Shown here: piece by piece, positions 1 through 64,000 of the stretch
How positions within the stretch are numbered: the stretch's first letter is position 1
Layout: the number at the start of each line of letters is the position of its first letter
Source of the DNA: an uncultured delta proteobacterium
Lineage (GTDB): Bacteria > Desulfobacterota > WTBG01 > CAIYCZ01 > CAIRTM01
NCBI GenBank assembly: GCA_963804955.1
Contig: CAWDSQ010000007.1
Location: forward strand, 128,001-192,000
Direction: 5' to 3'
DNA length: 64,000 bases
Notes under the pieces: model-generated
The model's input: the letters and a program-made list of their open reading frames with translations, nothing else
The model's database searches: none
What the model was told of the DNA's origin: nothing
Program-made: the position numbers and the translations under genes

Positions 1-68
1 CTTTGTCTTATCAATCGAAGGAAACAAGCATGCCGGTGGACCTTAAGCACCATAACTCAGCGACCGTT

Positions 69-750
69 TCACTTCATCTTGTCGCCAACCTCTGCGGCCC
101 AGGCATCAATTGTGTCCCAGTTGCGCCAGTCGGCCTTATTCTTGTCCGGCAGGCGCAGGATGAACCCCAGTATGCGCAGCACGATTTTCTCAAACAGCGA
201 ATACTTCTCTTTCGTAAAATCAATGGCTCCGCCAAAAAGCCCGATGGACACCGGGGAAATATCCGGGTACTTGCTCAGAATCGGGTCAATAAATGACTTT
301 TGCACCGCGGCGCGGGTTTCGGGCGTGTCTTGCAGACATGCTCGCGCCGACGATAAAGAGGGCCGTGGGCTTTGCGGCAAGCTGCTCATGATACTTTTCA
401 AGAAATGCTTGCGCGTCGGGCAGCCAGCTGAATTTATAGATCGCGCTTGCCACGATGAAGCCGTCGTAGCCATCCACATCGGTCACATCCCCGACCCACT
501 TCACATCAACCTTGAAGCCCATGTCGCACAGGTCATCGCCGATCTGTGCGGCCACCTCGGCGGTGGAGCCGTGGATGGTGTCATAGGCGATGAGGATTGT
601 TTTGGTGGCATTGTCCGGGCCGCATGACTGGGTAATACTGTCATTGTCCGTGCGGGGCTTAGCCTGGGCCGGATCGATGCACATACACACAGCGGCTATA
701 AGGGCTGTGCACGCACACAAAACACGAAGTGTTCTTGCAACAGTCTTCAT
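69..750 (-). CDS. Flavodoxin-domain protein (Flavodoxin_5/HemG-like) with N-terminal signal-like segment; frameshift near 330-350
   Basis: ORFs 286..804 and 69..479 join: ILIAYDTIHGSTAEVAAQIG (FMN loop), YDGFIVASAIY, FGGAIDF, DWRNWDTIDAWA; ATG at 750 preceded by AGGAGG. Confidence 0.8.
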
Positions 751-811
751 CACTGCCTCCTGAAAATTTTTACGGTAATCGGCGGCACAGACGTAAACCT
801 GCACCTGCCTA

Positions 812-960
812 TATTATTTGTCTCATATTTCTCTTCGCATTTTGTCATTCCGGCGCAGGCCGGAATCCAGACATTATGTAACTGGTTCCCGGCGTTCGCC
901 GGGAAGACGACAGAAGATGCCAAGGGTTCAGGTATGAATACTATTATGAGACCGTTAATA
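812..960. repeat. MITE/REP-like palindromic element
   Basis: Imperfect terminal IRs TATTAtttGTCTCATA (812-827) / TATGAGACcgtTAATA (945-960) enclosing GTCATTCCGGCGCAGGCCGGAATCCAG (844-870) and TTCCCGGCGTTCGCCGGGAA (886-905) hairpins. Confidence 0.6.
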
Positions 961-976
961 ACACGTCAATTTTCTG

Positions 977-1672
977 CTACATCCCGAAATGCATGTCCAT
1001 GGAGCGCTCAATTCCGCCCTTCTCACCGAATATCATCTTCCAGACTCCGACGCCCGGATCATGATCGATCAGGCTTTTCAGATAATCGTCAAACACCGCC
1101 ATGGTGCGCTTGAGCTCCTCGCCCGAAACAGGCTGCGCATTTTTGACCATATCGCAAAACAGGCGCAGGTACTCAAGAAAAATTTCGACAGCCCTGTCAT
1201 CAAGCTCCTCGGGTATTGATATCTGACAGGCGGCCTTTGAAAATACATCCTGCACCTTTCCGGTCTGCTTCTTTGTATATTTTGTGAGGTCGGGATACTT
1301 GTCGCGTATCTGGATCATTTGATCAAAAAGTGCCGAGTCGTCGTGATGCGTCTTGCCCGCGCGGTGGATATCAACAATCACCATTTTTTTGCCGCCCGTG
1401 CGCATCACCTCGCCGGCAAACACCGGCAGATCATACTGCACCCGGGGCCGCAGAAACATTGAGCGAACGGCAAAAAAAACCGGCAGCTGGGGCCGGATGA
1501 AAACTGCCCGCAGCAGCTTGTCCGATGAGAAAACCTCGCCGTCTATCTGCATGAGGCCCAGAGCACGCACAGGCCGCTCGGGCAGCGGATGTTTGAGCTG
1601 AACCGGCTTCAGATCAAAATATTTCCGTATCTCTTCCTGCACGATGGGATGAATATTCATAAGTGTGCTCAT
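977..1672 (-). CDS. Ferredoxin-dependent bilin reductase / red chlorophyll catabolite reductase fold protein
   Basis: 231 aa; motifs PRVQYDLPVFAGEV, IVDIH, DVFSK, FLEYL and C-terminal HDPGVGVWKMIFGEKGGIERSMDMHF resemble PcyA/PebA/PebB signatures (YxLPxFGxD; DP..G.L...FG.EW...Y....LF). Confidence 0.7.
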   Translation of the reverse strand: MSTLMNIHPIVQEEIRKYFDLKPVQLKHPLPERPVRALGLMQIDGEVFSSDKLLRAVFIRPQLPVFFAVRSMFLRPRVQYDLPVFAGEVMRTGGKKMVIVDIHRAGKTHHDDSALFDQMIQIRDKYPDLTKYTKKQTGKVQDVFSKAACQISIPEELDDRAVEIFLEYLRLFCDMVKNAQPVSGEELKRTMAVFDDYLKSLIDHDPGVGVWKMIFGEKGGIERSMDMHFGM

Positions 1673-1925
1673 GCCGTTCCGCCTTTCATGTTGTATGCAA
1701 TTATAGCCCTTTATGCTGCAGGCAAGCTCTCTATTTCAAAACACGTTAGAATTACAACTGTACCACAGTTTTAGTTTGGAAGGAAAAATATTATATCATT
1801 TTTGAATTATTACAGATAGCAACAATGAGGCATTTGAGACTTATCGGACTTGGCTTTACCGTAAAAAAACTCAAAAACAGAGTTGTTGAAGCATTTTCTT
1901 TTTACTCTGAACGGTTAATCTGTTC

Positions 1926-1961
1926 TATCATCTCGATCCGACACGGCGGATCGAGATGATA
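1926..1961. repeat. Perfect 15-bp inverted repeat
   Basis: TATCATCTCGATCCG-acacgg-CGGATCGAGATGATA. Confidence 0.85.
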
Positions 1962-2210
1962 ATTCGGCTTCAGTATCGGGATAAATACACTGGTTCGAAC
2001 GGATGCACACATGCAGAAAGACGCTTACCGGGAGCGGCGAGGAAGAAGGTTCATTGCAGGCGGGACGCAGCTCAAACAGCGAAGCCGGTGAGCAAAAATT
2101 TCCGTCGGAGCCTGATCGGACATGCAACAGGATTTTCTATCATAACACGTGGTAACTGTTCTCAGGCACAGAGTTCCAGAGCGTCTTCTGCACTCCCTGA
2201 TGGCTTATAG

Positions 2211-2236
2211 AAAGCGCTGCTTTAAAATGCAGCGCT
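2211..2236 (-). terminator. Probable intrinsic terminator of the ior-paa-liv operon
   Basis: AGCGCTGC/GCAGCGCT stem immediately after the paaK2 stop, short T run on minus strand. Confidence 0.45.
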
Positions 2237-2237
2237 C

Positions 2238-3541
2238 TTATAACAGACGCAAATCAAGGACCTTGCCTGATTTTTTCAGTTCATCTTCAAGCGTCTTGCG
2301 CTCAAGCAGCTTCACCTCTACGCGCATGCCCAGGCGATGCGAAAGCGTTGTAGCGCACGCGCTCGCGAAACAGCTCCTGATATTTTATCTCGTCGAAAGA
2401 TACGTTTTCCGGCACTTTGACACGCACCTCAAGGCTGTCGCGGTTGTGATCTCGCCTGGCAACAACCTGGTAGTGCGGCAAGCCGCCCTCTATTTCCATG
2501 AGAATATTTTCGATATACTGCGGCAGTATATTGATGCCCTTGACAATAAGGACATCATCGGTGCGCCCGGTGACGCGCTGCATGCGCACCATGATTCTGC
2601 CGCAGGCGCAGGGGCTGTAGTCAAGGCTGGTGACATCTCCCGTGCGGTACCGGATAAGGGGAAAAGCCTCCCTGGTGAGCGTGGTCAGAACCAGCTCTCC
2701 GGTCGCACCCGGCGGCAGAACCTCGCAGGTCTGGGGGTCGATAATTTCAGGCAGAAAATGATCTTCGGAAATATGCATGCCGGCGTGCTCGGAGCACTCT
2801 CCTGCGATGCCCGGCCCCATCAGCTCGCTGACGCCGTAGCTGTCGAATGTTTCAATAAACAGGCGCTGCTCGATTTCCCGGCGGGTGTTGTCAGACCAGA
2901 GCTCCGCACCCAGAAGGCCCTTTTTCAGCATCAGCGTTTTGGGATCAATGCCCAACGCTTCAAGTGCGTTCCGCCAGGATAAGCGCGTAGGACGGGGTTG
3001 TGGCAAGCACCGTGCTGCGATAATCCTGCATGATCCTGATCTGTTTGTCAGTCTGCTGGCTCGATGCCGGAATGACCGAGGCGCCGATGCGCTCGGCGCC
3101 ATGGTGCAGCCCGAAAGCGCCGGTAAAAAGGCCGTAGTGAAAGGATACCTGAATCACATCCTCATCGGTTACGCCTGCTGCCGTCAGAAACCGGGCAATG
3201 AGGTTGGCCCAGTTTTTGAGATCATTGCGCGTATAGCCGATAACTGTAGGCGTGTCGCTTGTTTCGGTCGTGGTGTGGATGCGTACAACCTCCCGCAGGG
3301 GCACGGCGAACATGCCGTAGGGATAATTCGCCTGCAGGTCATGCCTGGTCGTGAAAGGAAGATGCCTGAAATCGCTGTGGTTCCGGATATCCTCGGGCAC
3401 GATTTTTTTCTGGTCGAAAATGTGCCTGTAGAAGGAAACGCTTTTATACGCGCGGTTCAGACTCGACTGAAGCCGCTCGAGCTGCAGCTGCCCGAGCTCA
3501 TCGCGCTGACAGCACTCGAAATTTTTCTCCAGTATTGCCAT
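2238..3541 (-). CDS. paaK: Phenylacetate--CoA ligase paralog 2 (frameshifts near 2960 and 2330)
   Basis: ORFs 2960..3541 and 2302..3102; YGLFTGAFGLHHGAERIGA, YGVSELMGPG, FPLIRYRTGD, GRTDDVLIVKGINI; corrected end ...KSGKVLDLRLL*. Confidence 0.85.
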
Positions 3542-3617
3542 GCCCGTGCCCCTTTCCTGTGTATAGTTATTAGCGCATTATGGCGGCAAGCTCAACAGGT
3601 AATCAGCCTCTGTGCGG

Positions 3618-4355
3618 CTATTCCCATATCGGCTTCTTCTGCTTGCCCAGGTAGGCCCGCTGCACCTCGTGATTTTCCATGAGATACTGCGCAGAGCCTT
3701 CAAACATTATTTTGCCCGTCTCAATCACATACCCCCGGTCGGCATATTTCAGGGCCATTTTCGCGTTCTGCTCAACAAGAAAAACCGTCGTGGCGTGCTG
3801 GTCGCGCAGCCGGGCGATGGCCCTGAAGATTTCGTTTACCACCAGGGGCGCCAGCCCCATGGACGGCTCGTCAAGCAGCAGCAGGCGCGGAGCTGACATA
3901 AGCGCCCGGGCAATGGCCACCATCTGCTGTTCGCCGCCGCTGAGCGTGCCGGCAAGCTGCTCGCGGCGCTCACGGAGCCGGGGAAACATCTCATACATCA
4001 AAGCGATATCGGTATCTATCCGGTGCGCGGCCCCGGAACCCATGCGGCAGTAGGCGCCAAGCTTCAAATTGTCAAGCACGCTTAAGGGGCCGAAAATCTG
4101 ACGCCCCTCCGGAACCTGGGAGATGCCCTGCCGTACGATCCGATCTGCGCTCATGCCGGTAATATCTGTACCTCCGCAGCTGATGCGGCCCGAGCGCGGG
4201 GCAACAATGCCCGATATGGTATTGAGCAGCGTCGACTTTCCCGCGCCGTTGGCCCCGATAAGGGCGACAATCTCCCCCTGCCCGATGTGCAGGGAAACAT
4301 TCTTCAGCACATGTATATCGCCGTAAAAAGTATTTATGTTCTGTAGAACAAGCAT
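3618..4355 (-). CDS. livF: Branched-chain amino acid (HAAT) ABC transporter ATP-binding protein
   Basis: GANGAGKS Walker [21 protein letters not shown]. Confidence 0.92.
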   Translation of the reverse strand: MLVLQNINTFYGDIHVLKNVSLHIGQGEIVALIGANGAGKSTLLNTISGIVAPRSGRISCGGTDITGMSADRIVRQGISQVPEGRQIFGPLSVLDNLKLGAYCRMGSGAAHRIDTDIALMYEMFPRLRERREQLAGTLSGGEQQMVAIARALMSAPRLLLLDEPSMGLAPLVVNEIFRAIARLRDQHATTVFLVEQNAKMALKYADRGYVIETGKIMFEGSAQYLMENHEVQRAYLGKQKKPIWE

Positions 4356-4420
4356 GTATTTTTCTCATGCTGCAGTGTGAAACAACTAGTTCTATGCACC
4401 ATCAATCTCAGGAGCCTTTT

Positions 4421-5188
4421 TCATTCATCCCTGCCAAGATACACTTCAATGACCTGCGGGTTTGCCTGAATCTGCTCGGGTGTTCCCCATGCCAGCCGTG
4501 AGCCGAAATTGAGCACCAGTATCTCATCGGCTATGTCCATGACAAGCTCCATGTCATGCTCAACGATAATGACCGTTATCCCCCTGTCACGGATCGTGCC
4601 GATGAGCTGACCAAGGGCGCGCGTCTCCTGCGTGTTGAGCCCGGCGGCAGGCTCATCCAGCAGCATGACGGCCGGCTCGGCAGCCAGTGCCCGGCCGATT
4701 TCAAGAAGGCGCTGCGTTCCGATCGGCACGGATGCGGCAGGCTGATGGGCAAGATCGCCAAGGCCGACCATATCGAGATAGTACAGTGCTTTGTCGCGAA
4801 TCTGCTTCTCCTCACGCCGCATGCGGCCAAGGCTCAGGGCCGAAGCAATCATGCCGCAGCCCGTTTTTGTGTGGCGGCCGACCATCACATTTTCAAGCAC
4901 GGTCATGGTGCCGAAAACCTGGGCTGTCTGGAACGTTCGAGCAATGCCCAAACGGGCGATATCATGGCTTTTGAGACCGGAAATGGTCGAGCCGTTCAGC
5001 GCTATGGCCCCGGCTGTGGGAGGGGTTACGCCGGTCATGACATTGATGAGCGTGGTTTTGCCCGCTCCGTTGGGGCCGATGACCGCTGTAATGGAACCGC
5101 GCCGGACGCCGAAATCGACATCGTTCAGGGCGATAAGCCCTCCGAATTCCTTTCTGATTCCGGCTGCTTCAAGAATTGTCTCAGCCAC
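4421..5188 (-). CDS. livG: HAAT ABC transporter ATP-binding protein
   Basis: GPNGAGKTT, RTFQ, LLDEPAAGLN, VEHDM. Confidence 0.92.
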   Translation of the reverse strand: MAETILEAAGIRKEFGGLIALNDVDFGVRRGSITAVIGPNGAGKTTLINVMTGVTPPTAGAIALNGSTISGLKSHDIARLGIARTFQTAQVFGTMTVLENVMVGRHTKTGCGMIASALSLGRMRREEKQIRDKALYYLDMVGLGDLAHQPAASVPIGTQRLLEIGRALAAEPAVMLLDEPAAGLNTQETRALGQLIGTIRDRGITVIIVEHDMELVMDIADEILVLNFGSRLAWGTPEQIQANPQVIEVYLGRDE

Positions 5189-6137
5189 GGCCCCTCACTT
5201 TTTTGATTATTGTTTCATACAGGGTCTCAAAGCCCCTCATGAGGCCGCCCGGCAGAAACATGACTATCACAAGCAGTATGCTGCCGTAAATGACCAGCTC
5301 ATAGTCATGAAAGGCGCTGAGCACTTCAGGCAGCAGCGTTAAAAGCGCGGCTCCGAGCACTCCGCCCCATAAATGGCCCATGCCGCCCACGACAATCATG
5401 GTCAGCAATTTCACCGAAAACATGAGATCACTTGCCTGCGGGCTGATGAATGTTACGCTGTGGCCATAGAGAACCCCTGCAAGTGCGGCATACACGGCGC
5501 TGAGCACAAAAATCTGCACTTTCAGGGTTGTAACATTGATGCCCATGGCCGATGCAGCCATCTCGCTGCTGTGCAGACAGCGAAGCGCGCGCCCTGTTCG
5601 GGAATTAATGATATTGGCTGTGAGAATAAAAAGCAGGATAAATACTGCCCAGACAAGATAATAAAACTTAAAATCAGAGTCAAAGCTGAATCCGCCGATC
5701 TCGATGGACGGAATGCCGGCAAGGCCCGAAGGGCCGCCGGTAAAGCCGACGGAGGCGTTCAGGCAAATGAAAACAATTTCGCCGACGGCCAGGGTCGCCA
5801 CGGCAAGATAATGGCCCTTGAGGCGCAGGCAGGCCATGCCGATCACATAGGCAATAACAGTCGTAACGATGATGGCTGCTGCCAGTGCCGGCAAAAAATG
5901 AACATTGTATTTTGCTGTGAGAATCCCTGTGGTATATGCGCCCAGGGCATAAAAAGCGGCATGCCCAAGGGATATCTGGCCGGCATAGCCCATAAGCAGG
6001 TTCAGACCCATGGTAGCGATACTGAATATGCCGATAAAAACCAGGATTCCCAGGTAATAGGGGTCTTTGAGTGCAAGCGGCAGCACGGCAGCGGCGCAGC
6101 CGAATATCATGATCGGCAGGTGTCGCTTGAACGCCAT
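5181..6137 (-). CDS. livM: HAAT ABC transporter permease
   Basis: GLNLLMGYAGQISLGHAAF, YLAVATLA, multiple TM segments. Confidence 0.92.
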   Translation of the reverse strand: MAFKRHLPIMIFGCAAAVLPLALKDPYYLGILVFIGIFSIATMGLNLLMGYAGQISLGHAAFYALGAYTTGILTAKYNVHFLPALAAAIIVTTVIAYVIGMACLRLKGHYLAVATLAVGEIVFICLNASVGFTGGPSGLAGIPSIEIGGFSFDSDFKFYYLVWAVFILLFILTANIINSRTGRALRCLHSSEMAASAMGINVTTLKVQIFVLSAVYAALAGVLYGHSVTFISPQASDLMFSVKLLTMIVVGGMGHLWGGVLGAALLTLLPEVLSAFHDYELVIYGSILLVIVMFLPGGLMRGFETLYETIIKKVRGRG

Positions 6138-6138
6138 G

Positions 6139-7032
6139 CTAAAACTCCTTGAGCTTGGCCGCTTCGCGGCTGCCCATGAGACCGCTGGGGCGCACCAGCA
6201 GCACGATCAGCAGAACGCCCAGTGCTATGGCATCCTTGTACTCAGAGGATATAAAGCCGGCGCCGAAGGATTCAAGCACGCCGATGAGAAGCCCCGCAAT
6301 GACCGCGCCGGTGCCGTTGCCAAGGCCGCCGAGCACGGCAGCGCAGAAGCCCTTCAAACCCAGCAATGCCCCCCGGTCGAACTCCATAAGCACGATCGGG
6401 GTAAAGGCGATGCCGGCAGCAGCGCCGATGCCGGCGCTCATGGCAAAGGACAGCAGCACGATACGCTTCACATTAATGCCGACAAGGCTTGCAGCAACCG
6501 GGTTGACCGAGCAGGCGCGCATGGCCTTGCCGAGCATGGTGAAATTGAAAAAAAATGCCAGCAGCGCCACGACCGCGATAAGAATACCGATGATCCAGAG
6601 GGCCTGAGGTAGAATGGTAGCTCCAAGCAGATGCAGCGGCTCCTCGCCTGAGAAATGGGGCAGGCTGTAGGTCTGCTTGCCCCACAGGAGCATGGCTGCC
6701 CCTTTGAACATGATGGAGCCCGCAAGGGTTATGATGATCAGGATCAGAACCGGCGGTTTTTTAAGCGGGAAAATGGCAAGCCGTTCAAAAGCCGCGCCGA
6801 TGCAGGTGACAATCAAAACAGACAGAAGAAACCCGACAGGCAGCGGCAGATTGAACACTGTTGTGAGCCACACCATGACCATGCCGCCGAGCATGACAAA
6901 TTCGCCCTGGGCAAAGTTGATGATGCCGGTAGCATTATAGATAATATTGAACCCGAGCCCGACCATGGCATAGATGCTGCCGATGGTGAGGCCGGTGAAC
7001 AAAAACTGAATGATTTGACTCAGCAGTGACAT
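6139..7032 (-). CDS. livH: HAAT ABC transporter permease
   Basis: GSIYAMVGLGFNIIY..GIINFAQGEF, LKGFCAAVLGGLG. Confidence 0.92.
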   Translation of the reverse strand: MSLLSQIIQFLFTGLTIGSIYAMVGLGFNIIYNATGIINFAQGEFVMLGGMVMVWLTTVFNLPLPVGFLLSVLIVTCIGAAFERLAIFPLKKPPVLILIIITLAGSIMFKGAAMLLWGKQTYSLPHFSGEEPLHLLGATILPQALWIIGILIAVVALLAFFFNFTMLGKAMRACSVNPVAASLVGINVKRIVLLSFAMSAGIGAAAGIAFTPIVLMEFDRGALLGLKGFCAAVLGGLGNGTGAVIAGLLIGVLESFGAGFISSEYKDAIALGVLLIVLLVRPSGLMGSREAAKLKEF

Positions 7033-7049
7033 GGCACCAGACAAGAAAA

Positions 7050-7089
7050 GAGGCTAAACCGTCGGCAGAAACTCCAGTGGTTTAGCCTC
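7050..7089 (-). terminator. Intra-operon hairpin/terminator after livK
   Basis: 11-bp stem GAGGCTAAACC/GGTTTAGCCTC followed by TTTTCTT on minus strand. Confidence 0.6.
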
Positions 7090-7112
7090 AGCATTACGAA
7101 ATTTAAGCGTTG

Positions 7113-8243
7113 TTATTTGGCCACCACGATTTTGCCGTTTTTCACGGTCAGCATTTCAAAAGAAGTTTTGTCGAGTCCGCAGTGGTCCTCGGCTGAATAG
7201 TTGAAGATGCCGGCAGTGCCCACAAATCCCTTTTTATTCTCAATAAAGTCACGAATTTTGGCGCTGTCGGGACCAACAGCCTTGAGCGCTTCTACAACAA
7301 GCATATAGGCATCATAGCCATGACCGCCGAAGGTGCTCACATCGGTCTTGAATTTTTCCTCATAGTCTTTTTTGTACTTTGCAAGCAGGGCCTTTTGCGG
7401 ATTCGTGTCCGGCAGGCTGTCAACAGCAAGCAGTCGTCCGCAGGGAAACAGCACGCCCTCTGCTGCATCGCCGGCATCCTGGGCATATTTGATATTGCCG
7501 AAACCGTGGCTTTGGAACAGGGGCATGGTCATGCCCAGCTGTTTTTTGTTTTTCATGACCGTGGTTTGAGCAGGGATGATCTCCCAGTTAATGATGGCCT
7601 GAGCATCGGTGCCCTTTATTTTTGTCAGCTGGGCCGTCATGTCCGTATCCTTGGGCCCATAGGTCTCATCAGCAACAATGGTGATGCCGTATTCGGGGGC
7701 AAGCTTTTTGAGCTGCTCGCGGCCAGCCGTGCCGAAACCCGTCGTTCCCGACATGATGGCGGCCTTGGTAAGCTTCATTTCCTTCATTTTTTCGTAAATG
7801 CGGCGCACAGCATCCGCATCACTCTGCGGAGTTTTGAAAACCCATTTCTTGACAGGCTTCACAATGTCTTCTGCGGCAGCGCAGGAGACCAGCGGAATTT
7901 GCGCCTTTTCAACAATGGGAATGACCGCCATGGTGTCGCCGCTGCGCGTCGGGCCGATGATGGCTGCGACCTTGTCGTTAATCAGCTTCTTGACCTTCAT
8001 GACCGCCTTTGCCTCATCACCCTCATTGTCTTCAATGATCAGCTCGATCGGGTGACCATTGATGCCGCCGGCGGCATTGATCTGCTCGGTGAGCATAAGG
8101 GCTGTGTTGCGCTCGGGTTCTCCCAGCAGCGCGGCAGGGCCGGAAATGGCAAATACGGCACCGATTTTATACGGCTCAGCAGCCTGAACGGTCGCTGCGC
8201 ATACCATCAGACAGAACGCTCCCAAAAGCACAAATCTTCTCAT
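7113..8243 (-). CDS. livK: HAAT ABC transporter periplasmic substrate-binding protein
   Basis: Signal peptide; PYKIGAVFAISGPAALLGEPE, INAAGGING, YDA motif. Confidence 0.9.
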   Translation of the reverse strand: MRRFVLLGAFCLMVCAATVQAAEPYKIGAVFAISGPAALLGEPERNTALMLTEQINAAGGINGHPIELIIEDNEGDEAKAVMKVKKLINDKVAAIIGPTRSGDTMAVIPIVEKAQIPLVSCAAAEDIVKPVKKWVFKTPQSDADAVRRIYEKMKEMKLTKAAIMSGTTGFGTAGREQLKKLAPEYGITIVADETYGPKDTDMTAQLTKIKGTDAQAIINWEIIPAQTTVMKNKKQLGMTMPLFQSHGFGNIKYAQDAGDAAEGVLFPCGRLLAVDSLPDTNPQKALLAKYKKDYEEKFKTDVSTFGGHGYDAYMLVVEALKAVGPDSAKIRDFIENKKGFVGTAGIFNYSAEDHCGLDKTSFEMLTVKNGKIVVAK

Positions 8244-8323
8244 AGCCTTACCCCCTTGAAAAAAATGTTTGTAGAATGCATGGCCGAAGCGTCTGCGGTC
8301 ATGCCGCGGCCTGAAAACACCTG

Positions 8324-8755
8324 TTACAGATTGTACACCTTTGCACCTTCAAGAATGGTGATGCCCGCATCCGAGAGCGCCTTGATTGCCCGGTCATTTC
8401 CGTCAAAGCGAAAGATGATGATCGCGTTGTCCGAGCTGCGTTCGATGAAGGCGTACATATACTCAACATTGACGCTCTGCTTTTCAAGCAGGGCAAGGAT
8501 GCCCGCCAGCCCTCCGGGGGTATCAGGCACCTCAACGGCGACCACTTCGGTTTTGCTCACCGTGAAGTCATTATCCTTGAGCGCTTTCAGGGCTTTTTCA
8601 TTGTCGTTGACAATGACGCGCAGTATGCCGAAATCGGACGTATCGGCGATGGAAAGAGCCCTGATGTTAACGCCGGCGCTGCCCAGCACGCGCATCACCT
8701 CGGCAAGGCGCCCCGACTTGTTTTCCAGAAAGACCGATATCTGTTCTACCTTCAT
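8324..8755 (-). CDS. Tandem ACT-domain protein
   Basis: [14 protein letters not shown]...[33 protein letters not shown]. Confidence 0.9.
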
Positions 8756-8768
8756 AATGCCTCCTTAA

Positions 8769-8846
8769 AATTGAGGAATTGATGAATTGAGGAATCATGG
8801 AAATTGCATGCGGCAATTCCTTAATTCCCAAATTCCGGAATCATCT
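8769..8846. repeat. Palindromic array of 8-bp AATT-led units
   Basis: AATTGAGG AATTGATG AATTGAGG AATCATGG, central AATTGC..GCAATT, then AATTCCTT AATTCCCA AATTCCGG AATCATCT. Confidence 0.7.
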
Positions 8847-10151
8847 TTACAATTTCCGCTTATCGATCACGCGCTGGGCCTTGCCCTCGCTTCGCTGTAT
8901 CGTCTTTGGCTCAACAAGGGTGCATTTGCAGGACACACCAAACATTTCCTTAATGTCGTGCACAACGCGCTTCTCGATCACCTCAAGCTGCTTCACCTCG
9001 TCTGAAAAGATTCTCTCGTTGACCTCAACCTGAACCTCTATGGTATCCAGGTTGTTCTTGCGGTCGACGATGAGCTGATAGTGCGGCTCCAGGCCCTCGA
9101 TCTGCATGAGCGCGCTTTCGATCTGCGAGGGAAAGACATTGACGCCGCGAATGATCAGCATATCGTCGGTTCTGCCCGTAATGCGCTCCATCCTCACAAA
9201 TGTGCGGCCGCAGATGCACAGCTCAGGGTTCAGGCATGATATGTCGCGGGTTCGGTACCGTATAACCGGGAAGGCTTCCTTGGTGATAGAGGTAAAAACG
9301 AGCTCGCCTTTTTCACCGTAGGGCAGCGGCTCGCCAGTTTCGGGATCGATAATTTCCGGGATAAAGTGGTCTTCAAAAACATGCAGGCCTTTTTTAGCCT
9401 CGATGCATTCACTGGAGACACCGGGCCCGATGACCTCGGTCAGCCCGAAAATATCAACGGCGTCTATATTGAATATTTTTTCAATCTGCTCCCGCATCTT
9501 CTCCGACCACGGCTCGGCGCCGAAACAGCCTACCCTGATTTTGAAATCCTTCGCCGGGTCAATGCCCATATCACGGGCGACATCGGCAAGGTGCAGCGCG
9601 TAGGACGGCGTGCAGGTAATGGCCGTGGGGCCGAAGTCTTTCATGATCATGATCTGGCGCTTTGTATTGCCTCCCGAAATGGGAATGACCGAGGCGCCGA
9701 TCCGCTCAGCGCCGTAGTGCGCCCCCAGCCCTCCCGTAAAAAGGCCGTAGCCATAGGAGTTGTGAACAATGTCGCCCTTATGAATACCCGCAGCGGTCAG
9801 GGTCCGCGCCATGAGTTCCGCCCAGGTGTCAATATCCCGCCGGGTATAGCCTACCACGATGGGCTTACCCGTGGTGCCCGATGATGCATGCACGCGCACC
9901 ACGCTTTCCATGGGCACGCTGAACAGGCCGAAGGGATAATTGTCGCGCAGGTCGGTCTTGACGGTAAAGGGCAGCAGCCGCATATCCTTGAGCGACTTGA
10001 TATGCGCAGGCTTCAGACCGGTTTCATCGAATTTTTTCTTGTAAAACGGAACGGTAGCGTACACGCGGTCTACCGTGGCCTTAAGCCGCTTGAGCTGCAG
10101 GCTCTCCAGCGCCTCCCGGGGCAGGGTTTCAAATTCTTCGTTCCAAATCAT
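8847..10151 (-). CDS. paaK: Phenylacetate--CoA ligase
   Basis: Intact 434 aa; [11 protein letters not shown]-loop, [27 protein letters not shown]. Confidence 0.95.
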
Positions 10152-10170
10152 AGGTCACAACCTCCTGTAT

Positions 10171-10750
10171 TTAGTGTTGCTCTCTCCCAAGCGCAAAGGC
10201 TTTTAAGTTAAGATCAACCAGCTTCGGCGGCAGCATTGCTCGTATAGCCTCATGCCATATATGTCTCCGCCACATCAAAAAACCGCGACAGCGCGCCAAC
10301 AAAGGCCACATTCAGGGCCTTGGCATTGCCCGCCTGTTTTGCAAGCCCCAGAGCATCCACCAGCTCGAAACGGCGATAGTGTGCGGAAAGCAGCCCGGGG
10401 ATAGTGCCGGGGTACTCATCCTTGCCGAGCGTCACCGACGGCGGAAGTATTTTCTGGTTATTGACAAGCACGACGGCATCAGGGCTGAGGGTGTTTAGAT
10501 AGCGCATTGTTTCCAGCAATTCAAATGAAAAAAGAATGTCAACTTCACCGTCCTTTATGAGAGGCGAATAGACTTTTTTCCCGAAACGCACATGGGTGGT
10601 CACGGAACCGCCGCGCTGGGCCATGCCGTGCACTTCGCTTTTCTTGACATCGAAGCCGGCTTTCATCATGGCCTCGGAAACGATCTCGCTGGCGAGAATA
10701 ACGCCCTGACCGCCAACGCCTGCCATCAATATATTGGTAACCTTATCCAT
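10171..10750 (-). CDS. iorB: Indolepyruvate:ferredoxin oxidoreductase beta subunit (frameshift near 10250)
   Basis: GVGGQGVILAS, EVHGMAQRGGSV; corrected end ...LNLKAFALGREQH*. Confidence 0.9.
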
Positions 10751-10758
10751 ATCAGGTC

Positions 10759-12517
10759 TCACTTTCCCTCGCTAATGGCTTCTTTTTTGCAAATCTGTGC
10801 GCAAACCGTGCAGCCCGTGCACAGCGTCTGGTCGATAGAGGCCTTGCCCTTGTCGCCGTCATTGCGCCACTCAAGGGCCGGGCAGCCGATCTGCAGGCAG
10901 GCCCTGCAGCCGATGCAGGCAGCCTCGTCTACAGCATGGGGCTTACGGGTCGCTTTAAACTCCCGGCGGTGCAGCACGCAGGGGGCCTCTGACAGGATAA
11001 CCGAAGCCTCGGGCCGGTTCACTTCTTCCTGAATAACGCTCTTGACCTGAGCCAGATCATAGGGGTTCACTTTTCTGATATGCTCGATGCCCAGCGCCCG
11101 GCAGAGCACTTCATAATTGACCTGCCTGGCGGGCTTTCCCATAAGGGTAAATCCCGTGCCAGGATGCTCCTGCCGGCCGGTCATGGCGGTAATGCGGTTA
11201 TCGAGAATAATAACCGTGCAGGCGCCCTGGTTATACGCGATATCAAGCAGGCCGGTAATGCCCGAGTGCAGAAAGGTCGAATCGCCGATGACAGCCACGG
11301 CCTTGCCGAGATTATTTTCTCCCAAAGCCTTGTCGATGCCCATGGCGCAGCTGACGCTTGCACCCATGCAGATGCAGGTGTCCATGGCGCTTATTGGCGG
11401 CAGGGCGCCCAAGGGTATAGCAGCCGATATCGCCCGACACAAACAGCTTCATGGTCTTCAGTGTATGAAAAATGCCGCGGTGCGGGCAGCCCGGACACAT
11501 ATTGGGCGGCCGGGCGGGGATATAATCAAGCAGGGGCTTTTCTTCTTTTTTCAGCCTGATGCCGGCAATGCCCGCATCGGCTGTTGCGGGGTTGAATTCG
11601 CCGCAGAGGGGAAAGACCTCTTTGCCGGTCACGTCAATGCCCAGGGCCTTTATCTGTTCTTCATAAAAAGGATCAAGCTCCTCGATCACGTAGAGCTTTT
11701 TCACCTTCCCGGCAAACTCCTTTATTTTCTTCGCCGGAAGCGGATGGACCATGGAGAGTTTTAAAAACGATTTTGCCGGAAAGCTTTCCCGTGCATACTG
11801 ATATGATGTGCCGCTGGCTATAATGCCGATATCGGTTTCCTGCAGAATAATTTCATTGCCGGCAAAGGAGTCGGCAAATTCAGCCAGTTTTCTGGTTCGC
11901 TCCTCGACAAGGGGATGGCGCATGCGGGCATTGCGCGGCAGCATGACGAATTTCTCAAACTGGTGCTGCAGCTCTTTGGGCGCTTCGCGCTTTTCCGGCT
12001 CGACAAGCTCCACAATAGATTTGGCATGAGATATACGCGTCGTTGAGCGCACAAATACGGGCGTATCAAAACGCTCGCTGAGCTCGAAGGCAAGCTTTAT
12101 GAAATCTTTTGCCTCCTGGCTGTCTGCGGGCTCAAGCATCGGAATTTTGGAAAATTTGGCATAATTGCGGTTGTCCTGCTCATTCTGTGAGCTGTGCATT
12201 TCCGGGTCATCGGCAGTGATAATCACCAGGCCGCCGCGCACGCCGGTATAGGAGGCGGTAAACAGGGGGTCGGCAGCCACATTGACCCCCACATGCTTCA
12301 TGCAGGCAAGCGCCCTGCCTCCTGCAATGGCGGCGCCGAGTGCCACCTCAAGAGCCACTTTCTCATTGGGAGACCACTCGGCGTATATCTCCTTATACTG
12401 GACGATATTTTCAAGAATCTCGGTGCTGGGCGTACCCGGGTAGGCCGCTGCCACCTTCACCCCCGCTTCGTAGGCGCCCCGCGCTATTGCCTCATTGCCT
12501 GACAGTAAAACCTTCAT
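10759..12517 (-). CDS. iorA: Indolepyruvate:ferredoxin oxidoreductase alpha subunit (frameshift near 11400)
   Basis: LSGNEAIARGA, YPGTPSTE, MKHVGVNVAAD, CPGCPHR, GDIGCYTL, GDSTFLHSG, two C-terminal 4Fe-4S motifs. Confidence 0.93.
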
Positions 12518-12544
12518 ACGTGCCGCCTTCCGCCTCTAGAAAGT

Positions 12545-12577
12545 AAAAAAGGGGGTGAGCTTTCGTCCACCCCCTTT
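12545..12577 (-). terminator. Intrinsic terminator after porin gene
   Basis: AAAGGGGGTG...CACCCCCTTT stem, T run on minus strand. Confidence 0.7.
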
Positions 12578-12598
12578 GTGCCCTGCAAAATTTCTACA

Positions 12599-14003
12599 TT
12601 AGTATTTCACGATCAGTTCAACAAAGCCGTAATTATTGTCTTTTATATTTCCCGAATTTCTGGGCTTGTCGACATCATTCAGATAATATTCAAAGTACAG
12701 GTCTGCCATGGGATGAAGATGATAGACGATCAAAGGCGTCCACTGCTTCTTATCCCAGGCGCCGCTTCCGCGTATATCCCGGATTGTTTTCTGGTCGTAA
12801 TTGGCCTCTGAATAGCGCAGCCAGAAATCCATTCTCAGCGGTTTCAGCTTGTAGCCGACCATGGCATACCACCAGTCGCTGGTCACATCGGAAACTGAAC
12901 CCCGCAGATATTCAGCCTTCACGGCATAGGGGCCGTAATCCCAGGCAAGGTCCATGCCGCCGCGCCGGTCACTGCGCGCACGGGAAGGATTGCCAAAGAA
13001 ATTGCCCTGCATGCCCGCATTGCGGCCCATGATGGAATTGAAGTTGTTCAGATCGTTATCGCTGAGCTTCTGGGTAAAATAACTTGCGCCGATTTCAAGC
13101 TTATCAATAAAAGCCTGCTTGGCGAAAACATAGCCCAGACGCGAACTGAAGGCCTTATTGTTGTTGTCATCAAGATTCATCTGGCCGACACCGAGCTGGC
13201 GGATGCCTGCGGGACGTGCGCCGAATCTGCCGCCATCGCCGTTAATCCCATAGCCGTTGAAGACTGCAAAATTCCACCGCCACTGCTGCCACTTGGTCAG
13301 GTACTGAATACCGGTAATGCGGGATATATTGTTCTCTACATGAAACAGGCTGTAGTCGCTGGTGACGCGACCGTCATAGGTGCCGCCGGGAACAATGCCG
13401 TACGCCATATTCCTGTGTTTTACCGACAATGAGCTTGCCTTCAACAGGGCCGATATTTAGGTTGCGAAACTCGGCAAATGCCGCCTCGAAAAACGTCGTC
13501 GGGCCTGCCCAGTTGCTGTAGTTGGAAAATTCGGTGCGCCCGGTTGCATTGCCGCTGGGATGAAACCACAGATGAAATTCCCCGGAAATATTTTCGCTCA
13601 CATCATAGCGCACGTTGACCGCGATTTCGGTCACGTCGAATGAATTTTCCTCATGGTCACCTTCCCACCAGCGCGAGCGAACATAGCCGTTGAGCTTGAG
13701 GTGGCTGAATTTTTTCGCAAGGTCATCAAGAGTCTTGAACTTTCCGGATACCTCGGCAACCTTCTGGTCAACCTGCTGGGCAGTCTGCGTTGCCTGCTGC
13801 TGTGCCGAGACCGCGCTTTGCTGAGTTGTTTCAAGCTGCTTCTGCAGATCCTGCATCTTCTTCTGCATCTGTTCCATCTGCTTTTTCATCATCAGAAGCT
13901 GCTGCTCAACGCCTGACTGATCCGGATTCGCGGCGGCAACCCCCGATAAAGAAAAGATGCTCAAAAAGAGCAGCACTGCGATGAATTTTACTGCATGTGT
14001 CAT
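12599..14003 (-). CDS. Outer-membrane beta-barrel porin-like protein with N-terminal coiled coil (frameshift near 13410)
   Basis: Signal peptide, Q/K-rich coiled coil, LKLNGYVRSR, alternating aromatic beta-strands, C-terminal VELIVKY. Confidence 0.65.
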
Positions 14004-14148
14004 TGGACCCCCTTATTATATATTATATATTTTAATTTTAAGTGTGCTGTGCTTCAATCCGTGGCTTTAGGAGATTTTATTATCCAGTACTCCCCTATTC
14101 CGCCATATTTCAATTCTCACCCAAATCTTTTCTTGAAAACAAGGGGCA

Positions 14149-14664
14149 CTATTGTGCAACGCCAACGCTCATACCGAAAGTTGCCGTAAACTTCACCGGG
14201 GTACCATTGAGATCGCCGTCTAGGTTGCTGATGTAAACAACCATAAGGGCAAAACCGTAAGCAGTATTAAACTTAATGGTCTTTTTCAGCTCATTGGGCA
14301 CGGTGGTTACCGGAGCGAACACAGTGGGCTTACCTAATTTAAAAGCGGGTTTTGTGTCCAGGCTAATGGCAACACCCTGAACCGTAAAGTCTACATCCGT
14401 TCCGAACTCCTCTGTCACAGCAGACTTAATCGATATGCTTAAATCGCCAACCAGGGTTTCATTGTCGCCGGTGCCGATGACCAGAAACAGCTGAGCAGGG
14501 CCGAGCTTGCTGAAGTTGATTTCATCACCGAGAATGAATTCGCGGGCAATCGTATCACCCGGGTCCATTGAAATAATCGGGCTGGCTGCCTGTGCACTGC
14601 TGCATACCATGGCCAGAGCACAACAAATGCCAGCCAACGCGAAACTGATTTTTGCCTTTTTCAT
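14149..14664 (-). CDS. Secreted hypothetical protein
   Basis: ATG with GGAGG RBS; signal peptide ending AQA; beta-rich. Confidence 0.6.
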   Translation of the reverse strand: MKKAKISFALAGICCALAMVCSSAQAASPIISMDPGDTIAREFILGDEINFSKLGPAQLFLVIGTGDNETLVGDLSISIKSAVTEEFGTDVDFTVQGVAISLDTKPAFKLGKPTVFAPVTTVPNELKKTIKFNTAYGFALMVVYISNLDGDLNGTPVKFTATFGMSVGVAQ

Positions 14665-14938
14665 GAATATCCTCCCTTTGTTTGTTTGTATTGAGGTCCA
14701 TATAGTGCAAACTAAGCCCGACAACTATCTTCTGCTGACTGCAATGGTTCAGCTTTCCTGACAATTACTGGCGCGTTTGCCCGTAAAATAAGTCTGTGCA
14801 ACACAATTTGTTCCGAATTGTTGCATACATATAAAAAAAACAACCCTGTGTCAATTAATATATTGGTCAAATCGATAAAAATTTTTAACTATGCGCATGC
14901 CGGCACTTTTTTTTATTGATGCCGCCAAAAAATCCGCT

Positions 14939-15920
14939 TCAAGAAGCTCCATGCTCTGCAGCTGAAACCGGCTCCTGACCTGCAAAAAAACACCGGGGGT
15001 TATCCCGCAGCATGGTCTGAATATGCTCATCGGTAACGCCGCCATACTGCAGCATGGGAACGATACGTTCGAAAAAGTTCGTTGGTTTCCAGTTTTTATG
15101 CCGGCCTGTGCCCATGCTCGGGCCGCCTACCCAGTGCCACACTGAATCGTGAGAAATCATAATGCGCGAGGCCCATCCCGCATGAATCAGCTTGAGCAGG
15201 CTGTCCACGCGCACCTCGTCGGGCAGTACGGTTTCCATGCCGATCTGGTCGAAACCGAGATATGACCCTGCCTGAACAATGCCGTGGTGATAGGCATAGC
15301 TGGTCGAGCTGCAGCTGTGGCCTATGATGATGCTGCGTGCGGGCACACCCGCAGCAGTGAAGATGCGCTGCTGCTCGTCTCCGAGTACGCCATCGGTGTG
15401 GGTGATGATGGGCGCCCCTGTTGCGACAGAGGCATGGGCAGCCGCAAGAAGCAGCTCCTGCTCATCAGGGCGGATGACGGGGGCGGTAGAGACAACCTTG
15501 ATAAAGCCGGCCTTAACGCCCGTATCGCCGATGCCATCGGTAAGCTCACGTATAAATAAATCAGCAATGGCATCAGGGCTGCCGCCCAGACGGTCACGGA
15601 GCCGCACATAGGTGGCTGTGCTGTATATGCCGGTGCAGCAGATAATATTCAAGCCGGTCTGCGCTGCAATCTCGGCCATAAGCGGCACATTACGACCAAG
15701 GTCGGCAGTCGTCGGGTCCACAATGCTTTGAACGCCATAGGCCCTGATCTGCGCAATATAATCCAGGCACCCGGCCATGGCCTCGTCGCGGGGCGGCCCG
15801 GATGGCAGTACTCCGCCGAGAGGGCCGCCATACTGCACGAACATATGTTCATGCATAAGCGTTGGGCCGAGTTCATCGGGTGTAATTGTCCCGGTAACGG
15901 TACTGATGGAAACTGGTCAT
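14939..15920 (-). CDS. Phosphotriesterase-related amidohydrolase (PTE/PLL family; frameshift just after start)
   Basis: TVTG..TLMHEH, DPTTADLGRN, GFIK, ITH, IGH, FDQIG, SHD metal-binding motifs. Confidence 0.88.
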
Positions 15921-16024
15921 AAAAATCTCCTTTTCAAGTCAAATCAAAACCATTTTCATGCACGCCATGATAATGGAATCAACAGTAATGGCAAGCTGTA
16001 TCTCTTTCGTCTGAATTATTTGCA

Positions 16025-16053
16025 TTGACGCTCACCTACCTTCAACCTATACT
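16025..16053 (+). promoter_or_regulatory. sigma-70 promoter upstream of queE
   Basis: TTGACG-17 bp-TATACT. Confidence 0.65.
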
Positions 16054-16201
16054 GAAATTTCAAAACAATCATCTCACTCAAACACACAAAAAGCGCCCTT
16101 CGCGGAGACATGTCAGCTCAGACTCTTTAAAAAGCTGTCAGATACCTGACAAGGCAAATTTCGAACAGAGAACTGCCATACAACCATGAATTAAAAACGC
16201 C

Positions 16202-16844
16202 ATGCTGAAGGTCAATGAACTATTTTACAGCATTCAGGGCGAATCGTCATATGCCGGACTGCCCTGTGTTTTTGTGCGGCTCACGGGATGCAATCTGCGC
16301 TGCTCATGGTGCGATACGGCCTATGCCTATGAAGAAGGCTTTAACTGTCTCGCTTGATGAGATCATGTCACGCATACGGGCATATCCCTGCCGCCTTGTT
16401 GAAATAACCGGCGGAGAACCACTCCTGCAGCAGGAAACCCCCGTGCTTGCAGCCCGCCTGCTCGACCAGGGCTATACCGTACTTATCGAAACCAACGGGT
16501 CAAAAAACATAGATATTCTTGATTCCCGCTGCGTTCGCATCATGGATATAAAATGCCCGTCGAGCCGGGAATCCGGTAATAATGATTTTGCCAATCTCGG
16601 GCGCCTCACGGCCCATGATGAGGTAAAATTTGTTATCGGCTCACGTGAAGATTATGACTATGCTAAGGCCGTGCTGAAAAAACTCCCCGACTTTTTCAAA
16701 ATAAAAAATATTCATTTTTCACCACTCTATGATATACTGACCCCAGTCATGCTTGCAGGCTGGATGCTTGAGGACGGGATGGCTGCACGGCTTTCGCTGC
16801 AGCTGCATAAAATCATCTGGCCGGATAAGCTTCGCGGGGTATAG
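16202..16844 (+). CDS. queE: 7-carboxy-7-deazaguanine synthase (radical SAM; frameshift near 16340)
   Basis: [39 protein letters not shown] in a frame not listed, then [19 protein letters not shown]. Confidence 0.9.
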
Positions 16845-16991
16845 GCCACACTTCCCACGAAACGCGTCGGCAGGAAAAAAAAATAAAAAACCCGTGAAAA
16901 TGAAAGTATTAATTGGACACCTGTAAACGATGCGGACAAACAGCTTTTGCAAGCTGAAAAGGTAAAAAAACTATTTATTAAGGAGCGTAGA

Positions 16992-17442
16992 ATGAATCCA
17001 CTTGAAGTTTTCCGGGAAAAATTTGCCACCTATCGCAAAATTCTGGACGAAGCAGGAGAAAAAAAAGCATGGGATACGCTCTTTGAGGGCTACCCCGAGC
17101 GGCAGCGCAATAACATGGGTAAATTTTTTGAAAAAAACCCCACCCTTGCCGCAGCTTTCAGTGATGCGGTTGCGCCCTATAAGCAAATCGGCATGGAAAT
17201 GGAAGTTGTCGACATTTCCAACAATACGACCGATGGCGTGCTTGAGATTCAGCGGGTCTGCCCATGTCTGAAGTTCGGCATTCACTCTGGAATCCAAGTT
17301 TGACAAGCCCTGCCATGTCATCTGCGAGATGGATGTGGCCGCCACCGAGGCGGCATTCCCCGGCATGAAAGGCACTATTCTCTCCCGTATGGCTGATGGC
17401 GATTGCGTCTGCATGTTTAAATACGAGCGCGAAAAAAAATAA
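16992..17442 (+). CDS. ATC-hydrolase-like (L-2-amino-thiazoline-4-carboxylic acid hydrolase family) protein (frameshift near 17290)
   Basis: QRVCP...KPCHVICEMD...SRMADGDCVCMFKY Cys pattern. Confidence 0.55.
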
Positions 17443-17456
17443 CCTGCTGAGAGAGC

Positions 17457-17488
17457 AAAGCCGCCCGTTTATGACGGGCGGCTTTTTT
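17457..17488 (+). terminator. Intrinsic terminator
   Basis: AAAGCCGCCCGT/ACGGGCGGCTTTTTT. Confidence 0.8.
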
Positions 17489-17941
17489 ATACCCTTTTGC
17501 CGCCGAAGGATTCGACTCGAATCTTCCAGAAACTTGATGACTCCGGGTTCTGCAGCGTCTTCTCAAGAAGGCCGTTCCATGCGCCCTCAGGCATGCCCAG
17601 ATGTTTTTCTCCTGCCCGAACAGCTTTTTTCAGCTCATCCGGATAGTCACATGCTCCAGCACGCCGTCGCAAATAACAGAGGTATAGTACATCTTCTGCA
17701 TCCCGAAATCCTCCGGCACCCGGCAGACCGCAAAGCAGACATTTTTATTCCTGTCGATATAGGCCATTTTGCGGCCTTCCTGCCGTATGGTAATATGAAT
17801 ACAGCCCGTATCGTAAAAATAGGCAAGAGGAATGGCTATAGGGTGTTTCGCCATCAGTGAGCGAAAGAAAGCCCATCTTCTCAGCAGCAAGAAAATCCGG
17901 TCTATTTCAGCCTGTGACATGGTTTTAATATCATACTGCAT
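17487..17941 (-). CDS. Pyridoxamine 5'-phosphate oxidase-like FMN-binding protein (NimA-like; frameshifted)
   Basis: IPLAYFY, EGRKMAYIDRNKNVCF, YTSVICDG across ORFs 17630..17941 and 17487..17672. Confidence 0.7.
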
Positions 17942-17965
17942 GGCAGTGATCCCCTTGACAACAGA

Positions 17966-18769
17966 TTAATGAACTTCAAGCCCGCCGCATACATTGATGG
18001 CCTGACTGGTAATGTAGCTTGCCTCATCTGAAGCCAGGAACGCAACGGCCCCGGCAATATCATCGGGAACGCCGACACGGGCTATTTTAATCATGCGGCT
18101 GTCCATCGCGGTTTCAACCACCATTTTTATGGTGCTGCCATGGGGTATATCCATTATTTTATCACTGCGGTGCCAGATAGGGGTGTCGATAAGGCCCGGG
18201 CATATCGCATTAACCGTAATATCAAAAGGTCCGAACTGCAGGGCAAGCGCCTGGGTGAGGGCAATCAAAGCGCTTTTGGATGAAGCATAGGTGATACTGC
18301 CACCCCGGTTGGTTTTACCTTCGGTTGAGGCGATATTGATAATACGGCCTTTAATGCCGCTGTCGATCATGTGTTTGGCTATCGCTTTGGTAAAAAAGAA
18401 CGGGCCGCGTACATTGATCGCATAAATGCGGTCCCACAGCGCCTGATCGATATCCTCGTAAAATGCATTGCTGTCGCCGGTTCCGGCATTGTTGACCAGT
18501 ATGTCCAGCTTCCCCAGCTTTTCAAGCGCTCCGGCAGCCGTTGCTTCCACATCCTGAACAAGGGCAATATCGCAGGTGAAGGGATATGCTGCGCGGCCGA
18601 GTTCCTGAATCATGCCCGCGGTTTCCGCAACTCCCTGCTCATTGACATCCACAACAGCAATATCTGCGCCTTCCTGCGCAAGCCGAAGAGCTATGGCCCT
18701 GCCGATACCGCTGCCGGCGCCAGTAATCAAAGCCGCCTTACCCTGAAAACGGTTTACGTTCTGCTCCAC
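17966..18769 (-). CDS. Short-chain dehydrogenase/reductase
   Basis: TGAGSGIG, NNAG, YASSK, NAICPG; GTG start with AGGAA. Confidence 0.92.
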   Translation of the reverse strand: MEQNVNRFQGKAALITGAGSGIGRAIALRLAQEGADIAVVDVNEQGVAETAGMIQELGRAAYPFTCDIALVQDVEATAAGALEKLGKLDILVNNAGTGDSNAFYEDIDQALWDRIYAINVRGPFFFTKAIAKHMIDSGIKGRIINIASTEGKTNRGGSITYASSKSALIALTQALALQFGPFDITVNAICPGLIDTPIWHRSDKIMDIPHGSTIKMVVETAMDSRMIKIARVGVPDDIAGAVAFLASDEASYITSQAINVCGGLEVH

Positions 18770-18905
18770 AATGTATTCCTTTCTTTTACATGTTACGCTC
18801 AGAATAAATATACTATCCGGCATACTGCATGCCACAGATATTGCTGCCCTGAAACAGTGTACCGGCGCCTGGCGCACACAAGCCGCGCAACAAGCGCTAG
18901 CAGCT

Positions 18906-19472
18906 CTAGCGAGGCCCCCCAGCTTTTTCTGATGGAACCCCGCTGGGGCGCACATGCTTTTTACGCTTCCTGGGCTTTGGCTTGGGCTTCTTGACAATCT
19001 TTTCTCCCGCAGGACTGCCGTCGGGATTATAGCTTTTCACAGCTGCCAGGTCATCGGGCCCGGTAACGCGGTAATCCCACTCTTCCTTTATCTTGCCATT
19101 GCGGTAAAAAACCTTTTTAGACTGGGCGTTTCCGTCAACATACTGTATGTCCTCCATCAGCTCACCGGTTTCATAATATTCTTTTCCGATGCCCTGAGGC
19201 ATATCCTTCGTATAATTGCATTCCGACTTGACCGTACCGCTCTCATAATATTCCCGGCTCAGGCCCTCCTGCCTGCCATCTGTGTAATTTGATTCAGACA
19301 TGAGCTTTCCGCTCTCATAATACATCTTGCTCAGGCCCTGCATGGTGAGGCCCTTCATGCTGAGCTCGGCCATAATATTCCCATTCTTATAATACTGTTT
19401 GATAATGCCGGCCGATACCGTACCTGAAGCAAGCACCAGCAGCACAAGTGCGACAGCAAAAATCCTTGCCAT
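18906..19472 (-). CDS. Secreted MORN-variant repeat (YwqK-like) protein
   Basis: Signal peptide; repeated YYESGxxxSExNYxxG units. Confidence 0.8.
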   Translation of the reverse strand: MARIFAVALVLLVLASGTVSAGIIKQYYKNGNIMAELSMKGLTMQGLSKMYYESGKLMSESNYTDGRQEGLSREYYESGTVKSECNYTKDMPQGIGKEYYETGELMEDIQYVDGNAQSKKVFYRNGKIKEEWDYRVTGPDDLAAVKSYNPDGSPAGEKIVKKPKPKPRKRKKHVRPSGVPSEKAGGPR

Positions 19473-19805
19473 ATTTTTCTCTCCGGGAAGGTTGATTTCA
19501 AATTTTGTATTGTATGGCAAACACTTCAGCACTGTCAAATGGAAACACGGCAAAGAATTAAAGGAACCGTCAGGTGCGGGGAGCTATTGGGCATTCTAAT
19601 AACAAAAGAGAAACTCTCAAAACAACTTTCTATGGCATTTTGTAAGAGCACAGATGTTTCGACGCCCCTAGTTTAAAGTCTTTTATTCAAAATTGAGCAG
19701 AGCCTGAGAGACTCTTTGTATTGCTATCTGCTGGTATATAAATTTAAATTAAAAAAACTTTATTTATATAAAAATATACTAATAATATCATTAAGCCATC
19801 ATATT

Positions 19806-19828
19806 AATACCAGTATTTTACTGGTATT
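19806..19828. promoter_or_regulatory. Perfect 10-bp palindrome, candidate operator
   Basis: AATACCAGTA-ttt-TACTGGTATT in the AT-rich divergent intergenic region. Confidence 0.45.
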
Positions 19829-20089
19829 TTATATGTTAAAAATCTTGGGTTGAGAAAATATTTTTATTTTGTTAAAATTAAAATAGAATTTTATATAATT
19901 TTTTTTCACAATTCAAACAAAAAATCGCAATAACAAATCTGGACGAATGGACGCAGGACTTTCATACAATTTGCTTCCAAAAACACTTTTCAAGCAACGA
20001 TGTGTTTAAAATAAAAAAGATTGTCTTTTTTCTTCAGGCATACAATGCATTTCTATAGATACAACTAAAATAATTTCTACAGGAGAAAC

Positions 20090-22026
20090 ATGCTTATGAG
20101 AAAAACCGAGATTAGAAAAAAACTCAGATTCTTGGCGGTAGCAGCTTCTTTTTTATGCATAGTGATGGGGTATGGGGTTTCATGGGCCGCAGACAGCGAT
20201 GGTGACGGCATTGACGATGCGATTGACAACTGCCCCGCCATTGCAAATCCCCAGCAGCTTGATGCGGATGATGATGGCATAGGAGATCTATGCGACCAGA
20301 CCCCCGGCTGCGGCGGCTGCGGCGTGCCTGCCTGTGAGGGGCAGTGCTATGATGCGGACCTTGACCATTTGGGCTGATGAGATTGATAACTGCCCGAACA
20401 TCTGCAATGCCCAGCAGCTTGATGCCGATGGCGACGGCACCGGCGATGTGTGCGACACAGCACCCGGCTGCGGGGGCTGCGGCCAGCCGGCCTGTGAAAC
20501 GGATTGCACAAAGGACCCTGAAGTAACAATAACCGCAGACCAGACTGTTGCAGACAAGTTCAACCGCTATACGGTGACAGGCATCAGGACACCCTTGCCG
20601 CAGCTTCCCGATGTGCCCGGGTTTCGGGGGGCAGCCTATGTGACGGTCGGGGATATCAACGGCGATGGAAAGCAGGATATCATTAGCACGTCAGGGACTG
20701 GATTAGATGTGAATCCTTTTACATCTGACGGAGCTGTCGCGGTCTTTACGCAGGGCGCAGATCTTGATAGCTGGAACCAGTCTGTTATTTATCCAGTTAA
20801 CACGACAGGCCTTCTTGGCTTCCCCAATGAAACAGTGCTGCGGGATATGGATGGAGATGGTCTTCTGGACATTATGGTTTTGGATAACTTTATTGCCGGC
20901 TGGTTTACCCATTTCCCGGCGGGTATATATTATTTTAAAAACCTTGGCGGCGATATCACAAACAAGCTGAACTGGGAACTAAAGACAATTTTCCGCGGAG
21001 ATGCAACCCAGATCGGCTGGTCATCCTATCATCGTGCCCGTTTTCTTGATATAGACGGAGATGGACTTGAAGACTTTCTCACCACAAAAGTGTGCATGTA
21101 CAACTGGCAGAATACTTCAGAACAGTATAATTTTATGGAATGGTGGAAGAAAAATGATAATGGCGATCCAACATCATATACAGGACCCATTGCCATAGGT
21201 GACGGCGCCGGGTTTTTGTTCGAAACGGTTGATATGGATGCGGATGGCGACCTTGACATTGTGGGCCCCCAGTTTTTCATTCAAACACCAGGCACACTTG
21301 TCGTTAAGGGCCCTGGCGATATCCGCGGCGACAGCCTCATCTGGTTTGAAAATCCGGGCACTGGTGGTGCTGTAACCCAACCCTGGAACCGCTATACGAT
21401 TGACAACTGGTACACATCCCAGAATCCCCTGGGCAAAAACTTCGAGACAATTGCAGCTGATATTGATAATGATGGAACTATTGAGCTGGTTAACACCAAC
21501 CATAACCATCAGGACTACAAGCCGAACAATGTGCCAAGTGATCCGGCCAACCACAGGATCTGGAATTCCGGGGTGTACTATCTTGGCATTCCTGCTGATC
21601 CGAAGGTTACGGCCAACTGGAAACCGATTACGATTGACCGGGGTGACCCGAACCTCGACCCGACTGATGCAGTAGCAGTAGCAAATGACACCTATGCATG
21701 TGATCGACCAGGCGGACCCTACAGCCAGGGCTCACCGGGTATGGTTCGGGCGGCAGATATCAGCGGGGATGGCTACCTTGATCTGGTTGTGCCCGGCGAC
21801 GGCAAGGGAGCGGTGTATTACTATGAATCACAGGGCAGATCTGCCGGCAAGCTGCTGTTCAAGCAGGGCAGCGCTCTATAAGGATCCTGCCTGCATGCCC
21901 GGTGATGCGCAGATTGTTGATATTGACGGCGACGGCAACCTTGAAATCGTATCAGTGATATACGATACCAGTGTCGCGAAAGACTCGACATCAGGCTCCA
22001 TATTTATTTACAAGCTGAAGCCGTAA
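20090..22026 (+). CDS. Secreted thrombospondin type-3 repeat plus FG-GAP repeat protein (frameshifts near 20370 and 21870)
   Basis: DxDGDGIxD..DNCP..N.QQLDADxDGxGD.CD twice; multiple DxDGDGxxD FG-GAP loops. Confidence 0.8.
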
Positions 22027-22052
22027 GAGCTGCTTGTAAAGTCTAAAAAACC

Positions 22053-22090
22053 AAGGGCGCCTGGGGCATATACTCCGGGCGCCTTTTTTT
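22053..22090 (+). terminator. Intrinsic terminator
   Basis: GGCGCCTGGGG/CTCCGGGCGCC stem plus T run. Confidence 0.7.
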
Positions 22091-22338
22091 ATTGCGGAAC
22101 CGCATGGAGTACTCGAAACTAAGGCGCTACGGAAAGGCTCTGGCAAAGCGTGCATGTCAGCAGGCTGAAAGTATCTCGACAATAAAAAGCACGCCAGGCT
22201 ACAATGCACCGGAAGCGGCCTGCACATGCAAGGCGGTTAGGAGCATCAATTCTGCCTTCTGCTGCGGGCTTGTAATTTAAAGTCGGAATATGCTAATAAG
22301 TATGCACGACAGTGTCCATAAACTGAAAGGAGAGAAAA

Positions 22339-22791
22339 ATGGTATCAGCAAAAATTTTTACGCCCATCGTTTTCGCACTCTGCCTTGCTTGGGGCTCTGC
22401 CTGGGCAGGACAGGAAAAGGCAACCAGCATTGTCTCCGACCAGAATCTTAAAGAAACCAAAATTATTCGACTGCATTTTATGGGCGGCATAAATCCTGCC
22501 GAACTTATCGTGAAGCCCGGCACCACGGTTGTCTGGGTCAATGACTCCCGCGCGCAGCTCGAGCTTCAATTTCAGGGCAAGCAGGTCACCATGGCATGTA
22601 AAAGCCCTGTCCATTTTTTAATCGACGACGAGGGCTCTTTCATATCAGACCGCATTCCTCCCGACTCGGTAGCAAGCCTCTGTTTTGTTGAGAAGGGAGA
22701 GTTTACCTATGTGCTTAGTAAGGTCGGGAGCTCTGCTTACACCTCACGCTCTGACGTCAATGAGTTCAAAGGCAAAATCATCGTGCAATAA
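22339..22791 (+). CDS. Secreted cupredoxin-fold protein lacking canonical Cu ligands
   Basis: Signal peptide; INPAELIVKPGTTVVWVND, GEFTY, FKGKIIVQ. Confidence 0.6.
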   Translation: MVSAKIFTPIVFALCLAWGSAWAGQEKATSIVSDQNLKETKIIRLHFMGGINPAELIVKPGTTVVWVNDSRAQLELQFQGKQVTMACKSPVHFLIDDEGSFISDRIPPDSVASLCFVEKGEFTYVLSKVGSSAYTSRSDVNEFKGKIIVQ

Positions 22792-22864
22792 ACGATTGCC
22801 TGTAATCTGCGATTAATCTGGCTGAGTACGAAAAACTGCTCACTGCTGTCTGGTGAGCAATTGA

Positions 22865-23035
22865 AAAAATCCGTGCATCCCGTTTCACCAGGTTCTTCGG
22901 ATGAAATATTCACCCGTCTCCGGCACGGCTTACAGTATCTATGTATGCCTAACGGGATTTCTCCGCCCCATGCCCTGAAAATCGTTACAGCCCTAAGGGC
23001 CCTGCCCTGAAACTATTCAGTGGAACAGCTCTCAA
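22865..23035 (-). ncRNA. Candidate structured RNA (unclassified)
   Basis: Crossing pairings 22871-22876/22923-22928 and 22877-22884/22951-22958, internal hairpin, T run at the minus-strand 3' end; no ORF. Confidence 0.3.
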
Positions 23036-23047
23036 GCTTATTATCGC

Positions 23048-23075
23048 TTGATAAAAGCACAAAATTATATATAAT
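23048..23075 (+). promoter_or_regulatory. sigma-70 promoter upstream of rfbD
   Basis: TTGATA-16 bp-TATAAT. Confidence 0.6.
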
Positions 23076-23099
23076 TCCTTAAATTCAATAATTTCTCTA

Positions 23100-23948
23100 A
23101 TGGAGTCAATGTATATGAAAGTGCTCATAACCGGTGCAGAAGGAATGCTGGGTCATGATCTCATCCGTGTTCTTGAGGGCAAGCACAACCTTATCCCCAC
23201 CACGCTGGCCTGCCTTGATATCTGCAATGCGTATCAGACAGCTGAGCTGCTGGCTTTGCAGGCTCCTGACTGTGTCATTAACTGCGCTGCCTACACCAAT
23301 GTGGACGGCTGCGAAACTGACGCAGACAATGCTTTCGCCGCAAATGCCGAAGGAGTAAAAAATCTGGCCCTTGCCTGTCGACAATCGGGAGCCAGGCTGC
23401 TGCATATCAGTACAGATTATGTGTTTGACGGAACCGGTCAGAGCCCCTATGTCGAGGATGATACGGTCAATCCCCTATCGGTCTACGGCCAATCAAAGCT
23501 TGCCGGAGAGCGCTTTATTCAGGAAATTCTGGACAATTATGCCATAATTCGAACCGAATGGCTGTACGGACGAAACGGAAAGCATTTTGTCGGCAGAATT
23601 CTGCAGCTTGCCGGAGAACGTGATACTCTCGAAGTGGTTGATGATCAGAAAGGCACGCCGACCGGCACGGCCGACCTTGCCATGGCTATTGAGGCGCTGC
23701 TTGCTGTTCCGGCCCGCGGCATTTATCATGTGACCAATGCAGGGTCATGCTCGTGGTATGTTTTTGCGAAAAAAATTCTTGCCATTGCCGGCAGCCAGAC
23801 CCGCGTGCTGCCCATTTCCTCAGAGCGCCTTGCCCGGCCCGCCCGGCGGCCCGCATATTCCGTGCTCGACTGCTCTAAATTTATTAAAGAAACCGGGCAT
23901 ATACTGCTGCCATGGGAGCAGGCTCTGGAGAACTATATGAATGCGTAA
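23100..23948 (+). CDS. rfbD: dTDP-4-dehydrorhamnose reductase
   Basis: GAEGMLG, STDYVFDG, YGQSK, VDDQKGTPT, RPAYSVLD. Confidence 0.95.
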   Translation: MESMYMKVLITGAEGMLGHDLIRVLEGKHNLIPTTLACLDICNAYQTAELLALQAPDCVINCAAYTNVDGCETDADNAFAANAEGVKNLALACRQSGARLLHISTDYVFDGTGQSPYVEDDTVNPLSVYGQSKLAGERFIQEILDNYAIIRTEWLYGRNGKHFVGRILQLAGERDTLEVVDDQKGTPTGTADLAMAIEALLAVPARGIYHVTNAGSCSWYVFAKKILAIAGSQTRVLPISSERLARPARRPAYSVLDCSKFIKETGHILLPWEQALENYMNA

Positions 23949-24053
23949 CGGATTTAAGAAGAGGTGCTCCCGGCACGGATAGGCCTTCACATCCTCGATA
24001 TTTTCTACTCTTCCGCCCTGCGCACGAGATGCGCGGCACGACTACTGTAATTT

Positions 24054-24602
24054 TCAGCGGACTATTTTTGCCGGGTTATATGTTTCAACGGATGTATGTT
24101 TCGACAACCTGCTGCGCAGCATGCCTGCGAACCGGTTCAGGGGATTGCTTCTGCTCAGAAAAGGGAAAAAAGATTTCTTGCGGGTGCCTATATTCTCAAG
24201 CTCGCGATGTATGACCATATTATCGGGATCAAGCAGCAGCCCTTTGCGAAAGGCCTGCAAAGCATCTGCGCGGCGTCCCTGCATAAGATAGACCCTGCCG
24301 AGATTATAAAAAAGATCGACAGATGTTGAATCCTGTTTAATGGCCCCATCGCACAGTTTCTCTGCCTCTTTCAGCTTTCGCATCACCAGTGCCAGCAGCA
24401 GCCCGCAATACGAAGCATACCGGGGCTCATCAGGCATGATCTCGCAGGCCCTCGAAAACAGCTTCCTGGCATCCTGCAGCTTTTTCTGACGGTAGCAGGA
24501 AAGCCCCAGCGTGAAAAGCTTTTCAGGGTCTGTCTCGTCAGTGAGCACTGCGTCAATGCCCTGACGGCTCAGCGTAATGGAGCTAAAATCGTTCACAGAC
24601 AT
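24054..24602 (-). CDS. Tetratricopeptide repeat protein
   Basis: TPR-like helices (LFYNLGRVYLMQG..ALQAFRKGLLLDPDN). Confidence 0.8.
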   Translation of the reverse strand: MSVNDFSSITLSRQGIDAVLTDETDPEKLFTLGLSCYRQKKLQDARKLFSRACEIMPDEPRYASYCGLLLALVMRKLKEAEKLCDGAIKQDSTSVDLFYNLGRVYLMQGRRADALQAFRKGLLLDPDNMVIHRELENIGTRKKSFFPFLSRSNPLNRFAGMLRSRLSKHTSVETYNPAKIVR

Positions 24603-24865
24603 GGCATATCCTCTTGAAAAATTTTATTGCAGGGTCATATCAAGAGCAGAATGAACAGCATTATTTATAAACAAAACATGCAGATCAAAGCCCTATACTT
24701 CTTTATGAAGTAATTATTTTTAACTTTATTACAAAACACTTTTTTTGTCAAACCGCTAAATCGCATGCCGCGCGCAGACTGCATGAGCCAGCAGAAAATA
24801 AAACCCCCGGCTGTCGTGCACCCCGTGTGCAGCAATCCCGCAGTTGTCATGAGACAGAATGGATA

Positions 24866-25712
24866 TTACGGCAAATCGATGCGGGAACCCTGACGCCTGA
24901 CAAGGCCTTCCTCCAGCAGTTGACAGATAACCGATTTGACTTTTTCTAAATCAAAACCAGTTTTTTTGCTCAGCATCGCTTCGGTGCAGGCCTGATGCAT
25001 AGAGCAGCGACTTGATAATCGCACCACGGATTTCCCGATTGGAACCTTTAAATGGGCTTTGGCGTGTATGCCGGGTGCTGGTGCGAGAGGGATTACCAAA
25101 GGCTTTTTTCAGCATAACCCCATAGTCCATGAGAGCATTGTACCAGCGCCGGGGATTGCGGCGATTAAGTGTTTGTTCGATAAAAGGCAAGAGGTCGGCA
25201 TCCTGTACGCTGGTATGGCCGGCAAAGAAAAAATAAATATAGACGGCACGGATATTAGTTTCAATAACGATACAGGGCTGATTATAGGCAAAAACGCACA
25301 CGGCACGTGCCGTGTAAGGGCCGATGCCGGGAAGCTGTTCAAGTGCTTCCTGCGTGTCGGGGACCTTTCCGCCGTAGCGGGTCATGATCACCTCTGCACA
25401 CCTTTTAAGTGACTGCGCCCGCCGGTTATAGCCAAGCCCCGACCATGCTGCCAGAACCTGATGCAGAGGTGCCCGGGCAAGAACGGCGGCATTTGGAAAT
25501 CTGCCCAGGAATTCTTTGTATTTAGGAAGCACCCGGTCCACCTGCGTCTGCTGCAGCATAAATTCCGATACCAGTATCCGGTAGGGATCAGTTGTGGAGC
25601 GCCACGGCAGATCACGGCCGCAGCGGCGGTAATAATTAAGAACCATCCTCCGGAAACCGCGGACACCGTCGGCGGTGAGCTTGTCGGGAGCTATGTGCAC
25701 AGGCTGTTTCAT
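24866..25712 (-). CDS. mutY: A/G-specific adenine glycosylase-like protein without 4Fe-4S motif (frameshift near 24990)
   Basis: RDLPWR, SEFMLQQTQV, WSGLGYNRRA, LPGIGPYTA HhH, ETNIR, ALMDYG. Confidence 0.85.
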
Positions 25713-25870
25713 GGTTGTTTTGTTCTACCAGCATATTAAGAATGGGACAAGAGTTCCTGAAACATAAAAGCTATGGCAAGCGCGTCGCAGACAACAGAAT
25801 AAATTTTTCCAGCCCCCTCGAAACAAGATGCTTTGCCACGATATGCACGTTAACCCGCACATTTCTTCTA

Positions 25871-25900
25871 TTGACAGAAATCCAAAGGATATTCTATAGT
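25871..25900 (+). promoter_or_regulatory. sigma-70 promoter for the cheY-cheC-PAS operon
   Basis: TTGACA-18 bp-TATAGT. Confidence 0.6.
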
Positions 25901-25925
25901 TCCTGGCACTGAATAAGCAAGGAGG

Positions 25926-26306
25926 ATGCTGGTGGCCACAATTCTTATCATTGATGATTCCCGCTTCACCCGTTCAAACATTGCAAAAGCACTGAGAAAC
26001 AATCACTACGAAGTGCTTGAGGCAGACAACGGCGTTGTGGGCCTTGACATGATTATCAAGCACAAGCCCGACTTCGTCATAACCGACCTGCTTATGCCTG
26101 AAATGGACGGCTTTGAGCTCCTGGAAAACCTGCGCAGCAGAGGCATTGCCGTACCGGTCATCGTTATGAGCGCAGACATTCAGGAGACAACCCGCAGGCG
26201 AATTCTGGAGTTGGGGGCAAAAACACTTCTGAACAAACCGTTTCAGGGAACAACACTGCTTGAAACCCTTCAGAATCTGGCCGCGTCAGAAAGCCCAAAA
26301 ACATGA
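25926..26306 (+). CDS. Single-domain response regulator (CheY-like)
   Basis: IIDDS, TDLLMPEMDG, MSAD, NKP. Confidence 0.92.
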   Translation: MLVATILIIDDSRFTRSNIAKALRNNHYEVLEADNGVVGLDMIIKHKPDFVITDLLMPEMDGFELLENLRSRGIAVPVIVMSADIQETTRRRILELGAKTLLNKPFQGTTLLETLQNLAASESPKT

Positions 26307-26917
26307 AAAACTTCACTGCGCTGGAAATTGATACGCTGACGGAAATTATCAATATCGGCATCGGCAGGGCGGCAAGCGCCCTCAACGATATTATCGGCAG
26401 CCATATCCAGCTGAAAGTGCCCAGCATTGCCATGGTGCCTCTGGATGCACTGCCGCAAACCTTTCAGCACATGGAAAACAACCTCGTCTCTTCCGTCATG
26501 CAAAGTTTTCAGGGCGATTTCACAGGGTCGGCAGCCCTTCTTTTTCCGCCTGAAAGTGCGATCCAGCTGGTGTCGGCCATTACCGATGATGAGATAACGG
26601 CAGCAAATCTCGACACAGTACGCAGCGGCACGCTCATGGAAATCGGCAACATCATCATCAACAGCCTGCTCGGCACCATGTGCAACATGTTAGAGTGCAA
26701 TCTAAACTTCTCCCTGCCTGAATACCGTGACGCCAGGGGTCTGACCGATCTCATCACGTCATCTCCGACGCTGCATGGAGAAGTTGGCATGATAATGCTC
26801 GTAGAGGCAAACTTTCTCATAAAGACCCTGAGCATCAGCGGCTATATACTGGTTATCTTTCGACTGGAAAGCACAAAGCTGCTTCAAAATATGATAACCA
26901 GCATTCCACAGAAATAG
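26303..26917 (+). CDS. cheC: CheC-family phosphatase
   Basis: Two ExxN motifs: EIINIG and EIGNII. Confidence 0.85.
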   Translation: MKNFTALEIDTLTEIINIGIGRAASALNDIIGSHIQLKVPSIAMVPLDALPQTFQHMENNLVSSVMQSFQGDFTGSAALLFPPESAIQLVSAITDDEITAANLDTVRSGTLMEIGNIIINSLLGTMCNMLECNLNFSLPEYRDARGLTDLITSSPTLHGEVGMIMLVEANFLIKTLSISGYILVIFRLESTKLLQNMITSIPQK

Positions 26918-26924
26918 CTTCCGC

Positions 26925-27998
26925 ATGAACCGAGAAAACGACTTTTCCTTTGAATTCAGCCTGCTGGATCAGGTGCCTTTCGGCGTCTGCATTGTTGAAA
27001 AAGGCTATAACGTGGTGTTCTGGAACCGCATTCTTGAAGAGTGGACAGGCATTGCCCACGGCGACATCTGCGGAACACCCCTTGTGGAACGATTTACCCA
27101 CCTTGCCGAAAACCGCTACCTCAAAAGGCTTGAGGCAGTGCTTGAAGGAGGGCCGCCGGTGATTTTCTCACCGCAGCTGCATCCGCATTTCATCCCCGCC
27201 CCGCTTCCCGGAGAACGGCAGCGCGTGCAGCAGACCATCGTCTCATCCATACCGCCGCGGCAACAGGGCGTGGGCCGCAGGCTGCTCATCACCATAACCG
27301 ATATGACCCAGCCCGTTGAGCAGCTCCTTGAAATAAGCAGCCTGCGGGAGCAGGCGCTCAGCGAACTTGCAGAGCGCAAGCGGGCGGAAAAAAACCTGCG
27401 CGCCTCGGAGAAACGCTTTCAGGACATCGCTTTAAGTTCTGCGGACTGGATATGGGAGATGGATCAGCAGTGCAATTATACATTCGCAACTGAAAAGGCC
27501 AAAGATATTCTTGGCTTTGACCCTGAGGAACTCAAGGGCTTCAATTTTCTTGATCTGCTCACATCGCAGGAGAAGCTGCACGCGCTTGACACCTTCATGC
27601 ATGCCGTTGCCCGTCGCCAGCCGTGGGTTGACATCGAGGCCTGGCTGCTCACAAAAGACGGCCGGCAAATCTGCCTTCTGTTCAATGCCGTGCCGCTGTT
27701 TGACGACAACGGCGCGCTGCTGGGATACCGCGGCGTTGCCAAGGAAATCACCGACCGCAAAAACGCTGAGGCCGATCGCGAAAACCTCATCAAGGAGCTG
27801 CAGGAAGCCCTGAAAAGCATTAAAACCCTGCGGGGGCTGCTGCCCATATGCGCCAGCTGCAAAAAAATACGCGATGACAAGGGCTACTGGAACGGCCTTG
27901 AAACCTATATCCACCAGCACACCGAAGCCGAATTCACGCATGGCATCTGCCCCGAGTGCATGCGCAAGCTCTACCCCGGAATGTTTGAAAAAACCTGA
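26925..27998 (+). CDS. Double-PAS sensor protein with C-terminal four-Cys tail, no kinase domain
   Basis: PAS motifs (WN..LE.WTG; DWIWEMD; EITDRK); tail GLLPICASCKKIRDDKGYW...HGICPEC. Confidence 0.85.
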   Translation: MNRENDFSFEFSLLDQVPFGVCIVEKGYNVVFWNRILEEWTGIAHGDICGTPLVERFTHLAENRYLKRLEAVLEGGPPVIFSPQLHPHFIPAPLPGERQRVQQTIVSSIPPRQQGVGRRLLITITDMTQPVEQLLEISSLREQALSELAERKRAEKNLRASEKRFQDIALSSADWIWEMDQQCNYTFATEKAKDILGFDPEELKGFNFLDLLTSQEKLHALDTFMHAVARRQPWVDIEAWLLTKDGRQICLLFNAVPLFDDNGALLGYRGVAKEITDRKNAEADRENLIKELQEALKSIKTLRGLLPICASCKKIRDDKGYWNGLETYIHQHTEAEFTHGICPECMRKLYPGMFEKT

Positions 27999-28032
27999 AG
28001 CAGAAGATCTACCGCTGCCATCCTTTTGTCAT

Positions 28033-29481
28033 TTACTTTTCCTGACCGCGTGTCCGCACCTGATAGCGAACGGTGACCATATCCTGCGCGTCCGCAGCAA
28101 ATTTTGCCGACGCAGGCTGCGCAATCACGCGCGCCTTGAGTTCGCCGCTTTGCGTTATGCCCGTCCAGCGGCACCTTTTCAGTATAGAGAGCGACATCTT
28201 TTCCATGGCATGCTTGCCGCTGCTAATATCAATTTTGGCGGGCTCAACATCGGCTGTGACCATGATCAGATTCTCGGGAAGTTTTCCTGCCCAATCGACC
28301 TGCACCGGAACTGATTTTTCTTCAAGCTCATCAAGGGTGATCTCAAGTGCAGCCGGCTCGACCTTTTTTAGATAGACCCCCGGCGGCAGGGCAACCTGCC
28401 CCGGTGAAATGGACAGCCTGTTGCGCCCGACCGTTGCTTCCCCAAGGTCAATCTGCACGCGCACCTGTTCAGGCTGCACCGATTTCAGCAGCGTACCGGA
28501 ACCGCTCAGCTGCAGATGAACGGTTGATGCTGAAGCGTCGATAATATCGATAGGCCTGATTGCGATTGGTAAACTCAAGAGGAACATCGATGCCCATAAG
28601 GGTATCGCCGCTGCGGGTAAAGATGAACCAGACAATGGCCACCGTAACAAGCGATGCCAGTGCGGCAAAGCGGAACTCGCGTCTGCCGCTTCGCTGGGGG
28701 TGCCTGTGTTCATCAAGCCCCATCAGATGATCCTCAAGCAGCTCTGCAAGTCGCTCCCAGCCCGCTACGCGCTCGACCTGATCGCCTTTTGCAACCGAAA
28801 CCTCGCCCCGCTCCTCCGATACGACGACCACCATGGCATCGGTCTGCTCGGCAAGACCTGCTGCGGCGCGGTGCCGCGTGCCGAAAAATGAAGGCAAATC
28901 CGAGCGGCTCGACAGCGGCAGCACGCCGCCAACCGTGGTGATCCGGTCCCCCACGATGATGGCGGCGCCGTCATGGACAGGATTATCATCCCAGAAAATA
29001 CTCATCCAGCATCTCCCGCGAAACCAGCCCCTGCCAGGCAATGCCGTTGCGGATATAATCGGCCAGTTCGTCTTTTGATTGCAGCACGATGATCGCGCCT
29101 GTTTTTTTGCGTGCAAGCTCGAATGCGGCATCGGCAACAATTCCTATCGTGCCGCGCATTTCGCGCTGGGGAGATCCCCAGAAAAAAGCCCGCAGGTTGC
29201 GCACCTGGAGCACCGAGCGGATTTCGTTGCGGAATACCACGATGATGATGAGTGCCGCAGCTGCGGTGATGCCCTGAATGGCCCAGCTCGTAATAATGAG
29301 GCCGAGAAATTCGGCAATGCTCTTGGCAAGCAGCAGCAGGGAAATACCCGACAAGCACGCGCCAGACTGCCGTGCCGCGGAACAGGACATACAGGCGGTA
29401 CAGAATATAGCTGTTGAGCAGAATGTCGACAATATCCTGCCACCTGATGCTTTTTAAAAAGACTGCGAGAGACTCCGCCAT
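28033..29481 (-). CDS. Membrane diadenylate cyclase (DisA_N/CdaA-type) fused to YbbR domains (several frameshifts)
   Basis: N-terminal TMs, VFRNEIR, TGAIIV, PVHDGA and GTRHRAA catalytic motifs, VSEERG; then a TM and YbbR-like VPLEF..N / LPPGV..VEP repeats. Confidence 0.85.
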
Positions 29482-29486
29482 TGCTT

Positions 29487-29879
29487 TCAATCCGTCACGC
29501 TGAACCGCACGACATCCAGCCGCTTGTTGTCGGCCCCTAGAATTTCAACCCGCCAGGGACCTTTGTCGGTTTCGCGAAGCTGCATGGTGGAATAGATCTT
29601 CCAGCTCGGCGGCTCCAGCACGAGCCTGCGCTTGGCCACAAGCCTGTCGCGATGATACCAGACATGAAAAACCGTGGCCTTCACCGGCACGAACTCAAAA
29701 TAGCAGAAACAGAAAATCTTGCCCTCGGACGCGGAAAAAACAACGGCCCTGTTTTCAGGCCCGGCTTCGGAAATCTGCTCGCACATATAGGCTGCAGTAA
29801 GCCGCAGGCCGTCCTTGGAAAAAGCGGCCGCCGGAAGGCAGACAAGAAAAAATACTGCAAGGATAATAATTTTTTTCAT
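29487..29879 (-). CDS. DUF2914-like secreted protein
   Basis: Signal peptide; IFCF, HVWYH, W.IYS, GPWRVEI. Confidence 0.75.
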   Translation of the reverse strand: MKKIIILAVFFLVCLPAAAFSKDGLRLTAAYMCEQISEAGPENRAVVFSASEGKIFCFCYFEFVPVKATVFHVWYHRDRLVAKRRLVLEPPSWKIYSTMQLRETDKGPWRVEILGADNKRLDVVRFSVTD

Positions 29880-29970
29880 GGCACGTGTTATTCTACGAGT
29901 CGATAAGAGTTAATCGTCAGGTTCTCAGAGCGGTGCTCAGCATGCACCATCGGCTGTTGAGCTTTGATCA

Positions 29971-30811
29971 TCAACCCTTGACCGCTGTCGATGTGCGCAG
30001 CTCGTTGCCGAACCAGACCACCCGCTGCGGAAAGGGTATTTCCATGCCCTCCCGCTCCAAGCTCTGTCTTGATGCGCCACAAAAGTTCCTTCTTTGCGCC
30101 GTACCACTCGCCCACTGGCGCCCAGATGCGCACGGCGATATTGACGCTGTTGTCTCCCAGCGTCTCCACGAACACCACCGGCTCCGGGTATTTCAGGGCA
30201 AACGGATATTCATCGATCACGCGATTGATGACAGCAATGGCCTGGTCGGCGTCATCGCTGTAGCGGATGCCAACGGTATAGTCGATGCGGCGCACGATAT
30301 GGTTGACATAGTTTACGATGGGCGCCGTAAAAATTTTTTCATTGGGAATGCGCACAAACAGCCCGTCAAAGGTGCGCAGCGTGGTGGAGATTATGCGAAT
30401 GTCCTCGACAAAGCCCGCAAAGTCGTTGATGCTCACCTGGTCGCCGATTTTTATGGGCCGCTCGATCATAAGGAAAATACCCGAGATGAGATTTCCGACG
30501 ATGCTCTGGCTGGCAAAGCCGATGACAACGCCGGCGATGCCGCCGGCGACCATAAGGCCGGAAAATTTAAACCCGAGCTCGCCCAGGGCATAGATCACGG
30601 CCACGGTCATGATGGTCCAGTTGATGAGCTTGACGGCAATCTCGAGATTGTCTTTGCGCAGCTTGTCCTTAAATGCCCGGCGCATATAGGCCGACACCAG
30701 CCGCGCCGCAATAAACGCAGCCGCCACCACCGCCACAGCCACCAGCGCATCGGCAACCGACACCTTTTTATACAGGTGCATGTCAAGCAGTTTCAGTATC
30801 CACGCGTTCAT
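29971..30811 (-). CDS. mscS: Small-conductance mechanosensitive channel (frameshift near 30050)
   Basis: GFASQSIVGNLISG, ERPIKIGD, IPNE, LGDNSVN; corrected end EIPFPQRVVW. Confidence 0.9.
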
Positions 30812-31520
30812 AGGCCGTCCGTCATTGTAAATTTCGGAAAAAGCACAACAAGCTTGCGCGCCGTATACAGCTCCAGGGATTTGCTCATGTGCTGCTCCAG
30901 GGGCATGTCCCTGAAATCGGTATTGGCCGTTGTCGCACCCGTCACTTCCATATCGGCCCGCATGGCAACCAGCCCGTCGCTATAGTACAGCTTCATGCCA
31001 TAGGCGCTGAATACAGCCTTGGTTACTTCAACCCACGACCCGGTAGCGTTTACAATCTTCAGCTCCATGACCCCCTCGCGCAGCCTGTCCGGCAGAGGCT
31101 GCAGCGGTTTCCACGGGGGTGCTCCAGTAGCGGCACAGCATGCCGTTGCGCGGATCGCCGTACAGCGTGTACTTCTGCCGCGCCAGGGTGAATATATCAA
31201 GGGTTTCGATCTCGCCATTGTCCTTGCAGAAAAACGCCGATCTCAACCGGAAATGTAACAAACACGGTGCTCGTTGATTTGGGCGCAAGAGCAGCCGGTC
31301 GCTGAAAATCAAGATACAGGTACGGGGTCAGGTCGCGAGGCAGGTTGAGGGGCTCGACCGGATTGATGACAATGCTGCCCCGGCCACCTCCCAGCAGCAG
31401 CTTTTCAGCCTTCTCCTCACCAAGCTGCCGGCGGTACACAATGGCATCGCCTCGCCGCTCGATGCTGAGGCTGATGCCTTCGGACTCAATATTTAAAGGG
31501 ATATCGTAGGTGCCGTACAT
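30808..31520 (-). CDS. DUF432-family protein (frameshifted)
   Basis: YRR, INPVEPLNLP, FPVEIGV, KYTLYG.P..G..CRYW, MKLYY. Confidence 0.75.
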
Positions 31521-31691
31521 GAAAAAATAATCCGTAATTTATCTTTCTTGCCAGATTAACACACTTTTCCGCACCGTTCACCATATTTCCTCGCCGCCTC
31601 ATGATTCGCGTCTTTTTCAAGGCGATTGAGAAGCCGGTCATAGTCAAAATTCCATGCAACCACCTGAAACTCTTGAAACGGCACCATATTC

Positions 31692-31964
31692 TTGTTTTTG
31701 CAAAATAAATGCAGCCGTAGTTATAATTACACTTTTGCAAACCACATAGCCGGAAGGGTTCGCAAGGCCCGTGCAAACGGAAGTCCCTTTATCGTCGTTC
31801 AGGGCGATCAGGCCTATTGCAGCAGGTTCGGCTTTGTACCGGCCTCTGCCTATGGCATCCACAGCCCCTATCCTGACGACAATTTCATGGTGCTCTTCCT
31901 GCACCAGAGGCCAGCGCAAATCCCTGAAACGGCCTATTACACAAAAGAATTCGATGGGCTCTGA
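31692..31964 (+). pseudogene. C-terminal fragment of a YhbS-like GNAT acetyltransferase
   Basis: VVQGDQAYCSRFGFVPA..YGI..P...FM...YYTKEF; no N-terminal half. Confidence 0.55.
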
Positions 31965-32073
31965 CCGCAGAAAGAAATTCCCATGAAACCTGTATGTGGT
32001 ATACTGAATGTACGTTGAGCAGTTTTCAGACATCAGGGCCACAGCCCGTACCGCTTCAGGAGCACCAGAACGC

Positions 32074-33446
32074 ATGAGCGATACCCCTCTTGAAACAGAA
32101 GAAATGAACAAAGAACCGGAGCAGCCCGGCCATACTGACGATACCCGTGCTTCCATCGTCTTTGCCCTCTTGCAGCTCAACCGCGCTACGGGAGACATCC
32201 CCTATGAAAACAAAAAAGATTTCATCGAGGTAATCAAAAACGCGGACTTCGGCACGTGGCAGGCAGGCGCTACCATTATCGAACAGGGCAAACCGGCGAC
32301 CGGCTCTTCGTGATACTTGAAGGCAGTGCGGTTGAGATCTCCTGGCGATGGCTCACCGGCCGTTCTTGAAAAAGGAACTATTGTCGGGAGAAGGCAGCTG
32401 CTCGACAACGGGCAGTTTAGCGCTCGCTCGTTGTTGCCGGAGATGCCGGTGTTTCCCTGCTGGTCATAAAAAAAGAAACTCTTCTGGCCAATCCCGCCGT
32501 CTACCAGGAGCCTGCTTGATCGAGGCCTGCTCATTCAGGGCAGGGACTGCGTCTATGAGTTCGGGGGAAAACTCGGGGAGGGGGCAACCGGGCATGTGTT
32601 TGAAATCGAAGGCCATAACCTGTGCGCTAAAATTGTACCGCCCAAGGCCTGACGCTGCAGCAGGCGATTCCTGCCGCCATCCCTGAGGATATACTGCAGC
32701 TGCGGCATCCAAATATCGTCAGCATTCATGAAAATATCAGCGCACACGGAGCCCAGTTCATCATCATGGACCTGGCAAAAGGCCTCACTATCAGGCGCAA
32801 AACCGGGGAGACTGCGCGCTGCCACAACGTGCGCCAAATGATGGAGGCATTTCAGTCGGAGCAGCAGCGGGTATCCCTTGACATGACGGCAAAGGTATTC
32901 CGTCATGTGGCAGCAGCACTTCTGTATATTCATGATCAGGGCTTTGTGCACCGCGACGTAAAGCCCGAGCATATTTTCATCGATGTCAACGACAATGATA
33001 TTTCTTTCATGCTGTCGGACTTCAGCCTGGCCTTCCCCATAAGTACGAGACCGGGCAAAATAGAGGGCACACCGCACTATTGCCCGCCCGAGGCCATCTC
33101 CATCGAAAAGCCCGAAACCCTCATAGCCGGCAGCGCCGACTTCTACAGCCTGGCAGCCGTCTGTTTTGAACTGCTCACCGGACAAACGGTCTTTGGATGC
33201 TCCAATGTGCTGGAGCTTGCGCAGCAGCATCTTCAGGCAGAGCCAGACCTGTCGATACTGCCGTCAGAAACCCCCATCTGGCTCGGAAAATTCATCGAGC
33301 AGGCACTGAAAAAGAACCCTGACGAGCGCCCAATCAAAGAAGAAATAGAAAAACTCATAACCAGTGGCATAAGCAGTCGCGATCCGGAAGCCTGCCTTGA
33401 GGCGCAGGCAAAAAAGCTCCGGATTGACAGCAGGAACAGTACATGA
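32074..33446 (+). CDS. Hanks-type Ser/Thr kinase with N-terminal cyclic-nucleotide-binding-like domain (frameshifted)
   Basis: GATIIEQGKPA..LFVILEG (cNMP fold); LGEGATGHV, CAK, HPNIV, HRDVKPEH, DFS, GTPHYCPPE, DFYSL. Confidence 0.75.
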
Positions 33447-33521
33447 GAGTGCAATCATCTTCGCAGCAAGCCCACTCAACTGCTCTACACCGATTGCTTA
33501 CCATAACCGCACATCGGGTAT

Positions 33522-33558
33522 AAAAAGAGGCCGGATGCATACATGCACCCGGCCTCTT
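33522..33558. terminator. Terminator between convergent genes
   Basis: AAGAGGCCGG...CCGGCCTCTT stem. Confidence 0.7.
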
Positions 33559-33581
33559 GTGCTGATGGCTCAAAAACCGGC

Positions 33582-34116
33582 TTACAAGAAAACTTCAGCA
33601 ACGGGAATAAAAGACTGCAATGCCTTATACGAAAAGGCTTTCAGCGTCGGATTTTTCTCAAGAACAGCATTGTATCGAATCGGCATTATTATAATACATG
33701 CTGATAATACGCTTACCCAGCGCGCTCTTTGCAAGGATCTTGTCGCGGAAACCCCGAAGCGTTACAAGACGAGGGTCGTCATCCCCAAGAACTTCAGCGG
33801 CAGGACAATTGCTCTTGCAGTCCGAATGGCATGCACTGCAGTTCTGAGATGAGTGCGCAGACAACTTTACCAGGTTACAAGCACCGGGCTTAACTCGCGG
33901 ATGGCACACAGCGCATTTGGCCGGCGCAACATTTGGACCGCCGCTTGGAGACGTATGGCAAGTCGTGCAGGCTTCATGTTTTTCACCCGCATGCACCGCA
34001 TCTTGCGTGTGGCAGATCGTGCAACCCTGGTTCACATTTTGATAGGCAAAAACGTTCTGTGTATACACAAAAATGGTGCAGGCAATAACCAAAAAAACAA
34101 AAATATGTTTTTTCAT
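33582..34116 (-). CDS. Small tetraheme cytochrome c with CFI-box-CTERM-like C-terminal domain (frameshift near 33670)
   Basis: Signal peptide; CTICH, CTTCH, CAVCH, CSACH; CPAAEVLG.DDPRL.TLRGFRD.IL.KS.LG...I.MYY. Confidence 0.8.
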
Positions 34117-34271
34117 ACGTCCTTCCTTTCTTCGAACAACCTGCTAATATTTTAAATATTAAAGCACCTGTCGGGTTATAGAATTAATACAACCCCTTGT
34201 CAACTCGGGCGATGCTGTTTTCGTGGCATGCTGCTTGTTAAACAGCTCACCCGTCATCGGGTTTCTCAGGT

Positions 34272-35312
34272 TTATTTGAGCAAGGCACCGAGCTGACCGC
34301 AGGCCGCTGCAATATCAGAGCCCTTGCTGTTGCGGATGGGGGCTGTCAAGTTCAGGTCGTGCAGAATTTTCTGAAACGCCAGGACCGAACGCTCGCCGGG
34401 CTTTTTAAAGTCAGCAGCAGGGTGCTCATTAAAAGGTATAAGGTTTATTTTGCAGGGTATGCCTTTGAGCAGCCCGGCCAGCTCACGGGCATTGCCGGCA
34501 GTATCATTAACACCCTGAATGAGAATATATTCAAAAGTAATCCGCTTGCGGGCTGCCAGGGGAAACTGCCGAGCTGCAGCCAGCAGATCGCGCAGGGGAT
34601 ATTTTTTATTCACCGGCATGAGGCGGCTTCTCGTCTCATCATTTGAAGCGTTCAGGGATATGGCCAGGTTGACAGGAACATCATCCCCCAGCCTCTTGAT
34701 CTGGGGCACGAGGCCTGCCGTGGAAACCGTGATGCGGCGATGGGAAAAATTGAACCCCCAGGGGCTCAGCAGAGTGCGGATGGCCTTGACCGTGGTGTCA
34801 TAATTTGCAAGCGGCTCGCCCATGCCCATAAAAACCAGATTGGGCATCGCATCGCCGAAGGGCTCAACCCTCATGATGGCGCTTACCTGATTTAAAATCT
34901 CGGCAACAGTCAAATTGCGCACAAGGCCGTCGCGGCCCGTATGGCAGAACCGGCAGCCCATCGCGCACCCGATCTGAGTTGACAGGCACAGCGTGATATG
35001 CCCGGTCTCCGGTATCAGCACACTCTCCAGCCCGAAACCGTCCGAAGTTCTGAAAAGATACTTTTTCGAGCCGTCTTTTGAGCTGTCGATCCGCTCCGGA
35101 GTAAACGAGCTTATACACGCCGCAGCTTCAAGACGCATGCGGAGGTCTTTTGAAAGATTGGTCATCCTGCCGATGTCTTGCACATGTTTCTGAAATATCC
35201 ACTGCGATATCTGGCGGGAACGGTAGGGCTCAAGGCCCAACTCACCGGCAAGCAGTTCAAGTTCCTGAAGCGACAGAGAGACAAGATCTTTCCTGTTAAG
35301 CATAGAACCCAT
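34272..35312 (-). CDS. rlmN: 23S rRNA/tRNA m2A methyltransferase
   Basis: GCAMGCRFC, MGMGEP, AACGQL. Confidence 0.96.
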   Translation of the reverse strand: MGSMLNRKDLVSLSLQELELLAGELGLEPYRSRQISQWIFQKHVQDIGRMTNLSKDLRMRLEAAACISSFTPERIDSSKDGSKKYLFRTSDGFGLESVLIPETGHITLCLSTQIGCAMGCRFCHTGRDGLVRNLTVAEILNQVSAIMRVEPFGDAMPNLVFMGMGEPLANYDTTVKAIRTLLSPWGFNFSHRRITVSTAGLVPQIKRLGDDVPVNLAISLNASNDETRSRLMPVNKKYPLRDLLAAARQFPLAARKRITFEYILIQGVNDTAGNARELAGLLKGIPCKINLIPFNEHPAADFKKPGERSVLAFQKILHDLNLTAPIRNSKGSDIAAACGQLGALLK

Positions 35313-35410
35313 AATTCACTGTTAAAACTTCATAAATACCCATAGTTTTCATCTATACTACCCGATGAACCGGTCAAAAACAAGGCCTATAAAAAAGACT
35401 CAAAATCCTG

Positions 35411-35439
35411 TTGACAAACTATACTATTAGGATTATACA
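35411..35439 (+). promoter_or_regulatory. Possible sigma-70 promoter for dksA
   Basis: TTGACA-17 bp-TATACA. Confidence 0.45.
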
Positions 35440-35481
35440 TCACCTTCCGTTTTCATAAAAAACTCTAAGGAATGGCAGAAA

Positions 35482-35904
35482 ATGAAGGGTTACGAAACAC
35501 TTCGCAAGGATCTTTTTAAACTCCGTGAAACGATTTTAAAGGATATTGGCAGCAATTTAAAAACCGAGCGCAATCCCGGAGACCGTGAAGTCGGCGATTT
35601 CTATGATGATGTTGACATAGAAAAAGACCGTCAGATGGTCTATACCCTCGGTGAGCGGGAGCGCGCCAAGTTGAATGCCATTAATACGGCTATTGAAAAA
35701 ATCGAAGACGGCACCTATGGCGAGTGCGAGGAATGCGGCTGCGAAATCAATAAAAAAAGATTAAAAATAATACCTTTTGCAAAATATTGCATCAACTGTC
35801 AGGAGGAAATTGAAAAACGGGCAATCTTCACGGAAGAGCCTGCCGAAGACAATTTGATGTACAAGGATATTTCCATATCAGATATGGAGGGCGGCGATGA
35901 ATAA
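35482..35904 (+). CDS. dksA: DksA/TraR C4 zinc-finger regulator
   Basis: GDFYDD coiled-coil tip, YGECEECG..I...RL...P....CINC. Confidence 0.85.
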   Translation: MKGYETLRKDLFKLRETILKDIGSNLKTERNPGDREVGDFYDDVDIEKDRQMVYTLGERERAKLNAINTAIEKIEDGTYGECEECGCEINKKRLKIIPFAKYCINCQEEIEKRAIFTEEPAEDNLMYKDISISDMEGGDE

Positions 35905-35993
35905 AAAACTGATTTTTTTTCTTCCAGCCCTTGCAGGTTTTTCCGGGTATGTTATATAAAAGCTAAAGGTATTCTTACCTTCTTTACCCCTCT

Positions 35994-36030
35994 AAAACTC
36001 CCTGGCACCCCCCCTCGCCAGGGAGTTTTT
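35994..36030. terminator. Bidirectional terminator
   Basis: AAAACTCCCTGGC...GCCAGGGAGTTTT between convergent genes. Confidence 0.8.
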
Positions 36031-36049
36031 CTTTTTATCTCCAAACGCA

Positions 36050-37393
36050 TCAATCACTTGTCAAAAGAGACAAAAGAGTCTTCAGCTCCTTGTTTTTTCT
36101 GAGCTTGCGCAATGCTTTATTCTCAAGCTGACGGATCCGCTCACGGGAGACCTTGAACTGCTCCCCGACCTCCTCGAGTGTTTTTTCGCCCTCATCGCCA
36201 AGACCGAAACGCAGCTTTAAAATAGAGGCCTCCCGCGGCGGCAACGACTCGATTATCCGTGCGGCACTGTCCTTTATGATTTCATCGCAGATCGTATCCA
36301 TGGGCGAGGGCCGGTCATCGGAAAGAAAATTTTCAAGGGGATCTATATCATCAACCAGCGATGTTTCAAGAGATACAGGCTCTTTAAAGGCCGTCATGAT
36401 CTTGGCTATCTCCACGGGAGACATCTTGAGTTTGCCCGCCAGCTCAACCATGGATGATTCCCGGCCTTCATCCTGCAGGAGTTCGCGCGCGGCTTTTTTT
36501 ATTTTATAAAACTTTTCATTGACATACACGGGGATACGAATGACCCTGCTTTTTTCTTCAATAGCCCTGTTGATGCTTTCACGGATCCACCACGAGGCAT
36601 AGGTGTTGAGGCGGAAGCCTTTTTTATGGTCGAATTTTTCAACGGCTTTGATGAGGCCGAGATTCCCTTCCTGGACAAGATCGCGAAAAGACACAGCCCG
36701 GTTGCGATAATGCCTGCAGATGCTCACCACCAGCCGTAGATTGCTCTGAATAAGTTTTTGACGCGCCTCGCTTATGCGGGGCTCAAGCTGTTTCAGATTG
36801 CTCCAGATATCATTGAGTTCAAGAAAAAAACGCCGGTACCGGTCAGCCCGCCTGGCGCCGTTTTCCTCGGCAAGAACCTGCCAGTTTTTCAACTCATGCA
36901 GATTGATCTTGGCAAGGCTTTCTTCAAACTCCTCATTCAGCTTCACCGTCTCCTTGGCAAGCTTGCGTTTTTCGCGGGTGCTGCCTGCCTTTTTTATCAA
37001 AGCCCTGCTGCGGTCGATGCGCTTGTAGAGGGCAAGGGCTTCTTCAAGATACAAATAATCACACAGGGAATCCCGCGTTATGACCAGCAGTTGGTTCAGG
37101 GGCTTATAGGTCTGAATGCTGTGAAGTATTTCAACAGCCCGTTTCAAAAGCCCGGCTTTTTCAAGATTGCTTTTATAGAGAATAAGAGCCCAGTGCTGTT
37201 CTTCCTTGGTGGTCAGCAGTGGTATTTTCCGGATTTCCTTGAGATAGATGCGGAGAGGGTCATTCTCATGGCTGATGCCAATGGCATCATGTCCGTTCTC
37301 ATCGCCTTCGACATCTTCCTTCCACGGCACGGGTCTCTCTTCCGCAGCAGCAGGCAGCGGCAATTCATGATACGTATCTTTACCCTCTTTCAT
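36050..37393 (-). CDS. Sigma-70 family sigma factor (RpoD-like paralog lacking region 1.1)
   Basis: [10 protein letters not shown] (1.2), [51 protein letters not shown]. Confidence 0.9.
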
Positions 37394-37457
37394 AAGCACC
37401 CCTCATAAAAAAAACCTGGCCGGACACAGCCCGGCTTACTCACACGCCGGCGGAGCA

Positions 37458-37733
37458 TCAGCCTTTGTTCTCCTGAAACCTGTCCATGCACGAACGGCAG
37501 CAAAAATAGTAGCTTGTACCGGCTTTATCAAGATGCAGCGCCTCTTTTTTTGGCACATACACTTTGCAGACCGGATCCTGAACCATTTCATTCACCTGCC
37601 GGGGACCAGGGTTAAAAGAAGGCTTTTTTGTCTGCTGCCGGTTCTCTGCACCCTGTTTGCCGAACAGCCTTTTCAGCAGTTTAAAAAAAACATACACCAG
37701 AAAAAAAAACAGTGCAAACCTAATCAACGACAT
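37458..37733 (-). CDS. Membrane-anchored YHS/TRASH-domain protein
   Basis: N-terminal TM; QDPVCKVYV, YYFCC..C. Confidence 0.8.
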   Translation of the reverse strand: MSLIRFALFFFLVYVFFKLLKRLFGKQGAENRQQTKKPSFNPGPRQVNEMVQDPVCKVYVPKKEALHLDKAGTSYYFCCRSCMDRFQENKG

Positions 37734-37975
37734 ACCTACCTTCTCTGTTGCGCCGCAGCACAGACAGGCACTGCCGTCTGTGGCACAGCTTTTCTTTTGT
37801 TCGTGCATGGCCCGGTGCCGGCACATCACAATGCTGCGAAGCTTTGAAGTATCTGTTTCAGCAGAAAATTCGGCTGATGCCATTACCGCTTATTCTATGC
37901 TGCCACATACATACCGGCGCATACATGCGGGCACGCTATCTAAAAAACGCCGCCGCACGCATGACGGAATAGGCT

Positions 37976-38803
37976 CTACACACAGGCATCCCGAAGCCCG
38001 AGCACATCCTGCATGTCATACATGCCCGCAGGCCTTCCCATGAGCCACTTTGCCGCATGCAAAGCTCCCTGAGCAAAGCAGTCACGGCTCTGCGCACGAT
38101 GAATCAGCTCTATGCGCTCGCCCGTGCCCGCAAACATGACGAGATGCTCGCCCACCACATCGCCGCCGCGCAGCGTCTGAATGCCGATTTCGTCCCGGCG
38201 CCGCTCCCCCGTGATACCCTTGCGCTCATAGACGCCTGCCCGGTCAAGGCTCCAGCCATAGGTCTGGGCAAGAATCTGGGCAAGACGCATAGCCGTGCCG
38301 CTGGGGGCGTCTTTTTTGTGACGATGATGCATTTCGACGACTTCGACATCAAATCCGTCCTGCAGTATGCGGGCGACATCGGCTACAATCTTAAACAGCG
38401 CATTGACCCCCATGCTCATGTTGGGAGCACAGACACAGGGAAACGCCCCGCTCAACTCCTGCAGCTCAGCTGTCTGGTCGGGAGTAAACCCCGTAGAGCC
38501 GATAACGGCGGCTTTGCCCGCCCGGGCGCAAAAACGGGCCGTATCCATAGACACCCGGGGAAAGGTAAAATCAATGACCGCGTCAAAGGGCTGAGCCATT
38601 TCCTCAAGCTTCTCGACAAGCATCTGACTGCCGTCGCCAAGCCCCATGAGCTCCTTCAAAGATTTCCCGACGCAGCCGCTCTGGAGACTTTCGGTTCCAC
38701 CCGCAAGCACGACATCATCCGAAGCGGAGCTCAGATGACAAAGCCGCTGCCCCATTCTGCCCATGGCACCGATAACCACACAGGCAATTCCCCTTTTTTC
38801 CAT
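37976..38803 (-). CDS. dapB: 4-hydroxy-tetrahydrodipicolinate reductase
   Basis: GAMGRMG, IDFT, GSTG, EMHHRHKKDAPSGTA. Confidence 0.96.
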   Translation of the reverse strand: MEKRGIACVVIGAMGRMGQRLCHLSSASDDVVLAGGTESLQSGCVGKSLKELMGLGDGSQMLVEKLEEMAQPFDAVIDFTFPRVSMDTARFCARAGKAAVIGSTGFTPDQTAELQELSGAFPCVCAPNMSMGVNALFKIVADVARILQDGFDVEVVEMHHRHKKDAPSGTAMRLAQILAQTYGWSLDRAGVYERKGITGERRRDEIGIQTLRGGDVVGEHLVMFAGTGERIELIHRAQSRDCFAQGALHAAKWLMGRPAGMYDMQDVLGLRDACV

Positions 38804-38820
38804 GCTTATCTCCGTATGTT

Positions 38821-40176
38821 TTATTGCTTTTTTTCTCCGACCGGGCATGCGACCAGCGGCAGGTATGCCTCATAGTCGAACCGCGGACTATTCTTCTCGG
38901 TGTGGCAGCCGATGCAGACCTGCCTGCCCCCCGTGCGCACGATGCCGCTTTTCGAGGCCTTGTGACGGCTTGCGGGCCCGTGGCACGCCTCGCACTGCAC
39001 ATTTATCATAGTCGAACGCTCTTTCTGCAAAGGCGAATACCCCCCCGGCTCGCCATAGCCCGTCGTATGGCAGACGAGGCATTCCACGGCATACTGCGAG
39101 CCTTTGTGAACAAGCGTCTGATATGCCCGGGCATGCGGCGTCACCTGCCAGTTTTCATACTGCGGCACATGGCATTGCACGCAGCCGTCTCCCCCGACAT
39201 AGGCTGCCCCGCCGCCACCAGCGCCAGCCTGCTTTGTCCCATCCTTAAAAAACGCCTGCTGGTTCATGGCCGCAACCTGCGCCTTATAGGCGTTTCCCAT
39301 ATCGACGATATCCTTTTCTTCACCGATGCCGGGTTTCAACGCTATGAGCCTGGCGTCAACGGAAAAACCATCACCGGTGCGCGCCACTTCGGCGCTTCCC
39401 AGATACTGGCCCCGATTGTATGCCTGCAGGATGGCTGTCCCGTTTTCCATAACCGGTTTTTCAAGCAGCCGGTCCGCGCGGGCCGATATAATCAGGTTGA
39501 TGCCCGGCACCTGCCGCGCAAGCTCCCTGTCGCGCTCCAGGCCCAGGCCCGACAATACGATCAGAAAATCACTTTTGCCGCGAACTGCTGCAGCCATCTT
39601 ACGAACCGCAACGGCCGGGTCTTCAATGCGCACATCCGGCACAAAAACCCCGTCCTGCGGACACAGGCCCAAAACAGCAACACGCATGCCGGCAACTTTC
39701 TTAAACACCACGGGTTCAAACAGGTGCCTGCCGTCGTCGCGGGTAAGAATATTTGATGAAACAAAAGGGAACAATGCCTTTTTGCGCAGACCGGTCAGAG
39801 CATCGAGCCCCAACATAAGGTCGCCGTCACTCACATTCAGGGCATCGCAGCCCATGGCATTATAAGCACCGAGTATATACTCCGCCTTGAGCAAAAATTC
39901 GCGTGCTTCAATATCCTGTACGGGTCGCTTCTGAAAAAAAAGATTGCCGGCATCAAGGTGCATTGTATCGGCATTTTTACGCACAGCAGCCCGGAGCAGG
40001 CGCGCCTTGCGCGAAAGCCCCCCAAGCTGAGCGTCCGTGCATCCGCAGTTCTCAAATTCTCCCCGCACGTCGTTGGAATATACTATCGCAAACCCCTTGC
40101 CGCCCAGCCCTTTCAGCGAGCATCCCGATAGCACTAAAACAAAAGCGCAGCTCACAGCAAGAACTCTTTGAAACAT
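38821..40176 (-). CDS. Lipoprotein: UshA/5'-nucleotidase-like N-terminal domain fused to a tetraheme c554-like cytochrome
   Basis: Lipobox LSGC; YSNDVRGE.ENCGC...GGL.R, LDAGN; CVQCH, CLVCH, CEACH, CIGCH. Confidence 0.8.
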   Translation of the reverse strand: MFQRVLAVSCAFVLVLSGCSLKGLGGKGFAIVYSNDVRGEFENCGCTDAQLGGLSRKARLLRAAVRKNADTMHLDAGNLFFQKRPVQDIEAREFLLKAEYILGAYNAMGCDALNVSDGDLMLGLDALTGLRKKALFPFVSSNILTRDDGRHLFEPVVFKKVAGMRVAVLGLCPQDGVFVPDVRIEDPAVAVRKMAAAVRGKSDFLIVLSGLGLERDRELARQVPGINLIISARADRLLEKPVMENGTAILQAYNRGQYLGSAEVARTGDGFSVDARLIALKPGIGEEKDIVDMGNAYKAQVAAMNQQAFFKDGTKQAGAGGGGAAYVGGDGCVQCHVPQYENWQVTPHARAYQTLVHKGSQYAVECLVCHTTGYGEPGGYSPLQKERSTMINVQCEACHGPASRHKASKSGIVRTGGRQVCIGCHTEKNSPRFDYEAYLPLVACPVGEKKQ

Positions 40177-40285
40177 TTAGCTTTACTTTCTATGGTTTTT
40201 TTTTACAATGCTCAACAGATTAGATGTATATCGTCATTTATCAGCCATGTCAACCGGCATGCCATACGAGGGACGGGCACATACC

Positions 40286-40735
40286 ATGCGGGCCGTACTG
40301 CAGCGCGTAAAACAGGCATCAGTTTCGGTGGCTGGAGCGACGGTCGGAAAAATCGATGCCGGATTGCTGGTGCTGCTGGGAGTCGGGCAGCAGGATACGG
40401 CAGACGACGTGGCCTATATGGTCGCAAAAACAGTAGGCCTGCGCGTCTTTGAAAATGCCGAAGGGCTCATGAATCTCAGCATACTCGAGACCGGCGGCCA
40501 GGTGCTTGTTGTTTCGCAGTTTACGCTCTACGGCGACTGCCGAAAAGGCCGCCGGCCGTCGTTTTCCTCTGCGGCCGGCCCGGAACATGCCAGAAAGCTG
40601 TATGATAGGTATATTGAAGGACTCCAAGCCGCTGGGCTCACTGTTGCCAGCGGGACATTTCAGGCCATGATGGATATTGCGCTTGTCAATAATGGCCCGG
40701 TAACACTGCTGCTTGACAGCAGTAAATGCTTCTAA
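40286..40735 (+). CDS. dtd: D-aminoacyl-tRNA deacylase
   Basis: MRAVLQRV, SQFTL, NNGPVT. Confidence 0.96.
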   Translation: MRAVLQRVKQASVSVAGATVGKIDAGLLVLLGVGQQDTADDVAYMVAKTVGLRVFENAEGLMNLSILETGGQVLVVSQFTLYGDCRKGRRPSFSSAAGPEHARKLYDRYIEGLQAAGLTVASGTFQAMMDIALVNNGPVTLLLDSSKCF

Positions 40736-40760
40736 CACCTGTTGTGAAAGGAACTATGAC

Positions 40761-41138
40761 ATGCTGAAAAACTCCACCGGCGGATCCAGCATAGGATGCC
40801 TGTTCATGAGTGCCATCGTGGTATGCTGCTTGTACGCAGGGTATAAATTCGCCGTCGTGCAATGGAATATCGAATCATTCAAGGAGCAACTCACCGAGGT
40901 TACCCGCTTCTGGGCCATCGACAAACAGGCTGACGACATCAACAGCATAAAAGCAGATGTCATACGGCGGGCCGATCAATGCGGACTCAGCCTGGAGGCT
41001 GAGAACATTACCGTGAAAACGGAGGGGGGAGCGGTAAGCATAGAAGCTTCATGGGTGGAGCCGATCGAGTTTCCCGGCGGGTATGTCTATGAGCGGGATA
41101 TAACCATATCGCGCAGCATCAGAAAAAGAGGCCATTAG
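40761..41138 (+). CDS. Membrane-anchored hypothetical protein (DUF4845-like)
   Basis: G-S-IG-L N-terminus plus a single TM. Confidence 0.5.
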   Translation: MLKNSTGGSSIGCLFMSAIVVCCLYAGYKFAVVQWNIESFKEQLTEVTRFWAIDKQADDINSIKADVIRRADQCGLSLEAENITVKTEGGAVSIEASWVEPIEFPGGYVYERDITISRSIRKRGH

Positions 41139-42109
41139 CTGCTGCGCTCCATCACATAGGAGGCAAGATCGGCAAGGGCCTCTTTCAGGCCCGTTTCAAA
41201 CGAGACAAGCGCGGCAAGTCCCGCATGTATTCTCTCGCGGGCGCAGGCAACTGCATAGCCCGTGCCCTGATATTTCTCGATAAAATCCCGCACAGCTGCG
41301 ATATCATTCTGCTGCCACTGCCGGCACCCCATCAGGCCCGCCACCATGGCTTTTTCTTCATCCGAACACTTTGCAAGCGCCGCAATAAGAGGCAGGGTCA
41401 TGCAGCCCTCCTGCATATCCTTGCAGATTGTTTTGCCCAGATCCTTTTCACTTGCCTGATAGTCAAGCACATCATCCATAATTTGAAAGGCAATGCCCAG
41501 ATTTCTGCCGTAATCCGCAAGCAGCAGTTCCTGGTTGTGATCCAGACCGCTGAGAATGGCGCTGCTGCGGGCCGCGGCCTCTATGAGGCTCGCGGTTTTA
41601 TTTTCGACAATATAAAAATACTCCTGCTCGGTCGTTAAAGGATCGCCGGTTTTGGCCACCTGAAACGTTTCGGCTTCTGCAAGGCACTGTGCTGCACGGG
41701 CTATCACGTCAAGAATGCGCACATTGCCCACCCCGACCGCCAGAGAAAATGCGCGGGAAAAAAAATAGTCCCCCGCAAGTATGGCCGACTGATTGCCCCA
41801 CACGGTATGAGCTGAAGATATTCCCCGCCGCATCTCGGCATGATCAATGACATCATCATGCAGTACGCTTGCTGTATGGATATATTCAAGAACGCAGGCA
41901 AGCGGTATGTGGCTTGCGCCCTGATAGCCGCAGAATCTGGCCGTCAGCAGCAGAATCAGCGGCCGGATACGTTTGCCGCCGCTGCCCAGAATATGCCTGC
42001 AAATGCCGTTTAGCGTTTCAACCGGCGTGTCAATGGAGGCCATAAGCATCTGCTCGACACGATCCATGTCGTCGCGCACAAGAGCAATCAGGCTGTCGAT
42101 ATCTTTCAA
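41135..42109 (-). CDS. Long-chain polyprenyl diphosphate synthase (IspB-like)
   Basis: GGKRIRP, LHDDVID..RRG, FQIMDDVLD. Confidence 0.92.
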   Translation of the reverse strand: MKDIDSLIALVRDDMDRVEQMLMASIDTPVETLNGICRHILGSGGKRIRPLILLLTARFCGYQGASHIPLACVLEYIHTASVLHDDVIDHAEMRRGISSAHTVWGNQSAILAGDYFFSRAFSLAVGVGNVRILDVIARAAQCLAEAETFQVAKTGDPLTTEQEYFYIVENKTASLIEAAARSSAILSGLDHNQELLLADYGRNLGIAFQIMDDVLDYQASEKDLGKTICKDMQEGCMTLPLIAALAKCSDEEKAMVAGLMGCRQWQQNDIAAVRDFIEKYQGTGYAVACARERIHAGLAALVSFETGLKEALADLASYVMERSS

Positions 42110-42121
42110 AACCGCACTCCT

Positions 42122-42844
42122 TTATTGCGTATGGGCAAGCGTCAGAACTTCAACCGTGCCCGCGCCCGACTTTTTCAAGACCCCGGCGCACTCATTGGCA
42201 GTGGCGCCGCTGGTATAGACATCGTCAATCAGCGCCACGCGTTTATCGCCCAGCGCCGGCCCCGTCCAGGCGAAGGCGCCGCTCATATTGCCAGAGCGCT
42301 CCTGTCGGGACAGGGCTGTCTGCTGGGGTGTTTCTCTGTTGCGCACCAGCCACTCAGGGGCAACGGGAATATCCCAGCATGCACCCAGGTGCCGCGCAAG
42401 TTCAAGCGACTGGTTGTATCCCCGCTGCCGCAGCCTCCTGCGATGCAGGGGAACCGGCACGATGAGATCGATTGCCTCTACAGTCAAAAGCCGCCTGCCA
42501 TGCTCGGCAAGCAGCTGCCCCAGGTGCTTAGCAAACATAAGGCCGCCCCGGTACTTAAACTGATGAATGGCGGTTCTTAGCGTGCCGGCATAGACTCCCG
42601 CAGCCCGGGCTCGATCAAAACATGGCGGAGACTCTCTGCAGTTTCCGCACAGATGATCGCCCCCTGCTCGTGATGTAAACATTATACCACAGCTGCAGCA
42701 TAATGGGCTATCGATAAAAGCAAGATCAGCAGAACAGCTGTCACATAAAAAAGTTCTCTCATATGACAGCAGGGGCCTTTTACACACAAGGCACAGCGGT
42801 GGAAAAAAGAAATCGATGAGAGCATGCCGGAAGGTTTGCAGCAT
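42122..42844 (-). CDS. comF: ComF family protein
   Basis: Double zinc ribbon, PVPLH..R..RGYNQ, LIDDVYTSGAT. Confidence 0.92.
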   Translation of the reverse strand: MLQTFRHALIDFFFPPLCLVCKRPLLSYERTFLCDSCSADLAFIDSPLCCSCGIMFTSRAGGDHLCGNCRESPPCFDRARAAGVYAGTLRTAIHQFKYRGGLMFAKHLGQLLAEHGRRLLTVEAIDLIVPVPLHRRRLRQRGYNQSLELARHLGACWDIPVAPEWLVRNRETPQQTALSRQERSGNMSGAFAWTGPALGDKRVALIDDVYTSGATANECAGVLKKSGAGTVEVLTLAHTQ

Positions 42845-42850
42845 GGGACT

Positions 42851-43222
42851 CTAGCGCTTGTTTTTTTCAGACACGGGGACATCATCAAAGGCAATCCTGG
42901 GGCAGTGCTGCCACAGGTTTTCAAGATCATAGAAAGCACGCTCTTCTTCATGGAAAACATGCATGATCACGTCGTCGTAATCAAGCAGAACCCAGCGTCC
43001 GTTCTTCATGCCTTCGCTGCCGCGGGCGCGTACACCCAATCCTTTCATCATGAGCTCAACGTTTTCCGCGACGGCCTGCACCTGCCGTGTCGAGGTACCG
43101 CTGCAGATGATGAAATAGTTGGTAAAGGCCGACTGCTCTTTGACGTCAAGCACGACCATGTTCTGGGCCTTCATATCGCTGGCAAAGCCCGCACACAGTT
43201 TCATCTTTTCAAAAGAATTCAA
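42851..43222 (-). CDS. rsfS: Ribosome silencing factor
   Basis: FIICSG.S.RQV, WVLLDY.DVIMHVF, R.FYDLE.LW. Confidence 0.95.
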   Translation of the reverse strand: MNSFEKMKLCAGFASDMKAQNMVVLDVKEQSAFTNYFIICSGTSTRQVQAVAENVELMMKGLGVRARGSEGMKNGRWVLLDYDDVIMHVFHEEERAFYDLENLWQHCPRIAFDDVPVSEKNKR

Positions 43223-43235
43223 TGAATCTCCTTTT

Positions 43236-43874
43236 TCAGTAGAGTTTATGCTTATCTATATACCCCGCAACGGCATCGGGCACAAGATATTTTACTGATT
43301 TGCCGTTGTGCAGCGCCTGCCGCACCCCCGTGGATGATATGTCCAGCAGGGGGATCCGGCAGAAGTAAATGCGGCGCCCCGAGCGATGTTCATACCAGGG
43401 GCCGTCGGGATTGAAAGAAAAAAGCGAGTTGAAATCCGGGGGAGCATTTTTTTCAGGCTCGGGCTCATACCGGCCGGGCCTGCTCATAACGACAAAATTG
43501 CAGGAGCTGAAAAGTTCCGGGTATCGCTTCCAGGTATGAATCTCGCGAAATGCGTCAAGGCCGATAATAAAAAAAAGCTCGGCGGACGGGCCATACTCAT
43601 GGCTGAAATGTTCGATGGTGTCAAAGGAATAGGAGTTGCCTTCCCGCTGCAGTTCGCTGTCGGACACCTCGAAATACGGATTGTCTGCTGCGGCAAGACG
43701 CACCATCTCAAAGCGGTGCCGGGCAGCTATGATGGCGTCTTTTTTATGCGGCGGCATATGGGCCGGAATAAAAATAATTTTTTCGAGGCCGAGCTGCTCC
43801 CGTATCTCCTCGGCCGCCCGCAGGTGCCCCAGATGCACAGGGTTGAATGTCCCGCCAAAAAGACCTGTCCTCAC
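43236..43874 (-). CDS. nadD: Nicotinate-nucleotide adenylyltransferase
   Basis: GGTFNPVHLGH, PPHK, DISST. Confidence 0.96.
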   Translation of the reverse strand: MRTGLFGGTFNPVHLGHLRAAEEIREQLGLEKIIFIPAHMPPHKKDAIIAARHRFEMVRLAAADNPYFEVSDSELQREGNSYSFDTIEHFSHEYGPSAELFFIIGLDAFREIHTWKRYPELFSSCNFVVMSRPGRYEPEPEKNAPPDFNSLFSFNPDGPWYEHRSGRRIYFCRIPLLDISSTGVRQALHNGKSVKYLVPDAVAGYIDKHKLY

Positions 43875-44140
43875 AATGTCTGCCGCGCCTCCTGCTAAAC
43901 CCTATTTCTGCTCACTCGCAAAAAATATATGCCGGGCCCGTGCAGGTGTCAATGCAAATGTCGCAAAAGCAGGTTTCCCCATTGCGAAAAAAACATCCGG
44001 ATGATATGCTGCTTTTTTTAGTAAACTTGCGGCACCAGCAGCATTATTTCAATGCCGGCGGTATGGCTGTTCAGCGGGCTCAACAAACGCATGCCCTTCC
44101 CATACCAGATACGTAATGCATACCCTGAGAGGCATTCGTC

Positions 44141-45001
44141 ATGTTTCCTGATCAAATCCTGCAATTTCTGCTCAGCGGGCTGACCATCGGCAGCATCTAT
44201 GCTCTCATAGCCCTCGGCTTCACCATCATCTACAACACCACGGGCATCATCAACTTTGCCCAGGGCGAGTTCGTCATGCTCGGGGGCATGTTCATGGTGG
44301 GCTGCACGCGCCTGCTGCACCTGCCCCTGCCCGTTGGCATGCTCATTTCGCTCATGGCCGTCATGGTGGTTGGGGTGCTGATCGAGCGGCTCGCCATCAG
44401 ACCGGCACGCCACAAGTCCATCGTCACCCTCATCATTATCACCATCGGGGTCTCCATCGCCCTGAAGGCGGGCACGGCCTTCTTCAGCAAGGACAGCTTC
44501 ACGTATCCACAGTTTCCCGGCCCCGAGCATGTGGCGATCGGCAACGCCTCTCTGCCGGGCCAGAGCCTGTGGATCATCGGCACGGCAGGCTGCATCATGG
44601 CAGCCCTGTGGGCCTTTTTTCATTATACCATTCGAGGCAAAGCAATGCGGGCCTGCGCAATCAACCGTGAAGCCGCCAATATCGTGGGCATCGACGTGGA
44701 GCGGATGTCGCTTCTTTCGTTCGGCTTAAGCGCCCTCATCGGCGCCGTGGCGGGCATCATGGTGACGCCTACGACGCAGATGGCCTGGTACCGCGGCACC
44801 GAGCTCGGGCTGAAGGGCTTCTGCGCAGTGATTCTGGGGGGCATGGGGAGCAGCCCGGGCGCGGTCATAGGTGGCCTGCTGCTGGGGCTGCTGGAAACTT
44901 TCGGCAATTACCTGTTTTCCGGCTACCGCGACGCCATAGCATTTTCAATTTTCCTGCTGGTCATATTCATTCGTCCGCAGGGAATTCTGGGGCGAAAATA
45001 G
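44141..45001 (+). CDS. livH: HAAT ABC permease, second cluster
   Basis: GSIYALIALGF..IINFAQGEF. Confidence 0.92.
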   Translation: MFPDQILQFLLSGLTIGSIYALIALGFTIIYNTTGIINFAQGEFVMLGGMFMVGCTRLLHLPLPVGMLISLMAVMVVGVLIERLAIRPARHKSIVTLIIITIGVSIALKAGTAFFSKDSFTYPQFPGPEHVAIGNASLPGQSLWIIGTAGCIMAALWAFFHYTIRGKAMRACAINREAANIVGIDVERMSLLSFGLSALIGAVAGIMVTPTTQMAWYRGTELGLKGFCAVILGGMGSSPGAVIGGLLLGLLETFGNYLFSGYRDAIAFSIFLLVIFIRPQGILGRK

Positions 45002-45003
45002 CC

Positions 45004-46019
45004 GTGACGCACAAACGCAGCGAACTTATAAAATACGCCGTCTTTGCCGCGATTATTATTGCGGTGCCCCTGGTTTTCACCGGCAGACAGTCCTACTATG
45101 TCTCCATGCTGGCGCTTGCGGGCATCTTTGCCATCGTGGCGCTTGGCTTGAACCTGCTCATGGGCTATGCCGGCCAGATATCGCTGGGGCATGCGGCCTT
45201 CTTCTCCATCGGCGCATACACCACCGCCATACTCTCCACCCGCCTCGGGTGGCAGCCCTTAGCGGGCCTTGTGCCTGCTGTGGCCGTATCGGGCTTTGCG
45301 GCTTTTGTTATCGGCCTTCCCACGCTCAAGCTTAAAGAACACTATCTTGCCATGGCAACGCTCGGCGTGGGACTCATCACCGTATTCACTTATCAAGGCC
45401 GATCCGGGCGGCATCACCGGCGGCGTCACCGGCATTGTCAATATTCCGCCGCTTGTGATCGGCGGCTTCACCTTCGATTCCGACCGGTCGCAGTTCTATC
45501 TCATCTGGGCTGTGGCATTTCTGATATTCGCCCTGAGTTCCAACATTATCGATTCGCGCATCGGCCGCGCGCTCATGGCCATTCACAAAAGCGAAGTGTC
45601 GGCGAGCGTGCTCGGCGTCAATGTCTTCTCCTGCAAGCTGCAGGTCTTCGTGCTCAGCGGCATGTACGCCGGTCTCGGCGGATTTCTCTATGCCCACTGC
45701 TCGCCCATGTACTATCTCAACCCCGACGACGTGTGCCATTTCGCGCTCTCCATAAAGCTTCTGACCATGGTGGTCATCGGCGGCATGGGCAGCATGTGGG
45801 GGGCGCTGCTCGGGGCCGTCGGGCTTTCGATTCTGCCCTGAAGTGCTGCGCATGCTCGGGAGCCTGCTGCACGGGGTGAACACCACGGATATCGAGATGG
45901 CCGTCTACGGGCTTATCCTTGCAATGATCATGATCGCCTCGCCACGGCAGCGGCTTAAAAAGCTGCTGGGCCTTGATAAACCCAGGCGGGTTGAGCCTCC
46001 GAAAGACATGGAGGACTAG
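45004..46019 (+). CDS. livM: HAAT ABC permease, second cluster (frameshifted)
   Basis: GLNLLMGYAGQISLGHAAF; continues in 45269..45841 and beyond. Confidence 0.88.
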
Positions 46020-46022
46020 GCC

Positions 46023-46786
46023 ATGGCGCATTTGCAGGTTGAGGGCCTCATGAAAACCTTCGACGGCATCACAGCCGTTGAGCGACCTGTCCTTCAAGGT
46101 GCAGCGCAACGAAATCTGTGCCATCATCGGGCCCAACGGCGCCGGAAAAACCACGACATTTAACCTCCTGAGCGGCGTGCTGCCGGCCGACCGGGGGAAA
46201 ATCTTTTTCGACGGCAATGAGATTCTGGGGCTGCCACCCCATGATATCGCCCGACGCGGCATGGTACGGACCTTTCAAACCGTGAGCCTGTTTGACTCCA
46301 TGACTGTGCTCGACAACGTGAAGGTCGGCTGCCACGGCAAGGCCGGCGCAGGCCTGTTCTCGGCAGCGCTCCGAACCCGCAGGCCTGCGACGCGAGGAGA
46401 AGGAGATTACAAAAAAGGCCATGGAGGCCCTGGAATTGCTGGGCGTTGCGGATCGGGCCTGCGATCAGGCCGGGAGCCTTCCCTTCGGCCAGCAGCGCCT
46501 CGTCGACATAGCCCGGGCCCTCGCCTCTGATCCCGAAATGATTCTTCTGGATGAACCCGCCGCCGGGCTCAACGCTCATGAAACCACCGAGCTGGCATCG
46601 CTCATTCTGGCCCTCAAGAACCGGGGCCTCACGGTCATGATCATCGAGCATGATATGGAGCTCATTATGGAAATAGCCGACCACATCGTCGTGCTGGAGC
46701 AGGGCATGAAAATCGCCTGCGGCCCTCCTGCGGTCATTCAAAAAGACCCGAAAGTGATTGTTGCATATCTTGGGGAAGAAGAGTAA
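46023..46786 (+). CDS. livG: HAAT ABC ATPase (frameshifted)
   Basis: GPNGAGKTT, LLDEPAAGLN, IEHDM. Confidence 0.88.
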
Positions 46787-46787
46787 C

Positions 46788-47518
<731 letters not shown>

Positions 47519-47534
47519 CAAGAAGGGAGGATGT

Positions 47535-48692
47535 ATGAAAAAACTTTTTACAACCTTAGGTGCGGCTGCTGTATGCCTGTTCTTCTGCGCAGGCAGTTAT
47601 TCAGGCAAAAGAGGCTGCAAAGCCCGGTAAAAATCGGCTGCCTGTTTGACCTTCAAGGCCCTGCGGGCCATATCGGTGTGGCCTCGAAACTGGTGGCGGA
47701 AATGCTTGCCGAGCGCCTCAACAAGGCAGGCGGCATTAGGCGGCAGGCCCATTCAGCTGGTCATGGGCGACACTGAGAGCAACCCCGGCAAGGCAGTCAT
47801 CGAGGCAAAGCGCCTGGTTGAAAACGAGCAGGTCGATGCCATCATCGGCCCCACCCGCACCGATTCGGGCATGGCCATTCTCCAGTATATCGAAAAAATG
47901 GGCATGCCCACGGTTGGCTGCATCGGCGGCACCCCCGTGGTTGTGCCCGTGCGCAAGTGGATGTTCAAGTCCCCGCAAAAAAGCGTCACCGCAGTTGAGC
48001 GCATTTATATGTATCTGCAGAAAAAGGGCATCAAGAAAATCGCTGTTATAAACGCAACCGACAAGTTCGGACAGGAGGGCGAAGAGGCGCTCAAGGCCCT
48101 TGCTGGAAAGTATGGCGTGACCATCGTGACCCAGGAAAAATTCGAGATGAGCGATGTGGATATGACTGTGCAGCTCACCAAGATAAAAGCCACCGACGCC
48201 CAGGCAGTTATCTGCTGGACCATCGGGCCTCCGGGGTCCATCGTCGCCAAGAACGTCAAGCAGCTCGGCTTCAAGATACCGCTCATTCAGTGCCACGGCC
48301 TTCCCGACCCGAAGTATCTTGAGCTTGCCGGCGATGCCGCCGAAGGCAATATCATGCCGTCGACCAAGCTCATGGTGGCAAGCCAGCTGCCCGACAGCGA
48401 TCCGCAGAAAAAGCTCCTGCTGGAATACACCGATCTGTATGAAAACGTGGGCAAAATCGGCAAAATCACCACCCACGGCGGCTATGCCTGGGATGCGCTC
48501 ATGCTGGTTGTCGAGGCCATGAAGAAGGCCGGAACTGACAAGGCCAAAGTGCGCGATGCCATTGAAAGCACCAAAGGCTATGTGGGCGTGAGCGGCATCT
48601 ACACCATGACGCCCGAAGACCACTGCGGCCTGGGGGTTGACTCCATGGTCATGATCACGGTGAAAAACGGTAAGTTCATGCTGATTGAATAG
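47535..48692 (+). CDS. livK: HAAT ABC substrate-binding protein (frameshifted near the N-terminus)
   Basis: Paralog of 7113..8243 (IIGPTR, W.FK.P, DMT.QLTKIK, EDHCGL). Confidence 0.88.
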
Positions 48693-48716
48693 CAATTCCT
48701 TTACCTGCACTCTACG

Positions 48717-48750
48717 AAAGCCTGCGCATGCAATTGCGCAGGCTTTTTTT
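48717..48750 (+). terminator. Intrinsic terminator
   Basis: AAAGCCTGCGCA/TGCGCAGGCTTTTTTT. Confidence 0.85.
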
Positions 48751-49229
48751 ATACTCTCAGGATCTGCACCTGTTTGCTCGACATCTCGTATTCTTCCTTC
48801 GGATAGCATCCACCAGGGCCGGCTGCGATACTGCAAAAAAAACAGCCTCTTATTTAACCGCGAGGGTAAAGGTTGAAACAGGAGAGTGGATTGCCTGCAC
48901 CACCTCGGCATCGCAGGTATGGATATGTTGAAAATATTGTGAAAGATGCCGGCGGGCTTCTTCAAGGACAAGAAACTGCGTGCCTATTCTTGCGTAAATG
49001 TAGTCGAATGCAGCTGCAGAGGGCTCTGCGCTTTCTGTCTTCACGGAATGCGCATGTGCAAAGCAGCTCAAAAAGAATACGCCAAAGGCGACAGCGTTTC
49101 AATAAAAATCAGGGGCAGCCGTGCTGGACCAGAACCGCTGCATGCAGGACTTTCATACTGTGCATGGAATAAAGCGGGAAAGCGCGCAGTGAGAGATACA
49201 GGGGATGGGCAGCTGCCCTGCAGGCCTGC

Positions 49230-50224
49230 TTATTCTGAAGGGTGCCCCCCCGGCCGTTCAGCATGCTGACCGTACTGATGCAGCCAGGCAAGCATCTCCC
49301 TGATACTTGCCGTTGCGAAAGCAATGCAGGTATCAGCGGCGCCGTAATACAGCCTGAGCGTATCGCCGTCAGGGGCTATGGTATATCCGCAGGGAAAAAC
49401 GACGCTGCCCACATCGCCCGACAGCTCATAGTCTTCCTCAGGCCCGAAAAACCATTCGGTACCGCGCAGCAGGCACAGCTCGGGCGTCTGCTCGTCAAAC
49501 AGGGCAAGCCCGAGGCGGTACAGCGAGCCTGATGCGGTTTCTCTGACGCCGTGATAGATCACAAGCCAGCCTTCCGGGGTCAGGATCGGCGGCGGCGAAA
49601 GGCCTATTTTATTGGCGTCCCACCAGGCGCCGCGGCGCGCCTCAAGAATCATTTTGTGGCTGCCCCAGTGACGCAGGTCGGGTGAATAGGATATCCAGAC
49701 ATTTGCGCCAATGCTCGTGACGGGCCGGTGAAACAGGGCCCAGGAGCCGCCGATGCGATGAGGAAGCAGCGCTGCATCCTTATCCTCAGGCGACATGATT
49801 GAGCCGTAGCGCTCGAAAGCTTTAAAGTCCTTTGTAAGGGCAAGCGACACCCCCGGCCCGCCCCGCGAATAGGATGTGTAGACCACGGCATAAGTATTAA
49901 GCTCCGGCAGGTAGGTGATGCGGGGGTCTTCGACTCCCCAAAGCTCTTCGGGCCAGTTGTCGGCGTCTGGAACAAACGTGGGCTCAGTGTCGATCTCCCA
50001 GCCGTCAATGCCATTGCGGGAGCGCGCGGCGCACAGATGCGATATGCCGCGACGGTCCTCAACCCGGCACAGAAGCAGCGTTGTGCCGTCGGCAAGCAGC
50101 GTGGCAGCCGCATTGAAAACTGTGTTGATGGCATAAGGCCAGTCATTGCAGTCAGTATGGGGTTTTTATCATGCCGGTGAATGAGGGTTTCGTGCTGCGC
50201 TCGTCTATGATATGCGGAGCTCAT
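49230..50224 (-). CDS. GH130-like glycoside hydrolase/phosphorylase (frameshift near 50150)
   Basis: NPIL, VFNAAA, EDPRIT, DKDAAL, LFHRP, YHGV, VVFPCG, YYGAAD. Confidence 0.85.
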
Positions 50225-52506
50225 AATTCACATCCATAATGTTTTGTGATAAACGCATTTCCACCAGGGCCAGCAGAAACGACAGGGTTGATTCAGCCCC
50301 CTGATTAAGATTGGCACGGTCCTGGTGCAGGCCGTCATGACAGCCGCCTATGAGCAGATCGTACAAAGGCAGCTCAAGGTCATTGCGGCCCAGAAACCAG
50401 TTGAAAGCCCGGCGCGCTTCCTTCTCCCAGTAGCTGTCGCCGGTTATGCGATAGGCCTCAAGTGCTGCCGCTACCATGGAGTAGGCCTCAAGGGGCTGCT
50501 GATCATAGCGGGCGCGCTCTCCGCCGCGGGGGTAAAAGCCGTCTGAGCCTACGGGTGAATAATATCCTTTATTGCCGGTTTGAATATGGGCCAGCCATCG
50601 CAGGGACTGCAGGCCCGCATCAACCATTTTCTCATTGGGTATCCATTTTCCACACAGAAGCATGGCATGGGATATGGTTGCATTGCCGTAGGCAACGATA
50701 TTTTCAAACCATTGCCAGTCCGGGCAGCTTACCTGCCGGTACATATCCAGCATGCGTTTGGACAACTTTTTGCGCATATCGTACACAAGGCGGTCGCCCT
50801 CGAACCTGCGCAGGTATTCATGAATGCCTATCAGGGTATAGGCCCAGGCCCGCAGGCTGGTAAAGTGTGCGACCTCGGGAAGGGAAAGCTCGAACAGCCT
50901 GCCTGCGACCTTGCGAAGCCTCTCGGACTTGGAACGGCCCAGCACTGCGCCCAGCGCCCAAATCGACCGGCCGTGACTGTCTTCCGACCCGACATCTTCG
51001 AGCCAGCGCCGGTCATATGACAGAAAATTGCGAAACCGGTTATTGCCGGCATTGAACGCATACCAGAGAAACGACAGGTACCGGGAGGACAAAATGGCTG
51101 ATCTCTTCATAATCCTCATACCCGGCAGCTTCAAGCAGCACGGTCAGCAGCAGCGCCCGGGCATTATCATCGGTGGTGTAGCCTTCATTGAGATTCGGCA
51201 GCGAATAGACCGCGTGCTGCAAAAGGCCCGTGTCGTCCGTGAGCAGCCGCAGATGATTGATGTTCAGCCGGGGCAGCTCATCCAGGCGCCTGTCCATCAT
51301 GGGCAGTTCGAAAAACGCTGCAGGCCGCCGCATATGCTCGTCGCGGGCCCGCTCGAAGGTCTGCATATACTGTTCGGCCACACTGCTCCATATCATGTCT
51401 CTGCCGCGCAGATAGGCATTCTTGCGCATGGCATGCCGCTGTGTTTCATTGTCAAGAAGATTGGTCACCGCTGCGGCTATAGCCTCAGGATCCTGAAACG
51501 GAACAAGGCTGCCCCTGCCCTCGGCAAGCAGCTCCGTGGCATACCAGTAGGGTGTTGAAACAACCGCTTTGCCCATGCCCAGGGCATAGGCCAGCGTGCC
51601 CGAAACAATCTGGGCCTCATTGTGATACGGGGTTATATACACATCAGCGCCGCCCACAAACTCCACAAGCTCCTCAAGTGGAACAAACCGGTTGTACAAT
51701 AACACATTGCCTTCAACACCAAGGTCCTGGGCAAGGGTTTGAAGGGACAGGCGATAGGCTTCGCCCTCGGCTTTCAAAACATGGGGATGTGTTGCGCCAA
51801 GAATAATGTACACAACATTTTTATACCGCTCGAGGATTTTCGGCAGGGCGCTGATGACATCCTCGATGCCCTTGTCCCGGGAAAGCAGGCCGAAGGTGAG
51901 CAGAACGAATTTTCCCTCCACGCCAAAGCGGTCCTTGTAAAAATTCGGATCGACAAAAGAGACATCGGGAATGCCGTGATGGATGATGTCGATCTTGTGG
52001 CTGTCAACCCCGTAGACATCCTGCAAAAACATCCTTCCCTGGTTTGACATCACAACGAAGCGGTCTGACAGCTGATTGAGCTCAGTCATAACCTTACGCT
52101 GCTGCTTGTTTGGCTCACGCAGTATGGTGTGCAGGGTGGTGACAACCGGCATGCGCAGATCCCTCAGGAGCGCAAGAATATGGCTGCCTGCCGCTCCTCC
52201 GAAAATGCCGTATTCATGCTGCAGGCATACCAGGTCGACATCATTGATATTGAGAAATTCCGCAACGCGGCGGTATGAGGAGATATCCTGCTCGGCAAGC
52301 TCGAAACGAACGCGGGAGGGATATTTGTAGGAGCTGCCCGTATCGGTCACCGGTATGGCAAAGCAGCTGCTGTCGCCGTAGCGCGCTGCAATGCCTTCGC
52401 ACAGATCAGCCGTGAAGGTGGCTATGCCGCACTGGCGTGGAATATAATTGCCGATAACGCCGATGCGCTCGATATGAGCCCTGCCCTGAGCAGTCGTGTC
52501 TTCCAT
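50205..52506 (-). CDS. GT4 glycosyltransferase fused to a six-hairpin glycosidase-like domain (frameshift near 51120)
   Basis: PRQCGIATFT, QHEYGIFG, SGTLAYA, DDNARAL, EDSHGR, DQQP, NQGAEST. Confidence 0.85.
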
Positions 52507-52875
52507 GAGAGCTTGCCCCCTGGCTGCAAACAGTACGGTATAAGGTCTGAAAAAATACTTTGCTTCAGAAAAAATTGCCGGTATGTGCGTACACAATACT
52601 AAGGTAGGGAAAAATCTACTCTTGTCAAGACGCCAGAGTATCTCATAAAGGAAATACAAGCTGTTAGGCTGTAATTTGAAACACTGTGGCGCAGGTGCAG
52701 AGCAGATGCGTTTGGAGGAACAAATTGAAAATTCAAGATTTAAAATCGCCGGGGCGCACAGCCTGCTGCGACGCAATTAAAATTCTTCTGGAAAAACACT
52801 GCGCCGGTAGTATAGTGAGGCTGGCCACCGCCGGCCAGCGGCGGGAATAATCTCAGGAAGGGAAAGGTGCGCACC

Positions 52876-53466
52876 ATGAAAACAAAAGCAGAAAAAACCC
52901 GGGCCGCCATCCGCCGTGATATCGTCGAATTTTTAAACGCCACATCAGGCAGGGTCGACCCGAAACCGGGCCCCTCAAGCTGCGGCATCCGCCACCGCAA
53001 TGCGCTTGTGCTGGCAACCTGTTACGGCAGCCGACCCCGGGCCACGGTGCTTGAATTCTTCAATGAGGGCATGACCATCTATGTCTTCGGCGAGCCGGGC
53101 GGTAAAATCGCCAATATCAAGCGCAACCCGCAGGTGTCGGCCATCGTGTATGAACAGCCCCTGGATCACGGCGCGCTGCAGAAAAGCCTGCAGCTGTTCG
53201 GACGGGCAGAGCTCATAACCGTCCGCAACAATCCCCGGCTGTTCTGGTCGAAAATCCGCAAGTGGCATATGGATGCAGTCGGTAGAAAAATCATGAGCCC
53301 GCTGTTTCAGAAAAAAAATCTTGCCGGTGCCGAAGCGGAGCAATATGTACAACGCGGCCTTGCGTCGCTCTCCGTTATAAAAATCATACCCGAGCAAGTG
53401 ATTCTCAAGCAGTGGAATCCCGATTTTTCAATGCAGCGGTATGAGTGGAGGGAAAAGGCCTCCTGA
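52876..53466 (+). CDS. Pyridoxamine 5'-phosphate oxidase-like FMN-binding protein
   Basis: LVLATC...PRAT, GGKIANIKRNPQVS. Confidence 0.75.
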   Translation: MKTKAEKTRAAIRRDIVEFLNATSGRVDPKPGPSSCGIRHRNALVLATCYGSRPRATVLEFFNEGMTIYVFGEPGGKIANIKRNPQVSAIVYEQPLDHGALQKSLQLFGRAELITVRNNPRLFWSKIRKWHMDAVGRKIMSPLFQKKNLAGAEAEQYVQRGLASLSVIKIIPEQVILKQWNPDFSMQRYEWREKAS

Positions 53467-53519
53467 CAGCTGCTGCCATTAAAACATCCACGGGCAGGGT
53501 CTTGAGTAAGGCAAGGTAT

Positions 53520-53656
53520 GCAGGCTGTTCAAAAATGCCCGGATGCAAAGCGTGCAAAATCATGCAAAATGAGGCGTCTCTCGAGGACTCCGCAGTGCAG
53601 CATGATAAGCGCAATCCCGCTCCAGCGGTACAGATGGGCGTTTTTCAACAGCCTGC
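53520..53656. mobile_element. 137-bp MITE-like element with 21-bp terminal inverted repeats
   Basis: GCAGGCTGTTcAAAAAtGCCC ... GGGCgTTTTTcAACAGCCTGC; no ORF; abuts the TAG stop of the neighbouring gene. Confidence 0.7.
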
Positions 53657-55230
53657 TAGCTGCCGAAACGCGCCTCTACAGCCTTCATGGCATCAATGGC
53701 AGAGCTGGTAATGCCGCCGCTATACCCCGACCCTTCGCCTATGGGGTACAGGTTTTTTACAGCAACGGATTCAAATGTTTCGCTGCGGGTAATCCGCACC
53801 GGGCAGGAGGTTCTTGTTTCAGCGCCTATTACTATCCCGTCATGTGAAACATACAGCGGGTACTGCTCTTGCCAAGCAGTAAATGCCTTTACCAGCGCCC
53901 CGCAGACAAAACCGGGCAAAACTTCATGCATGTCAACGGACACGGCCCCCATCTTATAGGAGTTGGCGTTTAAATCTTCCGAGACCCTCCCGCATAAAAA
54001 ATCCACCAGATTCTGCGCAGGCGCTTTCCAGCCCCCTCCTGCCGCAGCAAAAGCCTTTCGCTCTATATCCTTTTGAAACTCAAAGCCTGCCAGCGGGCCG
54101 GCCGATGCATAATCATCCGGTATGGCAGGTCACCACAATGGCGGAATTCGAGAAAGCCGATGCCCTGGCCGAATAGCTCATGCCGTTGACAACCAGCAGG
54201 CCGTTTTCAGATGAAGCATTGATAACCTCGCCGCCCGGGCACATGCAGAATGAATACACGCCCCGCCGCGCTGTCCGATCGGTATGGGTAAAGGAATACG
54301 CAGCAGCCCCTAGGCCGGAAAAGTCCCTGTATGTATCGCCGTAGCGCAAACGGTTAATCGTTGCAGCAGGATGCTCAACCCGCAGCCCGACTGAAATCGG
54401 CTTTTGCTCAAGGGCAATGCCTTTTTTGTGCAGCAGCTCGAACGTGTCGCGGCTGGAATTTCCAATCGCAAGATACATGCTGGAACTGAGATATTCCCTT
54501 TCGCCGTTTATGATGACGCCCTGGGCTTTTCCCTCTGAAATAAGCATATCAGTCATTTTAGAGCTGTACTGTATCTCGCCGCCCCGCTCAAGGATATGGT
54601 TTCGTATATTGCCCACTATCCTGCACAGCATGTCGGTGCCCAGATGGGGCTTGCGGATATAGCCAATTTCTTCAGGAGCCCCGAATTTGATAAAAGTATC
54701 AAGCACCCTGTTTGCAGAGTCCGAATTATTGACGCGGGAAAACAGCTTGCCGTCGGAGTAGGACCCTGCCCCGCCTTCCCCGAACTGAATATTTGATTCA
54801 GTGTCAAGCTTCCGCTCAACCAAAAATCTTTGAACATCAACAGTGCGCTCCTCTATTTTTTTACCCCGTTCAAATATGAGGGGCAGTAGCCCCCTATCAA
54901 TAAGCTCAAGGGCGGCAAACATGCCGGCAGGGCCAAAACCTATTATGATAGGCCGCTGCCTGCTGCTTGTTGATTTTCTGTCGGGCGCTTTTGTTTCAGA
55001 GTATTCGGGAAGGTTTTCACTGTTGTCGATAGCTGTCGGGGATACGCACCACCAGTGACATATCATAGTAGAACTGCTCTGCGGTGCTCGCATCAAGGGC
55101 CTTGTTCAGGATCTTGACGATTTGAATACTCATGTTCGCTGATGTTCAGCCTCTGCGCAGCGGCCTTCAGATATTCATCCCGCCCGTCTTTCTCAACGGG
55201 TATCCGCAGTGTGCTGATCAGTAAATCCAA
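53656..55230 (-). CDS. Uncharacterised FAD-dependent dehydrogenase (frameshifted)
   Basis: IIGFGPAGMFAA, FGEGGAGSYSDGKL, FCMCPGG, ETRTS.P, GEGSGYSGGITSSAID. Confidence 0.85.
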
Positions 55231-55717
55231 AAAAGCTCCGTCTCTTTCGGTAAATACACCTTTTTTTACTTCGCAAACACCCGGACAGCCCCTTAAAATT
55301 GAACCGCCAGGGTAAGAGCCCCGGTTGCCGCGGTTATTATCAGGGCTCTGAGTTTTCAGAATCCTTCCATTGCCGGGCTGTTACCTGTTTGATTAAAACT
55401 GTTGTTTTGATTATTTGCCGCTTATCTGTTAAGAAATGAAGTATAGTTTCCGGGTCAATGGCCTGTCAAGGCAATTGTCCGTCTCGTGGTCGCATTACGA
55501 TTCAACAAGAAGAAAAGGCTTTCCCTGCTTGATGTATCTGCCTGATTGGTGGCTCTATGCCAGGGCGATGCGTCTGGTGGCTGCGCAGGCAGGCCCTCAA
55601 CCGCCAAGGCTTGCTGGAACTTTTGCCGTGCAGCTTCGTCGGATACTGGTTGTTCGAAGGAGAAGACGTCGCTCAAATTCTTCCGCGGAGAGGGGGCTCT
55701 TTTTCAGCAGACAGGGA

Positions 55718-55768
55718 TTGACATATCTGCCGTTTATCGTTATCTATAGAAAAAATAGATTAAACGGC
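55718..55768 (+). promoter_or_regulatory. Promoter overlapped by a palindromic, ModE-box-like site upstream of the fdh cluster
   Basis: TTGACA at 55718; GCCGTTTA...TAAACGGC enclosing ATCGTTATCTA...TAGAT. Confidence 0.4.
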
Positions 55769-55830
55769 TTGAGTTACACAACAGCATAAGCCTGTTTCCC
55801 CGGACAGTTAAAAATAGAAGACAGTCTACT

Positions 55831-56058
55831 ATGAGCAAAGCGGCGGTACCGGCAATGCATGAAAAGGGCTTTTTCTATCCCCACATTATTGCCTTCTGCT
55901 GTAACTGGTGCAGCTATGCCGGTGCCGATCTCGCCGGCTCTCTGCGGCTGAAATACGCCGCCAATATCCGCACGATCAGGGTCATGTGCAGCGGCAGGAT
56001 TTCCCCCCACTTTATCATTAAAGCCTTTCAGGACGGCGCCGCAGTGAGGTCCCGATGA
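55831..56058 (+). pseudogene. mvhD: N-terminal fragment of an MvhD/FlxD-type iron-sulfur subunit
   Basis: [20 protein letters not shown]...IRVMCSGR; similarity stops after FQDGA, GC..GDCHY half absent. Confidence 0.75.
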
Positions 56059-56086
56059 ACACTCACAATGTAGAGCAGGGTTTGTG

Positions 56087-58787
56087 ATGTCTACGCAGCA
56101 GCACATTACCATCGACGGCAATCAGTACGGCTTTCAAAGCGGAGAGACGATTTTCCAGGTGGCGGTGCGCAACGGCATTAAGATCCCTTTCCTGTGCTAT
56201 CTGAAAGGCACGACGCCCACAGGCGCCTGCCGCATGTGCCTGGTCGAGGTCGAGGGGGCCCGCAGCCTTGTGGCATCATGCGCAACACCGGCTTCGCCGG
56301 GCATGGTCGTCAAGAGCGCATCCGAGCGGGTACTGAAATTCCGCAGGATGAATCTGCAGCTGCTGCTCTCCTCGGGGCATCACTACTGCGTCACCTGCGA
56401 GGCTGACGGCGACTGCCGGCTGCAGAGCCTTGCCTATGAATACAAGATCGACACGATCGATTACCGGGAAGCGCCGCAGAAGCACCCCGTGGAGGTCAAC
56501 ACGCTCATCACCCGGGACTTTTCCCGCTGCATCATGTGCGGCTGCTGCGTGCAGGCGTGCAATGAGGTGCAGGTCAACCAGGCCATATCCTGCGGCTACC
56601 GGGGCGTTGCTTCAAAGATCGTCGCCACGGGCGACAGGGCCTATGCTGATTCGGACTGCGTCTTTTGCGGCGAGTGCGTCCGCGTCTGCCCGGTGGGGGC
56701 GCTCGTCGAGACCCAGAGCCGCTTCAAGGGCAAAGTCCGGGATCTGCAGAAAGTGAAGACCACCTGCGGCTACTGCGGCGTGGGCTGCCAGCTGTATCTG
56801 CACGTGAAGGACGGCAGGGTCGTGAAGGTGACCGGCTCTGACACCGATGCGCCCAACTACGGCAGCCTCTGCGTGAAGGGCCGCTTTGCCTATGACTTCA
56901 TTCATGACGAGACAGCGCCTGACCACCCCCCTGATCAGGGAGAACGGGTCGCTCCGGGAAGCCTCATGGGATGAAGCGCTCGGGCTTGTGGCCTCACGGC
57001 TTGCATCGATCAAAAAAGAAAGCGGGCCTGATGCCATCGGCGTGCTGGCAAGCGCACGCATCACCAATGAAGACAACTATGTGATACAGAAGTTTGCCCG
57101 GGCCGCCATCGGCACCAACAATGTCGATCACTGCGCGCGGCTTTGACACTCCTCCACCGTGGCCGGTCTGGCCGCAGCGTTTGGCAGTGGCGCAATGACA
57201 AACCCGATAGCCGACATCAGCCTCTCCGATGTCATCCTCATAACAGGCTCAAACACCACCGAGAACCATCCGGTCCTTTCCTCCTATGTGAAGCGGGCCG
57301 TGACGCGGGAAGGCAAGAAGCTGATCGTCATCGACCCGCGCAGGATACCCATAACGCGCTACGCCACACTGTGGCTGCGGCAGAACCTCGGGCACCGATG
57401 TGGCCTGGATCAACGGCCTGATGCAGGTGATCATCAGCGAAGGCCTGTATGACAGGGATTTTGTTGCAACGCGCACCACGGGCTTTGACGCTCTGAAAAA
57501 GGCGGTTGAAAAATACACCCCGGCCTATACGGAAAAGATAACCGGCATACCGGCCGATATTCTCGCAGCAGCCGCCCGTATGTATGCCGGCGGGCAAGCC
57601 CTCCTCGATACTCTATGCCATGGGCATAACCCAGCACATTACCGGAACCGACAATGTGAAGTCGCTTGCCAACCTTGCCATGCTCTGCGGCAACCTGGGC
57701 AAGGCCGGCGGGGGCGTAAACCCCCTGCGCGGCCAGAACAATGTGCAGGGCTGCTGCGACATGGGCTGCCTGCCCAATGTGTTTCCCGGCTACCAGAAGG
57801 TGGACAGCCCTGAGGTGCGGGAAAAGTTTGCCAAAGCCTGGGGCGTTAAAGAGCTTTCTGCAAAGCCGGGCCTGACCGCCACGGAAATGATGGACAAAGC
57901 GCACAGTGGAGAGGTGAAGGCCCTCTATATCATCGGTGAAAATCCCATGGTCTCCGACCCTGACCTTTCCCATGCCAGAAAAAGCCTCCAGAAGCTCGAC
58001 CTGCTTGTGGTGCAGGACATTTTTATGACCGAGACCGCGCAGCTTGCCGATGTCGTGCTGCCGTCGGCATCATTTGCCGAGAAAGACGGCACCTTCACCA
58101 ACACGGAGCGCAAGGTGCAGCTGGTGCGCAAGGCTGTCGATGCGCCCGGCAGCGCACGGGAAGACTGGCGGATAGTGGCCGGCCTTGCCTCGGCCATGGG
58201 CTATGACCTGGGCTGCGGCTCGGCTGAAAAGATCATGGCCGAGATCACGCGCCCTTACCCCCTCCTATGGCGGCATCACGTGCGACAGGCTGCAGGCCGG
58301 CGGCCTGACCTGGCCCTGCCCGAACCCCGAACATCCGGGCACCCCGCGACTGCATATCGATCAGTTTACCCATGGGCTGGGCGTGTTCCATGCCATCGAG
58401 TACCTGCCACCTGCCGAGGTTGCGGACGCTGAGTACCCGGTGTACCTCACCACGGGGCGGGTGCTCTACCAGTATCACACGGGCACGATGACCATGAAGT
58501 CGCCGGGCGTGCACGAGCGCGAGCCCGCGTGCTTTGTAGAGATTGCAGGCCGGGACGCCCAAGACTGGGGCATCAGCGACAATGAGAAGATAAAAATTAT
58601 TTCGCGGCGCGGCTCAATCGAAGCCTCGGCGCGCATTTCGGACCAGGCTGTGCAGGGAACCATTTTCATCCCGTTCCATTATGCCCGGGCTGCGGTGAAT
58701 ACCCTCACCAACGGCGCCCTTGACCCAACGGCTAAAATTCCGGAGTTCAAGGTCTGCGCCGTGAGAGTTGAAAAGAAACACGATTGA
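56087..58787 (+). CDS. fdhA: Selenocysteine-containing Mo/W formate dehydrogenase alpha subunit with N-terminal NuoG-like Fe-S domains (frameshifted)
   Basis: GACRMC, H..C..C, two ferredoxin motifs, [53 protein letters not shown]. Confidence 0.92.
57144..57175 (+). promoter_or_regulatory. In-frame UGA (Sec) plus bacterial SECIS hairpin
   Basis: TGA 57144-57146; stem GTGGCC/GGCCGC with GGTCT loop starting 12 nt downstream, resembling the E. coli fdhF SECIS. Confidence 0.88.
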
Positions 58788-58806
58788 ACACGGGAGATAT
58801 TTTTGC

Positions 58807-59308
58807 ATGCAAGCTGCACGAAAGCTACAGGCTCTGCTGCCTGACCTGACCGACGATGACCTGCAGCGGATCGACGCCGTCATCGATCGCTACAGAAACA
58901 GGCCCGGCTGCCTGATACCGGTGCTCGAGGAGTGCCAGGAGATAGTCGGCTATCTGCCCGTCGAGCTGCAGGAGTATATCGGCAGGGGCCTCAATATAGC
59001 GGGCTGCACCATTTACGGCGTCGTGACCTTTTACTCGTTTTTTACCATGGTGCCCAAGGGCAGGCATACCATCAAGGTCTGCATGGGAACAGCCTGCTAT
59101 GTCAAGGGCATCGGCGAGGTGCTGGCCCGCATCCAGGCTGCCTATAACCTGGAGGTAGGCAAGACAACGGCAGACCGGCGGTTTTCGCTTGAAGCGGTCC
59201 GCTGCCTCGGCGCCTGCGGCCTTGCGCCTGTCATCGTTAGTGGATAATGATACGCACGGCGGCGTGACGCCGGAAAGCACGCTGAAGATTCTTGAAAACT
59301 ATACCTGA
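58807..59308 (+). CDS. NuoE/HndA-like 2Fe-2S subunit (frameshift near 59240)
   Basis: GVVTFYSFF, VCMGTACYVKG, RCLGACGLAP. Confidence 0.9.
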
Positions 59309-59338
59309 GAGCGCCGCAGCCAATAGAAGGGTCAAAAT

Positions 59339-59719
59339 ATGAAAAAAATTACCCGAGCACAGCTTGACCAGATACGCGAGCGGATGGTGAAAGAAAGCGG
59401 GCCTTCTCCAGCAGGGGATGCGGTGAGGGTGACGGTGCACATGGGCACCTGCGGTATTGCCGCCGGCGGGCAGAACGTTCTGGACGCGCTCAACGGCGAG
59501 ATCGCCGCTTCGGGCAGAAAGGACATCCGCGTCATCATATCAGCGTGCATGGGCCTGTGCAGCAGCGAGCCCAACATTACGGTCTGGCGCGCCGGCGAAG
59601 ATCCGGTCATTTACCAGGGTCTTAATGCTGACAAGATGCGGGAGATATTCAAGGAGCACATACAGGGCGGGGATGTGGTCAGCCAGTATGCCCTTGTCCG
59701 GATGCGGCAGACACAGTAG
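59339..59719 (+). CDS. Thioredoxin-like 2Fe-2S ferredoxin (HndB/HydD-like)
   Basis: HMGTCGIAAG, SACMGLCSSEP, EHI.GG. Confidence 0.85.
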   Translation: MKKITRAQLDQIRERMVKESGPSPAGDAVRVTVHMGTCGIAAGGQNVLDALNGEIAASGRKDIRVIISACMGLCSSEPNITVWRAGEDPVIYQGLNADKMREIFKEHIQGGDVVSQYALVRMRQTQ

Positions 59720-59734
59720 CGAGGATTGAGCACC

Positions 59735-61239
59735 ATGACGCCTAAAAAAACAGCCACGGTTCCCTATATCGACGAGCACCCGTACTTCAAGCACCAGCAG
59801 CTGATCGTGCTTCGCAACAAGGGAATCGATCCGGAAAGCATCGATGCCTATATCGGCACCGGCGGGTACCAGGCCGCGGCCAAAGCCCTGCTTGACATGA
59901 CCCCGCAGGATATCATTGCCCAGGTGCAGATATCGGGCCTGCGCGGCCGCGGCGGCGGCGGCTACCCCACAGGGCCAGAAGCTCGCGTTTGCCGGCAAAG
60001 TGGAAAGCGACATCAAGTACGTGCTCTGCAATGCCGACGAGGGCGACCCCGGCGCCTTCATGGACAGAAGCGTGCTTGAGGCAGACCCGCACGCGGTGAT
60101 CGAGGGCATGCTCATCGAGGCCCGGGCCATCGGCGCCTCAAAGGGATATATTTACTGCAGGGCCGAATACCCGCTTGCGATCAAGCGCCTCACCATCGCC
60201 ATCGAGCAGGCCCGCGCCTACGGGCTTCTCGGGCACAACATTCTCGGCAGCGGCTTTGATTTAGATATCGAAATTTACCAGGGCGCCGGCGCCTTCGTGT
60301 GCGGCGAGGAGACGGCGCTCATCACACTCCATTGAAGGCAAGCGGGGCATGCCGCGGCCGCGGCCGCCGTTCCCGGCTGTGCAGGGCCTGTGGCAGAAGC
60401 CGACCGTGCTCAATAATGTCGAGACGTATGCCAATATCCCTCAGATTATTCTGAATGGCGGCCAGTGGTATGCCGGCATCGGCACCGAGACGAGCAAGGG
60501 CACCAAGGTGTTTGCCCTGACCGGCGCGGTCAACAATATCGGCCTCGTGGAAGTGCCCATGGGCACCACGCTGCGGACCATTATTTTCGACATCGGCGGC
60601 GGCATCCCCAAGAAGCGCAAGTTCAAGGCCGTGCAGCTCGGCGGCCCCTCGGGCGGCTGCGTGCCCGAGCAGTTCCTGGACATACCCGTGGATTACGAGT
60701 CCATCGCCAAAGTGGGCGCCATCATGGGCTCGGGCGGCATGATCGTCATGCACGATCGCACCTGCATGGTCGACATGGCGCGCTTCTTCATGGAGTTTAT
60801 TCAGGAGGAGTCCTGCGGCAAGTGCACGCCCTGCCGCGAGGGCACGCGGCGCATGCATGAGCTTCTGGTGCGCATCACCAAGGGCTCGGGCCAGGAGGGC
60901 GACATCGAGCGGCTTGAGGACCTGTGCGCCATGGTCAAGGACGGCTCGCTGTGCGGCCTGGGCCAGACCGCCCCGAACCCCGTGCTGTCAACCCTGCAGT
61001 ATTTCCGGGAAGAATACGAAGGGCATATCAGGGAGAAGAAATGCACGGCAAAGCGCTGCCCGGCGCTGATCGAGTTTGTGGTCAATTCCGAAGCCTGCAA
61101 GCGCTGCGGCGTGTGCTTCAAAAGCTGCCCGGTTCATGCTATTACATGGAATAAGGGCCAGCCTGCGAGCATTGACCGGAGCAAATGCATCAAGTGCATG
61201 AGCTGCATCATGAACTGCCCCTTCGACGCCATCTATTGA
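59735..61239 (+). CDS. NuoF/HndC-like FMN/NADH-binding subunit with two C-terminal 4Fe-4S clusters (frameshifted)
   Basis: [55 protein letters not shown], two CxxCxxCxxxCP. Confidence 0.92.
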
Positions 61240-61377
61240 TCGGCAAGCGCTGAAAGGTGCTCGCCTGATATTTCCAGCGGAGCACCCTCTCTGTGCCCAT
61301 GCCCTGCGCCGTTATGGCCAGGTGCCGGGCACGGCAGGCCCGCATACGACGTTTTAAAACTGCTGTAAGCTGCCCGC

Positions 61378-62643
61378 ATGGATACCTGGAGCATAGACGG
61401 CCTCACGATAACCCTTGGCAAGGAGGGGTCCGGCCAGTACCTGAAAGCAAGCTACCCGGTCCGCTACGGCCGGTATGCCGAAATAAAAAACAGGCGCTAC
61501 ATCTTCCAGTTCAATCTGAACGGGGAAATAAAATTCATTCAGGGGCAGAGCCATGTCTGGCATCATAACGAGTGGCTGAAGAGGACCGTCGCGAACGACT
61601 GGATCTATTACACCACAAACAGCTACAGCAGCCTCTTCAGCCTGATTGGCGAATATTATCTTCCCTGCTTTGCCTACGACAGCAACCCCTATGCCGTGAC
61701 CAACCCTTTTACAACGCAGGCCGTTACAAAAGCCCTTGCCGCAGCCGAGCATATCCGGGCACAGATTGCCGGCCTGTCCGCTGCGTCTCTTCCCGAACAT
61801 GCGCGCGCTTTTTTGCGCCGCATTGCCGCCAATGATCCCGCTCTGCTTGCGGCGCGGGCAGAGGCGCTGCACACAATTCTCGGGTGCCGCGTAACGGTGC
61901 TCCCGCCCGACACCCGCGACGTTGACTACGACGTCATTCCCGTCATGATCGCCGACGGTTGCCTCTATAAATGCGGCTTCTGCTCCGTCAAGACCGGACA
62001 AAGCTTCGCCCCCCGCAGCAGGCAGAACATACTCGGACAGCTGCAGAAGCTGAAGGATTTTTACGGCCCCGACCTGCGCAACTACAACTCGCTCCTGCTG
62101 GGCCAGCATGACGCGCTCTTTGCCGGGCAGGAGCTTATCGAGTATGCCGCGGAAAAAGCCTATGAGCTGCTCGAGCTTGAGCGCTCCTTCATGAGCGGCC
62201 CCAGGCTGTTCCTGTTCGGCAGCGTCGGGTCGCTGCTTGCAGCGCCGGAGGCGCTTTTCAGGAGCCTCAATGCCACACCCTTCTTTACCTCTATCAATAT
62301 CGGGCTTGAATCGGCGCAGCAGGAATCCCTTGATCTCCTGCAAAAGCCTCTTCAGGAACGGCTGGTCAGGGATTCATTTGCGCGGATGATGGATATAAAC
62401 AAAGCCTATGAACGGATAGAAATCAGCGCTAATTTCGTGACGGGAGATCCCCTTCCGGAGCAGCACATCACGTCCATGGCCGGCCTTGTCGCCGGCAGCA
62501 TCGACCGGCAGTGCAGCAAGGGCGCCATCTATCTCTCTCCCCTTTCGTCGCAGGAGCCTCTGAGAAAAATCAGAGACCAAATTTATGCGCTCAAGAGAAG
62601 CAGCCGCATGCCCGTATTCCTGTATCTCATGCAGCGGCTCTGA
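61378..62643 (+). CDS. Radical SAM protein of unknown function
   Basis: GCLYKCGFC CX3CX2C motif in the middle of the protein; NIGLES. Confidence 0.8.
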   Translation: MDTWSIDGLTITLGKEGSGQYLKASYPVRYGRYAEIKNRRYIFQFNLNGEIKFIQGQSHVWHHNEWLKRTVANDWIYYTTNSYSSLFSLIGEYYLPCFAYDSNPYAVTNPFTTQAVTKALAAAEHIRAQIAGLSAASLPEHARAFLRRIAANDPALLAARAEALHTILGCRVTVLPPDTRDVDYDVIPVMIADGCLYKCGFCSVKTGQSFAPRSRQNILGQLQKLKDFYGPDLRNYNSLLLGQHDALFAGQELIEYAAEKAYELLELERSFMSGPRLFLFGSVGSLLAAPEALFRSLNATPFFTSINIGLESAQQESLDLLQKPLQERLVRDSFARMMDINKAYERIEISANFVTGDPLPEQHITSMAGLVAGSIDRQCSKGAIYLSPLSSQEPLRKIRDQIYALKRSSRMPVFLYLMQRL

Positions 62644-63219
62644 AGCATGCGGGGGTGAGGCTTGAAATGCTGCCGGGCTTTTTAGCCTTCCAGCTGCAGC
62701 TGAAACTGACGGTAACCTGTATTTGAAAAGCACGCGAAGAATCGCTGCAGGGAAGAGCACGCTATATATTCTGCGGCTCTACGGCCATGACCGGACTTCC
62801 TCCATGGTGTGCCAGCACCAGTTAAGCAGCTTGTGGTTTGCATGCAAAAACGGGCAGGTCATGTCTGTGCGGCTCTCTGCCTGCGCACGGCCATTTTAAA
62901 AACCGTTTGTCAACCTTCATGGAATAATCACAGATACTGCAAGCTGCGGCTGAGCTTGTGTCATGCCGGGGTCAGTACAGAGGCCCGACGACATCGATAT
63001 GGGTAAGATAGAGCCGGACCTCAAGGCCATGCTCATGCATCAGGTTATTGCAGGGATGCTGAATTGAGCTATTCATGGTAACCCCTGGTCGGCCCGCAAT
63101 TCGCGCGAACCACCGTTGATTTTTTCGCAGATCCATGATATAAATCGAAAAGATTTTCAATGGGTTGCATTCAAAAGCGCTTCAACAAACTGCTCAGCAG
63201 ATGGATAAAGGAGAAAAGC

Positions 63220-63411
63220 ATGGCTACGGACGAACTTAAAAAGGCAATTCAAAAGGCGATTGACGATCATGTTGTCACCTCAAAAGAATTCGAAGAAATC
63301 ATGAGTATAGCCGAAGCCGATGGCCGTATCGACAAGGAAGAGCGCACGCTGCTGAGAGAGCTTCACAAAATGCTTATTGATAAGATCATCACGTGGAAGC
63401 AGGAGCCCTGA
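63220..63411 (+). CDS. Small hypothetical protein (TerB/EF-hand-like helical)
   Basis: AAGGAG RBS; AEADGRIDKEER motif. Confidence 0.6.
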   Translation: MATDELKKAIQKAIDDHVVTSKEFEEIMSIAEADGRIDKEERTLLRELHKMLIDKIITWKQEP

Positions 63412-63711
63412 GCCGGCAGCAGCCTTTTGCCTGATCTTTACCGGGACGAGGCGCTGCCTCGTCTTTCTTTTTAAACAACCGGGTTCGAAACTTGATATTG
63501 CACGTGATGAGGTCATTGCGTTTGACTTCGGCGCCTGCGCCTCCTGCTGGAAACCTTCATGATGATATGATATAAGAATATGAATGGGCCTTCTTCCCGT
63601 ACGCGGACAGCCAGGAGAGTGATTGATAATTCAACCTGCAGTCCGGCTCAATATAGAAGGGAAGGCAATTCCGCCCGTACCTGGAGAGCCGATATATCAG
63701 GAAGGTTTGCA

Positions 63712-64000
63712 ATGAAAAAGTTATTGCTCCGTGACCTTGATCCTGTGTGCCGCATGCTGTTTGCTCGCAGCAGGCTGCAAAGAGGTAAGCGAAAAAGAAT
63801 TATATTATGATGCAACGGTAGAACCCGGCAGAATCGCGGCGTCGGGCTATTACGAAATATACACTATGGAATGCTGCGTTATTTTTAAGGCGGGTTTTTT
63901 AAAGCGCTATGCCGGCTGGGATATCGTAGCAATAAAGCTTTTCAATCCCGTAGACAATCAAACAATCAGCTATACACCTGAAATCTATCAGGTTGAAGCC
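63712..64000 (+). CDS. Putative lipoprotein, partial (frameshift near 63730; runs off the window)
   Basis: MKKLLL then shifted frame VTLILCAACCLLAAGC-KEV... open to the window end. Confidence 0.5.

Follow-up and report, generated by a model that had tools for sequence, protein, structure and literature searches.

What might a protein of the FDBR family do in a bacterium that looks anaerobic? This question is raised by a gene near one end of the window, by which we mean the whole 64-kb stretch of DNA analysed here. FDBRs supply cyanobacteria and plants with bilin pigments, such as the chromophores of phycobilisomes and phytochromes, and the origin of the family is an active question. Published work has placed the roots of FDBRs in heterotrophic bacteria and has tied the fold to oxygen via heme oxygenase, pheophorbide oxygenase or coproporphyrinogen oxidase (CPO). 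The features of the locus are the following:

69..804, minus strand: flavodoxin-fold gene downstream of the FDBR-like gene (Pfam Flavodoxin_5, 55.8 bits)
805..976, minus strand: spacer of 172 nt between the FDBR-like and the flavodoxin-fold genes
977..1672, minus strand: FDBR-family gene, an ATG-started ORF of 231 aa with a Fe_bilin_red match
1673..2301, minus strand: AT-rich non-coding stretch of 629 nt upstream of the FDBR-like gene

The gene and its protein family

ORF listing and translation gave a single, intact ORF at 977..1672, whereas many other genes of the window are split. All motifs quoted in a preliminary description of the locus were found in the 231-aa translation: YDLPVFAGE at residues 80-88, VDIH at 100-103, FS at 144-145 and HDPGVGVWKMIFGEKGGIERSMDMHF at residues 204-229. 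A candidate ribosome-binding stretch, GAAAGGCGGAACGGC, lies ahead of the ATG. When the window was compared with five related loci, dS was unsaturated in 7 of 15 gene pairs, and in these dN/dS amounted to 0.065-0.144; the gene is under purifying selection. Because of the Fe_bilin_red match, the protein relatives and this range of dN/dS, we consider 977..1672 a real gene and not a chance ORF.

The 629-nt stretch sits between the FDBR-like gene and a phenylacetate-CoA-ligase-like gene, and no consensus promoter was called on its minus strand. A promoter-like match occurred in the 172-nt spacer, at 969..940, but such matches were no commoner than in shuffled sequence. Promoter and terminator scans of positions 1..2400 yielded 2 and 3 sites in the real sequence, against 2.2 and 2.7 in shuffled ones. 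We also rejected the idea of a riboswitch or another known RNA in the upstream region: the Rfam search of positions 1..3000 returned only two sub-threshold matches to microRNA models (E ~0.65).

Against the Pfam profile PF05996 (Fe_bilin_red), whose cut-off is 31 bits, the protein scored 62.1 bits (E=8e-17); the match runs from residue 11 to 218 and from profile position 4 to 216 of 228. Matches to the NCBIfam equivalogs were weak (22-33 bits against cut-offs of 206-327), with 21.8 bits against 206 for PcyA and 24-33 bits against 263-327 for PebA and PebB. A family profile built from 23 members, reaching down to 27% identity, found its best matches among PDB chains in cryptophyte PEBB (6qwq, 5.2e-11) and tomato HY2 (6kmd, 1.9e-8), followed by Nostoc PcyA (1.1e-6) and PebA (4.2e-6). 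The AlphaFold2 model, based on an alignment of 23 sequences, had a mean pLDDT of 90.4 and a pTM of 0.88. Foldseek ranks 1-24 against the PDB were all occupied by FDBR chains (TM 0.64-0.80), with TM values of 0.79 for PcyA (2g18), 0.80 for HY2 (6kmd), 0.70-0.76 for PebB (6qx6) and 0.75 for PebA (2x9o). RCCR structures came in at ranks 26-43 (probability 1.00, TM 0.56-0.71), below every FDBR type, and coproporphyrinogen oxidases at ranks 46-49 (E ~1e-3 to 2e-3, TM 0.55-0.57). The ESM Atlas returned Fe_bilin_red clusters only.

The preliminary description had claimed an FDBR fold, and profile, model and structural matches (TM 0.75-0.80 by FDBR type) all bear this out. It had also leaned towards RCCR, and this leaning had to be given up: Pfam RCC_reductase (PF06405) was unmatched by the protein even at E<=10, the family profile retrieved no RCCR chain from the PDB at E<=1, and the RCCR folds ranked lower. 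Since profile, PDB-chain and Foldseek results all favour FDBRs, the protein is, by sequence and model, a member of the FDBR family and not an RCCR.

Active-site residues and relatives

Active-site positions were read off an L-INS-i alignment of 61 sequences, 19 of them from the family, with the phage P-SSM2 PebS gene as residue ruler and the numbering of Table 2 of PMC13446030. At the position of PcyA/PebS Asp105, all 19 family rows had Glu (Glu88 in the window's protein). The position of PcyA His88, Asn88 in other members, was occupied by Ser in 17 of the 19 rows and by Thr in 2 (Ser71). Both traits, a Glu for the catalytic Asp and a His not retained, had been noted for the single protein and were now found throughout the family. 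The position of PebS Asp206 and HY2 Asp256 was Asp in 18 of the 19 rows (Asp205, in the HDPG turn), and that of PcyA Glu76 was hydrophobic in the family (Ile59). The PcyA triad Glu76/His88/Asp105 is absent, its places being taken by Ile59/Ser71/Glu88 in the window's protein. A HMMER alignment to Nostoc PcyA (2g18) agreed, with FAsE facing FGCD and s facing H. Within the 23-sequence family alignment, E88, R33, R36, R55, R223, G39, G45, P83 and G93 were invariant, while S71, K95, D101, H204, D205 and P206 were at least 90% conserved.

From these patterns, Glu88 and Asp205 are the predicted proton-donor pair. RCCR uses a Glu/Asp pair, and a literature search for RCCR with Glu154/Asp291 gave no match. 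Glu at the Asp105 position is, by itself, no pointer to RCCR chemistry because pre-1 FDBRs share it; according to PMC13446030, pre-1 enzymes carrying this Glu reduce biliverdin to 3E-phytochromobilin, and product stereochemistry was the only change in a pre-1 E91Q variant.

How does this pattern compare with known enzymes? PebB, HY2 and PebS have carboxylates at the same two positions of the same fold, but an Asp on the beta-strand and an Asn at the His88 position, where the window's family has Glu and Ser. The pre-PcyA proteins, and especially the pre-1 type, also belong to the FDBR family and also occur in non-photosynthetic bacteria (PMC10151467, Rockwell et al. 2023; PMC13446030, Frascogna et al. 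2026). Pre-1 and the window's family are alike in having Glu at Asp105, no His at His88 and no equivalent of Glu76. They overlap in part at the His88 position, which is Thr or Asn in pre-1 and Ser or Thr here, and they differ at the HY2 Asp256 position, typically Ser in pre-1 and Asp in 18 of our 19 rows (PMC13446030).

In a word-indexed search, which yielded 332 candidates, 187 proteins matched at E<=0.001. The 120 matches listed all carried PF05996 and shared 52-96% identity with the window's protein; they were 227-262 aa long, nearly all of them 227-235 and one 262. The few named relatives among the matches listed were each a 'hypothetical protein' from MAGs of Deltaproteobacteria/Thermodesulfobacteriota. 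An exhaustive HMMER search through 1.84 billion cluster representatives retrieved 73 proteins at E<=0.001, of which 35 reached 1e-10 and 14 reached 1e-30. None of the 73, which come from a collection of unnamed entries, could be traced to a pre-PcyA accession. So small a number of matches in such a collection marks the family as compact and remote from all else. A search for fused or longer FDBR forms, fusions with flavodoxin included, yielded no match at E<=0.001 in 902 candidates and counts as weak evidence. Tblastn searches for the family gave one chance-level match on known phages (E=7) and, on known plasmids, matches only to cyanobacterial pebA and pebB (8e-5 to 4e-2), so that the family itself was seen on neither.

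We calculated an unrooted tree with IQ-TREE (LG+C20+F+G4, 234 columns, 61 rows). It comprised 19 family members picked for spread, 2 sequences of the P0177 type, 12 of 'group X', 2 singletons, 7 in a group with the two Ca. Schekmanbacteria proteins D6734_00330 and D6734_00335, 7 eukaryote-like PEBA or PEBB/HY2-like representatives and 12 annotated references from cyanobacterial plasmids and cyanophages (3 PebA, 3 PebB, 2 PebS and 4 PcyA). Fragments below about 190 aa were excluded, and so were P0146 and P0150; the 61 rows contain no RCCR, CPO or pre-PcyA sequence. The family formed one clade (support 97/92), sister to the P0177 group (97/89), and both together were sister to group X (100/98). 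A branch with support 96/82 separated the family, the P0177 group, group X, the singletons and the Schekmanbacteria group from PcyA, PebA/PebS and the PebB/HY2-like sequences. The comparison with known FDBR lineages suggested in the preliminary description places the family, in a tree of these 61 rows, outside PcyA, PebA/PebS and PebB/HY2 and beside further metagenomic FDBR-like groups that are likewise uncharacterised. An AU test rejected a clade of the family with the PebB/HY2-like sequences (p=0.0055), a grouping that was named after the tree had been seen, on the lead given by the PDB-chain profile. Membership in PcyA, PebA or PebB is ruled out by equivalog scores, tree position and AU test.

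The Ca. Schekmanbacteria FDBR-like sequences, on the same side of the 96/82 branch and likewise uncharacterised, are distinct from the window's family in having Asp at the Asp105 position and an NDPGxGP motif; they share some 26% identity with the window's protein and form a separate clade. Rockwell et al. grouped them with the RCCR outgroup (PMC10151467). Since they fall on the family's side of our tree and since such an outgroup placement has been published, the family may branch outside the crown FDBR clade.

Judged by sequence, we are dealing with a deep, uncharacterised clade of Deltaproteobacteria/Thermodesulfobacteriota MAGs. PMC13193486 (2026) mentions two further FDBR clades with no characterised member and with uncertain placement, and the window's clade may coincide with one of them. 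A full-text literature search for bilin reductases in sulfate reducers or Desulfobacterota yielded only a general review, and one for Fe_bilin_red or PF05996 unrelated papers only. The reductase had been called possibly undescribed. This applies to the window's family insofar as it holds no characterised member, but not to FDBR homologs of non-photosynthetic bacteria as such, which have been published (PMC10151467, PMC13446030).

Gene neighbourhood and host

We compared the window with five loci from public MAGs, L001-L005, which fall into two sub-lineages with 86-93% and 72% identity to the window's protein. In all six loci a flavodoxin-fold gene lies 3' of the FDBR-like gene on the same strand; it is directly next in the window and in L001-L004, and one unannotated ORF intervenes in L005. 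The flavodoxins of L004 and L005 are short, of the ordinary type and 82% identical to each other. With the HemG-like type of the window and L001-L003 they share 20% identity (E=0.03), so two different flavodoxin types fill the same place. For the intact flavodoxins of L001 and L002, the best NCBIfam match was the HemG model (positions 3-172 of 177, 42 bits against a cut-off of 142). A neighbour flavodoxin also matched the NCBIfam 'flavodoxin family protein BilS' weakly, and among PDB chains the neighbour flavodoxins had no sequence match to FldH or HmuF. The AlphaFold2 model of the flavodoxin, made from three sequences, was poor (pLDDT 58.3).

The flavodoxin-fold protein at 69..804 has an N-terminal hydrophobic segment that looks like a signal or an anchor. 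This segment on the window-type flavodoxin counts against a partnership with the FDBR-like protein: if it were cleaved and the protein exported, the flavodoxin could not serve a cytoplasmic enzyme. Another point on the same side is that the flavodoxin gene is frameshifted in the window itself, with one extra base near 333 relative to L001 and L003. The frameshift may be a sequencing error, given that many other genes of the window are split as well.

An aldo-keto-reductase fused to a 4Fe-4S dicluster domain was adjacent in L001, L002 and L005, that is in the three of three loci with enough DNA; the corresponding place lies beyond the end of the DNA in the window and L003 and, upstream of the gene, in L004. 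The gene comes next after the flavodoxin gene in L001 and L002 and lies divergently upstream in L005, and the proteins of L001 and L005 share 35% identity. The synteny is drawn from six loci of only two sub-lineages, and this, too, counts against the partnership, as do the missing FldH/HmuF match of the neighbour flavodoxins and, with little force, the failure to find a fused form.

Upstream of the FDBR-like gene, the window holds a split phenylacetate-CoA ligase, a branched-chain amino-acid ABC transporter and indolepyruvate:ferredoxin oxidoreductase. Domains of heme oxygenase, phytochrome, globin and V4R proteins were found in none of the 72 ORFs scanned out of the 97 of at least 150 aa in the 64-kb window, the other 25 being overlapping shadow frames that were left out of the scan, and in none of its 218 stop-to-stop frames of 80-149 codons, all of which were scanned. 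The absence of heme oxygenase and phytochrome from the window, as asserted in the preliminary description, holds for these frames. In L001-L005, too, the ORFs scanned around the gene showed no domain of heme oxygenase, BBAG/globin, V4R or phytochrome. A heme oxygenase could sit elsewhere in the genome, beyond the 64-kb window, which counts against the proposal made below.

The host had been described as looking strictly anaerobic. A 2-oxoacid:ferredoxin oxidoreductase, FlpD/MvhD, a NuoF-like subunit, formate dehydrogenase and a multiheme cytochrome are encoded in the window, and this gene content within 64 kb suggests an anaerobic host without proving one; the strictness is an extrapolation.

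The setting differs from those reported for pre-PcyA proteins. According to published work (PMC10151467, PMC13446030), pre-1 and pre-3 clusters contain heme oxygenase, a BBAG globin, two V4R proteins and a Fe-S protein, none of which was seen beside the FDBR-like gene in the six loci. The pre-2 cluster combines a globin with a B12-binding protein, whereas the window's family adjoins a flavodoxin and the aldo-keto-reductase/4Fe-4S protein. Going by these publications, the family has a residue pattern and a gene neighbourhood unlike those of any pre-PcyA type described.

A possible reaction and its meaning

We propose that the protein is a flavodoxin-fed tetrapyrrole reductase, a variant within the FDBR family, and regard this proposal as about as apt to hold as to fail. 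A tetrapyrrole, most likely a linear one, would occupy the usual FDBR pocket, with the central beta-sheet on one side and the C-terminal helices on the other, and would be reduced in sequential one-electron/one-proton steps. The protons would come from Glu88, which is invariant and lies on strand beta4, and from Asp205, which belongs to the HDPG turn and is nearly invariant; these are the two positions that serve A-ring reduction in PebS, PebB and HY2. The electrons would be delivered by the flavodoxin-fold protein encoded next downstream rather than by a plant-type ferredoxin, and the flavodoxin would in turn be recharged by the adjacent aldo-keto-reductase/4Fe-4S protein. Flavodoxin can stand in for ferredoxin with PcyA in vitro. 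Given an apparently anaerobic host and a neighbourhood in which no heme oxygenase was found, scavenged bilins or O2-independent linear tetrapyrroles are more probable substrates than biliverdin made next door. Candidates are biliverdin from a distant heme oxygenase, scavenged bilins and linear tetrapyrroles from oxygen-independent heme breakdown.

Anaerobes are known to reduce bilirubin by means of BilR/BilS. A precedent for flavodoxin-type proteins acting on linear tetrapyrroles in anaerobes is HmuF/FldH: these anaerobilin reductases carry out the reduction with flavodoxin-type proteins, as proposed here (PMC10404700). In both systems, however, reduction is the task of the flavodoxin-type or Old-Yellow-Enzyme-type protein itself, and an FDBR-fold protein takes no part. 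A more far-reaching version of our proposal would make the family a flavodoxin-driven FDBR lineage of strict anaerobes with no O2-dependent step upstream, acting on anaerobilin-type or scavenged substrates with electrons passing from NAD(P)H to the aldo-keto-reductase/4Fe-4S protein and on to flavodoxin. We put it forward tentatively, considering it rather doubtful.

Four other explanations have to be weighed. The protein could be an ordinary FDBR of bilin biosynthesis that reduces the biliverdin made by a distant heme oxygenase under micro-oxic conditions and passes the product to a bilin-binding sensor or globin, as pre-PcyA proteins do. Both acid positions are kept, our view of the genome is limited to 64 kb, and, according to two studies, Glu at the Asp105 position is typical of biliverdin-reducing pre-1 enzymes (PMC13446030) and heme oxygenase is encoded apart from the FDBR in some pre-PcyA genomes (PMC13446030, PMC10151467). 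What makes us judge this explanation unlikely is the neighbourhood: redox proteins make up its conserved part, no domain of heme oxygenase, BBAG/globin, V4R or phytochrome turned up in the frames scanned in the window and near the genes of L001-L005, and the gene content of the window suggests an anaerobe. The Asp at the HY2 Asp256 position, typically Ser in pre-1 (PMC13446030), points the same way. Still less probable, in our estimate, is an RCCR-type reductase acting on chlorophyll breakdown products from the environment; indeed, we give it hardly any credence. RCCR has the Glu/Asp pair and its structures were matched with probability 1.00, yet they ranked behind all FDBR types (ranks 26-43, TM 0.56-0.71), and neither the RCC_reductase profile at E<=10 nor any RCCR chain at E<=1 was matched.

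An enzyme of cyclic tetrapyrroles, that is of porphyrinogens or porphyrins, working with a HemG-like flavodoxin in anaerobic metabolism related to heme or siroheme would make sense of the downstream protein, whose best NCBIfam match, at 42 bits, is to HemG protoporphyrinogen dehydrogenase over its full length. The FDBR fold is common to coproporphyrinogen oxidase, and pre-3 variants bind porphyrins according to PMC13446030. The HemG score lies far under its cut-off (42 against 142 bits), though, the HemG-like type gives way to a short flavodoxin of the ordinary kind in L004 and L005, the fit to CPO structures is far poorer than that to FDBRs (E ~1e-3, TM 0.55-0.57), and the CPO active site is on the opposite face of the sheet (PMC13446030); we consider such an enzyme improbable. 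Much the same holds for a non-catalytic binder or carrier of tetrapyrroles that kept the fold and lost reductase activity, to which we likewise assign little weight. The PcyA triad Glu76/His88/Asp105 is unconserved in the family, and co-expression assays revealed little activity of POZ53557, a pre-1 protein (PMC13446030). Both acid positions are, however, conserved or invariant down to 27% identity, and the linkage of the gene to redox partners is constant.

If the protein were an ordinary biliverdin reductase supplied by a distant heme oxygenase, the clade would be just one more lineage of a known family. If, on the other hand, the oxygen-free version of our proposal were true, the family would break with the published proposal that oxygen is ultimately needed by every enzyme of the fold (PMC10151467), and it might represent the early 'archae-FDBR' that is being sought in the field (PMC13446030). 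With its own flavodoxin and Fe-S partners, the clade would offer a clonable test of the FDBR fold in oxygen-free tetrapyrrole metabolism.

Group X and other FDBR-like proteins

A set of metagenomic FDBR-like proteins of about 260-270 aa, termed group X (P0155, P0173, P0174, P0176, P0179, P0196, P0204 and others among the proteins matched in our searches), was placed in the unrooted 61-row tree as sister of the target family and the P0177 group together. These proteins usually have Asp at the position of PcyA Asp105 and Thr at that of His88, and the HDPG turn, which holds Asp205 in the target family, is usually replaced by GGPAV. Several carry an N-terminal hydrophobic helix, and no NCBI-sourced member was seen in the group.

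P0212 and P0214, two further FDBR-like matches, carry the consecutive locus tags D6734_00330 and D6734_00335, and their genes lie on a single contig of 25 kb in a Ca. Schekmanbacteria MAG. This locus-tag prefix recurs in PMC13193486, where Table S1 has an 'Unknown' query, D6734_12105. Another match, the 2331-aa repeat protein P0150, aligned to query residues 30-60 in 13 stretches; the match appears to be an artefact of composition or of repeats, and P0150 was left out of the analysis.

Split genes in the window

Numerous genes of the window are fragmented into several frames, and the FDBR-like ORF is intact. The split genes are listed below, coordinates and identities each as one list.

Coordinates:
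2302..3541 (-)
28036..29490 (-)
30811..31538 (-)
46840..47302 (+)
56084..58787 (+)

Identities:
phenylacetate-CoA ligase
DAC/YbbR
DUF432, in three pieces
ABC ATPase
formate dehydrogenase alpha subunit, in at least five pieces

Such a pattern has the appearance of assembly error of the indel type; genome decay is the alternative. Downstream of the target, the flavodoxin-fold gene at 69..804 (-) is likewise split over two frames, by one extra base near 333 when compared to the related loci L001 and L003; it is either a pseudogene or the product of a sequencing error.

Gene surroundings

Only in the related locus L005 does an ORF intervene between the FDBR-like and flavodoxin genes:

L005 2433..3200, (+), 255-aa ORF

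At E<=0.001, neither Pfam nor NCBIfam gave a match to it beyond a chance-level one to Moricin.

In the window, next to the target on its upstream side but separated from it by 629 nt, lies a gene cluster:

2302..8243, (-)
8327..12517, (-)

This cluster, comprising an indolepyruvate/2-oxoacid:ferredoxin oxidoreductase, two phenylacetate-CoA-ligase-like genes, an ACT-domain protein and a Liv-type ABC transporter, is a typical module for anaerobic fermentation of aromatic amino acids.
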